Part shown: positions 1-64,000 of the stretch, one piece after another
How the letters are laid out: every line of letters starts with the position of its first letter
How positions within the stretch are numbered: position 1 is the first letter of the stretch
Assembly: GCF_013167455.1 (NCBI RefSeq)
Contig: NZ_CP038328.1
DNA length: 64,000 nucleotides
Source: Escherichia coli O157:H7
GTDB lineage: Bacteria > Pseudomonadota > Gammaproteobacteria > Enterobacterales > Enterobacteriaceae
Direction: 5' to 3' (one strand)
Notes under the pieces: generated by a model
What the model was told of the DNA's origin: nothing
What the model saw: only the letters and a program-made list of their open reading frames with translations
The model's database searches: none
Program-made: the position numbers and the translations under genes

Positions 1-341
1 CATCTTCCGTAATTCCGGTAGATGGTTTATGTGTGCGTGTCGGGGCATTGCGCTGCCACAGCCAGGCATTCACTATTAAATTGAAAAAAGATGTGTCGAT
101 TCCGACCGTGGAAGAACTGCTGGCTGCGCACAATCCGTGGGCGAAAGTCGTTCCGAACGATCGGGAAATCACTATGCGTGAGCTAACCCCAGCTGCCGTT
201 ACCGGCACGCTGACCACGCCGGTAGGCCGCCTGCGTAAGCTGAATATGGGACCAGAGTTCCTGTCAGCCTTTACCGTGGGCGACCAGCTGCTGTGGGGGG
301 CCGCGGAGCCGCTGCGTCGGATGCTTCGTCAACTGGCGTAA
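1..341 (+). CDS. asd: aspartate-semialdehyde dehydrogenase, 3' portion (5' end lies outside window)
   Basis: Open frame runs in from the window edge and ends ...[17 protein letters not shown], recognised as the Asd C-terminus; asd immediately upstream of glgB matches E. coli synteny. Confidence 0.85.
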
Positions 342-359
342 TCTTTATTCATTAAATCT

Positions 360-382
360 GGGGCGCGATGCCGCCCCTGTTA
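360..382 (+). terminator. putative asd terminator hairpin (GGGGCG-loop-CGCCCC), weak U-tract
   Basis: 6-bp GC stem seen directly after the asd stop; downstream T-tract is poor, so rho-independence is uncertain. Confidence 0.3.
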
Positions 383-613
383 GTGCGTAATACAGGAGTA
401 AGCGCAGATGTTTCATGATTTACCGGGAGTTAAATAGAGCATTGGCTATTCTTTAAGGGTGGCTGAATACATGAGTATTCACAGCCTTACCTGAAGTGAG
501 GACGACGCAGAGAGGATGCACAGAGTGCTGCGCCGTTCAGGTCAAAAAAATGTCACAACCAGAAGTCAAAAATCCAATTGGATGGGGTGACACAATAAAA
601 CAGGAAGACAAGC

Positions 614-2800
614 ATGTCCGATCGTATCGATAGAGACGTGATTAACGCGCTAATTGCAGGCCATTTTGCGGATCCTTTTTCCGTACTGGGAATGCATAAA
701 ACCACCGCGGGACTGGAAGTCCGTGCCCTTTTACCCGACGCTACCGATGTGTGGGTGATTGAACCGAAAACCGGGCGCAAACTCGCAAAACTGGAGTGTC
801 TCGACTCACGGGGATTCTTTAGTGGCGTCATTCCGCGACGTAAGAATTTTTTCCGCTATCAGTTGGCTGTTGTCTGGCATGGGCAGCAAAACCTGATTGA
901 TGATCCTTACCGTTTTGGTCCGCTAATCCAGGAAATGGATGCCTGGCTATTATCTGAAGGTACTCACCTGCGCCCGTATGAAACTTTAGGCGCGCATGCA
1001 GATACTATGGATGGCGTCACAGGTACGCGTTTCTCTGTCTGGGCTCCAAACGCCCGTCGGGTCTCGGTGGTTGGGCAATTCAACTACTGGGACGGTCGCC
1101 GTCACCCGATGCGCCTGCGTAAAGAGAGCGGCATCTGGGAACTGTTTATCCCTGGGGCGCATAACGGTCAGCTCTATAAATACGAGATGATTGATGCCAA
1201 TGGCAACTTGCGTCTGAAGTCCGACCCTTATGCCTTCGAAGCGCAAATGCGCCCGGAAACCGCGTCTCTTATTTGCGGGCTGCCGGAAAAGGTTGTACAG
1301 ACTGAAGAGCGCAAAAAAGCGAATCAGTTTGATGCGCCAATCTCTATTTATGAAGTTCACCTGGGCTCCTGGCGTCGCCACACCGACAACAATTTCTGGT
1401 TGAGCTACCGCGAGCTGGCCGATCAACTGGTGCCTTATGCTAAATGGATGGGCTTTACCCACCTCGAACTACTGCCCCTTAACGAGCATCCCTTCGATGG
1501 CAGTTGGGGTTATCAGCCAACCGGCCTGTATGCACCAACCCGCCGTTTTGGTACTCGCGACGACTTCCGTTATTTCATTGATGCTGCACACGCAGCTGGT
1601 CTGAACGTGATTCTCGACTGGGTGCCAGGCCACTTCCCGACTGATGACTTTGCGCTTGCCGAATTTGATGGTACGAACTTGTATGAACACAGCGATCCGC
1701 GCGAAGGCTATCATCAGGACTGGAACACGCTGATTTACAACTATGGTCGCCGTGAAGTCAGTAACTTCCTCGTCGGTAACGCGCTTTACTGGATTGAACG
1801 TTTTGGTATTGATGCGCTGCGCGTCGATGCGGTGGCGTCGATGATTTATCGTGACTACAGCCGTAAAGAGGGGGAGTGGATCCCGAACGAATTTGGCGGG
1901 CGCGAGAATCTTGAAGCGATTGAATTCTTGCGTAATACCAACCGTATTCTTGGTGAGCAGGTTTCCGGTGCGGTGACAATGGCTGAGGAGTCTACCGATT
2001 TCCCTGGCGTTTCTCGTCCGCAGGATATGGGCGGTCTGGGCTTCTGGTACAAGTGGAACCTCGGCTGGATGCATGACACCCTGGACTACATGAAGCTCGA
2101 CCCGATTTATCGTCAGTATCATCACGATAAACTGACCTTCGGGATGCTCTACAACTACACTGAAAACTTCGTCCTGCCGTTGTCGCATGATGAAGTGGTC
2201 CACGGTAAAAAATCGATTCTCGACCGCATGCCGGGCGACGCATGGCAGAAATTCGCTAACCTGCGCGCTTACTATGGCTGGATGTGGGCATTTCCGGGCA
2301 AGAAACTGCTGTTCATGGGGAACGAATTTGCCCAGGGCCGCGAGTGGAACCATGACGCCAGCCTCGACTGGCATCTGTTGGAAGGCGGCGATAACTGGCA
2401 CCACGGTGTCCAGCGTCTGGTGCGCGATCTGAACCTCACCTACCGCCACCATAAAGCGATGCATGAACTGGATTTTGACCCGTACGGCTTTGAATGGCTG
2501 GTGGTGGATGACAAAGAACGCTCGGTGCTGATCTTTGTGCGTCGCGATAAAGAGGGTAACGAAATCATCGTTGCCAGTAACTTTACGCCGGTGCCGCGTC
2601 ATGATTATCGCTTCGGCATTAATCAGCCAGGCAAATGGCGTGAGATCCTCAATACCGATTCCATGCACTATCACGGCAGTAATGCAGGTAATGGCGGCAC
2701 GGTACACAGCGATGAGATTGCCAGCCACGGTCGTCAGCATTCACTAAGCCTGACGCTACCACCGCTGGCCACTATCTGGCTGGTTCGGGAGGCAGAATGA
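614..2800 (+). CDS. glgB: 1,4-alpha-glucan branching enzyme
   Basis: 728-aa ORF; N-terminus [22 protein letters not shown] and GH13 motifs recognised; first gene of glgBX. Confidence 0.97.
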
Positions 2801-4770
2801 CACAACTCGCCATTGGCAAACCCGCTCCCCTCGGCGCGCATTACGACGGTCAGGGCGTCAACTTCACACTTTTCTCCGCTCATGCCGAGCGGGTAGAACT
2901 GTGTGTCTTTGACGCCAATGGCCAGGAACATCGCTATGACTTGCCAGGGCACAGTGGCGACATTTGGCACGGTTATCTGCCGGATGCGCGCCCGGGTTTG
3001 CGTTATGGTTATCGCGTTCATGGCCCCTGGCAACCCGCCGAGGGGCATCGCTTTAACCCGGCGAAGTTGTTGATTGATCCTTGCGCGCGGCAAATTGACG
3101 GGGAGTTTAAAGATAACCCGCTGCTGCACGCCGGTCATAATGAACCTGACTATCGCGACAACGCCGCCATTGCGCCGAAATGCGTAGTGGTGGTTGATCA
3201 CTATGACTGGGAAGATGATGCCCCGCCGCGCACGCCGTGGGGCAGCACCATCATTTATGAAGCCCATGTTAAAGGATTAACGTACCTGCACCCGGAGATC
3301 CCGGTCGAGATCCGTGGCACTTATAAAGCCCTCGGGCATCCGGTGATGATCAACTATTTGAAACAATTGGGCATTACCGCGCTGGAACTGCTGCCAGTGG
3401 CGCAGTTTGCCAGTGAACCACGTCTGCAACGCATGGGGCTAAGTAACTACTGGGGTTACAACCCGGTGGCGATGTTTGCGCTGCATCCGGCGTATGCCTG
3501 CTCGCCAGAAACGGCGCTGCATGAGTTTCGCGATGCAATCAAAGCACTGCATAAAGCGGGTATCGAAGTCATTCTTGATATCGTGCTCAACCATAGTGCG
3601 GAACTGGACCTCGACGGCCCGTTATTCTCGCTGCGTGGGATCGACAACCGTAGCTATTATTGGATAAGAGAAGACGGCGATTATCACAACTGGACCGGTT
3701 GTGGCAACACGCTCAATTTGAGTCACCCGGCGGTGGTGGATTATGCCAGCGCCTGCCTGCGTTATTGGGTAGAAACCTGCCACGTCGATGGTTTCCGCTT
3801 TGATCTGGCGGCAGTCATGGGCCGTACGCCAGAGTTCCGTCAGGATGCGCCGTTGTTTACCGCTATCCAGAACTGCCCGGTGCTCTCGCAGGTGAAGTTA
3901 ATTGCTGAACCGTGGGATATCGCTCCTGGTGGTTATCAGGTGGGAAATTTCCCGCCGCTGTTTGCCGAGTGGAACGATCATTTCCGCGATGCTGCCCGTC
4001 GTTTCTGGCTACATTATGATTTGCCTCTGGGGGCGTTTGCCGGGCGTTTTGCTGCCTCCAGCGATGTTTTTAAACGTAATGGTCGTCTGCCGAGTGCCGC
4101 GATTAATCTCGTCACCGCGCATGACGGTTTTACGCTTCGCGACTGCGTTTGTTTCAACCATAAACACAATGAAGCAAACGGAGAAGAAAATCGCGACGGG
4201 ACCAACAACAATTACAGTAACAATCATGGTAAAGAAGGGGTAGGCGGTACCCTTGACCTGGTTGAACGGCGGCGCGACAGCATTCACGCCCTGTTAACAA
4301 CGTTGTTGCTCTCCCAGGGTACGCCGATGTTACTGGCCGGTGACGAACATGGTCACAGCCAGCATGGCAATAACAATGCCTACTGTCAGGATAACCAATT
4401 AACCTGGTTGGACTGGTCGCAGGCAAGCAGTGGTTTAACCGCATTTACCGCCGCGTTAATCCATCTGCGCAAGCGTATTCCCGCTTTGGTGGAGAATCGC
4501 TGGTGGGAAGAAGGCGACGGCAATGTCCGTTGGCTAAATCGATATGCTCAACCTTTAAGCACGGATGAGTGGCAAAACGGGCCGAAACAGCTGCAAATTC
4601 TGCTCTCGGATCGCTTTTTGATCGCAATTAACGCCACGCTTGAGGTAACAGAGATTGTTTTACCTGCTGGGGAGTGGCACGCCATTCCCCCATTCGCTGG
4701 AGAGGATAACCCAGTGATTACGGCTGTCTGGCAGGGACCTGCACACGGATTGTGTGTGTTCCAGAGATGA
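2797..4770 (+). CDS. glgX: glycogen debranching enzyme
   Basis: 657-aa [26 protein letters not shown]...; ATGA start/stop overlap with glgB. Confidence 0.97.
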
Positions 4771-4781
4771 TAAAAAAGGAG
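4743..4781 (+). promoter_or_regulatory. glgC leader: CsrA-binding hairpin (CACAC-GGAUU-GUGUG) plus GGA-containing Shine-Dalgarno
   Basis: Stem cacac/gtgtg with GGA in the loop at 4743-4757, and AAGGAG SD at 4776-4781 before the glgC ATG; matches the published CsrA repression architecture of the glgCAP leader. Confidence 0.6.
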
Positions 4782-4787
4782 TTAGTC

Positions 4788-6083
4788 ATGGTTAGTTTAG
4801 AGAAGAACGATCACTTAATGTTGGCGCGCCAGCTGCCATTGAAATCTGTTGCCCTGATACTGGCGGGAGGACGTGGTACCCGCCTGAAGGATTTAACCAA
4901 TAAGCGAGCAAAACCGGCCGTACACTTCGGCGGTAAGTTCCGCATTATCGACTTTGCGCTGTCTAACTGCATCAACTCCGGGATCCGTCGTATGGGCGTG
5001 ATCACCCAGTACCAGTCCCACACTCTGGTGCAGCACATTCAGCGCGGCTGGTCATTCTTCAATGAAGAAATGAACGAGTTTGTCGATCTGCTGCCAGCAC
5101 AGCAGAGAATGAAAGGGGAAAACTGGTATCGCGGCACCGCAGATGCGGTCACCCAAAACCTCGATATTATTCGCCGTTATAAAGCGGAATACGTGGTGAT
5201 CCTGGCGGGCGACCATATCTACAAGCAAGACTACTCGCGTATGCTTATCGATCACGTCGAAAAAGGCGCACGTTGCACCGTTGCTTGTATGCCAGTACCG
5301 ATTGAAGAAGCCTCCGCATTTGGCGTTATGGCGGTTGATGAGAACGATAAAATTATCGAATTCGTTGAAAAACCTGCTAACCCGCCGTCAATGCCGAACG
5401 ATCCGAGCAAATCTCTGGCGAGTATGGGTATCTACGTCTTTGACGCCGACTATCTGTATGAACTGCTGGAAGAAGACGATCGCGATGAGAACTCCAGCCA
5501 CGACTTTGGCAAAGATTTGATTCCCAAGATCACCGAAGCCGGTCTGGCCTATGCGCACCCGTTCCCGCTCTCTTGCGTACAATCCGATCCGGATGCCGAG
5601 CCGTACTGGCGCGATGTGGGTACGCTGGAAGCTTACTGGAAAGCGAACCTCGATCTGGCCTCTGTGGTGCCGGAACTGGATATGTACGATCGCAATTGGC
5701 CAATTCGCACCTACAATGAATCATTACCGCCAGCGAAATTCGTGCAGGATCGCTCCGGTAGCCACGGGATGACCCTTAACTCACTGGTTTCCGGCGGTTG
5801 TGTGATCTCCGGTTCGGTGGTGGTGCAGTCCGTTCTGTTCTCGCGCGTTCGCGTGAATTCATTCTGCAACATTGATTCCGCCGTATTGTTACCGGAAGTA
5901 TGGGTAGGTCGCTCGTGCCGTCTGCGCCGCTGCGTCATCGATCGTGCTTGTGTTATTCCGGAAGGCATGGTGATTGGTGAAAACGCAGAGGAAGATGCAC
6001 GTCGTTTCTATCGTTCAGAAGAAGGCATCGTGCTGGTAACGCGCGAAATGCTACGGAAGTTAGGGCATAAACAGGAGCGATAA
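4788..6083 (+). CDS. glgC: glucose-1-phosphate adenylyltransferase (ADP-glucose pyrophosphorylase)
   Basis: ORF track starts at 4752, but [20 protein letters not shown]... with AAGGAG SD corresponds to the 431-aa protein; start placed at ATG 4788. Confidence 0.95.
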
Positions 6084-7516
6084 TGCAGGTTTTACATGTA
6101 TGTTCAGAGATGTTCCCGCTGCTTAAAACCGGCGGTCTGGCTGATGTTATTGGGGCATTACCCGCAGCACAAATCGCAGACGGCGTTGACGCTCGCGTAC
6201 TGTTGCCTGCATTTCCCGATATTCGCCGTGGCGTGACCGATGCGCAGGTAGTATCCCGTCGTGATACCTTCGCCGGGCATATCACGCTGTTGTTCGGTCA
6301 TTACAACGGGGTTGGCATATACCTGATTGACGCGCCGCATCTCTATGATCGTCCGGGAAGCCCGTATCACGATACCAACTTATTTGCCTATACCGACAAC
6401 GTATTGCGTTTTGCGCTGCTGGGGTGGGTTGGGGCAGAAATGGCCAGCGGGCTTGACCCATTCTGGCGTCCTGATGTGGTGCATGCGCACGACTGGCATG
6501 CAGGCCTTGCGCCTGCGTATCTGGCGGCGCGCGGGCGTCCGGCGAAGTCGGTGTTTACTGTGCACAACCTGGCCTATCAAGGCATGTTTTATGCACATCA
6601 CATGAATGACATCCAATTGCCATGGTCATTCTTTAATATTCATGGGCTGGAATTCAACGGACAAATCTCTTTCCTGAAGGCCGGTCTGTACTATGCCGAT
6701 CACATTACGGCGGTCAGTCCAACCTACGCTCGCGAGATCACCGAACCGCAGTTTGCCTACGGTATGGAAGGTTTGTTGCAACAGCGTCATCGTGAAGGGC
6801 GTCTTTCCGGCGTACTGAACGGCGTGGACGAGAAAATCTGGAGTCCAGAGACGGACTTACTATTGGCCTCGCGTTACACCCGCGATACGTTGGAAGATAA
6901 AGCGGAAAATAAGCGCCAGTTACAAATCGCAATGGGGCTTAAGGTTGACGATAAAGTGCCGCTTTTTGCAGTGGTGAGCCGTCTGACCAGCCAGAAAGGC
7001 CTCGACCTGGTGCTGGAGGCCTTACCGGGTCTTCTGGAGCAGGGCGGGCAGCTGGCGCTACTCGGCGCGGGCGATCCGGTGCTGCAGGAAGGTTTCCTTG
7101 CGGCGGCAGCGGAATACCCCGGCCAGGTGGGCGTTCAGATTGGCTATCACGAAGCATTTTCGCATCGCATTATGGGCGGTGCGGACGTCATTCTGGTGCC
7201 CAGCCGTTTTGAACCGTGCGGCTTAACGCAACTTTATGGATTGAAGTACGGTACGCTGCCGTTAGTGCGGCGCACCGGTGGGCTTGCTGATACGGTTTCT
7301 GACTGTTCTCTTGAGAACCTTGCAGATGGCGTCGCCAGTGGGTTTGTCTTTGAAGATAGTAATGCCTGGTCGCTGTTACGGGCTATTCGACGTGCTTTTG
7401 TACTGTGGTCCCGTCCTTCTCTGTGGCGGTTTGTGCAACGTCAGGCTATGGCAATGGATTTTAGCTGGCAGGTCGCGGCGAAGTCGTACCGTGAGCTTTA
7501 CTATCGCTTGAAATAG
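6083..7516 (+). CDS. glgA: glycogen synthase
   Basis: 477-aa [25 protein letters not shown]...; 1-nt overlap with the glgC stop (TAATG). Confidence 0.97.
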
Positions 7517-9982
<2,466 letters not shown>

Positions 9983-9998
9983 GTTCGCTAAAAAACAG

Positions 9999-10026
9999 AA
10001 CGGGGCCACAAGGTCCCGTTTTTTTC
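9999..10026 (+). terminator. rho-independent terminator of glgCAP
   Basis: 9-bp stem (aacggggcc / ggtcccgtt, one G-U pair), loop acaa, followed by a run of 7 T. Confidence 0.8.
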
Positions 10027-10097
10027 GCCTTTATTTCGGAAAAGTGTCCAGAGGGGGCGAGGGTTCTCGGGGAGTATAATTCCGTCATTCAGGAAGA

Positions 10098-11615
10098 ATG
10101 GACAGAATGATGCCAAATAGAAAATGGATTTTGACCTCGCTGATAATGACTTTTTTCGGCATCCCCATACTGGCGCAATTTTTGGCAGCGGTTGTTGCCA
10201 TGCTGGGTGTCGGGCTTACCGGTATTATTGAAGTTTGTAATATCCTTATCACGCCAACAATTTATCTTCTACTCAACGTCTTTATGCTGACGCTGGGGGC
10301 GATAATAATATTTTTCTCTGGTCGCGTGTGGGCCGGTGATAGCGCGCCAGAAAACAGAGAAATAGCCGTCTGGCGGCAATGCTTTTTTCTCTTACCCGCG
10401 CTATTAACCCTGGTTGGCTGGATAATCACGCTACATCTGGCAGATTATCAATTTCGCCAGATGGGAGCTGGTTGGTTGGCAAACCTTATGCTTCCCTGGT
10501 TGGGCGTTTTTTTAGTCTCATTAGTGGGTGGTGAGTACTGGTGGATGGTCATTATTCCCGTTGGGGCGCATATCAGTTTTTCGCTGGGATACGCCTGGCC
10601 GACCAGATATCCTTTATCCGGCACGTCCGGACTACGTTGCCGTAACTTACTCCTGTTTCTACTTCTCTTACTTGGTATTGTCGCCGGGTATCAGGCCCAT
10701 TTATATAAGCAGCAAAATCCTGGTGTCGGTGTACGCGAAAATATTGATATCAGGGCCTGGCGACCCGATAAACTCAATAATCGACTGACGCCGCTGCGTG
10801 GCAAACCGCAAATTCAGTTTAGGCAAAACTGGCCGCGAATCGATGGCGCCACGGCTGCGTACCCAATTTATGCTTCTGCATTTTATGCATTAAGTGTAAT
10901 ACCAGAGGATTTTCACGTTTGGGAATATCTGGAGAACTCTCGTACCCCCGATGCATATAACCGGATTGTTAAAGGTGATGCCGATATTATTTTTGTGGCG
11001 CAACCCTCCGGCGGGCAGAAAAAACGCGCTGAGGAATCGGGCGTCACTTTGCTATACACGCCATTTGCCCGTGAAGCATTTGTTTTCATCGTCAATGCGG
11101 ATAATCCGGTTAATTCCCTGACTGAACAACAGGTGCGTGACATTTTCAGTGGTGCAATTACCAATTGGCGTACTGTTGGCGGTAACGATCAGGAGATCCA
11201 GACCTGGCAGCGCCCGGAAGACTCTGGCAGCCAGACAGTGATGCAATCACAGGTCATGAAAAAAGTCCGCATGATCTCGCCGCAGGAAACGGAAGTGGCA
11301 AGCGTGATGGAGGGAATGATTAAAGTCGTTGCCGAATACCGTAATACAAACAACGCAATAGGCTATACCTTCCGCTATTACGCGACGCAAATGAATGCTG
11401 ATAAAAATATAAGATTGCTAGCGATTAACGGTATTACACCGACGGCGGAAAACATTCGCAACGGCAAATATGCGTACATCGTCGATGCATTTATGGTGAC
11501 GAGAGAAAATACAACGTCAGAAACACAAAAACTGGTCGAATGGTTTTTAACGCCGCAGGGGCAGAGTCTGGTAGAAGATGTGGGATATGTGCCGCTGTAT
11601 CTAACAATGGAATAA
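10098..11615 (+). CDS. uncharacterised fusion protein: N-terminal polytopic membrane domain (about 6 predicted TM helices, residues 1-210) plus C-terminal PstS-like periplasmic phosphate/anion-binding domain
   Basis: 505-aa ORF; N-terminal half is strongly hydrophobic. C-terminal half carries PstS-family signatures as I recall them: GATAAYPIYASAF, QRPEDSGSQ (compare RADGSGTS in PstS), IGYTFRYYA, ITPTAENIRNG. Start may be M1 or M4/M5; AGGAAG SD precedes 10098. Confidence 0.8.
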   Translation: MDRMMPNRKWILTSLIMTFFGIPILAQFLAAVVAMLGVGLTGIIEVCNILITPTIYLLLNVFMLTLGAIIIFFSGRVWAGDSAPENREIAVWRQCFFLLPALLTLVGWIITLHLADYQFRQMGAGWLANLMLPWLGVFLVSLVGGEYWWMVIIPVGAHISFSLGYAWPTRYPLSGTSGLRCRNLLLFLLLLLGIVAGYQAHLYKQQNPGVGVRENIDIRAWRPDKLNNRLTPLRGKPQIQFRQNWPRIDGATAAYPIYASAFYALSVIPEDFHVWEYLENSRTPDAYNRIVKGDADIIFVAQPSGGQKKRAEESGVTLLYTPFAREAFVFIVNADNPVNSLTEQQVRDIFSGAITNWRTVGGNDQEIQTWQRPEDSGSQTVMQSQVMKKVRMISPQETEVASVMEGMIKVVAEYRNTNNAIGYTFRYYATQMNADKNIRLLAINGITPTAENIRNGKYAYIVDAFMVTRENTTSETQKLVEWFLTPQGQSLVEDVGYVPLYLTME

Positions 11616-11640
11616 CGCTCGAGAGAAAGGAATCAGCGAG

Positions 11641-12633
11641 ATGAATAAATTCACCGGTGTTTTACTATTAGGCACGGCGTTACTGGCGGGATGTGTCGAC
11701 CGGGAAGGGTACTATAACAGCGTCAGGGAAGAAGAGAGCCATGGACTGACGTCTCTGCGGGGGCAACCTGCATTACGTTACAGCGATGATTGGTCAAGAT
11801 GGCCGAGAGTGTACGGCGCTACAGCCTTATACCCGCTGTATGCCTCCGCGTATTATAAATTAGTACCCGAGCCAAAAGATAAGGATCGAACCTCGCTGGC
11901 CTGGCAGGCGTATGGTTTGCAGCAAACCCGAACAGCTGAAGCCTACGATAGTCTGATTAAAGGTTCCGCGACGGTTATTTTTGTTGCACAACCGTCGGAA
12001 GGACAGAAAAAACGTGCAGAAGAAGCGGGTGTTAAACTGAAATATACCGCTTTCGCCCGCGAAGCCTTTGTCTTTATCGTTGATATTAATAACCCGGTAA
12101 ATTCTCTCTCTGAGCACCAGGTTAAAGATATTTTTAGCGGCAAAACTAGCCGCTGGAATAAAGTAGGTGGTAGTGACGAACATATAAAAGTCTGGCAGCG
12201 CCCTGAAGATTCTGGAAGCCAAACGATTATGAAGGGGTTGGTTATGCAAGACACCCCAATGCTGCCAGCTAAAAAATCCACTGTGATTGATCTTATGGGC
12301 GGTTTAATTACTGAAGTTGCCGACTATCAAAACACGCCATCTTCCATTGGGTACACCTTCCACTATTACGTCACTCGTATGAATGACAATATGCTCAAAA
12401 TGCGCAAGCAGATTAAACTTTTGGCTATAAATGGCGTTGCGCCTACCGAGGAAAATATCCGCAACGGCACTTATCCATACATTGTGGATGCCTATATGGT
12501 GACGCGTGAAAATCCCACGCCGGAAACGCAGAAATTTGTTGACTGGTTTATAAGTCAGCAGGGGCAACAGTTGGTAGAGGATGTGGGGTATGTGCCGCTG
12601 TATGAAGCATCCCCCGAATCATCAGGACAATAA
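11641..12633 (+). CDS. PstS-like phosphate/anion-binding lipoprotein (paralog of the C-terminal domain of the upstream gene)
   Basis: 330-aa ORF; signal peptide with lipobox LLAGC; roughly 60-70% identity by eye to residues 230-505 of ORF 10098-11615, sharing the FVAQPS.GQKKRAEE, AREAFVFIV, WQRPEDSGSQT and VEDVGYVPLY blocks. Confidence 0.85.
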   Translation: MNKFTGVLLLGTALLAGCVDREGYYNSVREEESHGLTSLRGQPALRYSDDWSRWPRVYGATALYPLYASAYYKLVPEPKDKDRTSLAWQAYGLQQTRTAEAYDSLIKGSATVIFVAQPSEGQKKRAEEAGVKLKYTAFAREAFVFIVDINNPVNSLSEHQVKDIFSGKTSRWNKVGGSDEHIKVWQRPEDSGSQTIMKGLVMQDTPMLPAKKSTVIDLMGGLITEVADYQNTPSSIGYTFHYYVTRMNDNMLKMRKQIKLLAINGVAPTEENIRNGTYPYIVDAYMVTRENPTPETQKFVDWFISQQGQQLVEDVGYVPLYEASPESSGQ

Positions 12634-13235
12634 TGATGAATATAATCAGACTTTATATTTATCCGTTATTTCTCGGCTTTGTTATTGTACCGTTGTTGGT
12701 GTGGCCGACGGTGGTTGCGCTGGCTGCCTGTGTAATCACGCTGAGTTTTCTGGGAGAAATACTGTTCTCAATCCCGCTCATGCACAGGCGTATTTCCCTT
12801 CTGCAATTACAACTATGGTTATCGGCTGAATATGCGCTTTTCTTCTGTGCAATGGTGGGCGTTGGTTGGCAATTTGCGCGCAGAACGCCACCTGAATTGA
12901 AAAGCAGACTGCATTGTTGGCTGGTATTTGCACCAGTTTATTTCTGGTTGCTCCTGTGGAATATCATTTTTTATGTCGCGCCAGCGCAAATTGCTTTGCT
13001 GGAAAATATGCGCAGTTTCTTTCTGACAGTTGTCTGGCTCCCACTGAATTTTTCGCCATTTTGGTCTCAACAGTGGATCGACTTTGTCGGTCCGATAAGT
13101 GCACAGCTTGGTTTTGCGTTGGGATATTATTGCCAGTGGCGTAGCAAAAATAGAAGCCAGATACGGAAGTGGAGTGAGTGGGGAACGTGCTTAAGTTTTG
13201 TTACGTTGGGTATGATGGCGTGGGCTTTGCGGTAA
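12633..13235 (+). CDS. integral membrane protein (about 6 TM), paralog of the N-terminal membrane domain of ORF 10098-11615
   Basis: 200-aa hydrophobic ORF; its ATG overlaps the upstream stop (TAATG); shares LGFALGYYCQW versus ISFSLGYAWPT and a similar helix spacing with the ORF1 N-domain. Confidence 0.7.
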   Translation: MMNIIRLYIYPLFLGFVIVPLLVWPTVVALAACVITLSFLGEILFSIPLMHRRISLLQLQLWLSAEYALFFCAMVGVGWQFARRTPPELKSRLHCWLVFAPVYFWLLLWNIIFYVAPAQIALLENMRSFFLTVVWLPLNFSPFWSQQWIDFVGPISAQLGFALGYYCQWRSKNRSQIRKWSEWGTCLSFVTLGMMAWALR

Positions 13236-13288
13236 TTCCCTGAATCAAAAAGTAGGTCAGATTGTTGACAACGTGGCGCTTTGTTCAT

Positions 13289-13387
13289 GCCTGATGCGGC
13301 GTGAACGCCTTATCAGGCCTACAAAATCATGCAAATTCAACATATTGCATAAACCACGTAGGCCTGATAAGCGTAGCGCATCAGGCA
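13289..13387. repeat. BIME: two REP elements in inverted orientation
   Basis: gcctgatgcggcgtgaacgccttatcaggcctac (13289-13322) and gtaggcctgataagcgtagcgcatcaggca (13358-13387) match the enterobacterial REP consensus. Confidence 0.85.
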
Positions 13388-13449
13388 ATTTTGTGTTTGT
13401 CATCAGTCTCAGGCCAGATTGAAATCTGACCTGATCACCTTACGTTAAT

Positions 13450-14955
13450 TTACGACGCCAGCGACAACTTCTGCTGCGTATATTCCACCAGCCACTGACT
13501 CACACGAGATTGTTGATCCGCATTCAGCCACATGCCTTGTTTTGTGCGACGCCACAGGGCATCGTCGGCGCGGCGGACCCACTCGTGGTCGACCAGATAT
13601 TTCAGCTCCGTTTCGTAGAACTCATGACCGAAATCTTCCCCAAGATCGCTTACCGCTCCCGCATTGCCGAGCAGCAGCTCGCTGTTGCTGCCATAAGTAC
13701 GCGCGTAATGACGTGCCAGCGATTCGGTCAGGAACGGATAACGGCGGCGTAAGCGAGCGGCATAATCGTCGCGGTCGCCCTCGATGGCGCCACCCGGTAG
13801 CACGCTCTCTTTCGTCCATGCCGGGCCAATACCCTGATAATACGGCGTTAGTTTTTCCAGCGCATGTTCCGCCAGTTTTCGGTAGGTGGTCAGCTTACCG
13901 CCGAATACCGACAGCAGCGGTGCTTTGCCATTTTCATCATGAATATCAAGGGTGTAATCACGGGTAATAGCCTGCGGCGAGTCGGACTCATCATCACACA
14001 GCGGACGCACACCGGAGTAGGTCCAGACGATATCGTCACGGCTAAGCTGTTTTTTAAAGTGCGCGTTATACACTTTCAGCAGGTAATTGATTTCACTCTC
14101 TTCAATCTTCACTGCTTTCGGATCGCCTTTGTATTCCACATCGGTGGTGCCGATGATGGAAAACTCGTCCATCCACGGGATCACGAACACAATACGTTTA
14201 TCTTCGTTTTGCAGAATGTAGGCCTGCTTTTGGGTATGCACGCGCGGCACCACAATATGGCTGCCTTTGATCAGGCGAATGCCATAAGGCGAAGGCAGAT
14301 GCATCCCGTCGTCGAAGAACTGTTTCACCCACGGGCCGGTGGCGTTAACCAGGCCGCGCGCTTGCCAGCTATATTTTTTGCCGGTATCGATATCTTCCGC
14401 TTCCACAATCCACAGGCCGTTTTCGCGACGAGCAGAAGTAGCACGAGTACGAGTAAGCACTTCGCCGCCTTTACGCACCACCATCTGGGCGTTGGCGAGC
14501 ACCAGACGGGCATCGTCTACCCAACAGTCGGAATATTCGAATCCGCGCTTAATTTCCGGTTTTAACACTGAATTTGCGCCAAAACGCAAACCAGTTGATC
14601 CCGGCAGGCTGGTGCGTTTACCCAGATGATCGTACATAAACAGACCAATGCGAATCATCCACGCCGGGCGCAGATGCGGACGATGTGGCAGGCGAAAACG
14701 CATCGGGAAGGCGATATGCGGGGCCATTTTCAGCAGCACTTCACGTTCAGCCAGCGCCTCGCTGACCAGGCGGAATTCATAGTGCTCAAGGTAGCGCAGG
14801 CCACCGTGAATGAGTTTTGAACTGGCGGAAGAGGTCGCGCAAGCGAGATCCTGCGCCTCCAGCATCAGCACGGATAAACCGCGTCCAGCGGCGTCTGCCG
14901 CGATACCAGCACCATTGATGCCGCCACCTATCACAATCAGATCTTTGGTTTCCAT
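13450..14955 (-). CDS. glpD: aerobic sn-glycerol-3-phosphate dehydrogenase
   Basis: ORF track 13450-14970; protein METKDLIVIGGGINGAGIAADAAGRGL... (FAD GGGxxG motif); start set at the internal Met to give the 501-aa form. Confidence 0.95.
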   Translation of the reverse strand: METKDLIVIGGGINGAGIAADAAGRGLSVLMLEAQDLACATSSASSKLIHGGLRYLEHYEFRLVSEALAEREVLLKMAPHIAFPMRFRLPHRPHLRPAWMIRIGLFMYDHLGKRTSLPGSTGLRFGANSVLKPEIKRGFEYSDCWVDDARLVLANAQMVVRKGGEVLTRTRATSARRENGLWIVEAEDIDTGKKYSWQARGLVNATGPWVKQFFDDGMHLPSPYGIRLIKGSHIVVPRVHTQKQAYILQNEDKRIVFVIPWMDEFSIIGTTDVEYKGDPKAVKIEESEINYLLKVYNAHFKKQLSRDDIVWTYSGVRPLCDDESDSPQAITRDYTLDIHDENGKAPLLSVFGGKLTTYRKLAEHALEKLTPYYQGIGPAWTKESVLPGGAIEGDRDDYAARLRRRYPFLTESLARHYARTYGSNSELLLGNAGAVSDLGEDFGHEFYETELKYLVDHEWVRRADDALWRRTKQGMWLNADQQSRVSQWLVEYTQQKLSLAS

Positions 14956-14988
14956 GCTGCCCTCATTCACTTTCGTTAAAGTTCATAA

Positions 14989-15006
14989 ATGTTCGTTATC
15001 GAACAT
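14989..15006. promoter_or_regulatory. GlpR operator in the glpD / glpEGR divergent control region
   Basis: Perfect palindrome ATGTTCG-TTAT-CGAACAT, matching the glp operator consensus (WATGTTCGWT-AWCGAACATW); further half-site-like motifs (AACAT) at 15031-15072. Confidence 0.7.
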
Positions 15007-15066
15007 ATTAGCAAAGAATCGCGCTTTAGGTAACATTGAAAAAACATTTTAGAGTGATATGTATAA

Positions 15067-15471
<405 letters not shown>

Positions 15472-15503
15472 CGCTTTATACTGTCCCCTTTTGTGTGGAA
15501 TAA

Positions 15504-16346
<843 letters not shown>

Positions 16347-16362
16347 TTCCAGGGATTTAGAA

Positions 16363-17121
16363 ATGAAACAAACACAACGTCACAACGGTATTATCGAACT
16401 GGTTAAACAGCAGGGTTATGTCAGTACCGAGGAGCTGGTGGAGCACTTCTCCGTCAGCCCGCAGACTATTCGCCGCGACCTCAATGAGCTGGCGGAGCAA
16501 AACCTGATCCTGCGCCATCATGGCGGTGCGGCGCTGCCTTCCAGTTCGGTTAACACGCCGTGGCACGATCGTAAAGCCACCCAGACCGAAGAAAAAGAGC
16601 GCATCGCCCGCAAAGTGGCGGAGCAAATCCCCAATGGCTCGACGCTGTTTATCGATATCGGCACCACGCCGGAAGCGGTGGCGCACGCGCTGCTCAATCA
16701 CAGCAATTTGCGCATTGTCACCAACAATCTTAACGTTGCTAACACGCTGATGGTAAAAGAGGATTTCCGTATTATTCTCGCCGGTGGCGAATTACGCAGC
16801 CGCGATGGCGGGATCATTGGCGAAGCGACGCTCGATTTTATCTCCCAGTTCCGCCTTGATTTCGGCATTCTGGGGATAAGCGGCATCGATAGCGACGGCT
16901 CGCTGCTGGAGTTCGATTACCACGAAGTTCGCACCAAACGCGCCATTATTGAGAACTCGCGCCACGTTATGCTGGTTGTCGATCACTCGAAATTTGGCCG
17001 TAACGCGATGGTCAATATGGGTAGCATCAGCATGGTAGATGCCGTCTACACCGACACCCCGCCGCCAGTAAGCGTGATGCAGGTGCTGACGGACCACCAT
17101 ATTCAACTGGAGCTGTGCTGA
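16363..17121 (+). CDS. glpR: glycerol-3-phosphate regulon repressor (DeoR family)
   Basis: MKQTQRHNGIIELVKQQGYVSTEELVEHFSVSPQTIRRDL... 252 aa; start trimmed from 16312 to the ATG at 16363; 3' end overlaps the rtcR 3' end by 19 nt (convergent). Confidence 0.93.
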   Translation: MKQTQRHNGIIELVKQQGYVSTEELVEHFSVSPQTIRRDLNELAEQNLILRHHGGAALPSSSVNTPWHDRKATQTEEKERIARKVAEQIPNGSTLFIDIGTTPEAVAHALLNHSNLRIVTNNLNVANTLMVKEDFRIILAGGELRSRDGGIIGEATLDFISQFRLDFGILGISGIDSDGSLLEFDYHEVRTKRAIIENSRHVMLVVDHSKFGRNAMVNMGSISMVDAVYTDTPPPVSVMQVLTDHHIQLELC

Positions 17122-18701
17122 TCCTGCACGGCTTCCCACGTCAGACCAAAACGCGCCAGGTATTTGCGTAGCCGATCCGCGTCATTGACGCTGGCTTTGC
17201 CCTGGCGCGAAACGTCAAAAAGCTGGCGTCCGGCTGCGGAAAGCGACTTTGCCTGGCGGCAGATTGCGATAACGTGTTCCAGTTGCATACGGTCGAAGAG
17301 ATCGATGTTTTCTGCCTCTGCGCCCAGCAACGCCGTAAGCGCGGAGGGGCGGCTCTCCTGCCAGTTATAGCGCAGACGGTTTATCTCATCTTCAACCACG
17401 TCCAGAGTAATGCGTCCGCTAGAGGCAAAGGTTGCCATTCGCGTGACGCTGGCAGAAAGCTCGCGAAAGTTACCGCGCCATGTTGCCTGGGGAGATGTCG
17501 CAAAGGCCAGCCAGGCGCGCCGCGCTTCGGTGTTAAAACGCACGCTGTCGCCGGTGAGTGAAGCGTGGCGCTCCACTTCATAATCCAGGTTAGGTTCAAT
17601 ATCTTCCTGACGCTGGCGTAGCCCCGGCAGGGTGAAGGTCCAGAGATTGATCCGCGCGTATAGATCTTCGCGGAATTTGCCATCGGCAACCAGCTGGCGC
17701 AAATCACGCACCGTTCCGGCGATAAGCTGAAAATCACTGCTCACCTGGCGATCGCTGCCAAACGGATAAAAGGTTTTTTCTTCAATGGCTTTCAGCAGCA
17801 TTGCCTGTTCGTCTGCGCCCAGTTCGCCAATCTCATCAAGAAACAACATTCCGCCGTTGGCGCTGCGTAATAATCCTTCACGAGATTCCCGTGCCCCGGT
17901 AAACGCGCCTTTCACATGACCAAACAGCGTCGACATGGCGGTATCGCCGCGCAGGGTTGCGCAGTTCACTTCCACAAACGCGCCGCTAAACTGATGCCGC
18001 GCCTGTTTTAATTCAAATATACGTCGCGCCAGAAATGACTTGCCCGCACCGGTTGGGCCGTTTAGCAGGATCGGTGCGCGGGATTTAATCGCTACTTTTT
18101 CAATCTGCTCAATCATGCGGTTGAAGTGGGGGTTACGCGTGGCAATACCGGACTTAAGAAAATCAAGCGTTTGCTGGCGTTCCTCGGCAAAGCGGCTGGC
18201 GATGGCGTTATAAAGGCTTAAATCGAGATCGATAATCGTCACTTCACCTGCGCCGCGCGGCTGTTCTTTTTTGCGCGGAGGTGAAGATTGTATCAACCGG
18301 GCGGGCAGGTAACGCGCTTCAGCCAGCAGAAACCAGCAAATCTGCGCGACGTGGGTGCCGGTGGTGATGTGAATTAAATAGTCTTCTTTTTCTGGCTGAA
18401 ACTCGTAACCACGGGCGAAATCATGCAGGCAGGCGTAAACCTCTTCGAAATCCCACGGGTTATGCAGTTCAATCTCAACGCTCACCACTTCGGTTTCTGG
18501 CGAAACGCTGGCGATATCGCGTTTAAGCGTTTCAAATAGCGAGCGCGAGCGGGCGTCATGCAATAATTCCAGTCGATCGATGACTAACGATTCTTGCTGG
18601 CATATACAGAGTGACGGACGCCATTTCGACCAGCGCTGACTGCCGCGCCCGGCATAATCCAGCACTGTTCCGACAAAGCCAAAAGCCACTGTTTTACGCA
18701 T
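17103..18701 (-). CDS. rtcR: sigma-54-dependent transcriptional activator of rtcBA (CARF-AAA+-HTH)
   Basis: 532-aa ORF with GPTGAGKS Walker A and the GAFTGA sigma-54 interaction motif; divergent from rtcB. Confidence 0.95.
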
Positions 18702-18834
18702 CTTAGATATCCTTATAAAAGACGATATTTCATTATCGGTAAATTGGCTTTGCGGGAAATCTCCGTTTACGGACGTAAAGATATAATCTTTTTAAAACAA
18801 TGAATTAAAAAATTAATCTGCTTATTTAATTTTC

Positions 18835-18850
18835 TGGCACGACGGTTGCA
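18835..18850 (+). promoter_or_regulatory. sigma-54 (RpoN) promoter of rtcBA
   Basis: TGGCAC-gacgg-TTGCA, a perfect -24 GG / -12 GC element about 40 bp upstream of the rtcB ATG. Confidence 0.85.
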
Positions 18851-18888
18851 ATTATCAGGACCGCAAACAACGAAAAGAGAAAAACAAA

Positions 18889-20115
18889 ATGAATTACGAA
18901 TTACTGACCACTGAAAATGCCCCGGTAAAAATGTGGACCAAAGGCGTGCCGGTAGAAGCCGATGCGCGTCAGCAACTTATTAATACGGCGAAGATGCCGT
19001 TTATTTTCAAACATATTGCGGTAATGCCTGATGTACACCTGGGTAAAGGTTCCACCATTGGTAGCGTGATCCCGACCAAAGGGGCGATTATTCCGGCGGC
19101 GGTGGGCGTGGATATTGGCTGTGGAATGAACGCACTACGTACCGCTTTAACGGCGGCTGACCTGCCGGAAAACCTGGCGGAGCTGCGTCAGGCGATTGAA
19201 ACTGCGGTGCCGCACGGGCGTACCACTGGCCGTTGTAAACGTGATAAAGGCGCATGGGAAAACCCGCCTGTTAACGTCGATGCGAAATGGGCTGAGCTGG
19301 AGGCCGGTTATCAGTGGTTAACGCAAAAATATCCGCGTTTCCTTAACACTAACAACTATAAACACCTGGGAACGCTGGGAACGGGTAACCACTTTATTGA
19401 AATCTGCCTTGATGAGTCGGACCAGGTGTGGATTATGCTGCACTCCGGTTCACGCGGAATTGGTAATGCCATCGGGACTTACTTTATCGATCTGGCGCAA
19501 AAAGAGATGCAGGAAACGCTTGAAACATTGCCGTCGCGTGATCTGGCGTACTTTATGGAAGGTACGGAATACTTTGATGATTACCTGAAAGCCGTGGCCT
19601 GGGCGCAGCTTTTTGCCAGCCTTAACCGCGATGTGATGATGGAAAACGTAGTAACGGCGTTGCAGAGCATTACGCAGAAAACGGTCAGACAGCCACAAAC
19701 GCTGGCGATGGAAGAGATCAACTGTCACCACAACTATGTGCAAAAAGAACAGCACTTTGGTGAAGAGATCTACGTGACGCGTAAAGGCGCGGTGTCTGCG
19801 CGTGCTGGTCAATATGGAATTATTCCAGGGTCGATGGGAGCGAAAAGCTTTATCGTCCGTGGGCTGGGAAATGAAGAGTCGTTCTGTTCGTGCAGCCACG
19901 GTGCCGGGCGGGTTATGAGCCGTACTAAAGCGAAAAAAATGTTCAGCGTGGAAGATCAAATTCGTGCCACCGTGCATGTGGAATGCCGTAAAGATGCCGA
20001 AGTGATCGACGAAATCCCGATGGCGTATAAAGATATTGATGCGGTGATGGCGGCACAAAGCGATCTGGTGGAAGTTATCTACACCCTACGTCAGGTGGTG
20101 TGCGTAAAAGGATAA
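18889..20115 (+). CDS. rtcB: RNA-splicing ligase RtcB (3'-phosphate/5'-OH RNA ligase)
   Basis: 408-aa ORF, MNYELLTTENAPVKMWTKGVPVEADARQQL... Confidence 0.96.
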   Translation: MNYELLTTENAPVKMWTKGVPVEADARQQLINTAKMPFIFKHIAVMPDVHLGKGSTIGSVIPTKGAIIPAAVGVDIGCGMNALRTALTAADLPENLAELRQAIETAVPHGRTTGRCKRDKGAWENPPVNVDAKWAELEAGYQWLTQKYPRFLNTNNYKHLGTLGTGNHFIEICLDESDQVWIMLHSGSRGIGNAIGTYFIDLAQKEMQETLETLPSRDLAYFMEGTEYFDDYLKAVAWAQLFASLNRDVMMENVVTALQSITQKTVRQPQTLAMEEINCHHNYVQKEQHFGEEIYVTRKGAVSARAGQYGIIPGSMGAKSFIVRGLGNEESFCSCSHGAGRVMSRTKAKKMFSVEDQIRATVHVECRKDAEVIDEIPMAYKDIDAVMAAQSDLVEVIYTLRQVVCVKG

Positions 20116-21147
<1,032 letters not shown>

Positions 21148-21196
21148 AATCCCTCCCGGATCAGACTCATCAGTGTGACTATCCGGTAGAGGTAAA

Positions 21197-21682
21197 TTAC
21201 TCCAGAGTAATGGGATACAGTAAGGTAAGTGACTGGAATGGTGAAGGTACAAAGGCATACTTCAGATAGAAATTGCGTACTGAATCGTCTAAGGCATGAA
21301 CAATGAGCGCACGAACCCCTACCTGTTGAGCTATGGACATTGTGCGATAGACTGCATCTTTCAACAATGCGACGCCCAACCCTTTACCTGCCCAGGCTTG
21401 ATCAATTGCCAGTCTGCCTAATACGACAACAGGCAACGATTCGGGAGCATTACGTCGCATGGCTCCAGGGGCCAAATTACGTTGAATACTGCCTGTAGAA
21501 AGGCAGTAATAGCCGATTACCTGGCGGGTATTGGCAATACAGATAACGTAAACACGAGACAGACCGGAGCTGTGATTTTTTAACGCTTTCTTTTTTAGCC
21601 ATTCATTCATCCCGTGATCGGAACAGCAAAAGTCAGCCAGATTATGTTCAGACGTTAGGGGAGTAGGAGCCGTTATTCCCAT
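21197..21682 (-). CDS. GNAT-family acetyltransferase toxin (TacT/AtaT/ItaT-like; family members acetylate aminoacyl-tRNA)
   Basis: 161-aa ORF with acetyl-CoA-binding motif Q-x-x-G-x-G (QAWAGKGLG); start overlaps the upstream DUF1778-type ORF by 10 nt; N-terminus MGITAPTPL resembles TacT-like toxins. Confidence 0.8.
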   Translation of the reverse strand: MGITAPTPLTSEHNLADFCCSDHGMNEWLKKKALKNHSSGLSRVYVICIANTRQVIGYYCLSTGSIQRNLAPGAMRRNAPESLPVVVLGRLAIDQAWAGKGLGVALLKDAVYRTMSIAQQVGVRALIVHALDDSVRNFYLKYAFVPSPFQSLTLLYPITLE

Positions 21683-21957
21683 GGCGATTTACGATTCATC
21701 AACGCGTTAATTTTGGCCTGACGCTCAGCAGTGATGGGGGCGTCCAGGGCAGCGAGAAACGCATCGTATTGCTCGTCATCAAGGATGAATAGTCGTTGAT
21801 CTAATAAGATGTCTTGCGCTTCACGGCATGCGGCATCCAGCATAAAATCAGTGCGCGATTTTGCGACCAGATTCGCTGCCATATCAATCAGGTCACGCTG
21901 TGAGGCTTTCGCTCTGATATTGATTGGCGCTTCTTTGCTTTCCGGTTTCATATTCAT
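21673..21957 (-). CDS. DUF1778 / ribbon-helix-helix-like antitoxin partner of the GNAT toxin
   Basis: 94-aa ORF immediately upstream of and overlapping the GNAT gene; acidic small protein with N-terminal ...PINIRAKASQRDLIDMAA... typical of TacA/AtaR-class antitoxins. Confidence 0.75.
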   Translation of the reverse strand: MNMKPESKEAPINIRAKASQRDLIDMAANLVAKSRTDFMLDAACREAQDILLDQRLFILDDEQYDAFLAALDAPITAERQAKINALMNRKSPWE

Positions 21958-21960
21958 GAG

Positions 21961-22010
21961 CCTGTAGTGCGATTTTATATACAGTATAAAGAGTGTACAT
22001 AAAAACGCTA
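21961..22010 (-). promoter_or_regulatory. putative promoter/operator of the toxin-antitoxin operon
   Basis: AT-rich 60-bp spacer between the antitoxin start and the malT stop, containing inverted repeats TATAC-a-GTATA and TGTACA; inferred from the usual autoregulation of such operons, not demonstrated. Confidence 0.3.
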
Positions 22011-22017
22011 TACAAAC

Positions 22018-24729
<2,712 letters not shown>

Positions 24730-24845
24730 TCACTTCACTGTGGAAAATGAGGAAATATTATTTTTTTTGCGCTTCGTAATTAATGGTTATAAGGTCGGCC
24801 AGAAACCTTTCTAATGCAAGCGATGACGTTTTTTTATGTGTCTGA

Positions 24846-24867
24846 ATTTGCACTGTGTCACAATTCC
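24846..24867 (-). promoter_or_regulatory. CRP-like site in the malT promoter region
   Basis: On the malT strand reads AATTGTGACACAGTGCAAATTC; resembles the CRP site described for malTp. Recalled, not verified. Confidence 0.35.
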
Positions 24868-25215
24868 AAATCTTTATTAACAACTCACCTAAAACGACGC
24901 TGATCCAGCGTGAATACTGGTTTCCCTTATGTTCATCAGATTCATTTAAGCAAGGGTTTCTTCTTCATTCCTGATGAAAGTGCTATCTAAAAAGATGATC
25001 TTAATAAATCTATTAAGAATGAGATGGAGCACACTGGATATTTTACTTGTGAAACTGTTTCACTCCTTTACTTAATTTATAGAGTTACCTTTCGCTTTTT
25101 GAAAATACGCAACGGCCATTTTTTGCACTTAGATACAGATTTTCTGCGCTGTATGGCATTGATTTGCTGCTAATCCTGTGGTTTGCACTAGCTTTAAGTG
25201 GTCGAGATCACATTT

Positions 25216-25263
25216 CCTTGCTCATCCCCGCAACTCCTCCCTGCCTAATCCCCCGCAGGATGA
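25216..25263 (+). promoter_or_regulatory. MalT boxes of the malPQ promoter
   Basis: GGATGA at 25258-25263 plus inverted copies (gctcatcc, ctcctcc) just upstream, matching the MalT box consensus GGA(T/G)GA about 70 bp before the malP ATG. Confidence 0.55.
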
Positions 25264-25310
25264 GGAAGGTCAACATCGAGCCTGGCAAACTAGCGATAAC
25301 GTTGTGTTGA

Positions 25311-27728
<2,418 letters not shown>

Positions 27729-27737
27729 GGAAGCTCG

Positions 27738-29822
27738 ATGGAAAGCAAACGTCTGGATAATGCCGCGCTGGCGGCGGGGATTAGCCCTCATTACATCAAT
27801 GCCCACGGTAAACCGCAGTCGATTAGCGCCGAAACCAAACGGCGTTTGCTTGACGCGATGCATCAACGTACCGCCACGAAAGTGGCGGTAACGCCAGTCC
27901 CGAATGTCATGGTTTATACCAGCGGCAAAAAAATGCCGATGGTGGTGGAGGGCAGCGGCGAATATAGCTGGCTGCTGACCACCGAAGAAGGAACGCAGTA
28001 CAAAGGCCATATAACGGGGGGCAAAGCGTTCAATCTACCGACGAAGCTGCCGGAAGGTTATCACACGCTGACGCTTACCCAGGAAGACCAGCGCGGGCAT
28101 TGCAGGGTGATTGTCGCCCCGAAACGCTGTTACGAACCGCAGGCGTTGCTGAATAAACAAAAGCTGTGGGGTGCCTGCGTCCAGCTTTATACGCTGCGAT
28201 CGGAAAAAAACTGGGGTATTGGGGATTTTGGCGATCTCAAAGCGATGCTAGTGGATGTGGCAAAACGTGGCGGATCGTTCATTGGTCTGAACCCGATTCA
28301 TGCGCTCTATCCGGCAAATCCGGAGAGCGCCAGCCCGTATAGCCCGTCTTCTCGCCGCTGGCTGAATGTGATTTATATCGACGTTAACGCCGTCGAAGAT
28401 TTCCATCTTAGCGAAGAGGCTCAGGCCTGGTGGCAGTTGCCGACCACGCAACAGACGCTGCAACAGGCGCGGGATGCCGACTGGGTCGATTACTCCACGG
28501 TTACCGCCCTAAAAATGACAGCATTACGAATGGCGTGGAAAGGTTTCGCGCAACGTGATGATGAGCAGATGGCCGCGTTTCGCCAGTTTGTTGCAGATCA
28601 AGGCGACAGCCTGTTCTGGCAGGCAGCCTTTGATGCGCTACATGCCCAGCAAGTGAAAGAGGACGAAATGCGCTGGGGCTGGCCTGCATGGCCAGAGATG
28701 TATCAGAACGTGGATTCACCAGAAGTGCGTCAGTTCTGCGAAGAACATCGCGATGACGTTGATTTTTATCTCTGGTTGCAGTGGCAGGCTTACAGCCAGT
28801 TTGCCGCCTGCTGGGAGATAAGCCAGGGCTATGAAATGCCGATTGGCTTGTATCGTGATCTGGCGGTTGGCGTAGCGGAAGGTGGGGCGGAAACCTGGTG
28901 CGACCGTGAACTGTATTGCCTGAAAGCGTCGGTTGGCGCGCCGCCGGATATCCTCGGCCCGTTGGGGCAGAACTGGGGATTGCCGCCAATGGACCCGCAT
29001 ATCATCACCGCGCGTGCTTATGAACCGTTTATCGAGCTGTTGCGTGCCAATATGCAAAACTGCGGCGCATTACGAATTGACCATGTGATGTCGATGCTGC
29101 GTTTGTGGTGGATACCGTATGGCGAGACGGCAGATCAGGGCGCGTATGTTCACTATCCGGTGGATGATCTGCTCTCGATTCTGGCACTCGAAAGTAAACG
29201 TCATCGCTGTATGGTGATTGGTGAAGATCTCGGTACCGTACCGGTAGAGATTGTCGGTAAGCTGCGCAGCAGCGGTGTGTACTCCTACAAAGTGCTCTAT
29301 TTCGAAAACGACCACGAGAAGACGTTCCGTGCACCGAAAGCGTATCCGGAGCAGTCGATGGCGGTTGCGGCGACACATGACCTGCCTACGCTACGCGGCT
29401 ACTGGGAGAGCGGGGATCTAACGCTGGGCAAAACCCTGGGGCTGTATCCGGATGAAGTGGTACTGCGCGGTCTGTATCAGGATCGCGAACTGGCGAAGCA
29501 AGGGCTGCTGGATGCACTGCATAAATATGGTTGTCTGCCAAAACGTGCCGGGCATAAGGCATCGTTGATGTCGATGACGCCGACGCTTAATCGTGGTTTG
29601 CAGCGCTACATTGCCGACAGTAACAGTGCTCTGTTAGGACTACAGCCGGAAGACTGGCTGGATATGGCCGAACCGGTGAATATTCCTGGCACCAGTTACC
29701 AGTATAAAAACTGGCGACGCAAGCTTTCCGCAACGCTTGAGACGATGTTTGCCGATGATGGCGTGAACAAGTTGCTGAAGGATTTGGACAGACGGCGCAG
29801 AGCTGCAGCGAAGAAGAAGTAG
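27738..29822 (+). CDS. malQ: 4-alpha-glucanotransferase (amylomaltase)
   Basis: 694-aa ORF, MESKRLDNAALAAGISPHYINAHGKPQ... Confidence 0.97.
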   Translation: MESKRLDNAALAAGISPHYINAHGKPQSISAETKRRLLDAMHQRTATKVAVTPVPNVMVYTSGKKMPMVVEGSGEYSWLLTTEEGTQYKGHITGGKAFNLPTKLPEGYHTLTLTQEDQRGHCRVIVAPKRCYEPQALLNKQKLWGACVQLYTLRSEKNWGIGDFGDLKAMLVDVAKRGGSFIGLNPIHALYPANPESASPYSPSSRRWLNVIYIDVNAVEDFHLSEEAQAWWQLPTTQQTLQQARDADWVDYSTVTALKMTALRMAWKGFAQRDDEQMAAFRQFVADQGDSLFWQAAFDALHAQQVKEDEMRWGWPAWPEMYQNVDSPEVRQFCEEHRDDVDFYLWLQWQAYSQFAACWEISQGYEMPIGLYRDLAVGVAEGGAETWCDRELYCLKASVGAPPDILGPLGQNWGLPPMDPHIITARAYEPFIELLRANMQNCGALRIDHVMSMLRLWWIPYGETADQGAYVHYPVDDLLSILALESKRHRCMVIGEDLGTVPVEIVGKLRSSGVYSYKVLYFENDHEKTFRAPKAYPEQSMAVAATHDLPTLRGYWESGDLTLGKTLGLYPDEVVLRGLYQDRELAKQGLLDALHKYGCLPKRAGHKASLMSMTPTLNRGLQRYIADSNSALLGLQPEDWLDMAEPVNIPGTSYQYKNWRRKLSATLETMFADDGVNKLLKDLDRRRRAAAKKK

Positions 29823-29834
29823 AGTGCGGTTGAT

Positions 29835-29855
29835 GCCGGATGCGATGCATCCGGC
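29835..29855. terminator. palindrome between convergent malQ and gntT (likely bidirectional terminator / REP-like)
   Basis: gccggatgc-gat-gcatccggc, a perfect 9-bp inverted repeat. Confidence 0.55.
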
Positions 29856-29866
29856 AGTCAGTGTTA

Positions 29867-31183
29867 TCAAATCACCATATTCAGCAGCAGACAGCCTACC
29901 AGACCGCACACCGAGATAATGGTTTCCAGCATCGACCAGGATTTGATGGTCTCGCCGATAGTCAGGTTAAAGTACTCTTTGAACAGCCAGAAGCCCGGAT
30001 CGTTCACATGAGAGAAAATCACACTACCGGAACCCACCGCAATAACCATCAGCTCCGGGCTAACACCCGTCGTTGCAATCAGCGGTGCCGCGATACCACC
30101 CGCAGTGATTGCCGCAACGGTTGCGGAACCCAGCGCGATACGCAGTACGGCAGCAATCGACCAGGCCATCAGCAGCGGAGAAATGTTGGTTTCGTGCATC
30201 ATGGAAGCAATGTATTTGTCCACGCCGCTGTCTACCAGCACCTGCTTGAACGCACCGCCACCACCGATGATCAACAGCATCATCGCAATGATTTTGATGG
30301 AAGAAACCAGCGTGTCGTTAATCTGATCCATTGAACGACCACGGTTCAGACCAAAGGTGAACATCGCAATCAGCACGGCAATCAGCGTAGCCATTACCGG
30401 GTCACCGAGGAACTCCGCTACCGGCAGGAAAGCGTGACCTTTCGGCAGGATCATTTCGGCAATCGCACGCATCGCCATCAGTACTACCGGCACCAGAGAG
30501 GTCCAGACGCTGACGCCAAAGCTCGGCATCTCTTCTTCGCTGAAGGTTTTCGCGCTGTAGAGACCTTCCGGAATTGGCTTATCGATACCTTTCAACACGC
30601 GAGCGTAAACCGGACCGGCGAGAATCACGGTCGGGATTGCCAGAATAGTACCGTACAGCAGGGTTTTACCCATATCGGCATTGAAAATGGTGGCAATCGC
30701 AGTCGGACCCGGATGCGGTGGCAGGAAGCCGTGGGTCACAGACAGTGCAGCTGCCATTGGTACACCAACATACAGCAGTGGAATATTCGCAGAAGCCGCG
30801 ATGGTAAACACCAGCGGCAGCATCAGCACAAAGCCCACTTCATAGAACAGGGCAAAACCAACGGTAAAACCGGTCAGTACCACCGCCCACTGGATGTGTT
30901 TTTTACCAAATTTGGCAATCAGCGTGGTGGCGATACGTTGTGCGCCACCGCAGTCTGCCAGCATTTTGCCCAGCATTGCGCCAAAACCCATGATCAGGGC
31001 AAGGCTACCGAGCGTCCCGCCGACACCGGCTTTGATGGAGCCAATAACTTTATCCAGCGGCATCCCTTGCATTAATCCAACCGCAAGCGCCACGAGGACG
31101 AGAGCGATGAAGCCGTTCATTTTGAAGCGGATCATCAGGAGTAATAACAAGATTACACCGATAGCAACAATGACTAATGGCAT
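29867..31183 (-). CDS. gntT: high-affinity gluconate:H+ symporter
   Basis: 438-aa ORF, MPLVIVAIGVILLLLLMIRFKMNGFIALV..., GntP family. Confidence 0.96.
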   Translation of the reverse strand: MPLVIVAIGVILLLLLMIRFKMNGFIALVLVALAVGLMQGMPLDKVIGSIKAGVGGTLGSLALIMGFGAMLGKMLADCGGAQRIATTLIAKFGKKHIQWAVVLTGFTVGFALFYEVGFVLMLPLVFTIAASANIPLLYVGVPMAAALSVTHGFLPPHPGPTAIATIFNADMGKTLLYGTILAIPTVILAGPVYARVLKGIDKPIPEGLYSAKTFSEEEMPSFGVSVWTSLVPVVLMAMRAIAEMILPKGHAFLPVAEFLGDPVMATLIAVLIAMFTFGLNRGRSMDQINDTLVSSIKIIAMMLLIIGGGGAFKQVLVDSGVDKYIASMMHETNISPLLMAWSIAAVLRIALGSATVAAITAGGIAAPLIATTGVSPELMVIAVGSGSVIFSHVNDPGFWLFKEYFNLTIGETIKSWSMLETIISVCGLVGCLLLNMVI

Positions 31184-31343
31184 GATTTACCTGGCCTTTC
31201 ATTTGTTATGGGTAACGTCAATTTTCTGACGACAAGCTCTAATTATCCCAATCGGGAACAGAGATATTGCGGCACCACGACTGATACCCACTAAAACTAA
31301 TTATTGTAGTCAGATGTCAGGAGTATGTTTGGTACCCACGTGA

Positions 31344-31359
31344 ATGATACGGGTAACAT
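31344..31359 (-). promoter_or_regulatory. GntR operator-like palindrome upstream of gntT
   Basis: On the gntT strand ATGTTACCCGTATCAT, versus the GntR consensus ATGTTA-N4-TAACAT (one mismatch). Confidence 0.45.
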
Positions 31360-31485
31360 CTGGCGTTTGAGAATCACCAGAGCGGGGTAAATTTAAATTA
31401 TGAGAGGTTGGTCATATTATCGCGGGGAAACGAAGGGAGGGATTTGCCAAAGCAATGCTGCGCCAACGTCTGGCACATGTTCAAC

Positions 31486-31543
<58 letters not shown>

Positions 31544-32119
31544 TTAGTAGTAGGAGTGTTCGCCGCGCTGGTGTTCGGTGAGATCGCGCACACCTTTCAG
31601 CTCCGGGAATTCGTTTAGTAGCTGCTTCTCGATCCCTTCTTTCAGCGTCACATCGACCATGGAACAACCGTTACAGCCGCCGCCAAATTGCAGAATGGCG
31701 TAACCGTCTTCGGTGATTTCCATCAGTGAAACGCGGCCACCGTGACCAGCAAGCTGTGGGTTGATCTGCGACTGCAGCATATACTCCACGCGCTCCATCA
31801 GTGGTGCATCGTCTGCCACTTTACGCATTTTGGCGTTAGGCGCTTTCAGTGTTAGCTGAGAACCCAACTGGTCGGTAACAAAATCGATCTCTGCATCTTC
31901 CAGGTATGGTGCGCTTAACTCATCAACATACGCGGTCAGCAGGTCAAATTTCAGGGCGGTGTCGGTGGCTTCCACGGCATCCGGCGGACAATAAGAAACA
32001 CCACATTCAGCGTTAGGCGTGCCAGGGTTAATCACAAATACGCGGATTTGTGTCCCTTCTTCCTGATTTGCCAGCAGTTTGGCAAAGTGCGCTTGTGCAG
32101 CATCGGAAATACGGATCAT
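31544..32119 (-). CDS. nfuA: Fe-S cluster carrier protein NfuA
   Basis: 191-aa [32 protein letters not shown]..., C-terminal CxxC Nfu domain. Confidence 0.96.
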
Positions 32120-32177
32120 AGTAATGGCCTAATAGTTGACTATTTTAGTTGGTTATAATACGCCCATCATCGAGGCT

Positions 32178-33669
<1,492 letters not shown>

Positions 33670-33695
33670 GCACTTTTGAATGGCGAGACAGAACT

Positions 33696-34574
33696 TTACT
33701 GACTCGCCGCAGCCAACTCTTCTTCTGACAGCCCGGTAAAGCGCATGATGTCTGCAAGAGGGACTCCGGATTCAAGCATTATTTTGGCTATATGCAGGGC
33801 TTTGGATTGTTCCCCCTCCTGCCGCAATCTTTCCGCAATAGTCATTAAACTCTCCTTGTGTTTCGGTGATCGTTCGGCAACGCCGTCGATAAAATCGTTA
33901 AAACGTACCGCATCGCCGGTTTGCAGTATGTAATTAAACAGCCCTTTGATTTGTCTGTCATTAGCGTATCCACTACTTAATAAGCAGGCCATTTGCTCTA
34001 CCAGCCCCATCAGGTCGCGTTGACGAATATGTTTTTGAATTAACTCCAGCAGCGTCATGCGTCGGTGCTGCATGATTTCATCATCAGGCATGACGGTGAT
34101 ATCAATCAGCGGAAATGCGGAGGCATAAAGCTGCCTTGCCAGTTTGGGATCGGCGAAACAATCCAGCCAACACAGCGAATAGGGATAGGGGCTTTCAATA
34201 CCGTGGTAAAACAACAATGGCACCACCATCGGCAACGTTTTGTATCCGGCATCAAGGTGATTTTGCATTGCGGCAATAGCGTAACGCATCATGCGAAATG
34301 CGATCAGTTTGTTTGAGGTGCTTTGATGTTCAATCAGACAATAGATGTATCCTGGTCCTTGTTCTGTTTTCACCGACCACAGCACATCGGAATAGCTTTC
34401 ACGCAGATCGTCATCAATAAAGCTGCTCGACTCCAGCTTGAGGGTTTTCATATCACAGAGCGCGTGAATGGGTGCTGGTAAATGAAACGCAAGAAAATCG
34501 CGTGCCGTCTCCGGTTGGCGTAAAAAGAGTTTGAACAGCGCATCGTGTGGGGTGGAACTCTGCTTTTTGCTCAT
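33696..34574 (-). CDS. rpnA: recombination-promoting nuclease RpnA (YhgA; PD-(D/E)XK, transposase_31-like)
   Basis: 292-aa [36 protein letters not shown]..., matches the YhgA/Rpn family. Confidence 0.9.
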
Positions 34575-34720
34575 GGCGTTCCTTCACCTGTTGTTTGAAT
34601 GCCGCGACTCTACGCGCCACTCCACACCTGTGCATTAGCCAGTTTTCATCCCTGCGAGACGCTTTCAGAGGAACTTACGTCGCGCTGCAAGAATTGCATT
34701 TTTATGGAAAGCCGCACGCA

Positions 34721-34754
34721 AAAAAGCCCGGATGCAAACGCATACCGGGCTTTT
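34721..34754 (-). terminator. rho-independent terminator of feoABC (bidirectional hairpin)
   Basis: aaaaa-GCCCGG-loop-CCGGGC-tttt; on the minus strand the hairpin is followed by TTTTT directly after the feoC stop. Confidence 0.75.
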
Positions 34755-34776
34755 CAAAACAGGCGATGGAGTATGG

Positions 34777-35013
34777 TTAACGCAGCGCCCACCACTCGCG
34801 CAGACAGGCTTTTCCTTCCGGGCAGCTTTTACAACTGCCGGAGAGGCAGCCGTCAGGTTCTTCCTGAATCCGCACGGCTTTGCCCATACTTTCCAGTTGT
34901 TGCAGCATGGCGTTAATCATTGGCTGTGGAGTGTTCAATGTCTGGCTTATCTGGGCCGCTTCCATACGGCCCCGTAACGCCAGCAAATCACGCACCTGAA
35001 TAAGTGAAGCCAT
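34777..35013 (-). CDS. feoC: ferrous iron transport protein C (putative [Fe-S] transcriptional regulator)
   Basis: 78 aa, [39 protein letters not shown]...; start trimmed from ORF-track 35022. Confidence 0.9.
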
Positions 35014-37334
35014 TAATGGCAATCACCGGTGGTGCTGGCTGCGCAGCAACTACTTACCGACTTGCGGGTTGCCAGCAGTTCGATATCCACCCGGCTACGC
35101 GCGCGGCGCAGCAGACCGATAACCACGATGTTAAACAGGATAACCGCCAGAATGCACACCAGGCTGTAAGTTGGGTGCTGACTGTAGCTGGCGACTTGAT
35201 AGAACAATGTTGCCAGTGAGTAAGCGATATTCAGCCCCCACAGGATGGAGAAGCCCATCCAGCCACGGCTTGATTCACGGGCGATGGCTCCCATCACCGA
35301 GATACATGGTACATACAGCAGGACGAAAATCAGGTAGCTGTATGCGGCAGCTGCGCTACCGAATTTCTGATCCATCACGCCCATCGCCCCGGTACCCATT
35401 TCGCCGTCGCCTTTGCTAGCTTCAATGGGGTTCATCAGTACGCTAAGGCTGAAGGTGTCTTTCAGGCTCTGCCAGGTTTCATCTACCGCGCTGAACAACT
35501 CTTCACCGAGGTTAAATTCCGCCGGATTGAACTCTTCGTCCTGAATATTTTCTGCGGTGTAGAGGGTGTTGAGCGTACCCACCACCACTTCTTTCGCCAT
35601 TGCACCCGTAAACAGGCCAACTGTTGCCTGCCAGTTATCTTCATGCACGCCAATCGGCTTGAAGACCGGGGTGATCACCCGGCTGACGGAAGCCAGCGCC
35701 GAGTCGTTGATGTTATCGACGATTTTCCCGCTCAACGAGAAGCTGTTGAAAGCGCTCAGGAAAATGCTGACGATGATAATCACTTTACCAGCACGCAGAA
35801 CGAAGCCTTTCAGACGCTGCCAGGTCTGGATAATCAGGCTTTTAACGTGTGGTACATGGTAGACCGGCAGCTCCATGACAAACGGCGTCGCTTCACCGCG
35901 CATGATGGTGTACTTGAGCATCAGGCCAGTCAGCACCGCCATCACGATACCGAGCATATACAGCGAGAAGACCGCCAGCGCACCGTTCTGCCCGAAGAAG
36001 GCAGCCGCGAATACTGCGAAGATAGCCAGACGCGCGCCGCAGGACATAAACGGTGCCATCATGATGGTCATCAGACGTTCACGCGGTGCATCAAGCGTAC
36101 GTGCACCCATTACCGACGGTACGTTACAACCGAAACCGACGATCAGCGGCACAAAGGATTTCCCCGGCAAGCCCAGCGCCTGCATCAGGCGGTCCATCAC
36201 AAACGCCGCACGCGCCATATAGCCGGAGTCCTCAAGGAAGGAGAGGAACAGGTACATCATGCCGATCTGCGGCACCAGTGGCAGCACGGTGTTAATACCG
36301 CCACCCAGGCCCTGGGCGAGGAAGATAGTCAGCCAGTCCGGGAAGTGGAGCGTGTAGCCAATCCATTGAATACCATGCACAAATAGAGCCACGGAGCCGA
36401 CGTCAAACAGCGGCTGTAACGCCCCGCCGATGTTGATAGCCAGCAGGAACATCAGGTACATCACAAAGAGGAAAATCGGCAGACCGAGGAAACGGTTGAG
36501 CACGATTTTATCTACCGCAGTGGTGAAACGGCTGGGTTCTGCCGTCAGGGTGTTGCTTACCACATCACAGATGGCAGCAATGCACTGGTAACGCGCATCG
36601 GCAATGTGCAGCGCCGGATCGTCCATCTCATTACGCAGACGGGCGAGGGCGGCATCAAGATGCTGCGACGCTTCACCGGCGTAGGCGCGGCTGTAGATAT
36701 CGCCTTCCAGCATTTGCAGGCCCAGCCAGCGACGTTGTTTCAGCGGGATGTCGGAAGGCATCACTTTTGCCAGTGAATCTGCTTCGTTGAGTAGCGGCTG
36801 TGCGTAATGCACCAGTTCCACATTCTCGTTAGCTTTATAGCGATCAATCGCCAGCTTGAGCGCTTCAATACCGCGACCACGGGTTGAAACCAGCGGGATC
36901 ACTGGGCAGCCAAGACGCGCCGACAGAGCATCAATTTCAATACGAATATTTTGCTTCTCGGCAATGTCGAGCATGTTCAGTGCCACGATGCAGGGAATGC
37001 CGAGTTCCAGCAGTTGTAGCGTCAGGTACAGGTTACGCTCAAGGTTAGACGCATCCACCACGTTAATCAGCAGGTCGGCGTCGCCACTCAAAATGTAGTG
37101 ACAGGCGATTTGCTCATCGAGCGAGGTCTGCGATGAGATGGTGGTCAGAGAATAGGTGCCGGGCAGGTCCACCAGCGTGACCTGATGATCGGTGGTGGAG
37201 AATTGCCCTTCTTTACGTTCGACGGTAACGCCAGCCCAGTTACCTACACGCTGACGTGCGCCAGTGAGCTGGTTAAATAAGGTTGTCTTGCCAGAATTTG
37301 GATTACCAATTAAGCCTATGGTTAATTTTTTCAT
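35013..37334 (-). CDS. feoB: ferrous iron transporter, GTPase-coupled permease
   Basis: 773 aa, [25 protein letters not shown]... (G-protein domain plus polytopic membrane domain); start trimmed from 37346. Confidence 0.96.
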
Positions 37335-37350
37335 TGTTGTTATCACCGTA

Positions 37351-37578
37351 TTAACAGGAAACCGCTTCCACTTCTAATAAGGCCAGATCTTTTTTGCGTA
37401 ATACCAGGCTCACACGACGGGTTTCGATATGAATGGGGTCGCCGAGTGGAGCGACGCGCACCACATTAAAAGAGGAGCCAGGTAACATGCCAAGAGAAAG
37501 CAGTTTTTGGCGATATGCCGGGCTGATTTCACGGGAAAAGCCAGTGATTTTCCACGCAGTATCTGGAGTGTATTGCAT
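37351..37578 (-). CDS. feoA: ferrous iron transport protein A
   Basis: 75-aa [37 protein letters not shown]... Confidence 0.95.
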
Positions 37579-37689
37579 AGGTGCCTACTTGTTTCTCATT
37601 AACTGGATAACTACCTCATGGGGCGTTTGACAGCGACATGAGACCAGATGATTTGCCAACGAAGGAGAGATTAAATAATCAATAGTACA

Positions 37690-37708
37690 ATGATAATGAG
37701 AATGGTTT
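37690..37708. promoter_or_regulatory. Fur box-like sequence upstream of feoABC
   Basis: acaATGATAATGAgAATggtt contains TGATAATGA, close to the Fur consensus core GATAATGATAATCATTATC; feo is known to be Fur-repressed. Confidence 0.5.
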
Positions 37709-37767
37709 CTATCAGCAATACTTAAAATGTGTGCGAATGTTGGTTTGAATAATAATCTGACTCAATG

Positions 37768-37781
37768 TTGATGTGGCTCAA
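37768..37781. promoter_or_regulatory. FNR-like site upstream of feoABC
   Basis: TTGAT-gtgg-CTCAA versus the FNR consensus TTGAT-N4-ATCAA. Confidence 0.4.
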
Positions 37782-37915
37782 GGTTATATCGCAGCGAAAA
37801 TATAATTCGAATAGCGAATTACCAGGACTGGCTAATGTTTAATTAAGGTTTCAGTTGTTAATGAAGTGATAAATATTAACGAAATATATTGTGAGTTTGG
37901 CTGTGGAATAAATAT

Positions 37916-37987
37916 GCCGGAGATATTCTCCGGCACTTTTATGTCAGGCAAGGCGTTCGTTGCCAGATGCGGCGTGAACGCCTTATC
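37916..37987. repeat. hairpin (gccggagatattctccggc) plus REP element downstream of tex
   Basis: Perfect inverted repeat at 37916-37934 followed by an AT-rich tract on the minus strand (likely tex terminator); REP-consensus sequence gccagatgcggcgtgaacgccttatc at 37962-37987. Confidence 0.6.
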
Positions 37988-38015
37988 GCGCAGGTTTAGG
38001 GGCCAGTCCGGGCGT

Positions 38016-40337
38016 TTAACGTTTTTTGCCCATTGCTGCCGCCAGCGCGTCCATCATCGCGCTGTTACCGGCAGGCTGCGCTTCACGACCGCGTGGTTTG
38101 GCTGCCGGGCGGTTGTTTTGCGGGCGATCGTTACCGCCGCCGCGACGAGAGTTGGTTTCGCCAGGCTGCTCGTCCAGACGCATAGTCAGGGCGATACGTT
38201 TACGCTGAAGATCCACTTCCAGCACTTTCACCTTCACAATGTCGCCCGCTTTCACCACGGTATGCGGATCTTCCACAAACTTGTTCGACAATGAAGAGAT
38301 GTGAACCAGGCCGTCCTGATGCACGCCGATATCGACAAACGCGCCAAAGTTGGTGACGTTGGTGACAGCGCCTTCGAGGATCATACCCGGTTGCAGGTCG
38401 TTCATTGTCTCGACGCCATCGGCAAACTGAGCGGTTTTAAATTCCGGACGCGGATCGCGACCCGGTTTTTCCAGCTCTTTGATGATGTCAGTTACTGTCG
38501 GCACACCGAATTTTTCATCAGTAAAGTCAGACGCTTTCAGGTTACGCAGTTCGCTGCTGTTACCCATCAGATCTTTCAGTGCCTGCTGTGTTGCTGCCAG
38601 AATGCGTTCCACCACCGGATAGGCTTCCGGGTGAACGGTAGAGGCGTCCAGCGGGTTGTCACCGTGGTTAATGCGCAGGAAGCCCGCGCACTGCTCGAAG
38701 GCTTTCGGCCCCAGACGGCTGACTTTCAGCAGTTGCTGACGGTTCTGGAACTGGCCGTTCTCATCGCGCCAGGCCACGATGTTTTGCGCCATCATTCGCG
38801 TCAGGCCCGCCACGCGAGTTAATAGCGGAACAGAAGCGGTGTTGAGATCGACGCCAACGGCGTTTACGCAGTCTTCTACTACTGCATCCAGTTTGCGGGC
38901 CAGTTGCGTCTGGCTGACGTCATGCTGATACTGACCTACGCCGATAGATTTCGGATCGATTTTCACCAGCTCCGCCAGCGGATCCTGCAAACGGCGGGCG
39001 ATAGAAACCGCGCCACGCAGCGAAACGTCGAGATCCGGGAACTCCTGCGCTGCCAGCTCGGAAGCCGAGTAAACCGACGCGCCAGCTTCGCTGACGATCA
39101 CTTTCTGTGCGGTCACTTTCGGGAACTGCTTCTGCACGTCGAGATAGAAACGTTCGGTTTCGCGGGAAGCTGTACCGTTGCCGATCGCCACCAGTTCAAC
39201 GTTATGCTTTTCACACAGCGCAGCAACAGTCATCGCTGCTTTTGCGGCTTGTCCGGTGTGCGGGTAAATGGTATCGGTCGCTACCAGTTTGCCAGTGGCA
39301 TCGACCACCGCCACTTTTACCCCGGTACGCAGACCCGGATCGAGGCCCATCGTTGCACGCAGTCCGGCAGGGGCAGCCATCAGCAGATCGTGCAGGTTAC
39401 GGGCAAAGACGTTGATTGCTTCATTTTCCGCACGTTCGCGCACGGTGCCCATCAGTTCGGTTTCCAGATGCATCAGCACCTTGATGCGCCACGTCCAGCT
39501 CACCACGCCTTTGCGCCAGCTATCCGCCGGGGCATTGTTCAGGCGCAGGCCAAGGTGATCCATGATGATTTGCTCGCAATAGCTCTCTTTGGGCGGCTCA
39601 TCGAACTGTGGATCGGCATTCAGCGAAAGCTGAAGTACGCCTTCGTTACGCCCACGGAACATCGCCAGCGCGCGGTGAGAAGGCACCGTGGACAACGGTT
39701 CGTGATGATCGAAATAGTCGCGGAATTTCGCCCCTTCCTCTTCTTTACCGCTCACCACCGTAGAAACCAAATGCGCGTTCTTCCACAGATAATCACGCAC
39801 TTTCGCCAGCAGCGCGGCATCTTCGGCAAACCGTTCCATCAGGATATAGCGCGCGCCGTCCAGCGCGGCTTTGGTATCTGCCACGCCTTTATCGGCATCA
39901 ATATATTGCGCAGCGGCGACTTCTGGCGTGTGTGACGGATCGCTCCACAGCAGGTCAGCCAACGGCTCAAGCCCTGCTTCAATGGCGATTTGCCCGCGGG
40001 TGCGGCGTTTAGGTTTGTAGGGCAGGTAGAGGTCTTCGAGTTCGGTTTTGCTTAGGGTGGCGTTGATGGCATTCGCCAGATCATCGGTGAGTTTGCCTTG
40101 CTCGGAAATGGACTTGAGGATCGCCTGACGTCTCTCTTCCAGCTCGCGCAGGTATCCCAGACGCGTTTCCAGATTACGCAGCTGCGTGTCATCCAGACCG
40201 CCGGTGATTTCCTTACGATAACGTGCAATAAAAGGCACGGTATTCCCTTCGTCAAGCAGGCGAACGGCAGCGTCAACCTGTTCCGGGCGCGCCTGAATTT
40301 CACCCGCAATAATGCGGCAGAACGAATCATTCATCAT
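38016..40337 (-). CDS. tex: transcription accessory protein Tex (YhgF), S1 and YqgF/RNase H-like domains
   Basis: 773-aa [46 protein letters not shown]... Confidence 0.95.
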
Positions 40338-40433
40338 GGTTTGAGTTCATCTTTTCGGATCAAAAATCAGGGGATAGTTATACGGACTGGCTGGCAAAAA
40401 TGCCAGCCATCGGCAGGAGGTTAAGACTCTTCC

Positions 40434-40910
40434 TTACGGTTTCACGTACTCGATAGCATTAACATACCAGCTCGCTTCCCCGGCAGGAGTATTCACCACA
40501 GCCAGATCGCCGACTTCTTTTTTCAGCAATGCGCGGGCCATCGGGGAATCGATAGAGATGTAATCTTTACGGCCAAAAATTTCATCGTAGCCGACAATAC
40601 GGAAACGGTGAGTCACGCCATCGTCGTTTTCAATCTCCACCCACGCGCCAAAAAAGACTTTGCCTTCCTGCTGCGGGGAGTAATCGACGATTTTGAGATT
40701 TTCCATGCATTTAGTGAGATAGCGCACGCGACGGTCGATTTCACGCAGGCGCTTTTTATTATACTGATAGTCAGCATTTTCGCTGCGGTCGCCCAGACTT
40801 GCGGCCCAGGTCACCTTTTTTGTGACCTCCGGGCGTTCTTCACGCCAGAGATAATTAAGCTCTTGTTTGAGTTTTTCATACCCTTCCCGGGTAACCAGGG
40901 GCGTTTTCAT
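40434..40910 (-). CDS. greB: transcription elongation factor GreB
   Basis: 158 aa, MKTPLVTREGYEKLKQELNYLWREERPEVTKKV...; start trimmed from ORF-track 40946. Confidence 0.95.
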   Translation of the reverse strand: MKTPLVTREGYEKLKQELNYLWREERPEVTKKVTWAASLGDRSENADYQYNKKRLREIDRRVRYLTKCMENLKIVDYSPQQEGKVFFGAWVEIENDDGVTHRFRIVGYDEIFGRKDYISIDSPMARALLKKEVGDLAVVNTPAGEASWYVNAIEYVKP

Positions 40911-41137
40911 CTCGTTGATTCCCTTTGTCTGTTTGATAATGCGCACATTGGGTATAACGTGATCATATCAACAGAATCAATAATGTTTCGCCGAATAAAT
41001 TGTATACTTAAGCTGCTGTTTAATATGCTTTGTAACAATTTAGGCTGAAATTCATACCAGATTTAGCTGGTGACGAACGTGAGCTTTTTTAAGAATACAC
41101 GCTTACAAATTGTTGCGAACCTTTGGGAGTACAAACA

Positions 41138-43206
<2,069 letters not shown>

Positions 43207-43210
43207 ATAA

Positions 43211-43237
43211 ACGGGAGGCGAAGGTGCCTCCCGTTTT
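43211..43237. terminator. bidirectional rho-independent terminator between envZ and pck
   Basis: Perfect 9-bp stem acgggaggc / gcctcccgt, loop gaaggt, T-tract on the plus strand and a T-rich tract on the minus strand. Confidence 0.8.
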
Positions 43238-43281
43238 GCTTTCTATAAGATACTGGATAGATATTCTCCAGCTTCAAATCA

Positions 43282-44904
43282 TTACAGTTTCGGACCAGCC
43301 GCTACCAGCGCGGCACCCGCAGGGGTGTCGGTGTATTTATCAAAGTTGTCGATAAACAGTTTCGCCAGGGTTTCGGCTTTTTCCTGCCACTGTTCCGGGG
43401 AAGCGTAGGTGTTACGCGGATCGAGAATCTTCGTGTCTACGCCCGGCAGTTCGGTTGGGATCGCCAGGTTAAACATCGGCAGAGTGAAGGTTTCTGCATT
43501 ATCCAGCGAACCGTTGAGGATGGCGTCGATAATGGCGCGGGTATCTTTAATCGAGATACGTTTGCCAGTGCCGTTCCAGCCAGTGTTAACCAGATAAGCC
43601 TGCGCGCCCGCCGCCTGCATACGTTTCACCAGCACTTCTGCGTACTGAGTCGGGTGCAGCGACAGGAATGCCGCGCCGAAGCAAGCGGAGAAGGTTGGCG
43701 TCGGTTCGGTGATGCCACGCTCAGTACCGGCCAGTTTGGCGGTGAAGCCAGAGAGGAAGTGGTACTGGGTTTGATCGGCAGTCAGACGAGAAACCGGTGG
43801 CAGCACACCAAAGGCGTCTGCGGTCAGGAAGATAACTTTCGTTGCGTGACCCGCTTTTGAAACCGGCTTAACGATGTTATCGATGTGATAGATCGGATAA
43901 GAAACGCGGGTGTTCTCGGTTTTTGAACCATCATCAAAGTCGATAGTGCCATCTTCACGCACGGTGACGTTTTCCAGCAGCGCATCGCGACGGATAGCGT
44001 TGTAGATTTCAGGTTCCGCTTCTTTCGACAGCTTGATAGTTTTTGCGTAGCAGCCGCCTTCGAAGTTAAACACGCCGTCATCGTCCCAGCCGTGTTCGTC
44101 ATCGCCAATCAGGCGACGTTTCGGGTCGGTGGAAAGGGTGGTTTTACCGGTGCCGGAAAGGCCGAAGAACACCGCAACATCGCCTTTCTCGCTAACGTTG
44201 GCGGAGCAGTGCATAGAAGCGATACCTTTCAGCGGCAGCAGGTAGTTCATCATCGAGAACATCCCTTTCTTCATTTCGCCGCCATACCAGGTGCCGCCAA
44301 TCAGCTGCATGCGCTCGGTCAGGTTAAAAGCCACGAAGTTTTCGGAATTCAGACCCTGTTCTTTCCACTGCGGGTTAGTGCACTTCGCGCCGTTCATAAC
44401 GATAAAGTCTGGTTTGAAACCTGCCAACTCTTCATCGCTCGGGCGAATAAACATGTTTTTGACAAAATGCGCCTGCCAGGCCACTTCGGTGATGAAACGG
44501 ACGGAAAGACGAGTATCCGGGTTCGCACCACAGAAGGCGTCGACAACGAACAGACGTTTGCCGGAAAGCTGTTTGGTCACCAGGCCTTTCAGATGTTGCC
44601 AGGTTTCCGGAGAGAGAGGTTTGTTATCGTTCTTACCTTTGCCTTTGTCTGCCCACCAGAAAGTATCGCGAGTGGTATCGTCACGGACGATATACTTATC
44701 TTTTGGTGAACGACCGGTGAAGATCCCGGTATCGACGGCAACGGCACCCAGATTAGTTAACACCCCGCGCTCATAACCTGTCAGGCTCGGATCGAGCTCT
44801 TCCTGATACAGCAGGTCGTAGCTTGGGTTGTAAACGATATCATGTACGTCACTGATACCATAAGCCTCGAGTTCTTGCGGGGTCAAACCATTGTTAACGC
44901 GCAT
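43282..44904 (-). CDS. pck: phosphoenolpyruvate carboxykinase (ATP)
   Basis: ORF track 43282-44973; start set to give the 540-aa protein [36 protein letters not shown]...; GLSGTGKTT kinase motif. Confidence 0.95.
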
Positions 44905-45022
44905 TTCACTGCTCCTTAGCCAATATGTATTGCCTGAATAGTAAAGTCTTTTTGGGGGTGTTAACCGCGACAAGGCTCATAGATTTACGTATCTGGAGAA
45001 ATTCATATTTGACAAAAAACTC

Positions 45023-45038
45023 CGTGATTCCTGTCACG
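45023..45038. promoter_or_regulatory. CRP-like palindrome in the pck / yhgE intergenic region
   Basis: cGTGA-ttcctg-TCACg, matching TGTGA-N6-TCACA; pck is known to be catabolite-controlled. Confidence 0.4.
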
Positions 45039-45282
45039 AAACGGTTGCTATTATCGCAGAAATAGCATTTTAGGTGTGGAAAATGTTCTCAAAAGGTTAA
45101 ATCTTGGTTTATATGGCGGGAATATTGTGAGTGGAATCGCATTCCTGAATGAAATTGATGCAAATTCAACCGGTAAAGTATCGATTCACCACGCTAACTT
45201 TTTTTGATTATTTTCTGAAAAAAGCAAAATACTACTGCCCGGATGCGATAATTAACCCACCTTTTGATTCTGGATAACCAAC

Positions 45283-47007
45283 ATGGATAACGTTGAACTT
45301 TCACCCGCAACACGCTGGGGGATGATTGCTACCGGATTACTTCAGGGTCTGGTTTGCTACCTGCTGATCGCCTGGCTTTCCGGAAAAAATCACAGTTGGA
45401 TTGTTTATGGCGTGCCTGCGACCGTCGCGTTTTCATCCGTTTTACTCTTCTCCGTGATCTCTTTTAAACAGAAGCGCCTTTGGGGATGGCTGGCGCTGGT
45501 GTTTATTGCCACGCTGGGGATGAGCGGCTGGCTGAAGTGGCAAACTGATGGCATGACCCCCTGGAGAGCTGAAAAGGCGCTTTGGGATTTTGGTTGCTAT
45601 CTGCTGCTGATGGCAATGTTGTTGCTACCGTGGATACAACAAAGCCTTCGCATCCGCAATGACAGTAGCCGCTATCGCTATTTTTACCAGTCAGTATGGC
45701 ATAACGTACTTATATTACTGGTGATTTTTCTCGCCAATGGTCTGACGTGGCTGGTGCTTTTACTGTGGAGTGAGTTGTTTAAACTTGTTGGCATCACGTT
45801 TTTCAAAACGCTCTTTTTTGCAACCGACTGGTTTATTTATCTCACGTTAGGTCTGGTTACCGCGCTGGCGGTGATCCTCGCGCGAACACAGTCACGTTTA
45901 ATCGACTCTATTCAAAAGTTGTTCACGTTAATCGCCACGGGGTTGCTGCCGTTAGTATCATTGCTAACCCTGATGTTTATCATCACCCTGCCGTTTACAG
46001 GCCTGAGTGCGATTTCTCGCCACATCTCCGCCGCCGGGTTGCTGTTAACGCTGGCCTTTTTGCAATTGATCTTAATGGCTATTGTCCGCGATCCGCAAAA
46101 AGCGTCACTTCCCTGGACGGGGCCGTTGCGTTGCCTGATTAAAACCGCTCTGCTGGTTGCTCCGCTGTATGTGTTCATCGCCGCCTGGGCGTTATGGCTG
46201 CGGGTCGCTCAGTACGGCTGGACTGTCGACCGCTTGCAGGGCGCGCTGGCGGTGCTGGTGTTACTGGTATGGTCGCTGGGGTATTTTGTCAGTATCGTCT
46301 GGCGTAAAGGGCAAAATCCCCTTGTTCTTCAGGGCAAAGTGAACCTTGCGGTTTCGTTATTGGTGTTGGTAATACTGGTGCTTCTTAATTCGCCGGTGCT
46401 GGACAGTATGCGCATTAGTGTGAACAGTCATATGGCGCGTTATCAGAGCGGCAAAAACACGCCAGACCAGGTAACTATCTACATGCTCGAACACAGCGGT
46501 CGCTATGGACGTGCGGCGCTTGAGTCGCTGAAAAGCGATGCCGAGTATATGAAAGACCCGAAACGCGCGCGGGATCTACTGATGGCGTTAGATGGAGAGC
46601 AACATCTTCAGCAACAGATATCGGAAAAAGTATTAGCCGAAAATGTGTTAATTGCCCCTGGTTCTGGTAAACCGGATGCGACATTCTGGTCGGCCTTAAT
46701 CCAGGATCGCTATAACGTGATGACCTGTATTGAAAAAGACGCCTGCGTACTGGTCGAGCAAGATCTGAATAGTGATGGCAGGGCAGAGCGGATCCTCTTT
46801 GCCTTTGATGATGAAAGATACATTGTCTATGGCTTTGATCCTGACAAGAAAGAATGGCAAGAGCTTACGATGAGTTTACTTCCGCGTGATATAACGAAAG
46901 AAAAATTACTCACAGCTGCGAAGGATGGAAAACTGGGAACGAAGCCTAAAGCGTGGCGCGATCTTGTAGTGGATGGTGAAAGGCTGGATGTGAATCTGAA
47001 TGAGTGA
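45283..47007 (+). CDS. yhgE: uncharacterised inner-membrane protein YhgE (multi-TM N-domain, soluble C-domain)
   Basis: 574-aa [35 protein letters not shown]...; conserved position between pck and hslO. Confidence 0.9.
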
Positions 47008-47069
47008 CAAAGCGCATCAGGTGTATTAGTCGTAAAATCCGGCAGAGCTCTCTCTGCCGGACATACTCA

Positions 47070-47948
47070 TTAATGAACTTGCGGATCTGCCGGAGACGCG
47101 TTGTTGCGGATTTCAGCAATATCCATCGCATTGAACAGATAGTGGTTACCGCAGTAATCACAATGCATGTCAATTTCGCCATCTTCCGCCAGGATGCTAT
47201 CGACTTCTTCATCAGGCAGCGTTTTCAGCGCATCGGCGCAACGTTCACGCGAGCAGGTGCATTTGAACTCCACATCCTGCGGATCGTAAACCGTCACCTC
47301 TTCTTCGTGATACAAACGCCACAACACTTCGTTTGCCGGTAAGGTCAGCAGTTCTTCGGTTTTGATGGTTTCGGTTAGCGTCGCCAGGTGGTCAAAGTCG
47401 TCCTGCTGGGCATTTTGCGCAGGCATTACCTGCAACAACATACCGCCTGCAGCCGGTTTGCCGTCTACGTCGCCGGTGCGAATAAACAGGCGCGTCGGCA
47501 GCTGTTCAGAACGCATAAAGTAATCTTCCAGGCAGGCCGCCAGGGTATCACCTTCCAGACCCACCACGCCCTGATAGCGTTCACCTTCGCTCGGGGTAAT
47601 GGTGATCACCACGTAACCATTGCCGACCAGCGTTTTCAGGTCGGCATTTTCTGGAATTTCGCCCTGCACGCGCGCCACACCGCGCATCTGCTGGTTGTTG
47701 TTACCGTTAATAACCGCCAGATTCATCGGACCGTCGCCTTGCAGCTGTACGGTGATATCACCATCAAACTTCAGCGTAGCGGTTAACAGGCTGGTCGCAA
47801 CCAGCAGTTCTGCCAGCACGTTTTTAACGGGCTGCGGATAATCGTGATTCTCAAGGATCTGTTGCAGGGTTTCCGAAACGGTTACCAGTTCGCCGCGCAC
47901 GGCAAAGTTTTCAAACAGATAGCGATGTAATTGGTCATGTTGCGGCAT
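47070..47948 (-). CDS. hslO: redox-regulated chaperone Hsp33
   Basis: [24 protein letters not shown]..., C-terminal zinc-Cys cluster CTCSRERC...CDYCGNHY; the ORF track permits a start two codons upstream (47954). Confidence 0.95.
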
Positions 47949-47972
47949 AATCATCTCTCTTGCAGGTGACAG

Positions 47973-48374
47973 TTATTCACTGTCGCCGTGTTTAAATCGT
48001 AACAGGTCGCGGCGCTCTTTTTTGTCCGGGCGTCGGTCCGGGTGCGGCATGGTTAAGGCATTAAGTTTACGTGCCAGCGCCATTTTTTCGCGTTTCTCTA
48101 CACTTTCCGCAGTCTCTTCATACAGCAAGGCTGCCTCGCTGGCGGGGCGACGCTGTTCAGTAATCGCCTTTACAATCACCGTGCGTTCGTCATTTCCCTG
48201 GCGCAGAGTGAGCGTGGCATTCAGCTCGACGATTTTGCTCGGCTTGCTGCGCTGCCCGTTGTAATGCACCTTACCGCCTTCAATCATTTCACGGGCCAGC
48301 GCGCGGGTTTTATAAAAACGGGCAGCCCATAGCCATTTATCCAGTCGAACCTCAACAGCAGGTTTTTCTTTCAT
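47973..48374 (-). CDS. hslR: ribosome-associated heat shock protein Hsp15 (S4 domain)
   Basis: 133-aa ORF, MKEKPAVEVRLDKWLWAARFYKTRALAREMIEGGKV... Confidence 0.96.
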   Translation of the reverse strand: MKEKPAVEVRLDKWLWAARFYKTRALAREMIEGGKVHYNGQRSKPSKIVELNATLTLRQGNDERTVIVKAITEQRRPASEAALLYEETAESVEKREKMALARKLNALTMPHPDRRPDKKERRDLLRFKHGDSE

Positions 48375-48384
48375 GGCGTCTCCT

Positions 48385-49053
48385 TCACATTAGCGAGGGG
48401 ATCAGGCGGCGGTAGTCATTCAGTGACGGATGGCGTTGATACTGTTTCTCGGCAATCCCTGAGTCAGGATTAGTCACGCCGAGGCAGTAACGAATACCAA
48501 ATTGCGCGGCAGCATCGAGAATCGCTTCGCTGTCATCAATAAACAGCGTTCTTTCAGCTTTCAGACCCGTAGCTTCGGCCACCGCATGCCATAACCGCTG
48601 ATCCTCTTTCGGATAACCAAATGTGTGGGTGGAAAGTAATAAATCAAGGTGTGCGTCCAGACCGGTATGCTCAAGTTTTACCGCCAGGTTGTGCGGATGC
48701 GCATTGGTGAGCAAAATTCGCTGCTTACCGCTGGCTTTCAGTGCCTCAAGAAACGGAATGGTATCTTCACGCAGTACGGCACGCGGTCCCATCTCGGTGG
48801 TCATCGCACAGATATCCAGACCCAGTTGCTCACTCCAGTAATCAAGACAGTACCAGTTTAGCGTATGCTGTACGTCGTGATATTGCTGGCGCATATATTC
48901 CATCGCTTCCTGTGGCGTAACCCCGTTTTTCGCGCCCCATGTTTCAGGCACCAGCTTTTGCCAGAAATAGTTATCGAAGGCGAGGTCGAGCAACGTGCCG
49001 TCCATATCCAGCAGAACGGTATCTACGTCCTGCCAGGCAATGTTGATATGCAT
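48385..49053 (-). CDS. yrfG: HAD-superfamily purine nucleotidase
   Basis: 222 aa, MHINIAWQDVDTVLLDMDGTLLDLAFDNYFWQ... (DxDGT HAD motif); start trimmed from 49098. Confidence 0.92.
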   Translation of the reverse strand: MHINIAWQDVDTVLLDMDGTLLDLAFDNYFWQKLVPETWGAKNGVTPQEAMEYMRQQYHDVQHTLNWYCLDYWSEQLGLDICAMTTEMGPRAVLREDTIPFLEALKASGKQRILLTNAHPHNLAVKLEHTGLDAHLDLLLSTHTFGYPKEDQRLWHAVAEATGLKAERTLFIDDSEAILDAAAQFGIRYCLGVTNPDSGIAEKQYQRHPSLNDYRRLIPSLM

Positions 49054-49117
49054 GAGGAAAATCTCCAGAGTGAAGCAATTTGCGCGACAGGGTAGCATAA
49101 CCTGCCGCGCAAACGTG

Positions 49118-51253
49118 TTATTCGATAAGGCTTTCTGAAGGGGTGATCAGTTGCGGGTTCAGGCAGCTTTCATAATAGGCCTGAATCTTCATCATGCGAG
49201 TGCGATGACGCTGGTAACGCCGCCAGGCCTGTACGCCATTATAAATGGCGCTACCCAGCATCGTCAGTAGCAGCAGCGTGGTGCTGAGATAGCGCCACAG
49301 GCCGGAACGATCCGGGATCGGATGAAGGCCTATATGCTGCGTACCATTGGCGTCAGTGAAGATTTTTGTGACGATACCCTCGGCGTTAAACGGCGTATGC
49401 ATCAGCATTTGTGCCAGTTTCTGGAAAGCGTTCCACTGTTCTTGCGGCGGGTAGTCGTAAAGTGATGCCGAAGGCCAGGGCTGATCAACAAAATCGCTGC
49501 CTTCGTCGCTGACAATCAGGAATCCGCCGGGGGCCGGACTGTTTAGTGATTGTGCCGCTCGCGCCGTTTCATGCGTGATAAACGGCGCGGTGGAGGTTGC
49601 CACCAGGTTATCCAGCGATTCCGCACTCACCGGGCGTAATAACACATTCACGCCATCGAGCTTCCCGGCGTTGGCGCGTTTTACCAGCGCGTCCCAGTCT
49701 TTACTGTTGCCGAGATTGACCAGCGCATTTTTCAGTCGCACACAGTCATCTTTGGCAGAACACAGATCCGCTGTCTTCAGTACAATGTCGCCAAAATCAT
49801 CAAGCAATACCATGCCGGATTTTTGAATTGCTGAACGTAATGAGGCGCTGACGCGAGATTCATCTTCCGGTTTAGGGTGCAGCTGGCGATTAACTGCTTC
49901 AGTCAATGCCGTCGCTTTGTTGACCAGTTCAGATTCTGGTAATGGTAATGAGCGGGCGTCGTTCCAGATGATCTGCGAGCAGTCAAACGGTAAAAAAGGT
50001 GAATTGGTTTTCGCGCTCCAGGTTCCGGAAGTGCGAATATTACACATTCCCGTACCGCTAATACGCAATGTATCGCCTACCCGCACGCCAGCGTCAGCCA
50101 GTTGTTTTACGCTGGTGGCTTCAATGGTCTGCGCACCTTTCATCCATGAGAGAGTGAATTTCAGCGGCATATCCAGCGGGATCCAGAATAACAGCATAAA
50201 CAGCACCAGCAGCGAGCCCGCAGCGATAATCGTACTGCGCAGCCAGTGCTGTAACGGAAAGTTTTTTACTTCATCATGCAGCGAAAGATATCGCCCCTGA
50301 CGCACTAGGTGGCGGTCGAGATAGATATCAATATCGGTTTGTTGACCGAGATCCTGAGCAATGTATGGCTGCCAGTGTGCGGGATAGACCAGGTCGATAA
50401 TACCGAGTGAAATATTGTTGATCTGTTCCTGATCGTTTTCGCCAAACAATCCCCAACGACGGGGTGTACCGCGCAGACAATGAATTTCCCGCAGGGAGGA
50501 TTTTGCCGGGGGGGCGAATAGCCCCCACAGACCTGCGCCCAGCAGCAGTAACGCGCCGCCTGCCAGCCACGGAACAAATACATCCGGGGTAATCAGGCAG
50601 AAAAAGAACATCAGGAAGGAGGCGACGATCAGCAACGCTTCACGCAGCCCGCGCGGACGACTCAGCGCATATTCTTCATGCGTTTCTTTGCGAATATTGA
50701 GTAGCTCGATTTGCTCACTCTCTTCCCCGCGAATCGACGCCTGCGTGGACGGAACAGGTTGCAAGGCATAGCCGCGAGTTTCCTGCATGTACTCCTGCAG
50801 CGTATGACCGTTGAGTGAAATAACCAGCGGCAGCGAATCGGTATGAATCAGTTCAACGGTATTCTCATCGTTGATGTACTGCTCCCAGAAAGGGGGCAGG
50901 TGGACTTCTACCGAATCGAGGTAGTAACGCCATTTATTCGGATCGTCGGTAGAGATGCCGTAACGCGTGATAGCGTGTGTCAGCATCATGACGTTGTTGC
51001 TTTCGGCATTCAGCGCCAGAGAGATCGGTGCCGCGCTGGCTCCCGTTGGGCCAGGCACCTGTAATACCTGCGTCAGGCTCTCAAGATAATTTTCAACGGC
51101 GCTACGTTCTTCAGGTGTGAGTTTACGCGTTTGCGCATCCGCGAAGGCGTTGGTCCAGGGCAGCTGACGCCGTCTGGATCGCACTTTTATCAGCCATCCC
51201 GCAAGTAGTGAGCAGGCCAGCAAAGCAGCTAAAAAAATCACAATGGTGCTCAT
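49118..51253 (-). CDS. igaA: IgaA/YrfF inner-membrane attenuator of the Rcs phosphorelay
   Basis: 711-aa ORF, MSTIVIFLAALLACSLLAGWLIKVRSRRRQLPWTNAFADAQTRKL... Confidence 0.95.
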   Translation of the reverse strand: MSTIVIFLAALLACSLLAGWLIKVRSRRRQLPWTNAFADAQTRKLTPEERSAVENYLESLTQVLQVPGPTGASAAPISLALNAESNNVMMLTHAITRYGISTDDPNKWRYYLDSVEVHLPPFWEQYINDENTVELIHTDSLPLVISLNGHTLQEYMQETRGYALQPVPSTQASIRGEESEQIELLNIRKETHEEYALSRPRGLREALLIVASFLMFFFCLITPDVFVPWLAGGALLLLGAGLWGLFAPPAKSSLREIHCLRGTPRRWGLFGENDQEQINNISLGIIDLVYPAHWQPYIAQDLGQQTDIDIYLDRHLVRQGRYLSLHDEVKNFPLQHWLRSTIIAAGSLLVLFMLLFWIPLDMPLKFTLSWMKGAQTIEATSVKQLADAGVRVGDTLRISGTGMCNIRTSGTWSAKTNSPFLPFDCSQIIWNDARSLPLPESELVNKATALTEAVNRQLHPKPEDESRVSASLRSAIQKSGMVLLDDFGDIVLKTADLCSAKDDCVRLKNALVNLGNSKDWDALVKRANAGKLDGVNVLLRPVSAESLDNLVATSTAPFITHETARAAQSLNSPAPGGFLIVSDEGSDFVDQPWPSASLYDYPPQEQWNAFQKLAQMLMHTPFNAEGIVTKIFTDANGTQHIGLHPIPDRSGLWRYLSTTLLLLTMLGSAIYNGVQAWRRYQRHRTRMMKIQAYYESCLNPQLITPSESLIE

Positions 51254-51572
51254 GCTTTCCCCATCTTACTTAGTCTGTCAGGCGTGGTCAGTCGCACCGG
51301 ACACAATACATGATTCTGCGGTTGGCTATCGGCAAGCGTGGAGTTTAACTTGAGCATCATTAAGCACATCACAGTAACCGCTGATCATAGCAAACCCTCT
51401 GAAGGCGGAATATCAGCAAATTCCTGGAGTTATTTCAACCTATTGACTTTTAATTTGATTTGAGGACGATTATTTATTAAGTTACATAAATGTAAATAAC
51501 ATGCAATTCACATTGCCGAAAGCGTGTCCGATATCGCACAATAACCGCTGATTTCACAGCATAGATCCCACG

Positions 51573-52133
51573 ATGAGCAAATCATTACAAAAACCCACCA
51601 TTCTGAATGTTGAAACTGTAGCCCGTTCCCGACTGTTTACCGTCGAGAGCGTGGATCTAGAGTTCAGCAATGGCGTGCGGCGTGTTTATGAACGAATGCG
51701 TCCAACCAACCGGGAAGCAGTGATGATTGTGCCGATTGTGGACGATCACCTGATCCTGATCCGCGAATATGCAGTGGGAACTGAATCCTACGAATTAGGT
51801 TTTTCGAAAGGATTAATTGATCCGGGTGAAAGCGTCTTCGAAGCCGCTAACCGCGAGCTAAAAGAAGAGGTTGGATTTGGTGCGAACGATCTGACTTTTT
51901 TGAAGAAGCTCAGCATGGCACCGTCTTACTTTTCCAGCAAAATGAATATCGTGGTAGCGCAAGATCTCTACCCGGAATCGCTGGAAGGCGATGAGCCAGA
52001 GCCGCTACCACAGGTGCGCTGGCCGCTGGCGCATATGATGGATTTGCTGGAAGACCCTGACTTCAACGAAGCGCGTAATGTCAGCGCGCTGTTCCTCGTG
52101 CGCGAATGGTTGAAAGGGCAGGGGCGAGTGTAA
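51573..52133 (+). CDS. nudE: ADP-sugar/ADP compounds Nudix hydrolase
   Basis: 186-aa ORF, MSKSLQKPTILNVETVARSRLFTVESVDLEFSNGVRRVYERM...; Nudix box GLIDPGESVFEAANRELKEEVG. Confidence 0.95.
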   Translation: MSKSLQKPTILNVETVARSRLFTVESVDLEFSNGVRRVYERMRPTNREAVMIVPIVDDHLILIREYAVGTESYELGFSKGLIDPGESVFEAANRELKEEVGFGANDLTFLKKLSMAPSYFSSKMNIVVAQDLYPESLEGDEPEPLPQVRWPLAHMMDLLEDPDFNEARNVSALFLVREWLKGQGRV

Positions 52134-52146
52134 ATGCGTGAAGTTT

Positions 52147-52243
52147 GCCTGATGCACAATGCTTATCAGGCTTATGGGGTTCCTGCAATATATTGAGTTT
52201 TCACGATTTTGTTAGCCGGATAACGCGTTCACCCGTATCCGGC
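52147..52243. repeat. two REP-like palindromes downstream of nudE
   Basis: gcctgatgcacaatgcttatcaggc (52147-52171) and gccggataacgcgttcacccgtatccggc (52215-52243). Confidence 0.7.
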
Positions 52244-52271
52244 ATAAACAAGTGCACTTTGTCAGCAAACT

Positions 52272-52297
52272 GAAAAGGCGCCGAAGCGCCTTTTTAA
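52272..52297. terminator. bidirectional rho-independent terminator (nudE / mrcA)
   Basis: aaaaa-GGCGC-cgaa-GCGCC-ttttt, immediately after the mrcA stop on the minus strand. Confidence 0.8.
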
Positions 52298-54850
52298 TCA
52301 GAACAATTCCTGTGCCTCGCCATTATCGATAATGGTCGTTCCCACCTCGTGCACCGCCTGTTGTGTCGGCTGCGTACCTTCGATGAAATACTCTTCGCGG
52401 CTGTTGCCACCATTAGCTAACTGCCCGGTGCTGCGATCGATATTCACCGTCACAATACCCGGCGGCGGCGTCAGCGGCTGCTCCGGCACACCTTCAAGAA
52501 CGGCTTTCATATAAGCGTCCCATGCAGGCTGGGCACTCTTGGCACCGCCTTCGTAACCTGAAATCTGATCTTTAATCGCTCCGGAAGCCGTTGTATGACC
52601 GAGATTACGACGGTGATCATCAAAGCCAATCCAGACCGAGGTCACAACGCCCGGTCCGTAACCCGAGAACCACGCATCTTTCGAACTGTTAGTGGTACCG
52701 GTTTTCCCGCCGATATCGCGACGCTGCAAATCACGACCTGCACGCCAGCCGGTACCCTGCCAGCCTGGCTCACCAAAGATATTGGTGTTCAAAGCACTCT
52801 TAATCAGGAATGCCAGCGGAGTGTTGATGACGTGCGGTGCGTACTCCTGCGCGCCAGTCTTCGCCACTAACGCCTGATTTGCCTGCTCCAGCTGCGGCAT
52901 TGGTACAGAAACATTCTGCTGCTCGCGGGAGATAGCGACATCTTCAACATCGTTATTTTCCAGCACGTTCGATTTCTGCGTATCACCGTAAATCACCGGA
53001 ATATCGCATTCCGGGCAGGCTACTTTCGGTTTCGCTTCGAAAATCACGCCGCCCTGATCGTTTTCAATTTTGCTGATAAACCACGGGTCCACCAGGAAGC
53101 CGCCGTTCGCCATGACCGCGTAGCCGCGCGCCACCTGCATTGGGGTGAAGGACGCTGAACCCAGCGCCAGCGATTCGGTGTGGACAATGTTTTGCGCCGG
53201 GAAGCCGAAGCGTTGCAGATATTCTGCAGCGTAGTCGACGCCCATCGCCCGCATTGCGCGTACCATCACCACGTTTTTCGACTGACCCAGCCCCTGACGT
53301 AAGCGAATTGGACCGGCATACTGCGGTGGTGAGTTTTTCGGCTGCCAGTCAGAACCGGCACCTGCGTCCCAGCGAGAAATTGGCACATCGTTCAACATAC
53401 TTGCCAGCGTCAGACCTTTATCCATCGCCGCGGTGTAGAGGAACGGTTTGATGTTGGAACCCACCTGACGCAGTGCCTGGGTGGCGCGGTTAAACTTGCT
53501 CTGATTGAAATCAAAGCCACCGACCAGCGCCATAACGGCACCATTTTGCGGATTGATCGACACCAGTGCCGAGTTCACTTCCGGCACTTGTGCCAGCCAC
53601 CATGCATCGCCAACCTGACGAACCCAGATTTGCTGACCCGTTTGCAGAACATCGGTCACTTTACGCGGCGTCGGTCCCTGCTGAGTATCCGAACGGTAAG
53701 GACGCGCCCAGCGAACGCCTTCCATACTCAATGCGACGGTCGACCCGTCCGCCAGCATTGCCGTCGCTTCCTGAGGATTGGCGCTGGTGACTGCGGCAGG
53801 CAGCAGCGGACCATAGGTCGGCAGCGCCTTCAGCGTATCGGTAATCTTGTTGTTATCCCACGCCGACTCGCCCACTTTCCACAGCACATTTGCCGGGCCG
53901 CGATAGCCGTGGCGCATGTCGTAGTCCAGCACGTTATTACGTACCGCCTGCTGCGCGGCCTGCTGCACTTTGCGGGTGATGGTGGTGTAAATGCGATAAC
54001 CGTCTTCATAGGCACTTTCGCCATAACGGTTATACATCTCCTGGCGCACCATTTCGCTCAGGTACGGCGCAGAAAAAGCAATCTCCGGCGCGTGATAGTT
54101 AGCGTTAATCGCCTCAGTGCGTGTCTGATCGAACTGTTGCTGGGTGATATATCCTTCATCCAGCATCCGCGATAGCACGACGTTACGCCGCGCGACGGCA
54201 CGATCCATCGAGTAGAGCGGGTTGAAGGTGGAAGGCGCTTTCGGCAGCCCGGCTATCACCGCCATTTCGTTCAGCGTCAGTTGGTCGACCGTTTTTCCGA
54301 AATAGACTTGTGCCGCAGCACCGACACCATAGGCGCGGTAACCAAGGTAAATCTTGTTCAGATAAAGCTCGAGGATCTCGTCTTTCGTCAGCAACTGTTC
54401 AATGCGAATCGCGAGGAAGACTTCCTTAATCTTACGCATCAGCGTGCGTTCTGGACTGAGGAAGAAGTTTCTCGCCAGCTGCTGGGTAATGGTACTTGCC
54501 CCTTGTGACGCGTGGCCGGAGAACAGCGCCACACTTGCCGCACGGAAGATCCCCACCGGGTCAACGCCGTGATGCTCGTAGAAGCGGCTGTCTTCCGTCG
54601 CGATAAAGGCTTTCACCATCTCCGGCGGGATTTGATCCAACGTAACCGGAATACGACGTTTCTCACCGTATTGAGCAATCAGCTCGCCATCGGCGCTGTA
54701 AATCTGCATCGGAATTTGCAGGCGAACATCTTTTAATGTCGCCACATCCGGCAGTTGTGGCTCGATGTAGCGGTATAGGCCATAAATCGAGCCTGCTCCC
54801 AGCAGAATGCAACAGACTGCAAGGATCAAAAAATACTTTACGAACTTCAC
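52298..54850 (-). CDS. mrcA: penicillin-binding protein 1A (bifunctional transglycosylase/transpeptidase)
   Basis: ORF track gives an ATG at 54874 (858 aa); the K-12-type 850-aa protein MKFVKYFLILAVCCILLGAGSIYGLYRY... corresponds to a GTG start at 54850. Class A PBP motifs present. Confidence 0.93.
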   Translation of the reverse strand: MKFVKYFLILAVCCILLGAGSIYGLYRYIEPQLPDVATLKDVRLQIPMQIYSADGELIAQYGEKRRIPVTLDQIPPEMVKAFIATEDSRFYEHHGVDPVGIFRAASVALFSGHASQGASTITQQLARNFFLSPERTLMRKIKEVFLAIRIEQLLTKDEILELYLNKIYLGYRAYGVGAAAQVYFGKTVDQLTLNEMAVIAGLPKAPSTFNPLYSMDRAVARRNVVLSRMLDEGYITQQQFDQTRTEAINANYHAPEIAFSAPYLSEMVRQEMYNRYGESAYEDGYRIYTTITRKVQQAAQQAVRNNVLDYDMRHGYRGPANVLWKVGESAWDNNKITDTLKALPTYGPLLPAAVTSANPQEATAMLADGSTVALSMEGVRWARPYRSDTQQGPTPRKVTDVLQTGQQIWVRQVGDAWWLAQVPEVNSALVSINPQNGAVMALVGGFDFNQSKFNRATQALRQVGSNIKPFLYTAAMDKGLTLASMLNDVPISRWDAGAGSDWQPKNSPPQYAGPIRLRQGLGQSKNVVMVRAMRAMGVDYAAEYLQRFGFPAQNIVHTESLALGSASFTPMQVARGYAVMANGGFLVDPWFISKIENDQGGVIFEAKPKVACPECDIPVIYGDTQKSNVLENNDVEDVAISREQQNVSVPMPQLEQANQALVAKTGAQEYAPHVINTPLAFLIKSALNTNIFGEPGWQGTGWRAGRDLQRRDIGGKTGTTNSSKDAWFSGYGPGVVTSVWIGFDDHRRNLGHTTASGAIKDQISGYEGGAKSAQPAWDAYMKAVLEGVPEQPLTPPPGIVTVNIDRSTGQLANGGNSREEYFIEGTQPTQQAVHEVGTTIIDNGEAQELF

Positions 54851-64000: not shown

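Follow-up and report, generated by a model that had tools for sequence, protein, structure and literature searches.

The 64-kb stretch of DNA analysed here, which we refer to as the window, contains the genes glpE, glpG, glpR, rtcR, rtcB, rtcA, a GNAT/DUF1778 pair and malT in this order, as judged from its open reading frames. rtcR is divergent from the operon that encodes the RtcB ligase and the RtcA cyclase, and all three genes are intact and free of frameshifts (Table 1). RtcR matches the NCBIfam equivalog model NF038308 from end to end with 847.8 bits, compared to a cutoff of 650, and differs by 7 substitutions from its K-12 counterpart, which is of equal length. Moreover, its translation contains the GAFTGA motif, and with RtcR a cognate AAA+ activator adjoins the promoter that is described below. 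RtcA is also full length, with a C-terminal tail that differs from that of K-12 (...VMITKLTD versus ...VSIE). The earlier note on this DNA had taken the promoter motif as confirmation that the rtcR/rtcBA unit is intact. The unit is indeed intact, with RtcR, RtcB and RtcA in full length, but the motif alone cannot show that. In E. coli O157:H7 PV15-279 the promoter is 100% identical, yet rtcR is annotated as a frameshifted pseudogene, which is devoid of the 11 bp CTGGCGAAACG (18497-18507 of the window) beside a CTGGCGA repeat. Therefore, identity of the promoter is no guarantee of a working circuit.

Several further properties of the neighborhood were noted. The 3' ends of rtcR and glpR are convergent and overlap by 19 bp (17103-17121), and glpR is an intact open reading frame in the window, in contrast to K-12 MG1655 with its annotated glpR pseudogene. 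Between rtcA and malT, about 0.9 kb (21125-22013) are present that are missing from K-12, where the spacer comprises 42 bp. The junction of this insertion lies within the last codons of rtcA and leads to the altered RtcA tail. The GNAT toxin encoded in the insertion is essentially identical to the PDB chain 7F37_B and belongs to the kin of the aminoacyl-tRNA acetyltransferase toxins TacT, AtaT and KacT. That a tRNA-targeting toxin module adjoins an RNA repair operon inducible by tRNA damage may be a coincidence. A scan of the whole window against Rfam gave no family in the rtc region, and the sole match at the gathering threshold is the sRNA ES036 (CssrF) at 13323-13365 (+) with 39.3 bits.

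Table 1. Features of the rtcR-rtcBA region and of the adjoining insertion. Positions are those of the window; centres are given relative to the predicted transcription start.
Feature	Position	Strand	Basis or remark
rtcR, sigma-54 enhancer-binding activator (CARF, AAA+, HTH), 532 aa, intact	17103-18701	-	ORF, NF038308
GATATC, overlapping GATA and TATC half-sites	18706-18711		5-10 bp from the rtcR start codon
Candidate RtcR enhancer (UAS), inverted repeat CGATAtttcatTATCG, GATA-N6-TATC	18723-18738		centre at about -130
Predicted AtoC site CGGAGATTTCCCGCAAAGCC, published as ChIP-positive	18746-18765	-	PMC3118216
Palindrome TTTACGgaCGTAAA	18766-18779		sequence read; centre at about -88
IHF-type core AAACAATGAATTA	18795-18807	+	1 mismatch to WATCAANNNNTTR, T/A tract before it; centre at about -60
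Sigma-54 core promoter CTGGCACGACGGTTGCAAT	18834-18852	+	PWM, K-12 identity, ChIP-seq motif OS35
Predicted transcription start C18861 (A18860 = -1)	18861	+	motif-centre rule, ApC primer
Predicted 28-nt rtcB leader, weak purine-rich RBS AAGAG at 18875-18879	18861-18888	+	
rtcB, RNA ligase, 408 aa	18889-20115	+	ORF; 4 substitutions versus K-12
rtcA, RNA 3'-phosphate cyclase, 342 aa	20119-21147	+	NF003247, 776 bits; PGAP start
GNAT toxin	21197-21682	-	
DUF1778 antitoxin	21673-21957	-	

Read directly from the window, the plus strand at 18835-18850 is TGGCACGACGGTTGCA. The -25/-24 GG (18836-18837) and the -13/-12 GC (18848-18849) are exactly 10 bp apart inside TGGCAC-N5-TTGCW, and the site is intergenic, lies a short distance 5' of rtcB and on the same strand, and is 134 bp away from the divergent rtcR start. 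The earlier note had named it a perfect -24/-12 element, and it is in fact the single exact match to TGGCAC-N5-TTGCA when both strands of the window are scanned. Such a match to the consensus could also arise by chance in an AT-rich intergenic region and have no promoter function, and 10/100 shuffled windows contain the bare 11-base pattern one or more times (mean of 0.11 exact matches). The exact string by itself is only modestly improbable in 64 kb, and for this reason the scan for RpoN promoters with a position weight matrix (PWM), which had already been suggested as a check, was run. The matrix was derived from 28 intergenic sites of Salmonella with ChIP support for sigma-54 (Table 3 in PMC3844500), from which the rtc orthologue (rsr) was excluded. 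On this scale the site reaches 19.87 bits, compared to a median of 19.07 bits for the training sites and a span of 16.3-23.7 bits for held-out training sites, whereas the next best score within the window is 12.06 bits. From the exact score distribution, 0.018 sites of at least 19.87 bits are expected per window on both strands, and a score as high as that of the site is reached somewhere in 3-6/200 shuffled windows. If only the 187 bp between rtcR and rtcB and the correct orientation are considered, however, the expectation is 2.4e-5. The background of the window fits the null, with 5 sites of at least 10 bits and 2 of at least 12 bits compared to 5.0 and 2.0 expected. The second-best sigma-54-like site, TGGCAGAAAGGTTGCGTG at 55406-55423 (+), accordingly agrees with chance, by which about 2 sites of at least 12 bits are expected per window.

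In the literature rtcBA is described as sigma-54-dependent and RtcR-activated, and -24/-12 elements, an IHF site and a UAS are ascribed to it (PMC5175333, PMC9650030). ChIP-seq of sigma-54 in K-12 revealed the occupied site OS35 with the motif CTGGCACGACGGTTGCA and an occupancy score (FAT) of 17, which is flagged as "experimentally confirmed" in EcoCyc (PMC4591121). This 17-mer equals window positions 18834-18850, and the element is flanked by rtcR on one side and rtcB-rtcA on the other, so that its assignment as the sigma-54 promoter of rtcB is well founded. The attribute "textbook" is appropriate as far as the match to the consensus is concerned, but it is no proof of strength, as the native rtc promoter was reportedly very weak in vitro. 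The occupancy of the identical K-12 sequence speaks as well against a match by chance.

With the rule of the ChIP-seq paper, in which 19 bp are added to the motif centre (here 18842), the transcription start is predicted at C18861 (PMC4591121). This nucleotide follows the -12 C by 12 nt and position 18850 by 11 nt, and it precedes the ATG of rtcB by 28 nt. The distance from the predicted start to the rtcB start is 28 bp also in K-12 (Table 1 of Bonocora, PMC4591121), and the dinucleotide ApC, which served as -1/+1 primer on native PrtcBA, matches A18860-C18861. The initial proposal of a start about 12 bp downstream of the element was therefore right in substance, and we infer C18861 as the exact start in this strain. 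Genschik and colleagues, to whose 1998 study the papers above refer for the original mapping, are said to have reported -12 and -24 elements together with a mapped start site. Position +2 (18862) is C in the window and A in K-12 and five further divergent E. coli lineages. A 14-nt direct repeat, AAAACAATGAATTA at 18794-18807 and AACAAAATGAATTA at 18883-18896, overlaps the IHF-type core with its first and the rtcB start codon with its second copy; the copies are 86% identical, and the repeat is probably due to chance.

A stretch of 301 bp around the site matches an E. coli O157:H7 chromosome with 100% identity, the core promoter is the same in the window and in K-12 MG1655, and the region is present in 4855/5426 complete E. 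coli genomes, the other 571 being without any match. The 32-bp core (18830-18861) is found exactly in 3330 complete genomes, and 1022 more differ solely in the outer 4 nt. Among seven divergent lineages, six carry the identical 16-mer and the seventh has TGGTAC. Two strains with altered promoter regions were encountered. E. coli B1.H1.39 has TGGTAC for TGGCAC at -24 (18838) as well as a 2-bp deletion and substitutions just past +1 (equivalent of 18863-18867), and in E. coli LB858871 copies of IS1A split rtcB and rtcR is lost, with homology starting at 18837 and thus a breakpoint inside the -24 element.

The architecture of the locus was compared with that of related rtcR loci in two steps. A tblastn search with RtcR against a collection of plasmids and chromids gave 14 full-length orthologue loci with 45-73% identity from alpha-, beta- and gamma-proteobacteria. 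In 10/14 of them, the best PWM site of the whole 6.5-7.6 kb locus is divergent from rtcR, with the -24 T at 124-160 bp from the rtcR start; the corresponding distance in E. coli is 134 bp. In Variovorax and Acinetobacter a strong sigma-54 site is located at the operon boundary, which is displaced there. The site of Bosea is weaker, and the PWM scan of the Phaeobacter rtcR locus gave no sigma-54 site. Furthermore, a DNA pattern derived from a conserved block of the RtcR N-terminus, which is free of promoter sequence, was validated on the known loci and scanned on metagenome contigs. This yielded 120 loci, and a true CARF domain of RtcR is encoded by 118 of them. Promoters were counted in 103 non-identical rtcR loci with 400 nt upstream, using a threshold of at least 12 bits. 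A sigma-54 site on the divergent strand is present in 58/103 loci, compared to 0/103 on the rtcR-sense strand and 0/168 in control windows. Its distance to the rtcR start has a median of 143 bp (IQR 130-147), and the consensus of the 58 sites is TGGCAC-G-N4-TTGC-A-A-T, an extended motif (TGGCACG-N4-TTGCAAT) that is also matched by the rtcB promoter of the window. Since the location expectation of 2.4e-5, the occupancy in K-12 and this recurrence in independent loci, at a like distance and never on the other strand, come together, the reading as a chance match is effectively refuted, and we attribute practically no probability to it. Because the divergent site and its constrained distance recur across rtcR loci, the promoter of the window is, at the level of sequence, a typical member of a widespread and conserved RtcR control region.

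The remaining 45/103 metagenome loci have no sigma-54 site of at least 12 bits within 400 nt upstream of rtcR, and the architecture is therefore common, but not universal. In these loci the promoter may be displaced, as it is in Variovorax and Acinetobacter, or the core elements may have diverged. A position-specific information profile, anchored either on the -24 element or on the rtcR start, gave nothing beyond the core promoter, which is due to the slightly variable offsets of the IHF and dyad elements. The first gene behind the RtcR-linked sigma-54 promoter varies. It is a Ro/TROVE gene in Rhizobium, Shinella, Methylosinus and Pseudomonas, and elsewhere it encodes a VWA protein (Xanthomonas), slipin together with a nucleotidyltransferase (Citrobacter plasmid) or a protein of RING finger family 4 (Variovorax). 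Acinetobacter has an RNase Z gene between rtcR and rtcB, and in Bosea a DarT gene follows rtcR.

Between the candidate enhancer and the -24 element the window contains an IHF-type core, which is in agreement with the IHF site ascribed to the rtc promoter in the literature (PMC5175333, PMC9650030); at the sequence level, the predicted order is thus enhancer, IHF site and core promoter. Cores with one mismatch are common in general, with 66 matches across the window compared to about 47 expected, and the informative part is therefore the position. The strand of the promoter carries an IHF-type core in 7/8 chromid and plasmid loci, at 31-53 bp upstream of -24. Among the 58 metagenome loci with a site, 28 have a core starting 30-70 bp upstream of -24; the opposite strand has 9 such cores, and the rest of the intergenic region has 2. 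In E. coli, the core AAACAATGAATTA is unchanged in seven divergent lineages.

The enhancer of RtcR was listed as "NK" (not known) in a 2016 review, and our literature search found no RtcR footprint or binding motif and no later definition of the enhancer. Dyads with 5-nt arms and spacers of 0-14 nt were enumerated in 55 loci, in the zone from the rtcR start to 50 bp upstream of -24. Dinucleotide shuffles give 108 +/- 12 inverted repeats for this zone and never more than 136, whereas 201 were counted. The top dyad TTATC/GATAA is found in 11/55 loci (shuffle mean 0.32, maximum 2), and shifted versions of it rank next. This dyad-versus-shuffle test replaced an enrichment of k-mers in the enhancer zone against the whole-locus background, which was rejected as it is confounded by the AT-rich intergenic composition and the rtcR RBS. 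The GATA/TATC half-sites are concentrated 100-150 bp upstream of -24 and cluster family-wide at a distance of at most 40 nt from the rtcR start. Regarding the spacers, TATC-N6-GATA was counted 17 times, GATA-N6-TATC 11 times, TATC-N16-GATA 6 times and every other arrangement at most 4 times, nearly all of them no more than twice; with the N6 spacing the half-sites are one helical turn apart (10-bp period). The dyad CGATAtttcatTATCG of the window is invariant in 6/7 divergent E. coli lineages, and its counterpart in Ralstonia is identical in 20/25 positions and situated at the same place. The exact GATA-N6 dyad is missing from about half of the loci. The HTH region of RtcR is highly conserved across loci, and a subgroup of the metagenome loci has CTAGC...GCTAG dyads in place of GATA together with a variant RtcR HTH (RSVV...L/M-KF). 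This variant accompanies the CTAG dyad in 3/3 loci compared to 0/14 GATA-type loci; however, with only 3 variant loci the covariation may be a clade effect and is not relied on here.

We regard the case as evenly balanced that the GATA-N6 dyad is the RtcR enhancer, and that RtcR control regions across Proteobacteria share a fixed layout, in which the dyad adjoins the rtcR start, an IHF-type core lies 30-70 bp upstream of -24, the promoter is TGGCACG-N4-TTGCAAT, and about 143 bp separate -24 from the start of rtcR. For the copy at 18723-18738 in particular, the odds are about even that it represents the RtcR UAS. As the dyad overlaps the rtcR leader, it would in this case probably also mediate autoregulation of rtcR. 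A reading that we rate somewhat below an even chance is that the GATA-N6 dyads are signals of rtcR itself, i.e., a sigma-70 promoter, an operator for another regulator or an RBS hairpin, and that the UAS is located elsewhere, e.g., at the palindrome TTTACGgaCGTAAA (18766-18779). The dyads overlap the RBS-like TTATCC (GGATAA on the rtcR strand) at no more than 40 nt from the rtcR start codon, and the MFE fold pairs GAUA with UAUC, both of which would fit such signals. However, the stability of the rtcR leader RNA does not exceed that of shuffles (z = 0.14), and folding thus gives no support to an RNA hairpin over the rtcR RBS. Arms of 4-5 bp with a fixed N6 spacer, and hence a 10-bp period of the half-sites, are typical of dimeric HTH sites, and the distance from the dyad zone to -24 is as tightly constrained (IQR 130-147 bp) as expected of an enhancer that is phased with an IHF bend. 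The conservation of the RtcR HTH and the pairing of its variant with the CTAG dyad point in the same direction. Moreover, a UAS that overlaps the promoter of its own activator has a precedent in pspF-pspA, which counts against rtcR's own signals as the explanation.

Binding of another regulator close by has been claimed. A 2011 paper assigned a site for AtoC, another sigma-54 activator, to CGGAGATTTCCCGCAAAGCC at -64 to -45 from rtcR in the rtcB-rtcR spacer (PMC3118216), which would also suit an operator function of this region. The AtoC site (18746-18765) could reflect cross-talk or be a false positive. The palindrome is conserved in 6/7 E. coli lineages, with G as first base in K-12, and is not a family-wide feature of the RtcR loci examined. 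The GATATC at 18706-18711 possibly provides extra RtcR half-sites or belongs to the RBS region of rtcR.

Considering all this, we are highly confident that the element at 18835-18850 is the sigma-54 promoter, dependent on an enhancer, from which the RNA-repair operon rtcBA is transcribed. The polymerase with sigma-54 would bind the -24 GG and -12 GC and form a closed complex that does not start by itself. The divergently encoded RtcR would be kept inactive by its N-terminal CARF domain until a signal of RNA damage appears; in the literature, RtcA and RtcB themselves have been proposed for this role together with tRNA fragments that end in a 2',3'-cyclic phosphate. RtcR would then oligomerise on the upstream enhancer and be carried to the polymerase by an IHF-type bend at about -60, and ATP hydrolysis would open the promoter, with transcription predicted to begin near C18861, 28 nt ahead of the ATG of rtcB. 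Sigma-54 occupancy, the dependence on RtcR and rpoN and the signal are taken from the literature and not from the window, whereas the motif, its statistical strength, the identity with K-12, the intact genes and the family-wide divergent sigma-54 site, IHF-type core and GATA-N6 dyad were computed here.

Sigma-54 could also bind the site, but leave it mainly poised, inert or even repressive in this strain, with rtcBA being transcribed chiefly from another, RtcR-independent promoter. Many sigma-54 sites of E. coli are indeed transcriptionally silent (PMC4591121), RtcR-independent induction has been noted to some extent in the literature, possibly via other promoters, and the window carries the C at +2. 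However, a consensus scan of 18600-18950 revealed no sigma-70-type promoter of at least 9/12 matches, which also leaves the rtcR promoter unplaced. Furthermore, the activity of PrtcBA-lacZ is RtcR-dependent in K-12, whose core sequence is the same, and RtcR is intact here, GAFTGA included. We therefore consider a mainly silent site very unlikely and retain the RtcR-activated promoter.

The sigma-54 promoter of rtcBA is thus already known, real, intact and ordinary, and it adds nothing to the knowledge of sigma-54 promoters in general. It serves as a reliable anchor for annotation, since it marks the predicted start of the rtcBA transcript, and it indicates that this O157:H7-like strain keeps a complete circuit of RtcR, sigma-54 and RtcBA. 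Published work ties the rtc system to the survival of ribosome-targeting antibiotics and tRNA-cleaving toxins. The by-products of the comparison, i.e., a rule for the spacing, the IHF core and a candidate GATA-N6 enhancer that emerged from about 70 related loci, appear modestly new as sequence-based predictions. The candidate RtcR site and the spacing rule could aid the annotation of RtcR regulons in organisms in which the first gene varies (Ro/TROVE, VWA, slipin, RNase Z).

The closest known system is the rtcBA promoter of K-12, which shares with the window the motif CTGGCACGACGGTTGCA, the 28-nt distance from the predicted start to the ATG, the divergent rtcR, the IHF-type core and the GATA-N6-TATC dyad. 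The 187/188-bp intergenic regions differ by 3 SNPs and one 1-bp indel, and the SNPs include C in the window versus A in K-12 at +2 and T versus G at 18766. Unlike K-12, the window has a different RtcA tail followed by the toxin-antitoxin insertion. The rsr-yrlBA-rtcBA operon's promoter in Salmonella Typhimurium (rsrp) is likewise RtcR- and sigma-54-dependent and divergent from rtcR, and its core TGGCACGCTGGTTGCAAT is identical to that of the window in 16/18 positions, with differences in the spacer only. This Salmonella promoter is ChIP-positive and was induced 71-fold by a promiscuous activator (PMC3844500). It drives rsr (Ro60) and Y RNAs before rtcBA, whereas E. coli is devoid of rsr and yrlBA, and a co-transcribed dinJ-yafQ module then follows at the place where the window has GNAT/DUF1778. 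A similar arrangement is that of pspF-pspA in E. coli, in which a divergent activator is combined with an enhancer at or over the activator's own promoter, followed by IHF and then by the -24/-12 element. PspF, which is under the control of PspA, lacks a sensory domain, in contrast to RtcR with its CARF domain. Moreover, the UAS of PspF, TAGTGTAATTCGCTAACT (2016 review), is unrelated to the GATA dyad of the rtc region. Promoters of the nifH type, which depend on NifA, IHF and sigma-54, also have a dyad UAS, an IHF bend and -24/-12 elements in that order, but the UAS of NifA is TGT-N10-ACA, unlike the GATA dyad. In vitro, sigma-54 binds much more strongly to the nifH core than to that of rtc, and the former has also replaced the latter in such work.

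Follow-up and report, generated by a model that had tools for sequence, protein, structure and literature searches.

Two small minus-strand genes stand between the convergent genes rtcA (plus strand, ending at 21147) and malT (minus strand, ending at 22018) in the Escherichia coli O157:H7 DNA analyzed here, a stretch of 64,000 nucleotides (nt) from contig NZ_CP038328.1 that we refer to as the window. RefSeq gives these genes generic labels: "GNAT family N-acetyltransferase" and "DUF1778 domain-containing protein" or "hypothetical protein." [quoted passage not shown] The locus raises the questions of which module this is, how it came to lie at the rtcA-malT junction, and what it does there.

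Here, we identify the minus-strand pair, with a probability of about 97%, as AtaR2-AtaT2 (AtaRT2), an operon for a type II toxin-antitoxin pair of the GNAT/DUF1778 family, on an O157:H7-type chromosome. The module, its structure, the toxicity, the antitoxin, and the tRNA target are already published, and the pair is not a new finding. What is new here is the anatomy of the junctions, a candidate operator, a figure for prevalence in E. coli, and a set of plasmid relatives.

Identity of the gene pair

The toxin gene, ataT2, occupies positions 21197 to 21682 (minus strand) in the list of open reading frames, encodes 161 amino acids (aa), and corresponds to ECs_4262 of Sakai. In a comparison with solved structures, 161 of its 161 residues were identical to chain B of PDB 7F37, and the antitoxin open reading frame was 100% identical to chain C, which begins with MKPESKE, at the third codon of a 94-aa frame. 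At the DNA level, the window was 100% identical to the Sakai genome across the 35,044 nt compared, and the 889-nt segment that carries the pair (described below) has an exact match there. RefSeq orders the Sakai genes as malT (ECs_4260), ECs_4261 (279 nt), ECs_4262 (486 nt, "N-acetyltransferase"), and rtcA (ECs_4263), and the position of ataR2-ataT2 in the window, between malT and rtcA, is the Sakai position. ECs4261-ECs4262 of Sakai were named ataRT2 by Ovchinnikov et al. (2020, NAR; PMC7470980). The cloning primers printed in that paper coincide with the start of the toxin gene, the start of the antitoxin gene, and the end of the toxin gene: AtaT2-F matches exactly at 21662 to 21682 (minus), AtaT2-R matches exactly at 21197 to 21226 (plus), and AtaR2-F maps to 21928 to 21951 (minus) with a single mismatch at the primer 3′ end. 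Set against AtaRT2 of Sakai (PMC7470980; 7F37), the pair is the same in its proteins, DNA, locus, and primers, with no difference. We regard its identity as AtaRT2 as settled because both proteins match PDB 7F37 exactly, the locus is that of Sakai, the published primers fit, and the toxin has a tyrosine at position 139.

Profile searches, which the sequence-only reading had suggested as a check, matched the antitoxin to Pfam TacA1/DUF1778 (PF08681) at 1.2e-19 and the toxin weakly, at about 1e-4, to Acetyltransf_7, Acetyltransf_1, and Acetyltransf_10. The toxin matched the structures of TacT, AtaT, and KacT at 1e-17 to 1e-44; after 7F37, the best of these were Salmonella TacT (5FVJ, 7F36, and 7AK8), followed by AtaT and KacT. 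No NCBIfam match above the cutoff was found for either protein. The proposal of a GNAT-toxin/DUF1778-antitoxin type II module was thus borne out by the PF08681 match and the identity to 7F37, and with this family assignment the two open reading frames are not products of chance.

AtaT2 has the features of a GNAT toxin, namely, the fold, the acetyl-CoA-binding loop, and the catalytic tyrosine. The acetyl-CoA motif QAWAGKGLG lies at residues 95 to 103, with the GKGLG loop at 99 to 103, and its counterpart in an alignment with Salmonella TacT is the HGKGLG loop. Tyr139 of AtaT2 aligns with a Phe in the TacT chain of 7F36, which we take to be an inactive Tyr-to-Phe mutant. Tyr139 is the catalytic tyrosine mutated in the published work (PMC7470980), and 7F36 is a TacT:Gly-tRNAGly complex that was traced to Yashiro et al. 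2021.

The antitoxin gene, ataR2 (ECs_4261 in Sakai), lies directly upstream of ataT2 on the same strand, from 21673 to 21951 (minus), and the two open reading frames share 10 nt (coding strand, ATGGGAATAA). This overlap, the QAWAGKGLG motif, and the convergent rtcA and malT flanks are all present as had been claimed. The antitoxin had also been described as a 94-aa protein, and the frame does exist: it reaches an ATG at 21957, two codons further upstream (21673 to 21957, minus). However, the start is most likely the ATG at 21951, giving 92 aa instead of 94, because RefSeq, the PDB chain, the published primer, and three plasmid homologues all start with MK. RefSeq annotates ataR2 as 279 nt in both Sakai and PV15-279, the plasmid antitoxins that share the MK start are 79 to 84% identical to AtaR2, and the in-frame ATG at 21957 is not conserved. 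TacA/DUF1778 antitoxins are described in the literature as DNA-binding proteins of the ribbon-helix-helix type. AtaT2 contains 11 glycines, and the 92-aa AtaR2 contains none.

Published mechanism and related systems

The mechanism of the module has been published for the identical sequence. AtaT2 alone kills E. coli BW25113, and no killing is seen with the Y139A mutant or when AtaR2 is coexpressed (PMC7470980). The primers that Table S1 of that paper gives for making the Y139A mutant match ataT2 nowhere in the window; the mismatch is probably an error in Table S1, and it slightly weakens the Y139A control. AtaT2 and AtaR2 copurify as a 99-kDa complex, taken to consist of a dimer of the toxin and a tetramer of the antitoxin (PMC7470980). 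Two toxins and four antitoxins per complex fits both this size-exclusion result and the chain counts of PDB 7F37, which holds two toxin and four antitoxin chains.

In vitro, translation is blocked only if AtaT2 and acetyl-CoA are supplied together, and toeprinting shows arrest at Gly codons with AtaT2 (PMC7470980). By Ribo-seq, ribosome density declines along open reading frames with pauses at all four Gly codons and no induction of ppGpp, and elongation of translation collapses. Mass spectrometry shows that AtaT2 adds a +42-Da acetyl group to the glycyl moiety of Gly-tRNAGly and leaves Ile-tRNAIle unmodified (PMC7470980). The acetyl-glycine product made by AtaT2 is stripped by peptidyl-tRNA hydrolase (Pth) (PMC7470980). 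In a 2022 study by liquid chromatography-mass spectrometry in vivo, AtaT2 acetylated Gly-tRNAGly exclusively, reaching 70 to 80% at 45 min (PMC9177977). The toxicity, acetyl-CoA dependence, and aminoacyl-tRNA acetylation that the sequence-only reading had listed for checking were thus already on record for this very sequence (PMC7470980). Its statement that sequence does not reveal the tRNA specificity is correct in principle, but for this toxin the target has been measured by experiment as Gly-tRNAGly (PMC7470980, PMC9177977). Because AtaR2 is without glycine, the antitoxin can still be made while AtaT2 is active.

Two characterized systems bear close comparison. TacA-TacT of Salmonella Typhimurium (5FVJ, 7F36, and 7AK8) likewise encodes a DUF1778/TacA antitoxin upstream of a GNAT toxin, although it comes from another species and another locus, and TacT and AtaT2 are 44% identical over 153 residues. 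The link of such modules to persistence belongs to Salmonella TacT, not to AtaT2. TacT is reported to be, like AtaT2, specific for Gly-tRNAGly in vivo (PMC9177977). The second system, AtaR-AtaT, is found in the same strain (ECs4308-ECs4307; 6AJM and 6GTS), belongs to the same family, and also acetylates aminoacyl-tRNA. However, the two toxins are only 29.2% identical (PMC7470980), and AtaT has a broader specificity than AtaT2, taking Met-tRNAfMet and several elongator aminoacyl-tRNAs with a Gly bias (PMC9177977). In the GNAT-toxin tree, AtaT falls in clade A, whereas AtaT2 is grouped with TacT3 in clade D (PMC9177977).

These data also bear on whether the pair might be no toxin at all but an ordinary metabolic or housekeeping GNAT acetyltransferase accompanied by a small regulator. 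The generic RefSeq labels and the weak scores of the toxin open reading frame on GNAT Pfam profiles would accord with such genes. However, the 44% identity to the TacT toxin and the pairing of Tyr139 with Phe in the 7F36 chain speak against it, and toxicity, neutralization, and tRNA target have been directly shown for the identical sequence (PMC7470980, PMC9177977). The published experiments refute the housekeeping explanation, and we give it practically no credence.

Insertion site and junctions

Between malT and rtcA, K-12 MG1655 has 42 nt that are free of genes, as the sequence-only reading had stated. Alignments with K-12 and with L003, the empty-site strain whose flanks are closest to the window, delimit a strain-specific (accessory) segment of 889 nt, from 21125 to 22013. 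It replaces the 49-nt spacer of empty-site E. coli, which carries a REP-like hairpin, for a net gain of about 840 nt. An accessory insertion of about 0.8 kb between rtcA and malT had been proposed; its accessory nature and size stand, but the segment starts inside rtcA, not between the genes. The segment had also been judged AT-richer than its neighbors, and its GC content is indeed 0.462, compared with 0.592 for rtcA, 0.541 for malT, and 0.524 for the window, placing it at the 4th percentile of 889-nt windows.

The left breakpoint of the segment cuts into the final codons of rtcA. With the 3′ end altered in this way (21125 to 21147, plus), RtcA ends in ...VMITKLTD where the K-12 protein ends in ...TRVSIE*, and it is four residues longer; the gene measures 1,029 nt in O157 and 1,017 nt in K-12. 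Insertion of the module would thus have replaced the rtcA-malT spacer and rewritten the last rtcA codons.

Both edges of the segment carry a 9-bp direct repeat, CAAACTCAC (family D10, with a spacing of 881 nt). The left copy (21132 to 21140) lies near the left segment edge, and the right copy (22013 to 22021) overlaps the malT stop codon; empty sites have one AAACTCAC at this latter position. We rejected a target-site duplication by CAAACTCAC on two grounds: beyond the left copy, the sequence does not run on into that of the empty site, and the spacer has lost 49 nt, with TGATAAC in their place. The pair is possibly microhomology. By our estimate, an exact 9-mer pair of this kind within 1 kb is about what chance would give, and only its position is suggestive.

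The final 200 nt of malT are 84 to 89% identical to K-12. A foreign flank transferred together with the module was considered as the source of this divergence and rejected, as the malT 3′ end of L003, whose site is empty, is 100% identical to the window, which points to allelic mosaicism in malT.

Distribution in E. coli

The rtcA-malT junction was also compared across complete E. coli genomes, as the sequence-only reading had suggested. The module is present in 394 of 5,426 complete genomes (7.3%), in every case on the chromosome, in single copy, and at the rtcA-malT site, and it is absent from K-12; ataR2-ataT2 is accessory in E. coli. Nearly all carriers (379 of 394) are at least 99% identical. 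Among the carriers listed, most are O157:H7, O55:H7, or O145, alongside a few unrelated isolates, and all are annotated with both genes; those outside O157 include strains from pig, baboon, chicken, and the environment. The remaining genomes sampled have an empty site with a spacer of 42 to 49 nt, apart from rare variants with an IS421 insertion or an rtcA deletion. In a diverged allele (L004, at 98.4%), both genes are intact. The changed codons in this allele comprise six synonymous and four nonsynonymous in the toxin and two and one, respectively, in the antitoxin, and purifying selection on the L004 toxin looks weak at best.

Plasmid relatives

Relatives of the toxin were found on 4,241 plasmid records, mostly from Klebsiella, Escherichia, Enterobacter, and Salmonella, with a best identity of 73%. 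For the three close relatives that were fetched, the toxins are 70 to 73% identical and the antitoxins 79 to 84% identical, and each has a 279-nt antitoxin gene and a 10-nt overlap, as in AtaRT2. Two of the three occupy the traD-traT interval of IncF conjugative plasmids. The closest relatives of AtaRT2 that were found are the KacAT3-type pairs of Klebsiella, Enterobacter, and Citrobacter (toxins 69 to 73% identical), which are plasmid-borne, whereas AtaRT2 is chromosomal; furthermore, the antitoxin of at least one plasmid homologue contains glycine, unlike AtaR2. The name KacAT3 for this plasmid clade comes from the Klebsiella literature, in which KacT3 is 66% identical to AtaT2. Among phage records, the best toxin relative has 45% identity, and those top records are actually Salmonella contigs.

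From the 73% amino acid and 72% DNA similarity, we infer a plasmid origin of the module, which would have reached the chromosome from a pool of plasmid-borne homologues.

Region upstream of ataR2

Both genes share the strand of malT and follow its stop codon, with a spacer of 60 nt between malT and ataR2. It is filled by an imperfect palindrome, a candidate promoter/operator (21957 to 22020, minus), with arms at 21957 to 21983 and 21994 to 22020; as inverted repeat I1, the 27-nt arms are 78% complementary. The palindrome overlaps a promoter-like site, TGTACA-16 nt-TAAAAT, at 21999 to 21972 (minus), the sole such site in the spacer upstream of ataR2. The predicted RNA fold of the spacer has an energy of −27.5 kcal/mol (z = −5.2).

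A palindrome of the form TGT(A/G)TAGC...GCTACACA also precedes the homologous modules on two of the three fetched plasmids, those of Citrobacter farmeri (L007) and Klebsiella pneumoniae (L009), and DNA homology to the C. farmeri module extends from position 22018 of the window down to 21294. Judged from these alignments, the palindrome is part of the module and not of the chromosomal site, because it is also found upstream of plasmid homologues and the homology to the C. farmeri module begins at 22018. By analogy with other antitoxins of the family and their DNA-binding character, it is probably the operator of ataR2-ataT2. In the regulation that we propose, the two genes would have a promoter of their own, located in the 60 nt that follow malT, and would be autorepressed through the conserved palindrome that overlaps this promoter. 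In the literature, we found no report of autoregulation of AtaRT2 via operator binding.

A terminator scan found no site between malT and ataR2 and none after ataT2. Read-through from malT is a possible source of ataR2-ataT2 transcription because no terminator-like site separates malT from ataR2. On the other side of the module, the 49-nt spacer from the rtcA stop to the ataT2 stop holds a weak hairpin (21152 to 21192) that may be a bidirectional terminator; its fold of −17.2 kcal/mol is not significant (z = −2.1 on the plus strand and −1.3 on the minus strand). No Rfam match was found in or near the module.

Physiological role

What the module does for its host is a separate matter from what it is, and four explanations have to be weighed. 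Of these, we give the most weight to a passenger, selfish or neutral: an addiction cassette from a plasmid, fixed in one E. coli lineage by addiction and clonal expansion with no benefit to the host. We hold this to be a real possibility at somewhat short of even odds. A narrow and largely clonal distribution (394 of 5,426 genomes, with 379 of the carriers at least 99% identical), a low GC content, and no functional connection to the neighboring genes are all in keeping with a passenger, as is an insertion that came at the cost of damage to the rtcA 3′ end and loss of the REP-like spacer. Against this, both genes are annotated in all carriers listed, and the pig, baboon, chicken, and environmental strains show that carriage is not confined to the O157 clone. 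The diverged allele L004 also retains two intact genes, although nonsynonymous changes account for 4 of the 10 changed codons in its toxin.

The plasmid relatives bring in a different explanation, in which ataRT2 is an anti-addiction module whose antitoxin neutralizes related plasmid toxins and so protects cells from postsegregational killing when a plasmid is lost. Such a role was proposed for AtaRT and AtaRT2, according to the passage of PMC7470980 that cites Jurenas 2017. The closest relatives are indeed plasmid-borne in enterobacteria (antitoxins 79 to 84% and toxins about 70 to 73% identical), and cross-neutralization between chromosomal and plasmid GNAT/ribbon-helix-helix pairs has been seen in Klebsiella. 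However, the Klebsiella paper reports low similarity across the neutralization interface between clades, and the AtaT2 authors consider that keeping an active toxin for this purpose only would be redundant (PMC7470980). On balance, we consider an anti-addiction role unlikely.

Abortive infection, in which AtaT2 set free upon phage attack would halt translation, had been raised by the sequence-only reading in linking such modules to phage defense. Some toxin-antitoxin systems do act in this way (PMC9177977, introduction), and a small number of phage or prophage records contain distant GNAT homologues. For ataRT2 itself, we found no support: neither the toxin nor the antitoxin matched a PADLOC defense model at an E value of ≤0.01, no defense genes adjoin the module, which is flanked by rtcBA and malT, and the authors of AtaRT2 call its role unclear (PMC7470980). 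A literature search on GNAT/DUF1778 pairs in phage defense returned general papers only, the contents of which were not checked for such a role. Phage defense is, in our judgment, very unlikely.

Finally, chromosomal AtaRT2 might have a role that depends on its context, either as a captured plasmid cassette put to use or through coupling to malT or RtcA, a suggestion that we regard as rather unlikely. The captured addiction cassette may now serve as an anti-addiction or plasmid-exclusion device against its IncF-type relatives. Loss of the REP-like hairpin, together with an operator palindrome at the malT stop, could allow MalT-dependent read-through that couples expression of the toxin and antitoxin to maltose regulation. 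The altered C terminus of RtcA could change RNA repair next door. These context-dependent readings leave the identity of the module as AtaRT2 unchanged.

For E. coli, the identification means that generic RefSeq labels hide a characterized Gly-tRNAGly-acetylating toxin in about 7% of complete genomes. The candidate operator, the plasmid relatives, and the change in RtcA are handles for studying the role of AtaRT2.

Flanks of the insertion

Insertion of the strain-specific segment that carries the ataR2-ataT2 toxin-antitoxin (TA) module altered the adjacent rtcA gene. Comparison with K-12 and with L003, the closest E. coli strain with an empty site, indicates that the last codons of rtcA (21125-21147, plus strand) were rewritten by the insertion, such that the RNA cyclase RtcA ends in a different 10-residue sequence in the window versus ...TRVSIE in K-12, a gain of 4 residues. 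This altered ending is common to every TA-carrying strain examined. On the other side of the module, the 3' end of malT (22014-22213) is divergent from K-12 by alignment: its final ~200 nt share 84 to 89% identity with the K-12 gene, and the remainder of the gene is mostly 94 to 100% identical. Because L003, which lacks the module, has a near-identical 3' end across 22014-22213 (100% for the initial 100 nt, then 97%), this allele is mosaic or recombinant, independent of the TA module.

Plasmid relatives

The nearest homologues of the module are at two plasmid loci (L007, 432-1183, and L008, 432-1195). Both lie between traD and traT, within the transfer regions of conjugative plasmids (IncFIB/IncFII) from Citrobacter farmeri and Enterobacter roggenkampii. 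The traD-traT interval is an unusual site for an addiction cassette. A query spanning 20625-22517 matched 46 places on plasmid records, but within the E. coli genome collection the TA segment alone matched no plasmid; some plasmid-labeled replicons therefore carry fragments of rtcA or malT.

Published primers

Among the primers reported for this system (Ovchinnikov et al. 2020, PMC7470980, Supplementary Table S1), AtaT2-Y139A-F and AtaT2-Y139A-R, which are listed for mutating the catalytic tyrosine, match neither ataT2 nor any other part of the window even when up to 3 mismatches are allowed, and the 3'-terminal base of AtaR2-F-EcoRI is mismatched relative to the window. These discrepancies are probably errors in that table.

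Neighboring genes

The gene rtcR (17103-18701, minus strand) is intact and encodes 532 amino acids. It is also intact in O157:H7 Sakai and is annotated as frameshifted in O157:H7 PV15-279. The nearby glpR (16312-17121, plus strand) is intact in the window versus a pseudogene in K-12 MG1655. The only Rfam match above the gathering threshold across the whole window is the sRNA ES036 (CssrF; 13323-13365, plus strand; 39.3 bits, cutoff 37.6), positioned between glpD and an ECs_4270-type open reading frame (ORF). Between glgP and glpD, three ORFs encoding 505, 330, and 200 amino acids run in the same direction (10098-13235, plus strand); they are counterparts of Sakai ECs_4272 to ECs_4270, which are labeled membrane protein, ABC transporter ATP-binding protein, and hypothetical protein. 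Given that K-12 retains only a pseudogene remnant in this interval, the trio may represent another accessory or decayed locus.

Follow-up and report, generated by a model that had tools for sequence, protein, structure and literature searches.

What do the inverted repeats do that fill the short stretch of DNA between malT and the gene pair beside it in Escherichia coli O157:H7? We addressed this question in a 64,000-nucleotide stretch of DNA (the window), in which the region concerned matches E. coli O157:H7 chromosomes at 100% identity. Our answer, read from the sequence, is that the spacer very probably serves as the self-repressing promoter-operator of ataR2-ataT2, with two putative operators of 21 bp each. 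The genes that frame it are the following.

22018-24723, minus strand: malT (ORF list; Pfam TPR_MalT and GerE matches)
22018-22020, minus strand: TGA stop codon of malT (ORF list)
21673-21951, minus strand: ataR2, an antitoxin of 92 aa in the DUF1778/TacA family with an N-terminal ribbon-helix-helix (Pfam PF08681; RefSeq CDS)
21197-21682, minus strand: ataT2, a GNAT toxin of 161 aa (Pfam GNAT matches; PDB 7F37 chain B)
20116-21147, plus strand: rtcA (of rtcBA), which converges on the toxin gene

The pair adjacent to malT is the known AtaR2-AtaT2 type II toxin-antitoxin (TA) module of E. coli O157:H7. AtaR2 matches PF08681 in Pfam with E = 9.7e-20 and is identical to chain C of PDB 7F37 (100% over all 92 residues), and AtaT2 is 100% identical to chain B of the same entry, which is composed of four antitoxin and two toxin chains. 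The toxin gene lies directly downstream of the antitoxin gene, the two ORFs overlapping by 10 nt, and both the ORF list and the RefSeq annotation place malT, ataR2, and ataT2 on the minus strand. AtaR2-AtaT2, or ECs4261-4262, forms a 99-kDa heterohexamer, and AtaT2 is toxic and acetylates Gly-tRNA (PMC7470980).

The extent of the spacer depends on where the antitoxin begins. The first in-frame ATG of its ORF, at 21955-21957, would give a protein of 94 aa and leaves 60 nt to the malT stop (21958-22017), and the second, at 21949-21951, leaves 66 nt. The mechanical ORF call takes the first of these codons; the RefSeq CDS begins at the second. The crystallized antitoxin of 7F37 begins with MKPESK, matching the second ATG, and in our alignment only the second is kept in relatives. 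The ribosome-binding signal is also informative.

21961-21963, minus strand: AGG, the Shine-Dalgarno sequence of ataR2 (read from the sequence)

This AGG stands 9 nt from the second ATG versus 3 nt from the first, and relatives carry GAGG or AGG at the same position. Given the RefSeq annotation, the N terminus of the crystallized protein, the conservation, and the Shine-Dalgarno distance, the functional start of ataR2 is almost certainly the second ATG, and the upstream in-frame ATG is probably not used. The distance of 60 bp between malT stop and antitoxin start given in the earlier note is therefore correct for the first ATG, but the likely figure is 66 nt. In two diverged E. coli carriers of the module, the codon between the two ATGs is AGT instead of AAT.

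Within the spacer, two palindromes of a common form stand out. A search for the pattern TGTA-N13-TACA returned two matches in 64 kb, both of them in the spacer, against 0.45 expected. We refer to these putative operators as O1 and O2; together they make up a larger inverted repeat.

21994-22014: operator O1, TGTATAGCGTTTTTATGTACA on the minus strand, TGTA-N13-TACA, 21 bp (pattern search)
21963-21983: operator O2, TGTATATAAAATCGCACTACA on the minus strand, TGTA-N13-TACA, 21 bp (pattern search)
21957-21983 and 21994-22020 (span 21957-22020), minus strand: large inverted repeat with 27-nt arms and a 10-nt centre (repeat search)

The large repeat extends over the spacer to the malT stop on one side and the first ATG on the other; its arms are complementary at 21 of 27 positions (78%), a value reached by none of 2000 shuffles (shuffle maximum, 18). 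It is made up of O1 and O2, one the inverted copy of the other, lengthened by TGAG/CTCA; O1 and inverted O2 are identical at 15 of 19 core positions. The earlier note had proposed TATACaGTATA and TGTACA as candidate autorepression sites for a ribbon-helix-helix antitoxin. The spacer does carry operator palindromes, but their units are not those of the note: TGTACA forms the inner arm of O1 rather than a separate site, and TATACaGTATA is the inner arm of O2 (TATACA) abutting a -10-like box (TATACT, minus strand).

To place O1 and O2 within their family, we aligned 26 antitoxin homologs and took 80 loci from a collection in which every species is represented by one genome. The upstream regions of the homologs share a palindrome with the consensus tGTATAGC-N5-GCTATACa. 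A site matching at least 11 of the 14 core positions lies within 130 bp upstream of the antitoxin in 49 of the 80 loci, 19 of which have two, and the remaining 412 kb of the homologous loci, taken as a control, hold three sites at the same threshold (≥11/14). By eye, some of the loci scored as lacking a site carry weaker copies of the palindrome. The motif co-occurs with a feature of the protein: almost all motif-bearing loci encode a P-I-N-[ILM]-R DNA-reading β-strand, present in AtaR2 as the PINIRAK strand conserved in antitoxin homologs, and the alphaproteobacterial homologs that truly lack the motif also differ in this strand. O1 and O2 score 11/14 and 10/14, respectively, against the family consensus. 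Scored on both strands with a symmetrized PWM built from 65 sites of other species, none of them E. coli, O1 is the best match in the window (20.5 bits), O2 the second (12.3), and the third reaches 5.5, although the training sites were picked with the consensus and the scores are somewhat circular for that reason. O2 is a weak copy, its 10/14 and 12.3 bits comparing with a training median of 27. Both sites are degenerate copies of the family consensus. More broadly, GTATA-N9-TATAC within TGTA-N13-TACA is common to a wide set of DUF1778 antitoxin promoters, which aids the annotation of such cassettes.

The closest relatives of the module, at 79-89% amino-acid identity, are found on Salmonella F-like plasmids and in Pectobacterium, Raoultella, and Pluralibacter. 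In these, similarity to the E. coli locus begins exactly at O1 and runs through the -10 box, O2, and the Shine-Dalgarno sequence to the ATG, with none upstream of O1. Within E. coli, the spacer is invariant in four carrier lineages, whose divergence (≈2%) is too low to inform. Because relatives of the antitoxin are plasmid-borne, the chromosomal E. coli cassette was probably derived from a plasmid-borne module. The closest antitoxin homologs outside E. coli (86% identity) are on Salmonella enterica contigs L083-L086, with the gene at 4001-4279; on these F-like conjugative plasmids it sits in the transfer region, flanked by traD and traT. More than 1100 plasmids, mostly of Klebsiella, carry relatives at 68-72% DNA identity.

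The promoter itself can be read in two ways.

21983-21988, minus strand: TATACT, a -10-like box between O1 and O2 and the favored -10 (conserved position in relatives)
21972-21999, minus strand: an alternative sigma-70-like promoter, with -35 TGTACA at 21999-21994, a 16-nt spacer, and -10 TAAAAT at 21977-21972 (consensus scan)

The consensus scan for promoters returned three sites in the region versus 1.6 expected, with TGTACA/TAAAAT as the best match. The TAAAAT of this alternative is not conserved in relatives. At the position of TATACT, the Salmonella-plasmid, Pectobacterium, Raoultella, and Pluralibacter relatives and other Enterobacterales carry TATAAT, TATAGT, or TATAAC. Both candidates lack a good -35. 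If TATACT is the -10, transcription would start near 21976.

In the mechanism that we propose, the heterohexamer, with the order AtaT2-AtaR2(2)-AtaR2(2)-AtaT2, would set its two ribbon-helix-helix dimers on both half-sites of one operator, a placement based on homology with KacAT, AtaRT, and TacAT. One complex would occupy O1 in the -35 region (about -38 to -18) and one would occupy O2 at the start site (about -7 to +14); with both operators filled, RNA polymerase would be excluded, and the operon would repress itself. Surplus free toxin would loosen operator binding (conditional cooperativity). Read-through from malT would enter the operon in the sense direction and would have to get past the operator-bound repressor. 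Binding by AtaR2-AtaT2, repression, and conditional cooperativity are all inferred from homology, and the architecture of the spacer is as expected for a type II TA promoter, that is, an ordinary self-repression circuit. The literature that we searched contains no data on binding, transcription, operator, start site, or regulation for ataRT2, nor on read-through from malT, and an operator map of this module appears to be unpublished; O1, O2, and the -10 supply a testable one for AtaRT2, a characterized toxin system of EHEC.

The comparison draws on three characterized systems. In this family, a T-A2-A2-T complex accounts for high-affinity DNA binding, and an excess of toxin derepresses (PMC6698736, PMC8138530). 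KacAT of Klebsiella pneumoniae, like ataRT2, pairs a GNAT toxin with a DUF1778 ribbon-helix-helix antitoxin. Its A4T2 heterohexamer uses two ribbon-helix-helix dimers to read both arms of one pseudo-palindrome, to which we liken the ataRT2 complex. The operator in crystal 5ZGN, AAATGTACGGTTATTAACCGTACATGA, has the form TGTA-N13-TACA, with a GTAC core in which the ribbon-helix-helix strand touches G5 and C8 (PMC6698736). KacAT and ataRT2 thus agree in outer geometry, including an AT-rich center, and the KacAT operator overlaps the transcription start, as O2 would at the predicted start of ataRT2. The two differ in that KacAT has a single operator with TGTACGG/CCGTACA arms, whereas ataRT2 has two putative operators with arms of the GTATAGC type. 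Binding by KacAT was seen in a crystal, whereas that by AtaR2-AtaT2 is predicted. A BLASTP comparison of AtaR2 with AtaR gave no alignment, AtaR2 being too diverged from the AtaR/KacA branch, and the link to that branch is drawn from Pfam/phmmer matches and operator geometry.

The closest characterized relative of AtaT2 is TacT of the Salmonella enterica TacAT system (STM3651/3652), with a phmmer E of about 1e-44. With a probe covering -81 to -6, the TacAT complex gives two shifted species, and the sub-probes -81/-46 and -46/-6 have one site each (PMC5449658). The published primers allowed us to rebuild the palindromes of the two sub-probes, TGTATACCGTTTGCTATACA and TGTAAAGCAAATGCTATACA, the first assuming a 1-nt primer overlap. 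In both systems, two palindromes of the GTATA...TATAC family lie in the roughly 80 bp that precede the start codon, those of TacAT being independent binding sites. The primer-rebuilt TacAT palindromes are 20 bp long (TGTA-N12-TACA), 1 bp shorter than those of ataRT2, and the site-to-site spacing is about 38 bp versus 31 bp in ataRT2. In TacAT, DNA is bound only by the TA complex (PMC5449658). Acetylation of TacA by TacT modulates site occupancy; AtaR2 is not known to be regulated in this way.

The same O157:H7 genome also carries the paralogous AtaRT system (ECs4308-4307), at 24464-25425 of locus L087 (O157:H7 NZ_AP018488.1, 4414463-4415424). AtaRT belongs to the same TA family as ataRT2 and is a heterohexameric repressor with conditional cooperativity (PMC8138530). 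Its promoter contains ATGTACGGTGACATACCGTACAT, again TGTA-N13-TACA, an operator that we read from the genome sequence. Each module was inserted shortly after a co-directional housekeeping gene, livJ in the case of AtaRT and malT in that of ataRT2. However, AtaRT has a single operator, and ataRT2 has two; a 149-bp spacer with a strong livJ intrinsic terminator insulates AtaRT, whereas ataRT2 abuts the malT stop with no terminator between. The inner arm of O1, ATGTACA, resembles the AtaR-type half-site in ATGTACGGTGACATACCGTACAT, and cross-talk between the ataRT and ataRT2 systems is conceivable.

The boundary of the module falls at O1, as comparison with E. coli strains that lack it makes clear.

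21125-22013: TA-specific segment of 889 bp, which replaces 49 bp of TA-less E. coli (comparison with TA-less locus L002)

TA-less genomes match the window only from 22014 on, that is, over the malT stop and GTTT (22014-22017); the opening bases of O1 therefore mark the start of the cassette, 4 bp beyond the malT stop. Among 5426 complete E. coli genomes, 394 have the cassette, always at the chromosomal site between malT and rtcA. The 49 bp that it replaces hold a CCGGAT...ATCCGG plus UUUACAUCUUU hairpin, which follows malT in TA-less strains.

Several minor features flank the cassette. Between the toxin stop and the rtcA stop, an inverted repeat CCGGAT-N19-ATCCGG (21156-21186) has the same 6-bp arms as the TA-less CCGGAT-N10-ATCCGG hairpin, with a different loop and flanks, and it folds no better than shuffles (z = -0.6). 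Plasmid and other relatives lack this repeat 3' of the toxin, for which reason we rejected it as a part of the mobile cassette; it probably belongs to the local sequence. A 9-bp direct repeat, CAAACTCAC (plus strand), flanks the cassette at 21132-21140 and 22013-22021 in the manner of a target-site duplication. Its right copy includes the malT stop codon, and its left copy encodes the C terminus of rtcA in TA carriers, K-L-T-D-stop; the protein ends in ...RVMITKLTD in carriers versus ...RVSIE in TA-less strains. In TA-less strains, AAACTCAC is present once. The 9-mer CAAACTCAC occurs five times in the window versus 0.49 expected, and the other three copies (37891, 40087, and 41628, minus strand) show no similarity in their flanks.

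The position of the cassette bears on the 3' end of malT. A terminator scan found no intrinsic terminator on the minus strand between malT and ataR2. The statement in the earlier note that malT transcription must end within the TA promoter or read into it agrees with this result, no terminator-like site lying between the two. The same note saw no malT terminator hairpin in the spacer, which is accurate in that a canonical intrinsic terminator is missing, but the spacer does fold as a strong hairpin in sense RNA, one without a U-tract. We rejected this hairpin as a Rho-independent terminator of malT: it is AU-rich and followed by GAAUAUGAAACC, with no U-tract, and the scan finds nothing there. 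As the malT-ataR2 junction has no intrinsic terminator and the hairpin of TA-less strains has been displaced, read-through of malT into ataRT2 is plausible, and since malT lies upstream in the same direction, it would yield sense TA transcripts. A co-directional malT-ataRT2 junction without an intrinsic terminator is mildly unusual, and it is the only such feature here. The sole terminator-like site of the region lies at 22076-22090 on the plus strand, in the 3'-terminal part of the malT coding sequence (CGGTGGGCGACGCCG and then AGTTTTTGGT), and could halt rtcBA or antisense transcription entering malT; one match is within chance expectation (1.4 per region).

Read-through RNA would contain both palindromes, and their pairing may give O1 and O2 an RNA-level role beside or instead of their role as operator DNA, a secondary reading that we regard as unlikely. 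A 25-bp hairpin starting at the malT stop would then protect the 3' end of malT mRNA and hide the Shine-Dalgarno sequence of ataR2. Production of the TA proteins would depend solely on the short-leader transcript of the operon itself, or on a ribosome that melts the stem as it terminates at the malT stop. The sense RNA of the spacer folds into a hairpin of -28.8 kcal/mol (z = -5.3), as stable as none of 200 shuffles; its antisense counterpart reaches -19.8 kcal/mol. The difference of 9 kcal/mol arises from three mismatches of the DNA repeat that become G-U pairs in the sense RNA only. The stem extends from the malT stop to the antitoxin Shine-Dalgarno sequence, which its 3' arm covers, and in doing so runs 6-7 bp past the operators into the malT stop (TGAG) and Shine-Dalgarno/CTCA. 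The hairpin would form only in RNA started upstream, namely malT read-through; a transcript from about 21977 is unstructured (-3.4 kcal/mol, z = 0). The fold is the strongest among 14 relatives, and no intrinsic terminator separates malT from the operon, whereas ataRT sits behind the good livJ terminator.

Much of this evidence has a simpler source. Any two palindromic operators of a common consensus are mutually complementary, and relatives in unrelated contexts fold too (z from -0.5 to -4.7); the shared consensus and the folding of relatives argue that the hairpin is largely a by-product. Three transition mismatches that all give G-U pairs in the sense strand amount to a 1-in-8 event, and the 4-bp TGAG/CTCA extension is weak evidence. 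The lack of a U-tract means that the hairpin is not an intrinsic terminator, and an Rfam search of 21100-22300 gave no match at E ≤ 1.

A second alternative concerns the repressor rather than the RNA. AtaR2-AtaT2 bound at O1 and O2 might act as a roadblock to polymerases arriving from malT and in this way set where the malT transcription unit effectively ends. In the other direction, vigorous transcription of malT might drive the repressor off its sites and briefly change TA expression. Three observations fit a roadblock: malT and the TA genes run in one direction, with no more than 3-4 bp separating the malT stop from O1; the hairpin that trails malT in TA-less strains has been lost; and the spacer has no intrinsic terminator. 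However, the idea is pure inference, and malT is a weakly expressed regulator gene, so that the traffic would be low. We consider the roadblock distinctly improbable.

Since insertion of the cassette 4 bp beyond the malT stop cost malT its own terminator hairpin, the two ideas can be combined into a second job for O1 and O2, in which the RNA hairpin and the repressor roadblock set the 3' end of malT and gate the translation of read-through RNA into AtaR2 and AtaT2. We think it rather improbable that the operators have acquired this job. If they have, expression of a toxin that acetylates Gly-tRNA would be tied to both the transcription and the translation of the activator of the maltose regulon.

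That the repeats are instead functionless chance palindromes in AT-rich intergenic DNA is scarcely credible. The spacer is AT-rich, as had been stated (33% GC versus 52% for the window), and both short repeats singled out in the earlier note are present, TATACaGTATA at 21978-21988 and TGTACA at 21994-21999, but they are no more frequent than expected by chance. When the 60-mer was shuffled at matched composition, 28% of the shuffles equaled or exceeded it in hexamer palindromes, and 22% contained a 5+5 inverted repeat; we therefore discarded the short palindromes as a signal (P≈0.2-0.3). An expectation of each in 20-30% of such shuffles is what speaks for chance. Against it stand the repeat with 27-nt arms, seen in 0 of 2000 shuffles; the placement in the spacer of the window's only two TGTA-N13-TACA matches; and the retention of the motif in homologs from Enterobacterales to Thiothrix and Desulfobulbaceae, ≈1000-fold over control DNA. 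We also rejected two other candidate identities for the spacer sequence. A MalT box (core GGA[T/G]GA) can be dismissed because the spacer contains no GGA on either strand, and an integron attC-like site, judged by eye, because the repeat is kept as promoter sequence in plasmid and chromosomal relatives.

The earlier note's model, in which convergent malT transcription collides with the TA operon or reads through antisense to it, finds its sole support in the short distance between the genes and can be set aside with near certainty, as malT, ataR2, and ataT2 share the minus strand and the actual convergent neighbor is rtcA, on the plus strand. With malT co-directional with the TA genes, interference would be limited to tandem promoter occlusion or a roadblock, with no head-on collision. 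The corrected orientation recasts any coupling to malT as sense read-through across an unterminated junction, a simpler situation than that of the convergent model and one open to direct test.

Follow-up and report, generated by a model that had tools for sequence, protein, structure and literature searches.

The spacer between tex and feoA in Escherichia coli raises the question of which of its elements control feoABC and which belong to the gene upstream. We analyzed this spacer in a window of 64,000 nucleotides (the whole stretch of DNA under study) from an E. coli O157-type chromosome, in which tex (40337..38016), feoA (37578..37351), and feoB (37346..35013) all lie on the minus strand. 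The initial annotation, made from the sequence alone, had read about 430 bp upstream of feo as a feoABC control region lying 3′ of tex. The spacer, 37579-38015, measures 437 bp, and genome annotation agrees with this placement, with yhgF (tex) upstream and feoABC downstream. We conclude, with a probability of roughly 0.93, that the spacer consists of two parts: the 3′ end of tex and the known feoABC control region with its FNR and Fur sites.

Locus and promoter

The spacer is bounded by two codons:

38016..38018, minus strand: stop codon TAA of tex (yhgF; open reading frame 38016..40337; Tex family protein in RefSeq); the spacer begins at 38015
37576..37578, minus strand: start codon of feoA, from the translation and the RefSeq entry for feoA (WP_001200455.1)

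In a matching O157 genome, the RefSeq gene order, read in the feo sense, is ompR, greB, yhgF (Tex family protein), the spacer, feoA, feoB, feoC, and rpnA. Many O157:H7 chromosomes contain the 437-bp query at 100% identity, and 5425 of 5426 complete E. coli genomes carry the region. We rejected the small open reading frames within the spacer (a 24-aa frame with a TTG start at 37659..37585 and others of 25, 39, and 142 aa) as coding sequences. The 24-aa frame has no visible ribosome-binding site in front of it, and indels in the leader alignment are not multiples of three, which argues against coding.

Published K-12 data were transferred to the window by coordinate mapping. The FNR and ArcA sites independently gave the same offset of 1978 between old and current K-12 numbering, and a two-sequence alignment contained zero indels from the terminator to the feoA ATG; the mapping is therefore exact. 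Mean column identity between the K-12 and window spacers is 96% overall, indels included.

The promoter elements are as follows:

37713..37718, minus strand: −35 hexamer TTGCTG, given as gtaTTGCTGatag with a spacer of 17 in the supplement of PMC2760140; TTGnnG in 77/80 loci
37690..37695, minus strand: −10 hexamer TATCAT, given as tctcATTATCATtgtg in PMC2760140; TATCAT in 68/80 loci
37683, minus strand: transcription start, 105 nt before the feoA ATG, from high-throughput 5′ mapping (PMC2760140)

According to Mendoza-Vargas et al. (2009; PMC2760140, supplement), the feoA transcript begins 105 nt before the ATG, with a promoter spacer of 17; the mapped start at 37683 comes from this one high-throughput 5′-end record. 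The ArcA site position of −191 to −171 from the start given by Park et al. (2013; PMC3798270) implies a start at 37684. A generic sigma-70 scan of the region called no promoter, since the true −35 hexamer, TTGCTG, matches at just three of six positions. Relative to K-12, the O157-type allele carries three SNPs at −3, −2, and +1 (37686, 37685, and 37683), while the FNR site, Fur cluster, −35, and −10 are identical in the two. Comparison with published feo promoter mapping, which had been proposed as a check, thus yields a promoter TTGCTG-17-TATCAT with a start at 37683 and matching FNR and Fur sites. The promoter, the start, the ArcA/OmpR site, the weaker Fur box, and the NagC-like palindrome described below were all absent from the initial annotation.

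Fur and FNR sites

Two Fur elements lie at or upstream of this promoter:

37683..37716, unstranded: main Fur operator cluster covering −35, spacer, −10, and +1, with a mapped ChIP-exo peak and sites of 13.4 and 10.9 bits
37748..37766, unstranded: weaker upstream Fur box centered at about 37757 (about −74), published at 10.5 bits (PMC2189734)

The iron-box candidate originally proposed at 37690-37708 reads ATGATAATGAGAATGGTTT and sits within GATAAT-GAGAAT-GGTTTC. Compared with the 19-bp consensus GATAATGATAATCATTATC, the cluster contains three matches at 6-bp phasing (13/19, 13/19, and 12/19), the best register being 37692-37710 (GATAATGAGAATGGTTTCT; 13/19). When read as three contiguous hexamers, TACAAT GATAAT GAGAAT scores 15/18 and is among the top three positions of the window; the doubled half-site TGANAATGANAAT has its sole exact match in the 64 kb window here. 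A plain consensus score of 13/19 is not significant alone (P ~0.18 when this stretch, 65% A+T, is shuffled), and 16 window positions reach it. We therefore called Fur sites from the published model, ChIP-exo, and conservation rather than from plain consensus counts. The upstream box matches the plain consensus at 9/19 positions, counted by eye, and its CAAATTAT is moderately conserved in a 24-species alignment.

The model of Chen et al. (2007; PMC2189734), which rests on 24 proven sites (the weakest at 10.1 bits) and uses a cutoff of 10 bits, places overlapping sites of 10.9 and 13.4 bits here together with the separate 10.5-bit site. Kammler et al. (1993), as cited there, had drawn two Fur boxes, and each site cluster covers one of them. 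In the window, the 13.4-bit site centers on 37698, the 10.9-bit site on 37704, and the 10.5-bit site on 37757; the candidate iron box centers on 37699. In K-12, Gao et al. (2023; PMC10164565) reported a Fur ChIP-exo peak for feoA at 3538047-3538080, observed in iron-replete cells only. Given the offset of 1978 and the lack of indels, this peak corresponds to 37716..37683. The candidate therefore lies inside the K-12 Fur footprint, on the 13.4- and 10.9-bit sites, with published scores above rather than below threshold. The −35 (37713-37718), the −10 (37690-37695), and the +1 (37683) all overlap the cluster at 37683-37716, and such coverage from −35 through +1 is a classical occlusion arrangement. 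Beauchene et al. (2015; PMC4676285) found that a K-12 feoA-lacZ fusion was repressed by Fur in anaerobic growth only and ascribed this restriction to activation by ArcA and FNR; the anaerobic and iron control of feo assumed at the outset is thus documented.

Upstream of both Fur elements lies the FNR site:

37768..37781, unstranded: FNR binding site TTGAGCCACATCAA, centered at −91.5 from the mapped start, PWM rank 1, identical to the ChIP-bound K-12 site

The plus-strand sequence of this site is TTGATGTGGCTCAA; read in the feo direction, it is TTGAGCCACATCAA. It had been located to the exact base and described as a half-palindrome; the location stands, whereas the description does not, because 9/10 consensus positions of TTGAT-N4-ATCAA are present and the site is a full palindrome. 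We scored it with a symmetrised, leave-one-out PWM derived from the 62 other ChIP-bound sites of Table S6 of Myers et al. (2013; PMC3688515). The feo site scored 15.65 bits, close to the median of the bound training sites (15.7; range 12.0-21.8 bits), and was the highest-scoring position anywhere in the 64 kb window. Shuffling the 64 kb window yields 0.15 hits at or above 15.65 bits, and 0.28% of shuffles of the 437-bp region reach this score (P = 0.003); the bare pattern TTGA-N6-TCAA has an expectation of 1.26 per shuffled window. Exactly this 14-mer is listed for feoA by Myers et al. (Table S6; PatSer 14.6 bits) under a K-12 FNR ChIP-seq peak, with no nucleoid-protein overlap recorded. A second FNR-like match at 37866-37879 scored 10.35 bits and was not counted, as it falls below the lowest training site (12.0 bits).

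We surveyed conservation in 80 Enterobacteriaceae loci, found by a FeoA scan with one genome per species. tex lies upstream of feoA in 75/80 loci, i.e., those with a detectable tex 3′ end, and the tex-feoA spacer ranges from 256 to 745 bp. The block TTGnnG-ATAGAAACCATTCTCAT-TATCAT, whose 17-bp spacer carries the Fur box, was present in 80/81 sequences; the promoter-plus-Fur core forms a near-invariant 33-bp block in the 80 loci. The −10 hexamer is TATCAT in 68 loci and TACCAT or TATTAT in the other 12. For each locus, we took the best FNR-like site between −140 and −50. In 77/80 loci, this site is centered at −91.5 (55 loci) or −90.5 (22 loci); a 10-bp deletion that keeps the helical face puts it at −81.5 in one further locus, and the two Cedecea loci lack it. 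The FNR-like site scores at least 12 bits in 64 loci.

The center of the FNR site, −91.5 from the start at 37683, falls outside the class II range of −41.5 ± 4. Natural FNR activation from −61.5 or farther upstream is rare, and among 23 directly activated promoters with known starts, 19 have FNR at −41.5 ± 4 and one at −60.5 (PMC3688515). Alternatively, FNR might drive a second, unmapped class II promoter, active anaerobically only, that starts near 37733 (~155 nt before the ATG) and has the Fur box at ~37757 as its operator. The prevalence of the −41.5 geometry favors such a promoter, as do the position of the second Fur box between the FNR site and the hypothetical start, the single mapped 5′ end, which may come from other growth conditions, and the report of two promoters for Yersinia pestis feo (PMC5519574). 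However, the would-be −10 (37740-37745, AACCAA) is unlike TATAAT and sits where the alignment is least conserved, and the promoter scan found nothing at that distance. Moreover, the distance from FNR to TATCAT is fixed within 1 bp in 77/80 loci, with one exception of exactly 10 bp, a pattern that fits face-of-helix dependence on the mapped promoter. We consider a class II promoter near 37733 very unlikely and rejected it for want of a conserved −10 at that distance. FNR action on the mapped promoter is thus the preferred reading. Since activation from so far upstream is rare and the helical phase is preserved, the fixed far-upstream position at feo is modestly unusual; it is a reading of known data.

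The 3′ end of tex

Three elements occupy the tex-proximal part of the spacer:

37962..37998, plus strand: decayed REP, GCCAGATGCGGCGTGAACGCCTTATCGCGCAGGTTTAG in plus-strand orientation, just after the tex stop codon, with a 22-nt core matching the canonical REP
37949..37985, minus strand: stable tex 3′ UTR hairpin formed by the REP core and an adjacent inverted copy (AAGGCGTTC / GAACGCCTT), with a 9-nt perfect inverted repeat
37908..37942, minus strand: tex intrinsic-terminator-like hairpin with a core stem at 37914-37936 and tail AUAUUUAUU; the plus strand also reads as a terminator

An exact copy of the 22-nt REP core (37966-37987) is found at 13293-13314, inside a canonical REP at 13289-13322 (GCCTGATGCGGCGTGAACGCCTTATCAGGCCTAC) that belongs to a two-REP BIME-type unit. 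With up to three mismatches allowed, the full REP pattern matched only the copy at 13289 in the window. The copy next to tex reads ...CTTATCGCGCAGGTTTAG where K-12 reads ...CTTATCTGCCCTAC, and K-12 has an intact REP with a CTAC tail and 19 extra bases at this position. Because the 3′ arm and CTAC tail are disrupted here and intact in K-12, we regard the window copy as a REP remnant. Both allele types are common: an O157-type 76-mer is carried at 80% or more by 3547/5426 E. coli genomes. An Rfam search of 37300-38300 at permissive E-values returned nothing at gathering score, the best match being the REP-derived naRNA4 (24.7 vs. 59.5 bits).

The inverted repeat of 37950-37958 with 37976-37984 is complementary at 9/9 positions, and a 10-bp stem of the REP-core hairpin is found in both the MFE and centroid folds. 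A terminator scan identified 10 pairs at 37914-37936, six of them G-C, with a loop of 3 followed by ATATTTATT, and the hairpin at 37908-37942 also appears in the computed fold. The terminator tail, AUAUUUAUU, is interrupted in the O157-type allele, compared to a better U-tract in K-12 (ATTTTTATT / AUUUUUAUU). The 131-nt tex 3′ region as a whole folds at −44 kcal/mol (z = −4.3).

A REP and a terminator hairpin had been proposed at 37916-37987. Both are present, although the REP runs to ~37998, beyond the proposed limit. Their origin in the tex 3′ end was also correctly recognized, but their inclusion in feo control does not hold, as the segment varies across strains and genera. It is this variability, in the one variable part of the spacer, on which we base the assignment to tex, and we read the REP and hairpins as a tex terminator and 3′ stabilizer rather than as feo control elements. 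Binding of gyrase and IHF has been reported for REP elements. This property, the fact that the elements share a spacer with the feo control region, and the weak terminator tail of this allele, which makes some read-through plausible, would suit a role in feo regulation, either as a read-through attenuator coupling feo to tex or as a nucleoid-protein binding site. Against such a role, the segment contains a 19-bp indel between K-12 and O157, the sequences 3′ of tex in other genera are unrelated in the 24-species alignment and embedded in spacers of 256-745 bp while the feo promoter block is conserved instead, and the mapped start lies at least 225 bp downstream of the terminator. We judge a regulatory role of these elements in feo to be highly improbable.

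Upstream elements and the feoA leader

Four further elements lie between the terminator and the promoter:

37855..37875, minus strand: ArcA site, 17.6 bits in K-12, overlapping the OmpR-fragment motif TTATCAnTTCATTAACA, at −192 to −172 from the start (PMC3798270, Tables S3, S4, and S6)
37722..37743, minus strand: conserved box CCAACATTCGCACACATTTTA, an RstA/OmpR-like repeat TACA-N6-(T/C)ACA at about −60 to −39, of a motif proposed in PMC7315122
37832..37853, minus strand: conserved block AAACCTTAATTAAACATTA adjoining the ArcA site, kept in most genera of the 24-species alignment
37803..37821, unstranded: palindrome TAATTCG-N5-CGAATTA, candidate NagC operator, a 7-nt inverted repeat (100% complementary) at −138 to −120

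The palindrome at 37803-37821 is present in Escherichia only and presumably resembles the NagC consensus. Literature tables include NagC among the regulators of feoABC (e.g., PMC3688515), and the palindrome is, from its sequence, a candidate for the NagC operator listed there.

Park et al. (PMC3798270) reported the K-12 ArcA site TTGTTAATGAAATGATAAATA (17.6 bits) under ChIP peaks and a 3.7-fold decrease of feoABC expression in an arcA mutant, i.e., activation by ArcA. Tables in two later papers list ArcA as a negative regulator of feoABC, in conflict with this result. Gerken et al. (2020; PMC7315122) showed that purified OmpR shifts a fragment containing TTATCAtttcaTTAACA (−294 to −278 from the ATG), which maps to 37872..37856 and so overlaps the ArcA site. 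The shared ArcA/OmpR motif carries one SNP relative to K-12, at 37866, and is conserved across genera in the 24-species alignment, as is the TTAATTAAACATTA block beside it. Unphosphorylated OmpR fails to shift a smaller fragment containing CCAACAttcgCACACA (−165 to −150 from the ATG; PMC7315122), which maps to 37743..37728. The box at 37722-37743 is conserved as ACATTCCGTCACATTT across genera in the same alignment.

Downstream of the start, the leader contains two elements:

37604..37647, minus strand: leader stem-loop in which CUCAUG (37637-37642) pairs with CAUGAG (37615-37620), a 6-pair helix in RNAalifold
37584..37590, minus strand: Shine-Dalgarno region AAGTAGG, 5 nt before the ATG and nearly invariant across genera

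Measured from the E. coli start, the leader spans ~100 nt in most genera. In a group comprising Enterobacter, Lelliottia, Leclercia, Huaxiibacter, and Silvania, 14 loci have a leader of only 32-35 nt and lack the hairpin segment. The position of the hairpin is constant while its sequence differs between genera; for example, Escherichia, Citrobacter, and Salmonella have the arms CTCATG/CATGAG, and Phytobacter and Kosakonia have CATGCGC/GCGCATG. In a 26-sequence alignment, 80.5% of cells in the 6-pair helix are paired compared to 67.2% in shuffles, and 35 cells are changed on both sides compared to 15.9. Helix covariation is 0.56 compared to 0.32 in shuffles, with 0/500 shuffles as high and slid controls at 0.08-0.21, in a test made on related sequences with a structure derived from the same alignment. 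Support for the hairpin is therefore comparative, as the E. coli leader alone folds no better than shuffles (z = −0.31). No Rfam family matched the leader hairpin in the scan of 37300-38300, and in literature on sRNA or CsrA control of the feo leader we found only indirect CsrA effects and no description of the hairpin.

It is conceivable, though doubtful, that the ~70-nt middle of the leader (about 37596-37650) forms a so far uncharacterised module of post-transcriptional control, made up of the hairpin and a conserved CAGTTAGCGA box. The hairpin is conserved in position and has diverged in sequence with compensatory changes, with the CAGTTAGCGA box downstream of it; the segment occurs in most genera of the Enterobacteriaceae and is cleanly missing in the Enterobacter/Lelliottia/Leclercia/Silvania clade. 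If real, such a module might set the stability or translation of the feoABC mRNA in response to some signal.

Proposed mechanism and comparison with known systems

The binding and expression data behind the following model all come from K-12, to which the O157-type allele is linked by sequence. The tex-proximal ~110 bp (38015-37908), with the REP remnant, the REP-derived hairpin, and the terminator-like hairpin, most likely end and stabilize the tex transcript and would insulate feo from read-through. The remaining ~330 bp would constitute the feoABC control region. Here, the weak sigma-70 promoter TTGCTG-17-TATCAT, as shown in K-12, is predicted to start transcription at 37683. Fe2+-Fur would occupy the overlapping site array over −35, spacer, −10, and +1, together with the weaker box at ~−74; as the array covers −35 to +1, Fur would block RNA polymerase when iron is plentiful. 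Both occupancy and repression by Fur have been shown in K-12, whose sequence is identical to that found here. Under anoxia, FNR would raise transcription from TTGAGCCACATCAA at −91.5, to which its binding has been shown in K-12, probably by a class I-type contact with the alpha-CTD of RNA polymerase on the correct helical face. We infer this contact rather than regard it as demonstrated, because an FNR site at −91.5 is atypical (19/23 at −41.5 ± 4). Farther upstream, ArcA and OmpR are expected to bind at −192 to −172, and the NagC-like palindrome lies at −138 to −120. The transcript would carry a 105-nt leader with the conserved hairpin.

That the Fur-like and FNR-like matches are merely chance similarity in AT-rich intergenic DNA, without function, would accord with the commonness of simple patterns (Fur 13/19 at 16 window positions and in 18% of region shuffles; TTGA-N6-TCAA expected 1.26 times per shuffled window), but is effectively refuted by the first rank of the FNR site, with 0.15 such scores expected per 64 kb, by the in vivo occupancy of both sites in K-12 at identical sequence, and by their conservation at fixed spacing in about 80 species.

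The region serves as a calibration point: from the letters alone, the FNR site was located exactly and the Fur site to within 1-2 bases. Two features may be of specialist interest: the FNR site held at −91.5/−90.5 across about 80 species, a rare far-upstream geometry, and the covariation-supported leader hairpin that has been lost in one clade.

Among known systems, the feoABC region of Y. pestis (PMC5519574) resembles the present one in having a Fur site that overlaps the promoter and putative FNR and ArcA motifs upstream. Its authors, however, reported that its DNA is not significantly similar to the E. coli region; they also described two promoters, and mutating fnr or arcA had no effect. 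In the Salmonella enterica arizonae and diarizonae loci, the FNR site at −91.5, the Fur/promoter core, and the leader hairpin are all conserved. The box ACATTCCGTCACATTT matches the TACA-N6-TACA type motif reported for the S. enterica feo RstA box (Jeon 2008, as cited in PMC7315122 and PMC5519574); E. coli reads CCAACATTCGCACACA at this position, unlike ACATTCCGTCACATTT, and the corresponding fragment was the one left unshifted by unphosphorylated OmpR (PMC7315122).

The arrangement also resembles class I FNR/CRP promoters. The activator site at ~−91.5 lies ~50 bp, near five helical turns, above the class II position of −41.5, and phase is kept in the 10-bp deletion variant, with its site at −81.5. 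It differs from them in that ArcA and OmpR bind farther upstream and may contribute, and the alpha-CTD contact at feo is our proposal from the geometry.

The closest counterpart is the feoABC promoter region of E. coli K-12, which is the same locus, free of indels from terminator to ATG and identical in FNR site, Fur sites, −35, and −10. The window differs from it in a REP that is 19 bp shorter and decayed, in a weaker terminator U-tract, and in SNPs at 37686, 37685, and 37683 (the start) and at 37866 (the ArcA/OmpR motif). Each element flagged by the initial annotation is already known from the literature and databases for K-12, with almost the same sequence here.

The feoA leader

The leader of feoA carries a hairpin whose position stayed constant across genera while its sequence diverged with compensatory changes, as seen in the across-genera leader alignment.

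37596-37650, minus strand: leader hairpin segment, with core pairs formed by 37637-37642 and 37615-37620

Covariation in the hairpin was 0.56 versus 0.32 in shuffled alignments, none of 500 shuffles scoring as high, and a conserved CAGTTAGCGA box lies 3' of it. The clade of Enterobacter, Lelliottia, Leclercia, and Silvania lacks the whole leader segment of approximately 70 nt, such that leaders are 32-35 nt long in this clade compared to about 100 nt elsewhere. A scan of the locus matched the hairpin to no Rfam family, and we found no published description of it.

Allelic differences and an insertion at the promoter

We observed three SNPs between the feo promoter of the window and that of K-12, at -3, -2, and +1 (within 37683-37686); the +1 nucleotide is A in the window and G in K-12. 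Upstream, the U-tract of the tex terminator is broken by one SNP at 37911 (ATATTTATT in the window vs ATTTTTATT in K-12).

In L083, the feoA locus of E. coli PEC301 (NZ_CM168013.1), the IS30-family element ISApl1 lies inside the feo promoter and cuts feoA off from its FNR and ArcA sites.

Equivalent to ~37716: ISApl1 insertion point in L083, at the -35 element and Fur operator

In about 22 of 5424 genomes, no single place covers at least 80% of the feo control region; L083 is the one of these that was inspected.

Other features in the window

Two repeat features were recorded, one upstream of feoA and one elsewhere in the window:

37803-37821: perfect 7-nt inverted repeat, TAATTCG-N5-CGAATTA
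13289-13378: BIME-type unit of two REPs, the first canonical (GCCTGATGCGGCGTGAACGCCTTATCAGGCCTAC) and the second inverted, joined by a linker

The 7-nt inverted repeat was found in Escherichia only in the cross-genus alignment. Since NagC is named among the feoABC regulators in published lists, this palindrome is a possible NagC operator. The REP of the BIME-type unit served as the reference copy for comparison with the REP at the tex 3' end.

In K-12, a Fur ChIP-exo peak at 3534739-3534772, labelled intergenic and assigned to ompR, is present under both iron conditions (Gao et al., 2023; PMC10164565). By K-12-to-window coordinate mapping, this peak falls at ~40991-41024, where a consensus scan detected no strong Fur box.

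FNR sites and their geometry

The second-highest FNR PWM score in the window (14.43 bits) belongs to a predicted site at 28588-28601, TTGATCTGCAACAA, approximately 9 kb past feoA. The feo FNR site itself (37768-37781) is centred at -91.5 or -90.5 from the transcription start at 37683 in 77 of the 80 Enterobacteriaceae loci compared. It is located at -81.5 in L061, the sole locus with a 10-bp deletion. Such a far-upstream position is a rare geometry for activation by FNR (Myers et al., PMC3688515).

Follow-up and report, generated by a model that had tools for sequence, protein, structure and literature searches.

The nudE-mrcA spacer of Escherichia coli O157:H7 as a probable composite of a decaying BIME-1 repeat and a predicted bidirectional terminator

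What occupies the 164 bases (52134-52297) that separate the convergent genes nudE (plus strand) and mrcA (minus strand) in E. coli O157:H7, and which of the hairpins packed between the two stop codons would bring the converging transcripts to an end? We addressed this question in a 64-kb window, the whole stretch of O157:H7 DNA that was analysed. The nudE stop codon ends at 52133 and that of mrcA begins at 52298, so these coordinates are exactly those of the intergenic spacer; the PGAP annotation of an identical O157:H7 record names the two products as an ADP compounds hydrolase and PBP1a, respectively. A stretch of 231 bases around the spacer is 100% identical to several O157:H7 chromosomes. 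When 5,426 complete E. coli genomes are compared, 5,425 match these 231 bases at 80-100% identity and at one place each, and 5,422 do so with a coverage of at least 80%.

The spacer contains three inverted repeats, with arms GCCTGAT and ATCAGGC at 52147-52171, GCCGGATA and TATCCGGC at 52215-52243, and AAAAGGCGC and GCGCCTTTT at 52273-52294. On both strands, all three are predicted to fold into hairpins that are more stable than dinucleotide shuffles (z between -2.9 and -5.0, with 0-3 of 200 shuffles reaching the stability of the native sequence). A preliminary description of this DNA had reported a spacer of dense secondary structure between convergent nudE and mrcA, holding two REP-like palindromes and a bidirectional terminator; the limits of the spacer prove to be exact, and the shuffling bears out its dense structure. 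We propose that the spacer is probably a composite of two unrelated things, a BIME-1 element that comprises the first two hairpins and a terminator hairpin that is the third (Table 1).

Table 1. Features of the nudE-mrcA region, in window coordinates; strand is given where it applies.
Feature	Position	Strand	Remarks
nudE CDS	51573..52133	+	186 aa; TAA stop at 52131-52133; ORF list and PGAP annotation of a 100% identical O157:H7 record
Equivalent of the in vitro Rho-binding fragment (MG1655 3525466-3525626)	52096..52255	- (mrcA-sense)	From an earlier in vitro screen, as tabulated by Harris et al. 2026 (supplement)
Whole BIME-1, equivalent of MG1655 REP251 (3525479-3525576)	52146..52242		Supplement of Harris et al. 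2026, mapped through the O157/K-12 alignment
z1-type REP, inverted (iREP), TGCCTGATGCACAATGCTTATCAGGCTTAT	52146..52175	+	25/30 identical to the z1 consensus of other copies
BIME-1 L linker, about 35 nt	52176..52210		31/35 identical to the linker consensus
IHF-like core in the linker, ACTCAATATATTG	52186..52198	-	8/9 specified positions of WATCAANNNNTTR
y-type REP, GTTAGCCGGATAACGCGTTCAC-CCGTATCCGGCA	52211..52244	+	30/35 identical to the y consensus
Stretch from y REP to terminator, ATAAACAAGTGCACTTTGTCAGCAAACTG	52245..52272		Conserved within Escherichia
Symmetric hairpin AAAA-GGCGC-CGAA-GCGCC-TTTTT, predicted bidirectional intrinsic terminator	52273..52294		Perfect 9-bp inverted repeat
mrcA (PBP1a) CDS	52298..54850	-	TGA stop at 52298-52300; ORF list and annotation; end coordinate presumes the annotated 850-aa form

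The results of a REP consensus scan and of comparison with other copies support the REP identity that the preliminary description gave to the two palindromes. Both match their respective consensus, y or z1, and within the 64-kb window the REP core pattern GCCTGATGC-N-GCTTATCAGGC is matched twice and the pattern GCCGGATAA-N-ATCCGGC once, where 0.00 matches are expected for either. The segment 52146-52244 is collinear, with no rearrangement, with an element at 13288-13391 of the same window, between glpD and a hypothetical gene, and likewise with elements of MG1655 in yaaX-yaaA and yhfZ-trpS, giving three other z1-L-y composites in all. The order common to the aligned composites is a GCCTGATGC...GCTTATCAGGCCTAC unit, a linker of around 35 nt centred on TGCAATATATTGA, and a GTAGGCCGGATAAGGCGTTCACGCCGCATCCGGCA unit, and the 105-nt element has a median of at least 31 similar places per E. 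coli genome. The locus is also catalogued: the supplementary table of Harris et al. (2026, bioRxiv 10.64898/2026.03.23.713779) lists REP251 with the entry 'Convergent, 3525576-3525479, nudE, mrcA'. The RefSeq record of MG1655 has no REP feature at nudE-mrcA; this annotation gap is uninformative, because the classic REP site at yaaX-yaaA, taken as a control, is equally unannotated.

BIME-1 elements have been defined as a z1 and a y REP in inverse orientation, present as a single copy and joined by an L linker that is long and conserved and in many cases contains a site for IHF (Ton-Hoang et al., PMC3333891). The element at nudE-mrcA resembles the BIME-1 (alias RIP or RIB) of E. coli in all of these respects, with one z1 and one y unit opposed across a long L linker that has an IHF-like core; it is a single copy at its locus, it is extragenic, lying between the two stop codons of convergent genes, and it is collinear with other copies. 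From these patterns we identify the two palindromes as the z1 and y arms of one BIME-1, and not as independent REPs. Compared with the canonical form, the nudE-mrcA copy differs in that its GTAG and CTAC motifs are mutated, in four to five differences per segment, and in a linker that scores below the Rfam gathering threshold. The first 10-15 nt or so of the stretch that leads from the y REP to the terminator are common to other BIME-1 copies and are therefore probably a flanking motif of the repeat. As an element, REP251 is an ordinary feature that has already been described.

TnpA-REP requires a conserved GTAG on the 5' side of the foot of the palindrome, which in an inverted unit reads CTAC (PMC3333891), and both foot motifs are mutated in O157 as well as in K-12, from GTAG to GTTAG in the y unit and from CTAC to TTAT in z1. 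This predicts that the nudE-mrcA copy would no longer be a substrate of TnpA-REP, and we read the loss of the foot motifs as the apparent decay of a true member of the REP family, not as a sign of non-membership. The y unit of O157 has one nucleotide fewer in its loop than that of K-12, and its upper stem is unpaired; the y hairpin is predicted at -14.7 kcal/mol (z = -2.9), compared with -19.4 kcal/mol for a canonical copy.

To place these changes within the species, we compared nine E. coli lineages, which were picked down an identity ranking and are not a random sample; among them, the mean pairwise difference is 0.096 in z1, 0.177 in the linker and 0.149 in y, compared with 0.013-0.019 in the flanking coding sequences and 0.010 in the third hairpin. 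The BIME segments are in this set 5-15 times more polymorphic than the flanking genes, and within E. coli no part of the BIME is better conserved than the z1 stem.

Beyond E. coli, nudE loci were collected from 80 species genomes, and the spacer was analysed in 70, in which nudE and mrcA are convergent. Only in Escherichia does this spacer hold the z1-L-y element; none of the other genera surveyed has it. Its state varies within the genus: Escherichia sp. E1V33 has a canonical BIME-1 with GTAG and CTAC intact, L013, the strain that stands for E. coli in the species collection, has a partly deleted one, in E. albertii nothing but the right arm of the y unit is left, and E. whittamii has, in place of the entire spacer, a 234-aa ORF that matches no Pfam family. 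This distribution across Escherichia and the other genera places the insertion of BIME-1 in the Escherichia ancestor and indicates that the element has been dispensable in several lineages. At present its most likely status is that of a passenger, largely dispensable but not without side effects. Two observations may tell against the passenger view, namely that the BIME is matched in 5,425 of the 5,426 complete E. coli genomes and that its z1 stem and IHF-like core are conserved.

The y REP has also been used as a landing site by a mobile element. An annotated IS1397 of 1432 bp interrupts the spacer in two of the 5,426 genomes, those of the natural isolates 09A19CPO009 and 95-3322. The site of insertion is the y-REP loop, GCCGGATAACGCGT-TCAC-CCGCATCCGG, in which TCAC is duplicated as a 4-bp target site duplication, and the ends of the element read at the junctions are TGAACTG(A/C)ACCCCAAA. 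IS1397 is reported to insert specifically into the REPs of BIMEs (PMC1525189; PMC3333891). Measured against other IS1397 target sites in the palindromic units of BIMEs there is nothing unusual about this one, and insertion at nudE-mrcA is rare. The y REP is still recognized by IS1397 as a target, and the general remark in the preliminary description that REPs occasionally serve as IS targets is true of this very copy. An IS1397-like copy lies in the entD-fepA BIME spacer of the one genome examined, where its flanks, consisting of linker and half-REP, are about 91% identical; 2,287 genomes have an equally similar IS1397 junction.

The third hairpin lies 3 nt from the mrcA stop codon and has a predicted stability of -15.5 kcal/mol on the plus strand and -13.8 kcal/mol on the minus strand (z = -5.0 and -3.6). 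RNA transcribed in the mrcA direction would have a UUCG loop and a UUUUCAGUUU tail, and RNA transcribed in the nudE direction a CGAA loop and a UUUUUAAU tail. Of the segments compared within E. coli it has the lowest diversity, with one of its 22 columns variable among the nine lineages. A hairpin of the form A(4-7)-GGCGC-N4-GCGCC-T(5-7), 7-9 nt from the mrcA stop codon, is seen in Escherichia, E. albertii, many Citrobacter, Salmonella and Pluralibacter, and close variants of it in Yokenella, Trabulsiella, Klebsiella, Raoultella and Kosakonia; in total, the same or an equivalent hairpin is found in 36 of the 70 species spacers, spread over at least ten genera. Across genera it is the loop that changes (CGAA, CGCA, CGGA, CTCA, CTAA, CGTG, TTTC and others), while the stem is maintained. 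Since the hairpin is conserved across genera and makes up nearly the whole of the shortest spacers, which at 26-45 nt are essentially the hairpin alone, we regard it as the ancestral part of the spacer.

Comparison with bidirectional intrinsic terminators gives insight into the likely function of this hairpin. It shares with them a GC-rich 5-bp stem, a tetraloop and flanking A- and T-tracts, which together give a hairpin and U-run on each strand, as well as a position directly after a stop codon and conservation across genera with a variable loop. It differs from them in tracts that are shorter in E. coli than in its relatives, in having no called Term-seq 3' end in the published tables discussed below, and in the presence of Rho-dependent events on both sides. 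The tracts are A4-5 and T5 in E. coli and A6-7 and T6-7 in its relatives, and given this shortening the hairpin may be a weak terminator in E. coli. A simple terminator scan of the window did not flag the third hairpin; by our reading of the scan rule, the base-paired A- and T-tracts are taken as part of the stem, so that no T-run follows it. We take the miss to be a limit of the scanner for symmetric terminators and not evidence against the hairpin, which we conclude is the predicted primary, and ancestral, bidirectional intrinsic terminator of the locus. Of the bidirectional terminator in the preliminary description, the structure thus stands, as a symmetric, conserved hairpin with A/T tracts, and the function is a prediction from sequence and conservation only.

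Other genera have REP types of their own in the nudE-mrcA spacer, and the A/T-flanked hairpin is missing from it in Citrobacter youngae, C. portucalensis, C. gillenii and Pseudocitrobacter. These observations raise the possibility that the spacer is a recurrent landing site for REPs, entered independently in Escherichia, Citrobacter, Enterobacter/Lelliottia, Pseudocitrobacter, Superficieibacter and Pseudescherichia, that a REP pair replaced the ancestral terminator in the three Citrobacter species and in Pseudocitrobacter, and that in E. coli the terminator has lost part of its A/T tracts next to the BIME. We put this forward tentatively, as an extension that we consider unlikely.

A specific alternative gives the BIME-1 an effect on nudE. 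REPs within 15 nt of a stop codon have been reported to stall terminating ribosomes and to trigger trans-translation (Liang, Rudd and Deutscher 2015, as quoted in PMC5082802). The z1 stem at 52147-52171 starts 13 nt past the nudE stop codon, so a terminating ribosome would collide with the hairpin, and the z1 REP could in this way lower the synthesis of NudE through stalling, tmRNA trans-translation and mRNA decay. This 13-nt distance, taken straight from the sequence, recurs in Escherichia sp. E1V33 and L013, and in other genera too REPs are found close to the nudE stop codon, at 8-11 nt; however, REPs are often near stop codons merely because spacers are short. The z1 stem is the part of the BIME that E. 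coli conserves best, which counts in favor of stalling. Against it, the RNA hairpin that the stem forms is modest (-11.9 kcal/mol, z = -3.7), and E. albertii, E. whittamii and most genera have no REP here, so that there is no conserved requirement; the arrangement is not conserved beyond Escherichia. Stalling at z1 is a plausible alternative that we nevertheless hold to be unlikely.

Published data on 3' ends and on Rho bear on which of the hairpins would stop transcription. Two supplementary tabs of Adams et al. (2021; PMC7815308), which are thresholded lists, contain no Term-seq 3' end in MG1655 3525300-3525599. The study does report termination sensitive to bicyclomycin on the nudE-sense strand, in a region at 3524915 that lies about 508 nt inside mrcA; read counts were 165 upstream and 22 downstream in the untreated sample and 589 and 774 with bicyclomycin, and the Rho score is 9.9 (PMC7815308). 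This strong Rho-dependent signal downstream of the hairpin shows that some nudE-sense transcription either runs through the hairpin or has its start farther on. For the opposite strand, the supplement of Harris et al. (2026, bioRxiv 10.64898/2026.03.23.713779) lists an in vitro Rho-binding fragment over REP251 that was found both with and without NusG, and REP251 is included among the 78 unique REPs that carry in vitro Rho-binding sequences from an earlier screen (bioRxiv 10.64898/2026.03.23.713779). In window coordinates the fragment begins about 18 nt beyond the hairpin; the C/G ratio on the mrcA-sense strand of this segment is 1.48, and both of the untranslated RNAs that arise by read-through have a skew of C over G. 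The Rho region seen in vivo and the fragment bound in vitro are on opposite strands and about 500 nt apart. Taken together, these published data show the involvement of Rho, which we interpret as a backstop in both directions.

With Rho binding over REP251, the REP hairpins themselves might be the main bidirectional stop and stabilizer, serving as pause sites, Rho-dependent terminators and exonuclease barriers and leaving the A/T-flanked hairpin to act mainly for mrcA. The correlation of REPs between convergent genes with higher expression of both genes (bioRxiv 10.64898/2026.03.23.713779) is in line with this, as is the inclusion of REP251 among the Rho-binding REPs; the same preprint places 78 REPs inside previously identified bidirectional terminators, but REP251 is not among the rows listed for these in the part of the supplement that we consulted. 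The spacers of C. youngae, C. portucalensis, C. gillenii and Pseudocitrobacter, which consist of a REP pair with no A/T-flanked hairpin, suggest that REP pairs can take over; in E. coli, however, it is the hairpin that is conserved and the BIME that evolves fast, and the y REP has lost its upper stem. The tables of Adams et al. (2021) call no 3' ends at the REPs either. REP251 resembles the REP-associated partial Rho-dependent terminators and mRNA stabilizers (REP325, yjdMN) in having REP hairpins in a 3'UTR and a Rho-binding fragment that overlaps the REP, but REP325 is a 12-hairpin BIME-2-type array in an operon, whereas REP251, a BIME-1, has two hairpins, lies between convergent genes and is adjoined by a separate, predicted intrinsic terminator. 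We consider it quite unlikely that the REP hairpins are the main stop.

The linker of the BIME-1 was also compared with known RNA families and with the IHF consensus. Rfam RF02751, the ES036 (CssrF) sRNA family, matches the nudE-mrcA linker with 30.4 bits (E = 0.0012), below its gathering score of 37.6, and matches two canonical BIME-1 copies above that score, with 39.3 and 38.7 bits; Rfam contains no REP family. Because both of the canonical copies tested match too, the ES036 match reflects membership of the repeat and not a specific gene, and the Rfam family is in effect a model of the BIME-1 L linker. The IHF-like core lies at the position homologous to an 8/9 match in the canonical copy (13335-13347), and CTGCAATNTATTGA around it is nearly invariant in the nine E. 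coli lineages. On its own an 8/9 match to the IHF consensus is weak, since the window has one for about every 1,900 positions. The linker probably binds IHF.

It is extremely improbable that the spacer encodes a product of its own, either an sRNA like ES036 (CssrF) or naRNA4, to which the sub-threshold Rfam matches of 30.4 and 17.5 bits point, or the 42-aa product of a 42-codon TTG ORF that runs across the BIME (52145-52273): the sRNA gene was rejected because the ES036 match is explained by the repeat family and the naRNA4 score is far under its gathering score of 59.5, the ORF was rejected because it sits inside a dispersed repeat and its frame does not survive the 1-nt indel that separates O157 from K-12 or the further indels among E. 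coli lineages, the sole promoter-like site, in the linker, was rejected as being at chance level (1 versus 1.5 expected), and the tables of Adams et al. (2021) call no 3' end in the spacer.

We therefore return to the composite of terminator and passenger, and consider it likely that the spacer is explained as a whole by an ancestral bidirectional terminator together with a decaying BIME-1 passenger that has an IHF-like linker and a y unit that IS1397 can target, and with Rho as a backup for termination. According to this model, the symmetric GC hairpin at the mrcA stop codon would end both convergent mRNAs, with the hairpin and its U-tract forming on either transcript and releasing RNA polymerase. 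The BIME-1 would have entered between the nudE stop codon and the terminator in the Escherichia ancestor, and would have been decaying since. On the nudE mRNA, both REP hairpins would be located in the 3'UTR, upstream of the terminator. Read-through from mrcA past a weakened terminator would produce untranslated RNA over the BIME and antisense to nudE, which may serve as a zone of Rho entry and backup termination, and the REP251 RNA hairpins with their untranslated flanks may provide a further backstop, Rho-dependent or structural. The data show the identity of the element, its family membership, age and decay, the conservation of the terminator hairpin, the insertion of IS1397 and, in published work, the binding of Rho in vitro; in vivo termination at the hairpin, occupancy of the linker by IHF and any influence on the expression of nudE or mrcA are inferred.

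Taken by itself the locus is of low importance: E. coli K-12 has 355 annotated REP loci, of which REP251 is a single one, and the third hairpin has the form of a textbook terminator. The locus does hold two cautions for annotation, that the Rfam 'ES036 sRNA' family is in effect the BIME-1 linker, and that simple terminator scanners can miss symmetric bidirectional terminators. The spacer is a clean example of a conserved functional part, the predicted terminator, beside a fast-decaying repeat, the BIME-1; the insertion of the repeat can be dated to the Escherichia ancestor, and its decay, deletion, replacement and re-use by IS1397 are visible in public genomes. The repeated colonization of the spacer by REPs across genera, in places with loss of the ancestral terminator, is an only mildly interesting extension of this. 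If REP pairs do take over termination, the orthologous spacer would be a natural replacement series, and BIMEs would be able to substitute functionally for intrinsic terminators between convergent genes.

Within E. coli, the BIME segments of the nudE-mrcA spacer (window 52146-52244; together REP251, a diverged BIME-1) are 5-15 times as diverse as the adjoining coding sequence, with a mean pairwise difference of up to 0.18. In some lineages the substitutions are grouped in clusters. Two candidate sources of this diversity are hypermutability of the segments and conversion from other copies. REP251 has also served as a target for IS1397 (1432 bp), which lies inside the loop of its y REP in 2 of 5,426 complete E. 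coli genomes, flanked by a target duplication of TCAC. A similar element of the IS3 family, found at another locus, is bordered by linker-plus-half-REP sequence with about 91% identity to the nudE-mrcA junction; a junction of equal similarity is present in 2,287 genomes, at a coverage of at least 80% and counted by similarity, not by locus.

Coordinates of the features described (L-numbers are loci from other genomes, with local positions)
Feature	Location	Strand	Context
Second BIME-1, canonical (z1, L linker, y)	window 13288-13391	-	between glpD and a hypothetical gene
RF02751 (ES036/CssrF) matches on L linkers	window 13323-13365; L004 594-636; window 52168-52210
Spacers with other REP types	L020, L023, L024, L031, L035, L036, L039, L053, L057, L081 and others		after nudE stop
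nudE-internal 3' end	window ~51658-51661	+	MG1655 3526064 and 3526061, - strand
Rho termination region	window ~52806	+	MG1655 3524915, - strand
IS1397 in REP251	L005 4134-5565; L095		strains 09A19CPO009 (L005) and 95-3322 (L095)
IS1397-like IS3-family element	L094 2501-3930		strain 2012C-4502, between entD and fepA
ORF in place of spacer, E. whittamii	L016 2062-2777	mrcA strand	234 aa
Upstream extension of mrcA ORF	window 54851-54874	-	8 codons

The spacer itself varies in content and length across Escherichia. An E. coli representative strain from the species collection (L013) has a canonical z1 unit but has lost parts of its linker and left y arm, in a spacer of 133 nt (after position 2061), and E. 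albertii (L022) keeps the right arm alone of the y REP in a spacer of 69 nt (after position 2061). In E. whittamii the entire spacer, BIME and terminator included, is replaced by an ORF lying 9 nt from the stop of nudE and 2 nt from that of mrcA, for which a Pfam search gave no match. Other REP types occupy the spacer in Citrobacter, Enterobacter, Lelliottia, Pseudocitrobacter, Superficieibacter and Pseudescherichia, where REP colonisation represents independent events; in several of these spacers the A/T-flanked hairpin terminator is not left. The spacers of Citrobacter koseri (L042, 415 nt) and a Klebsiella MAG (L092, 665 nt) are unusually long, possibly through insertions or a truncated mrcA.

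The MG1655 data of Adams et al. (2021; PMC7815308) place a strong ORF-internal Term-seq 3' end 85 nt into nudE under two conditions, and a bicyclomycin-sensitive Rho termination region (Rho score 9.9) antisense to mrcA. The position of the latter implies that transcription, either nudE-sense or antisense, extends about 500 nt into mrcA. The mechanically called mrcA ORF is 858 aa long, starting upstream of the annotated 850-aa start.

The second BIME-1 of the window also lies between a convergent gene pair, like nudE and mrcA. Its L linker scores 39.3 bits, above the gathering score of the Rfam 'sRNA' family ES036. This family matches the L linker in all BIME-1 copies examined, the REP251 match falling below the gathering score; ES036 effectively models a dispersed repeat, not a single sRNA gene.
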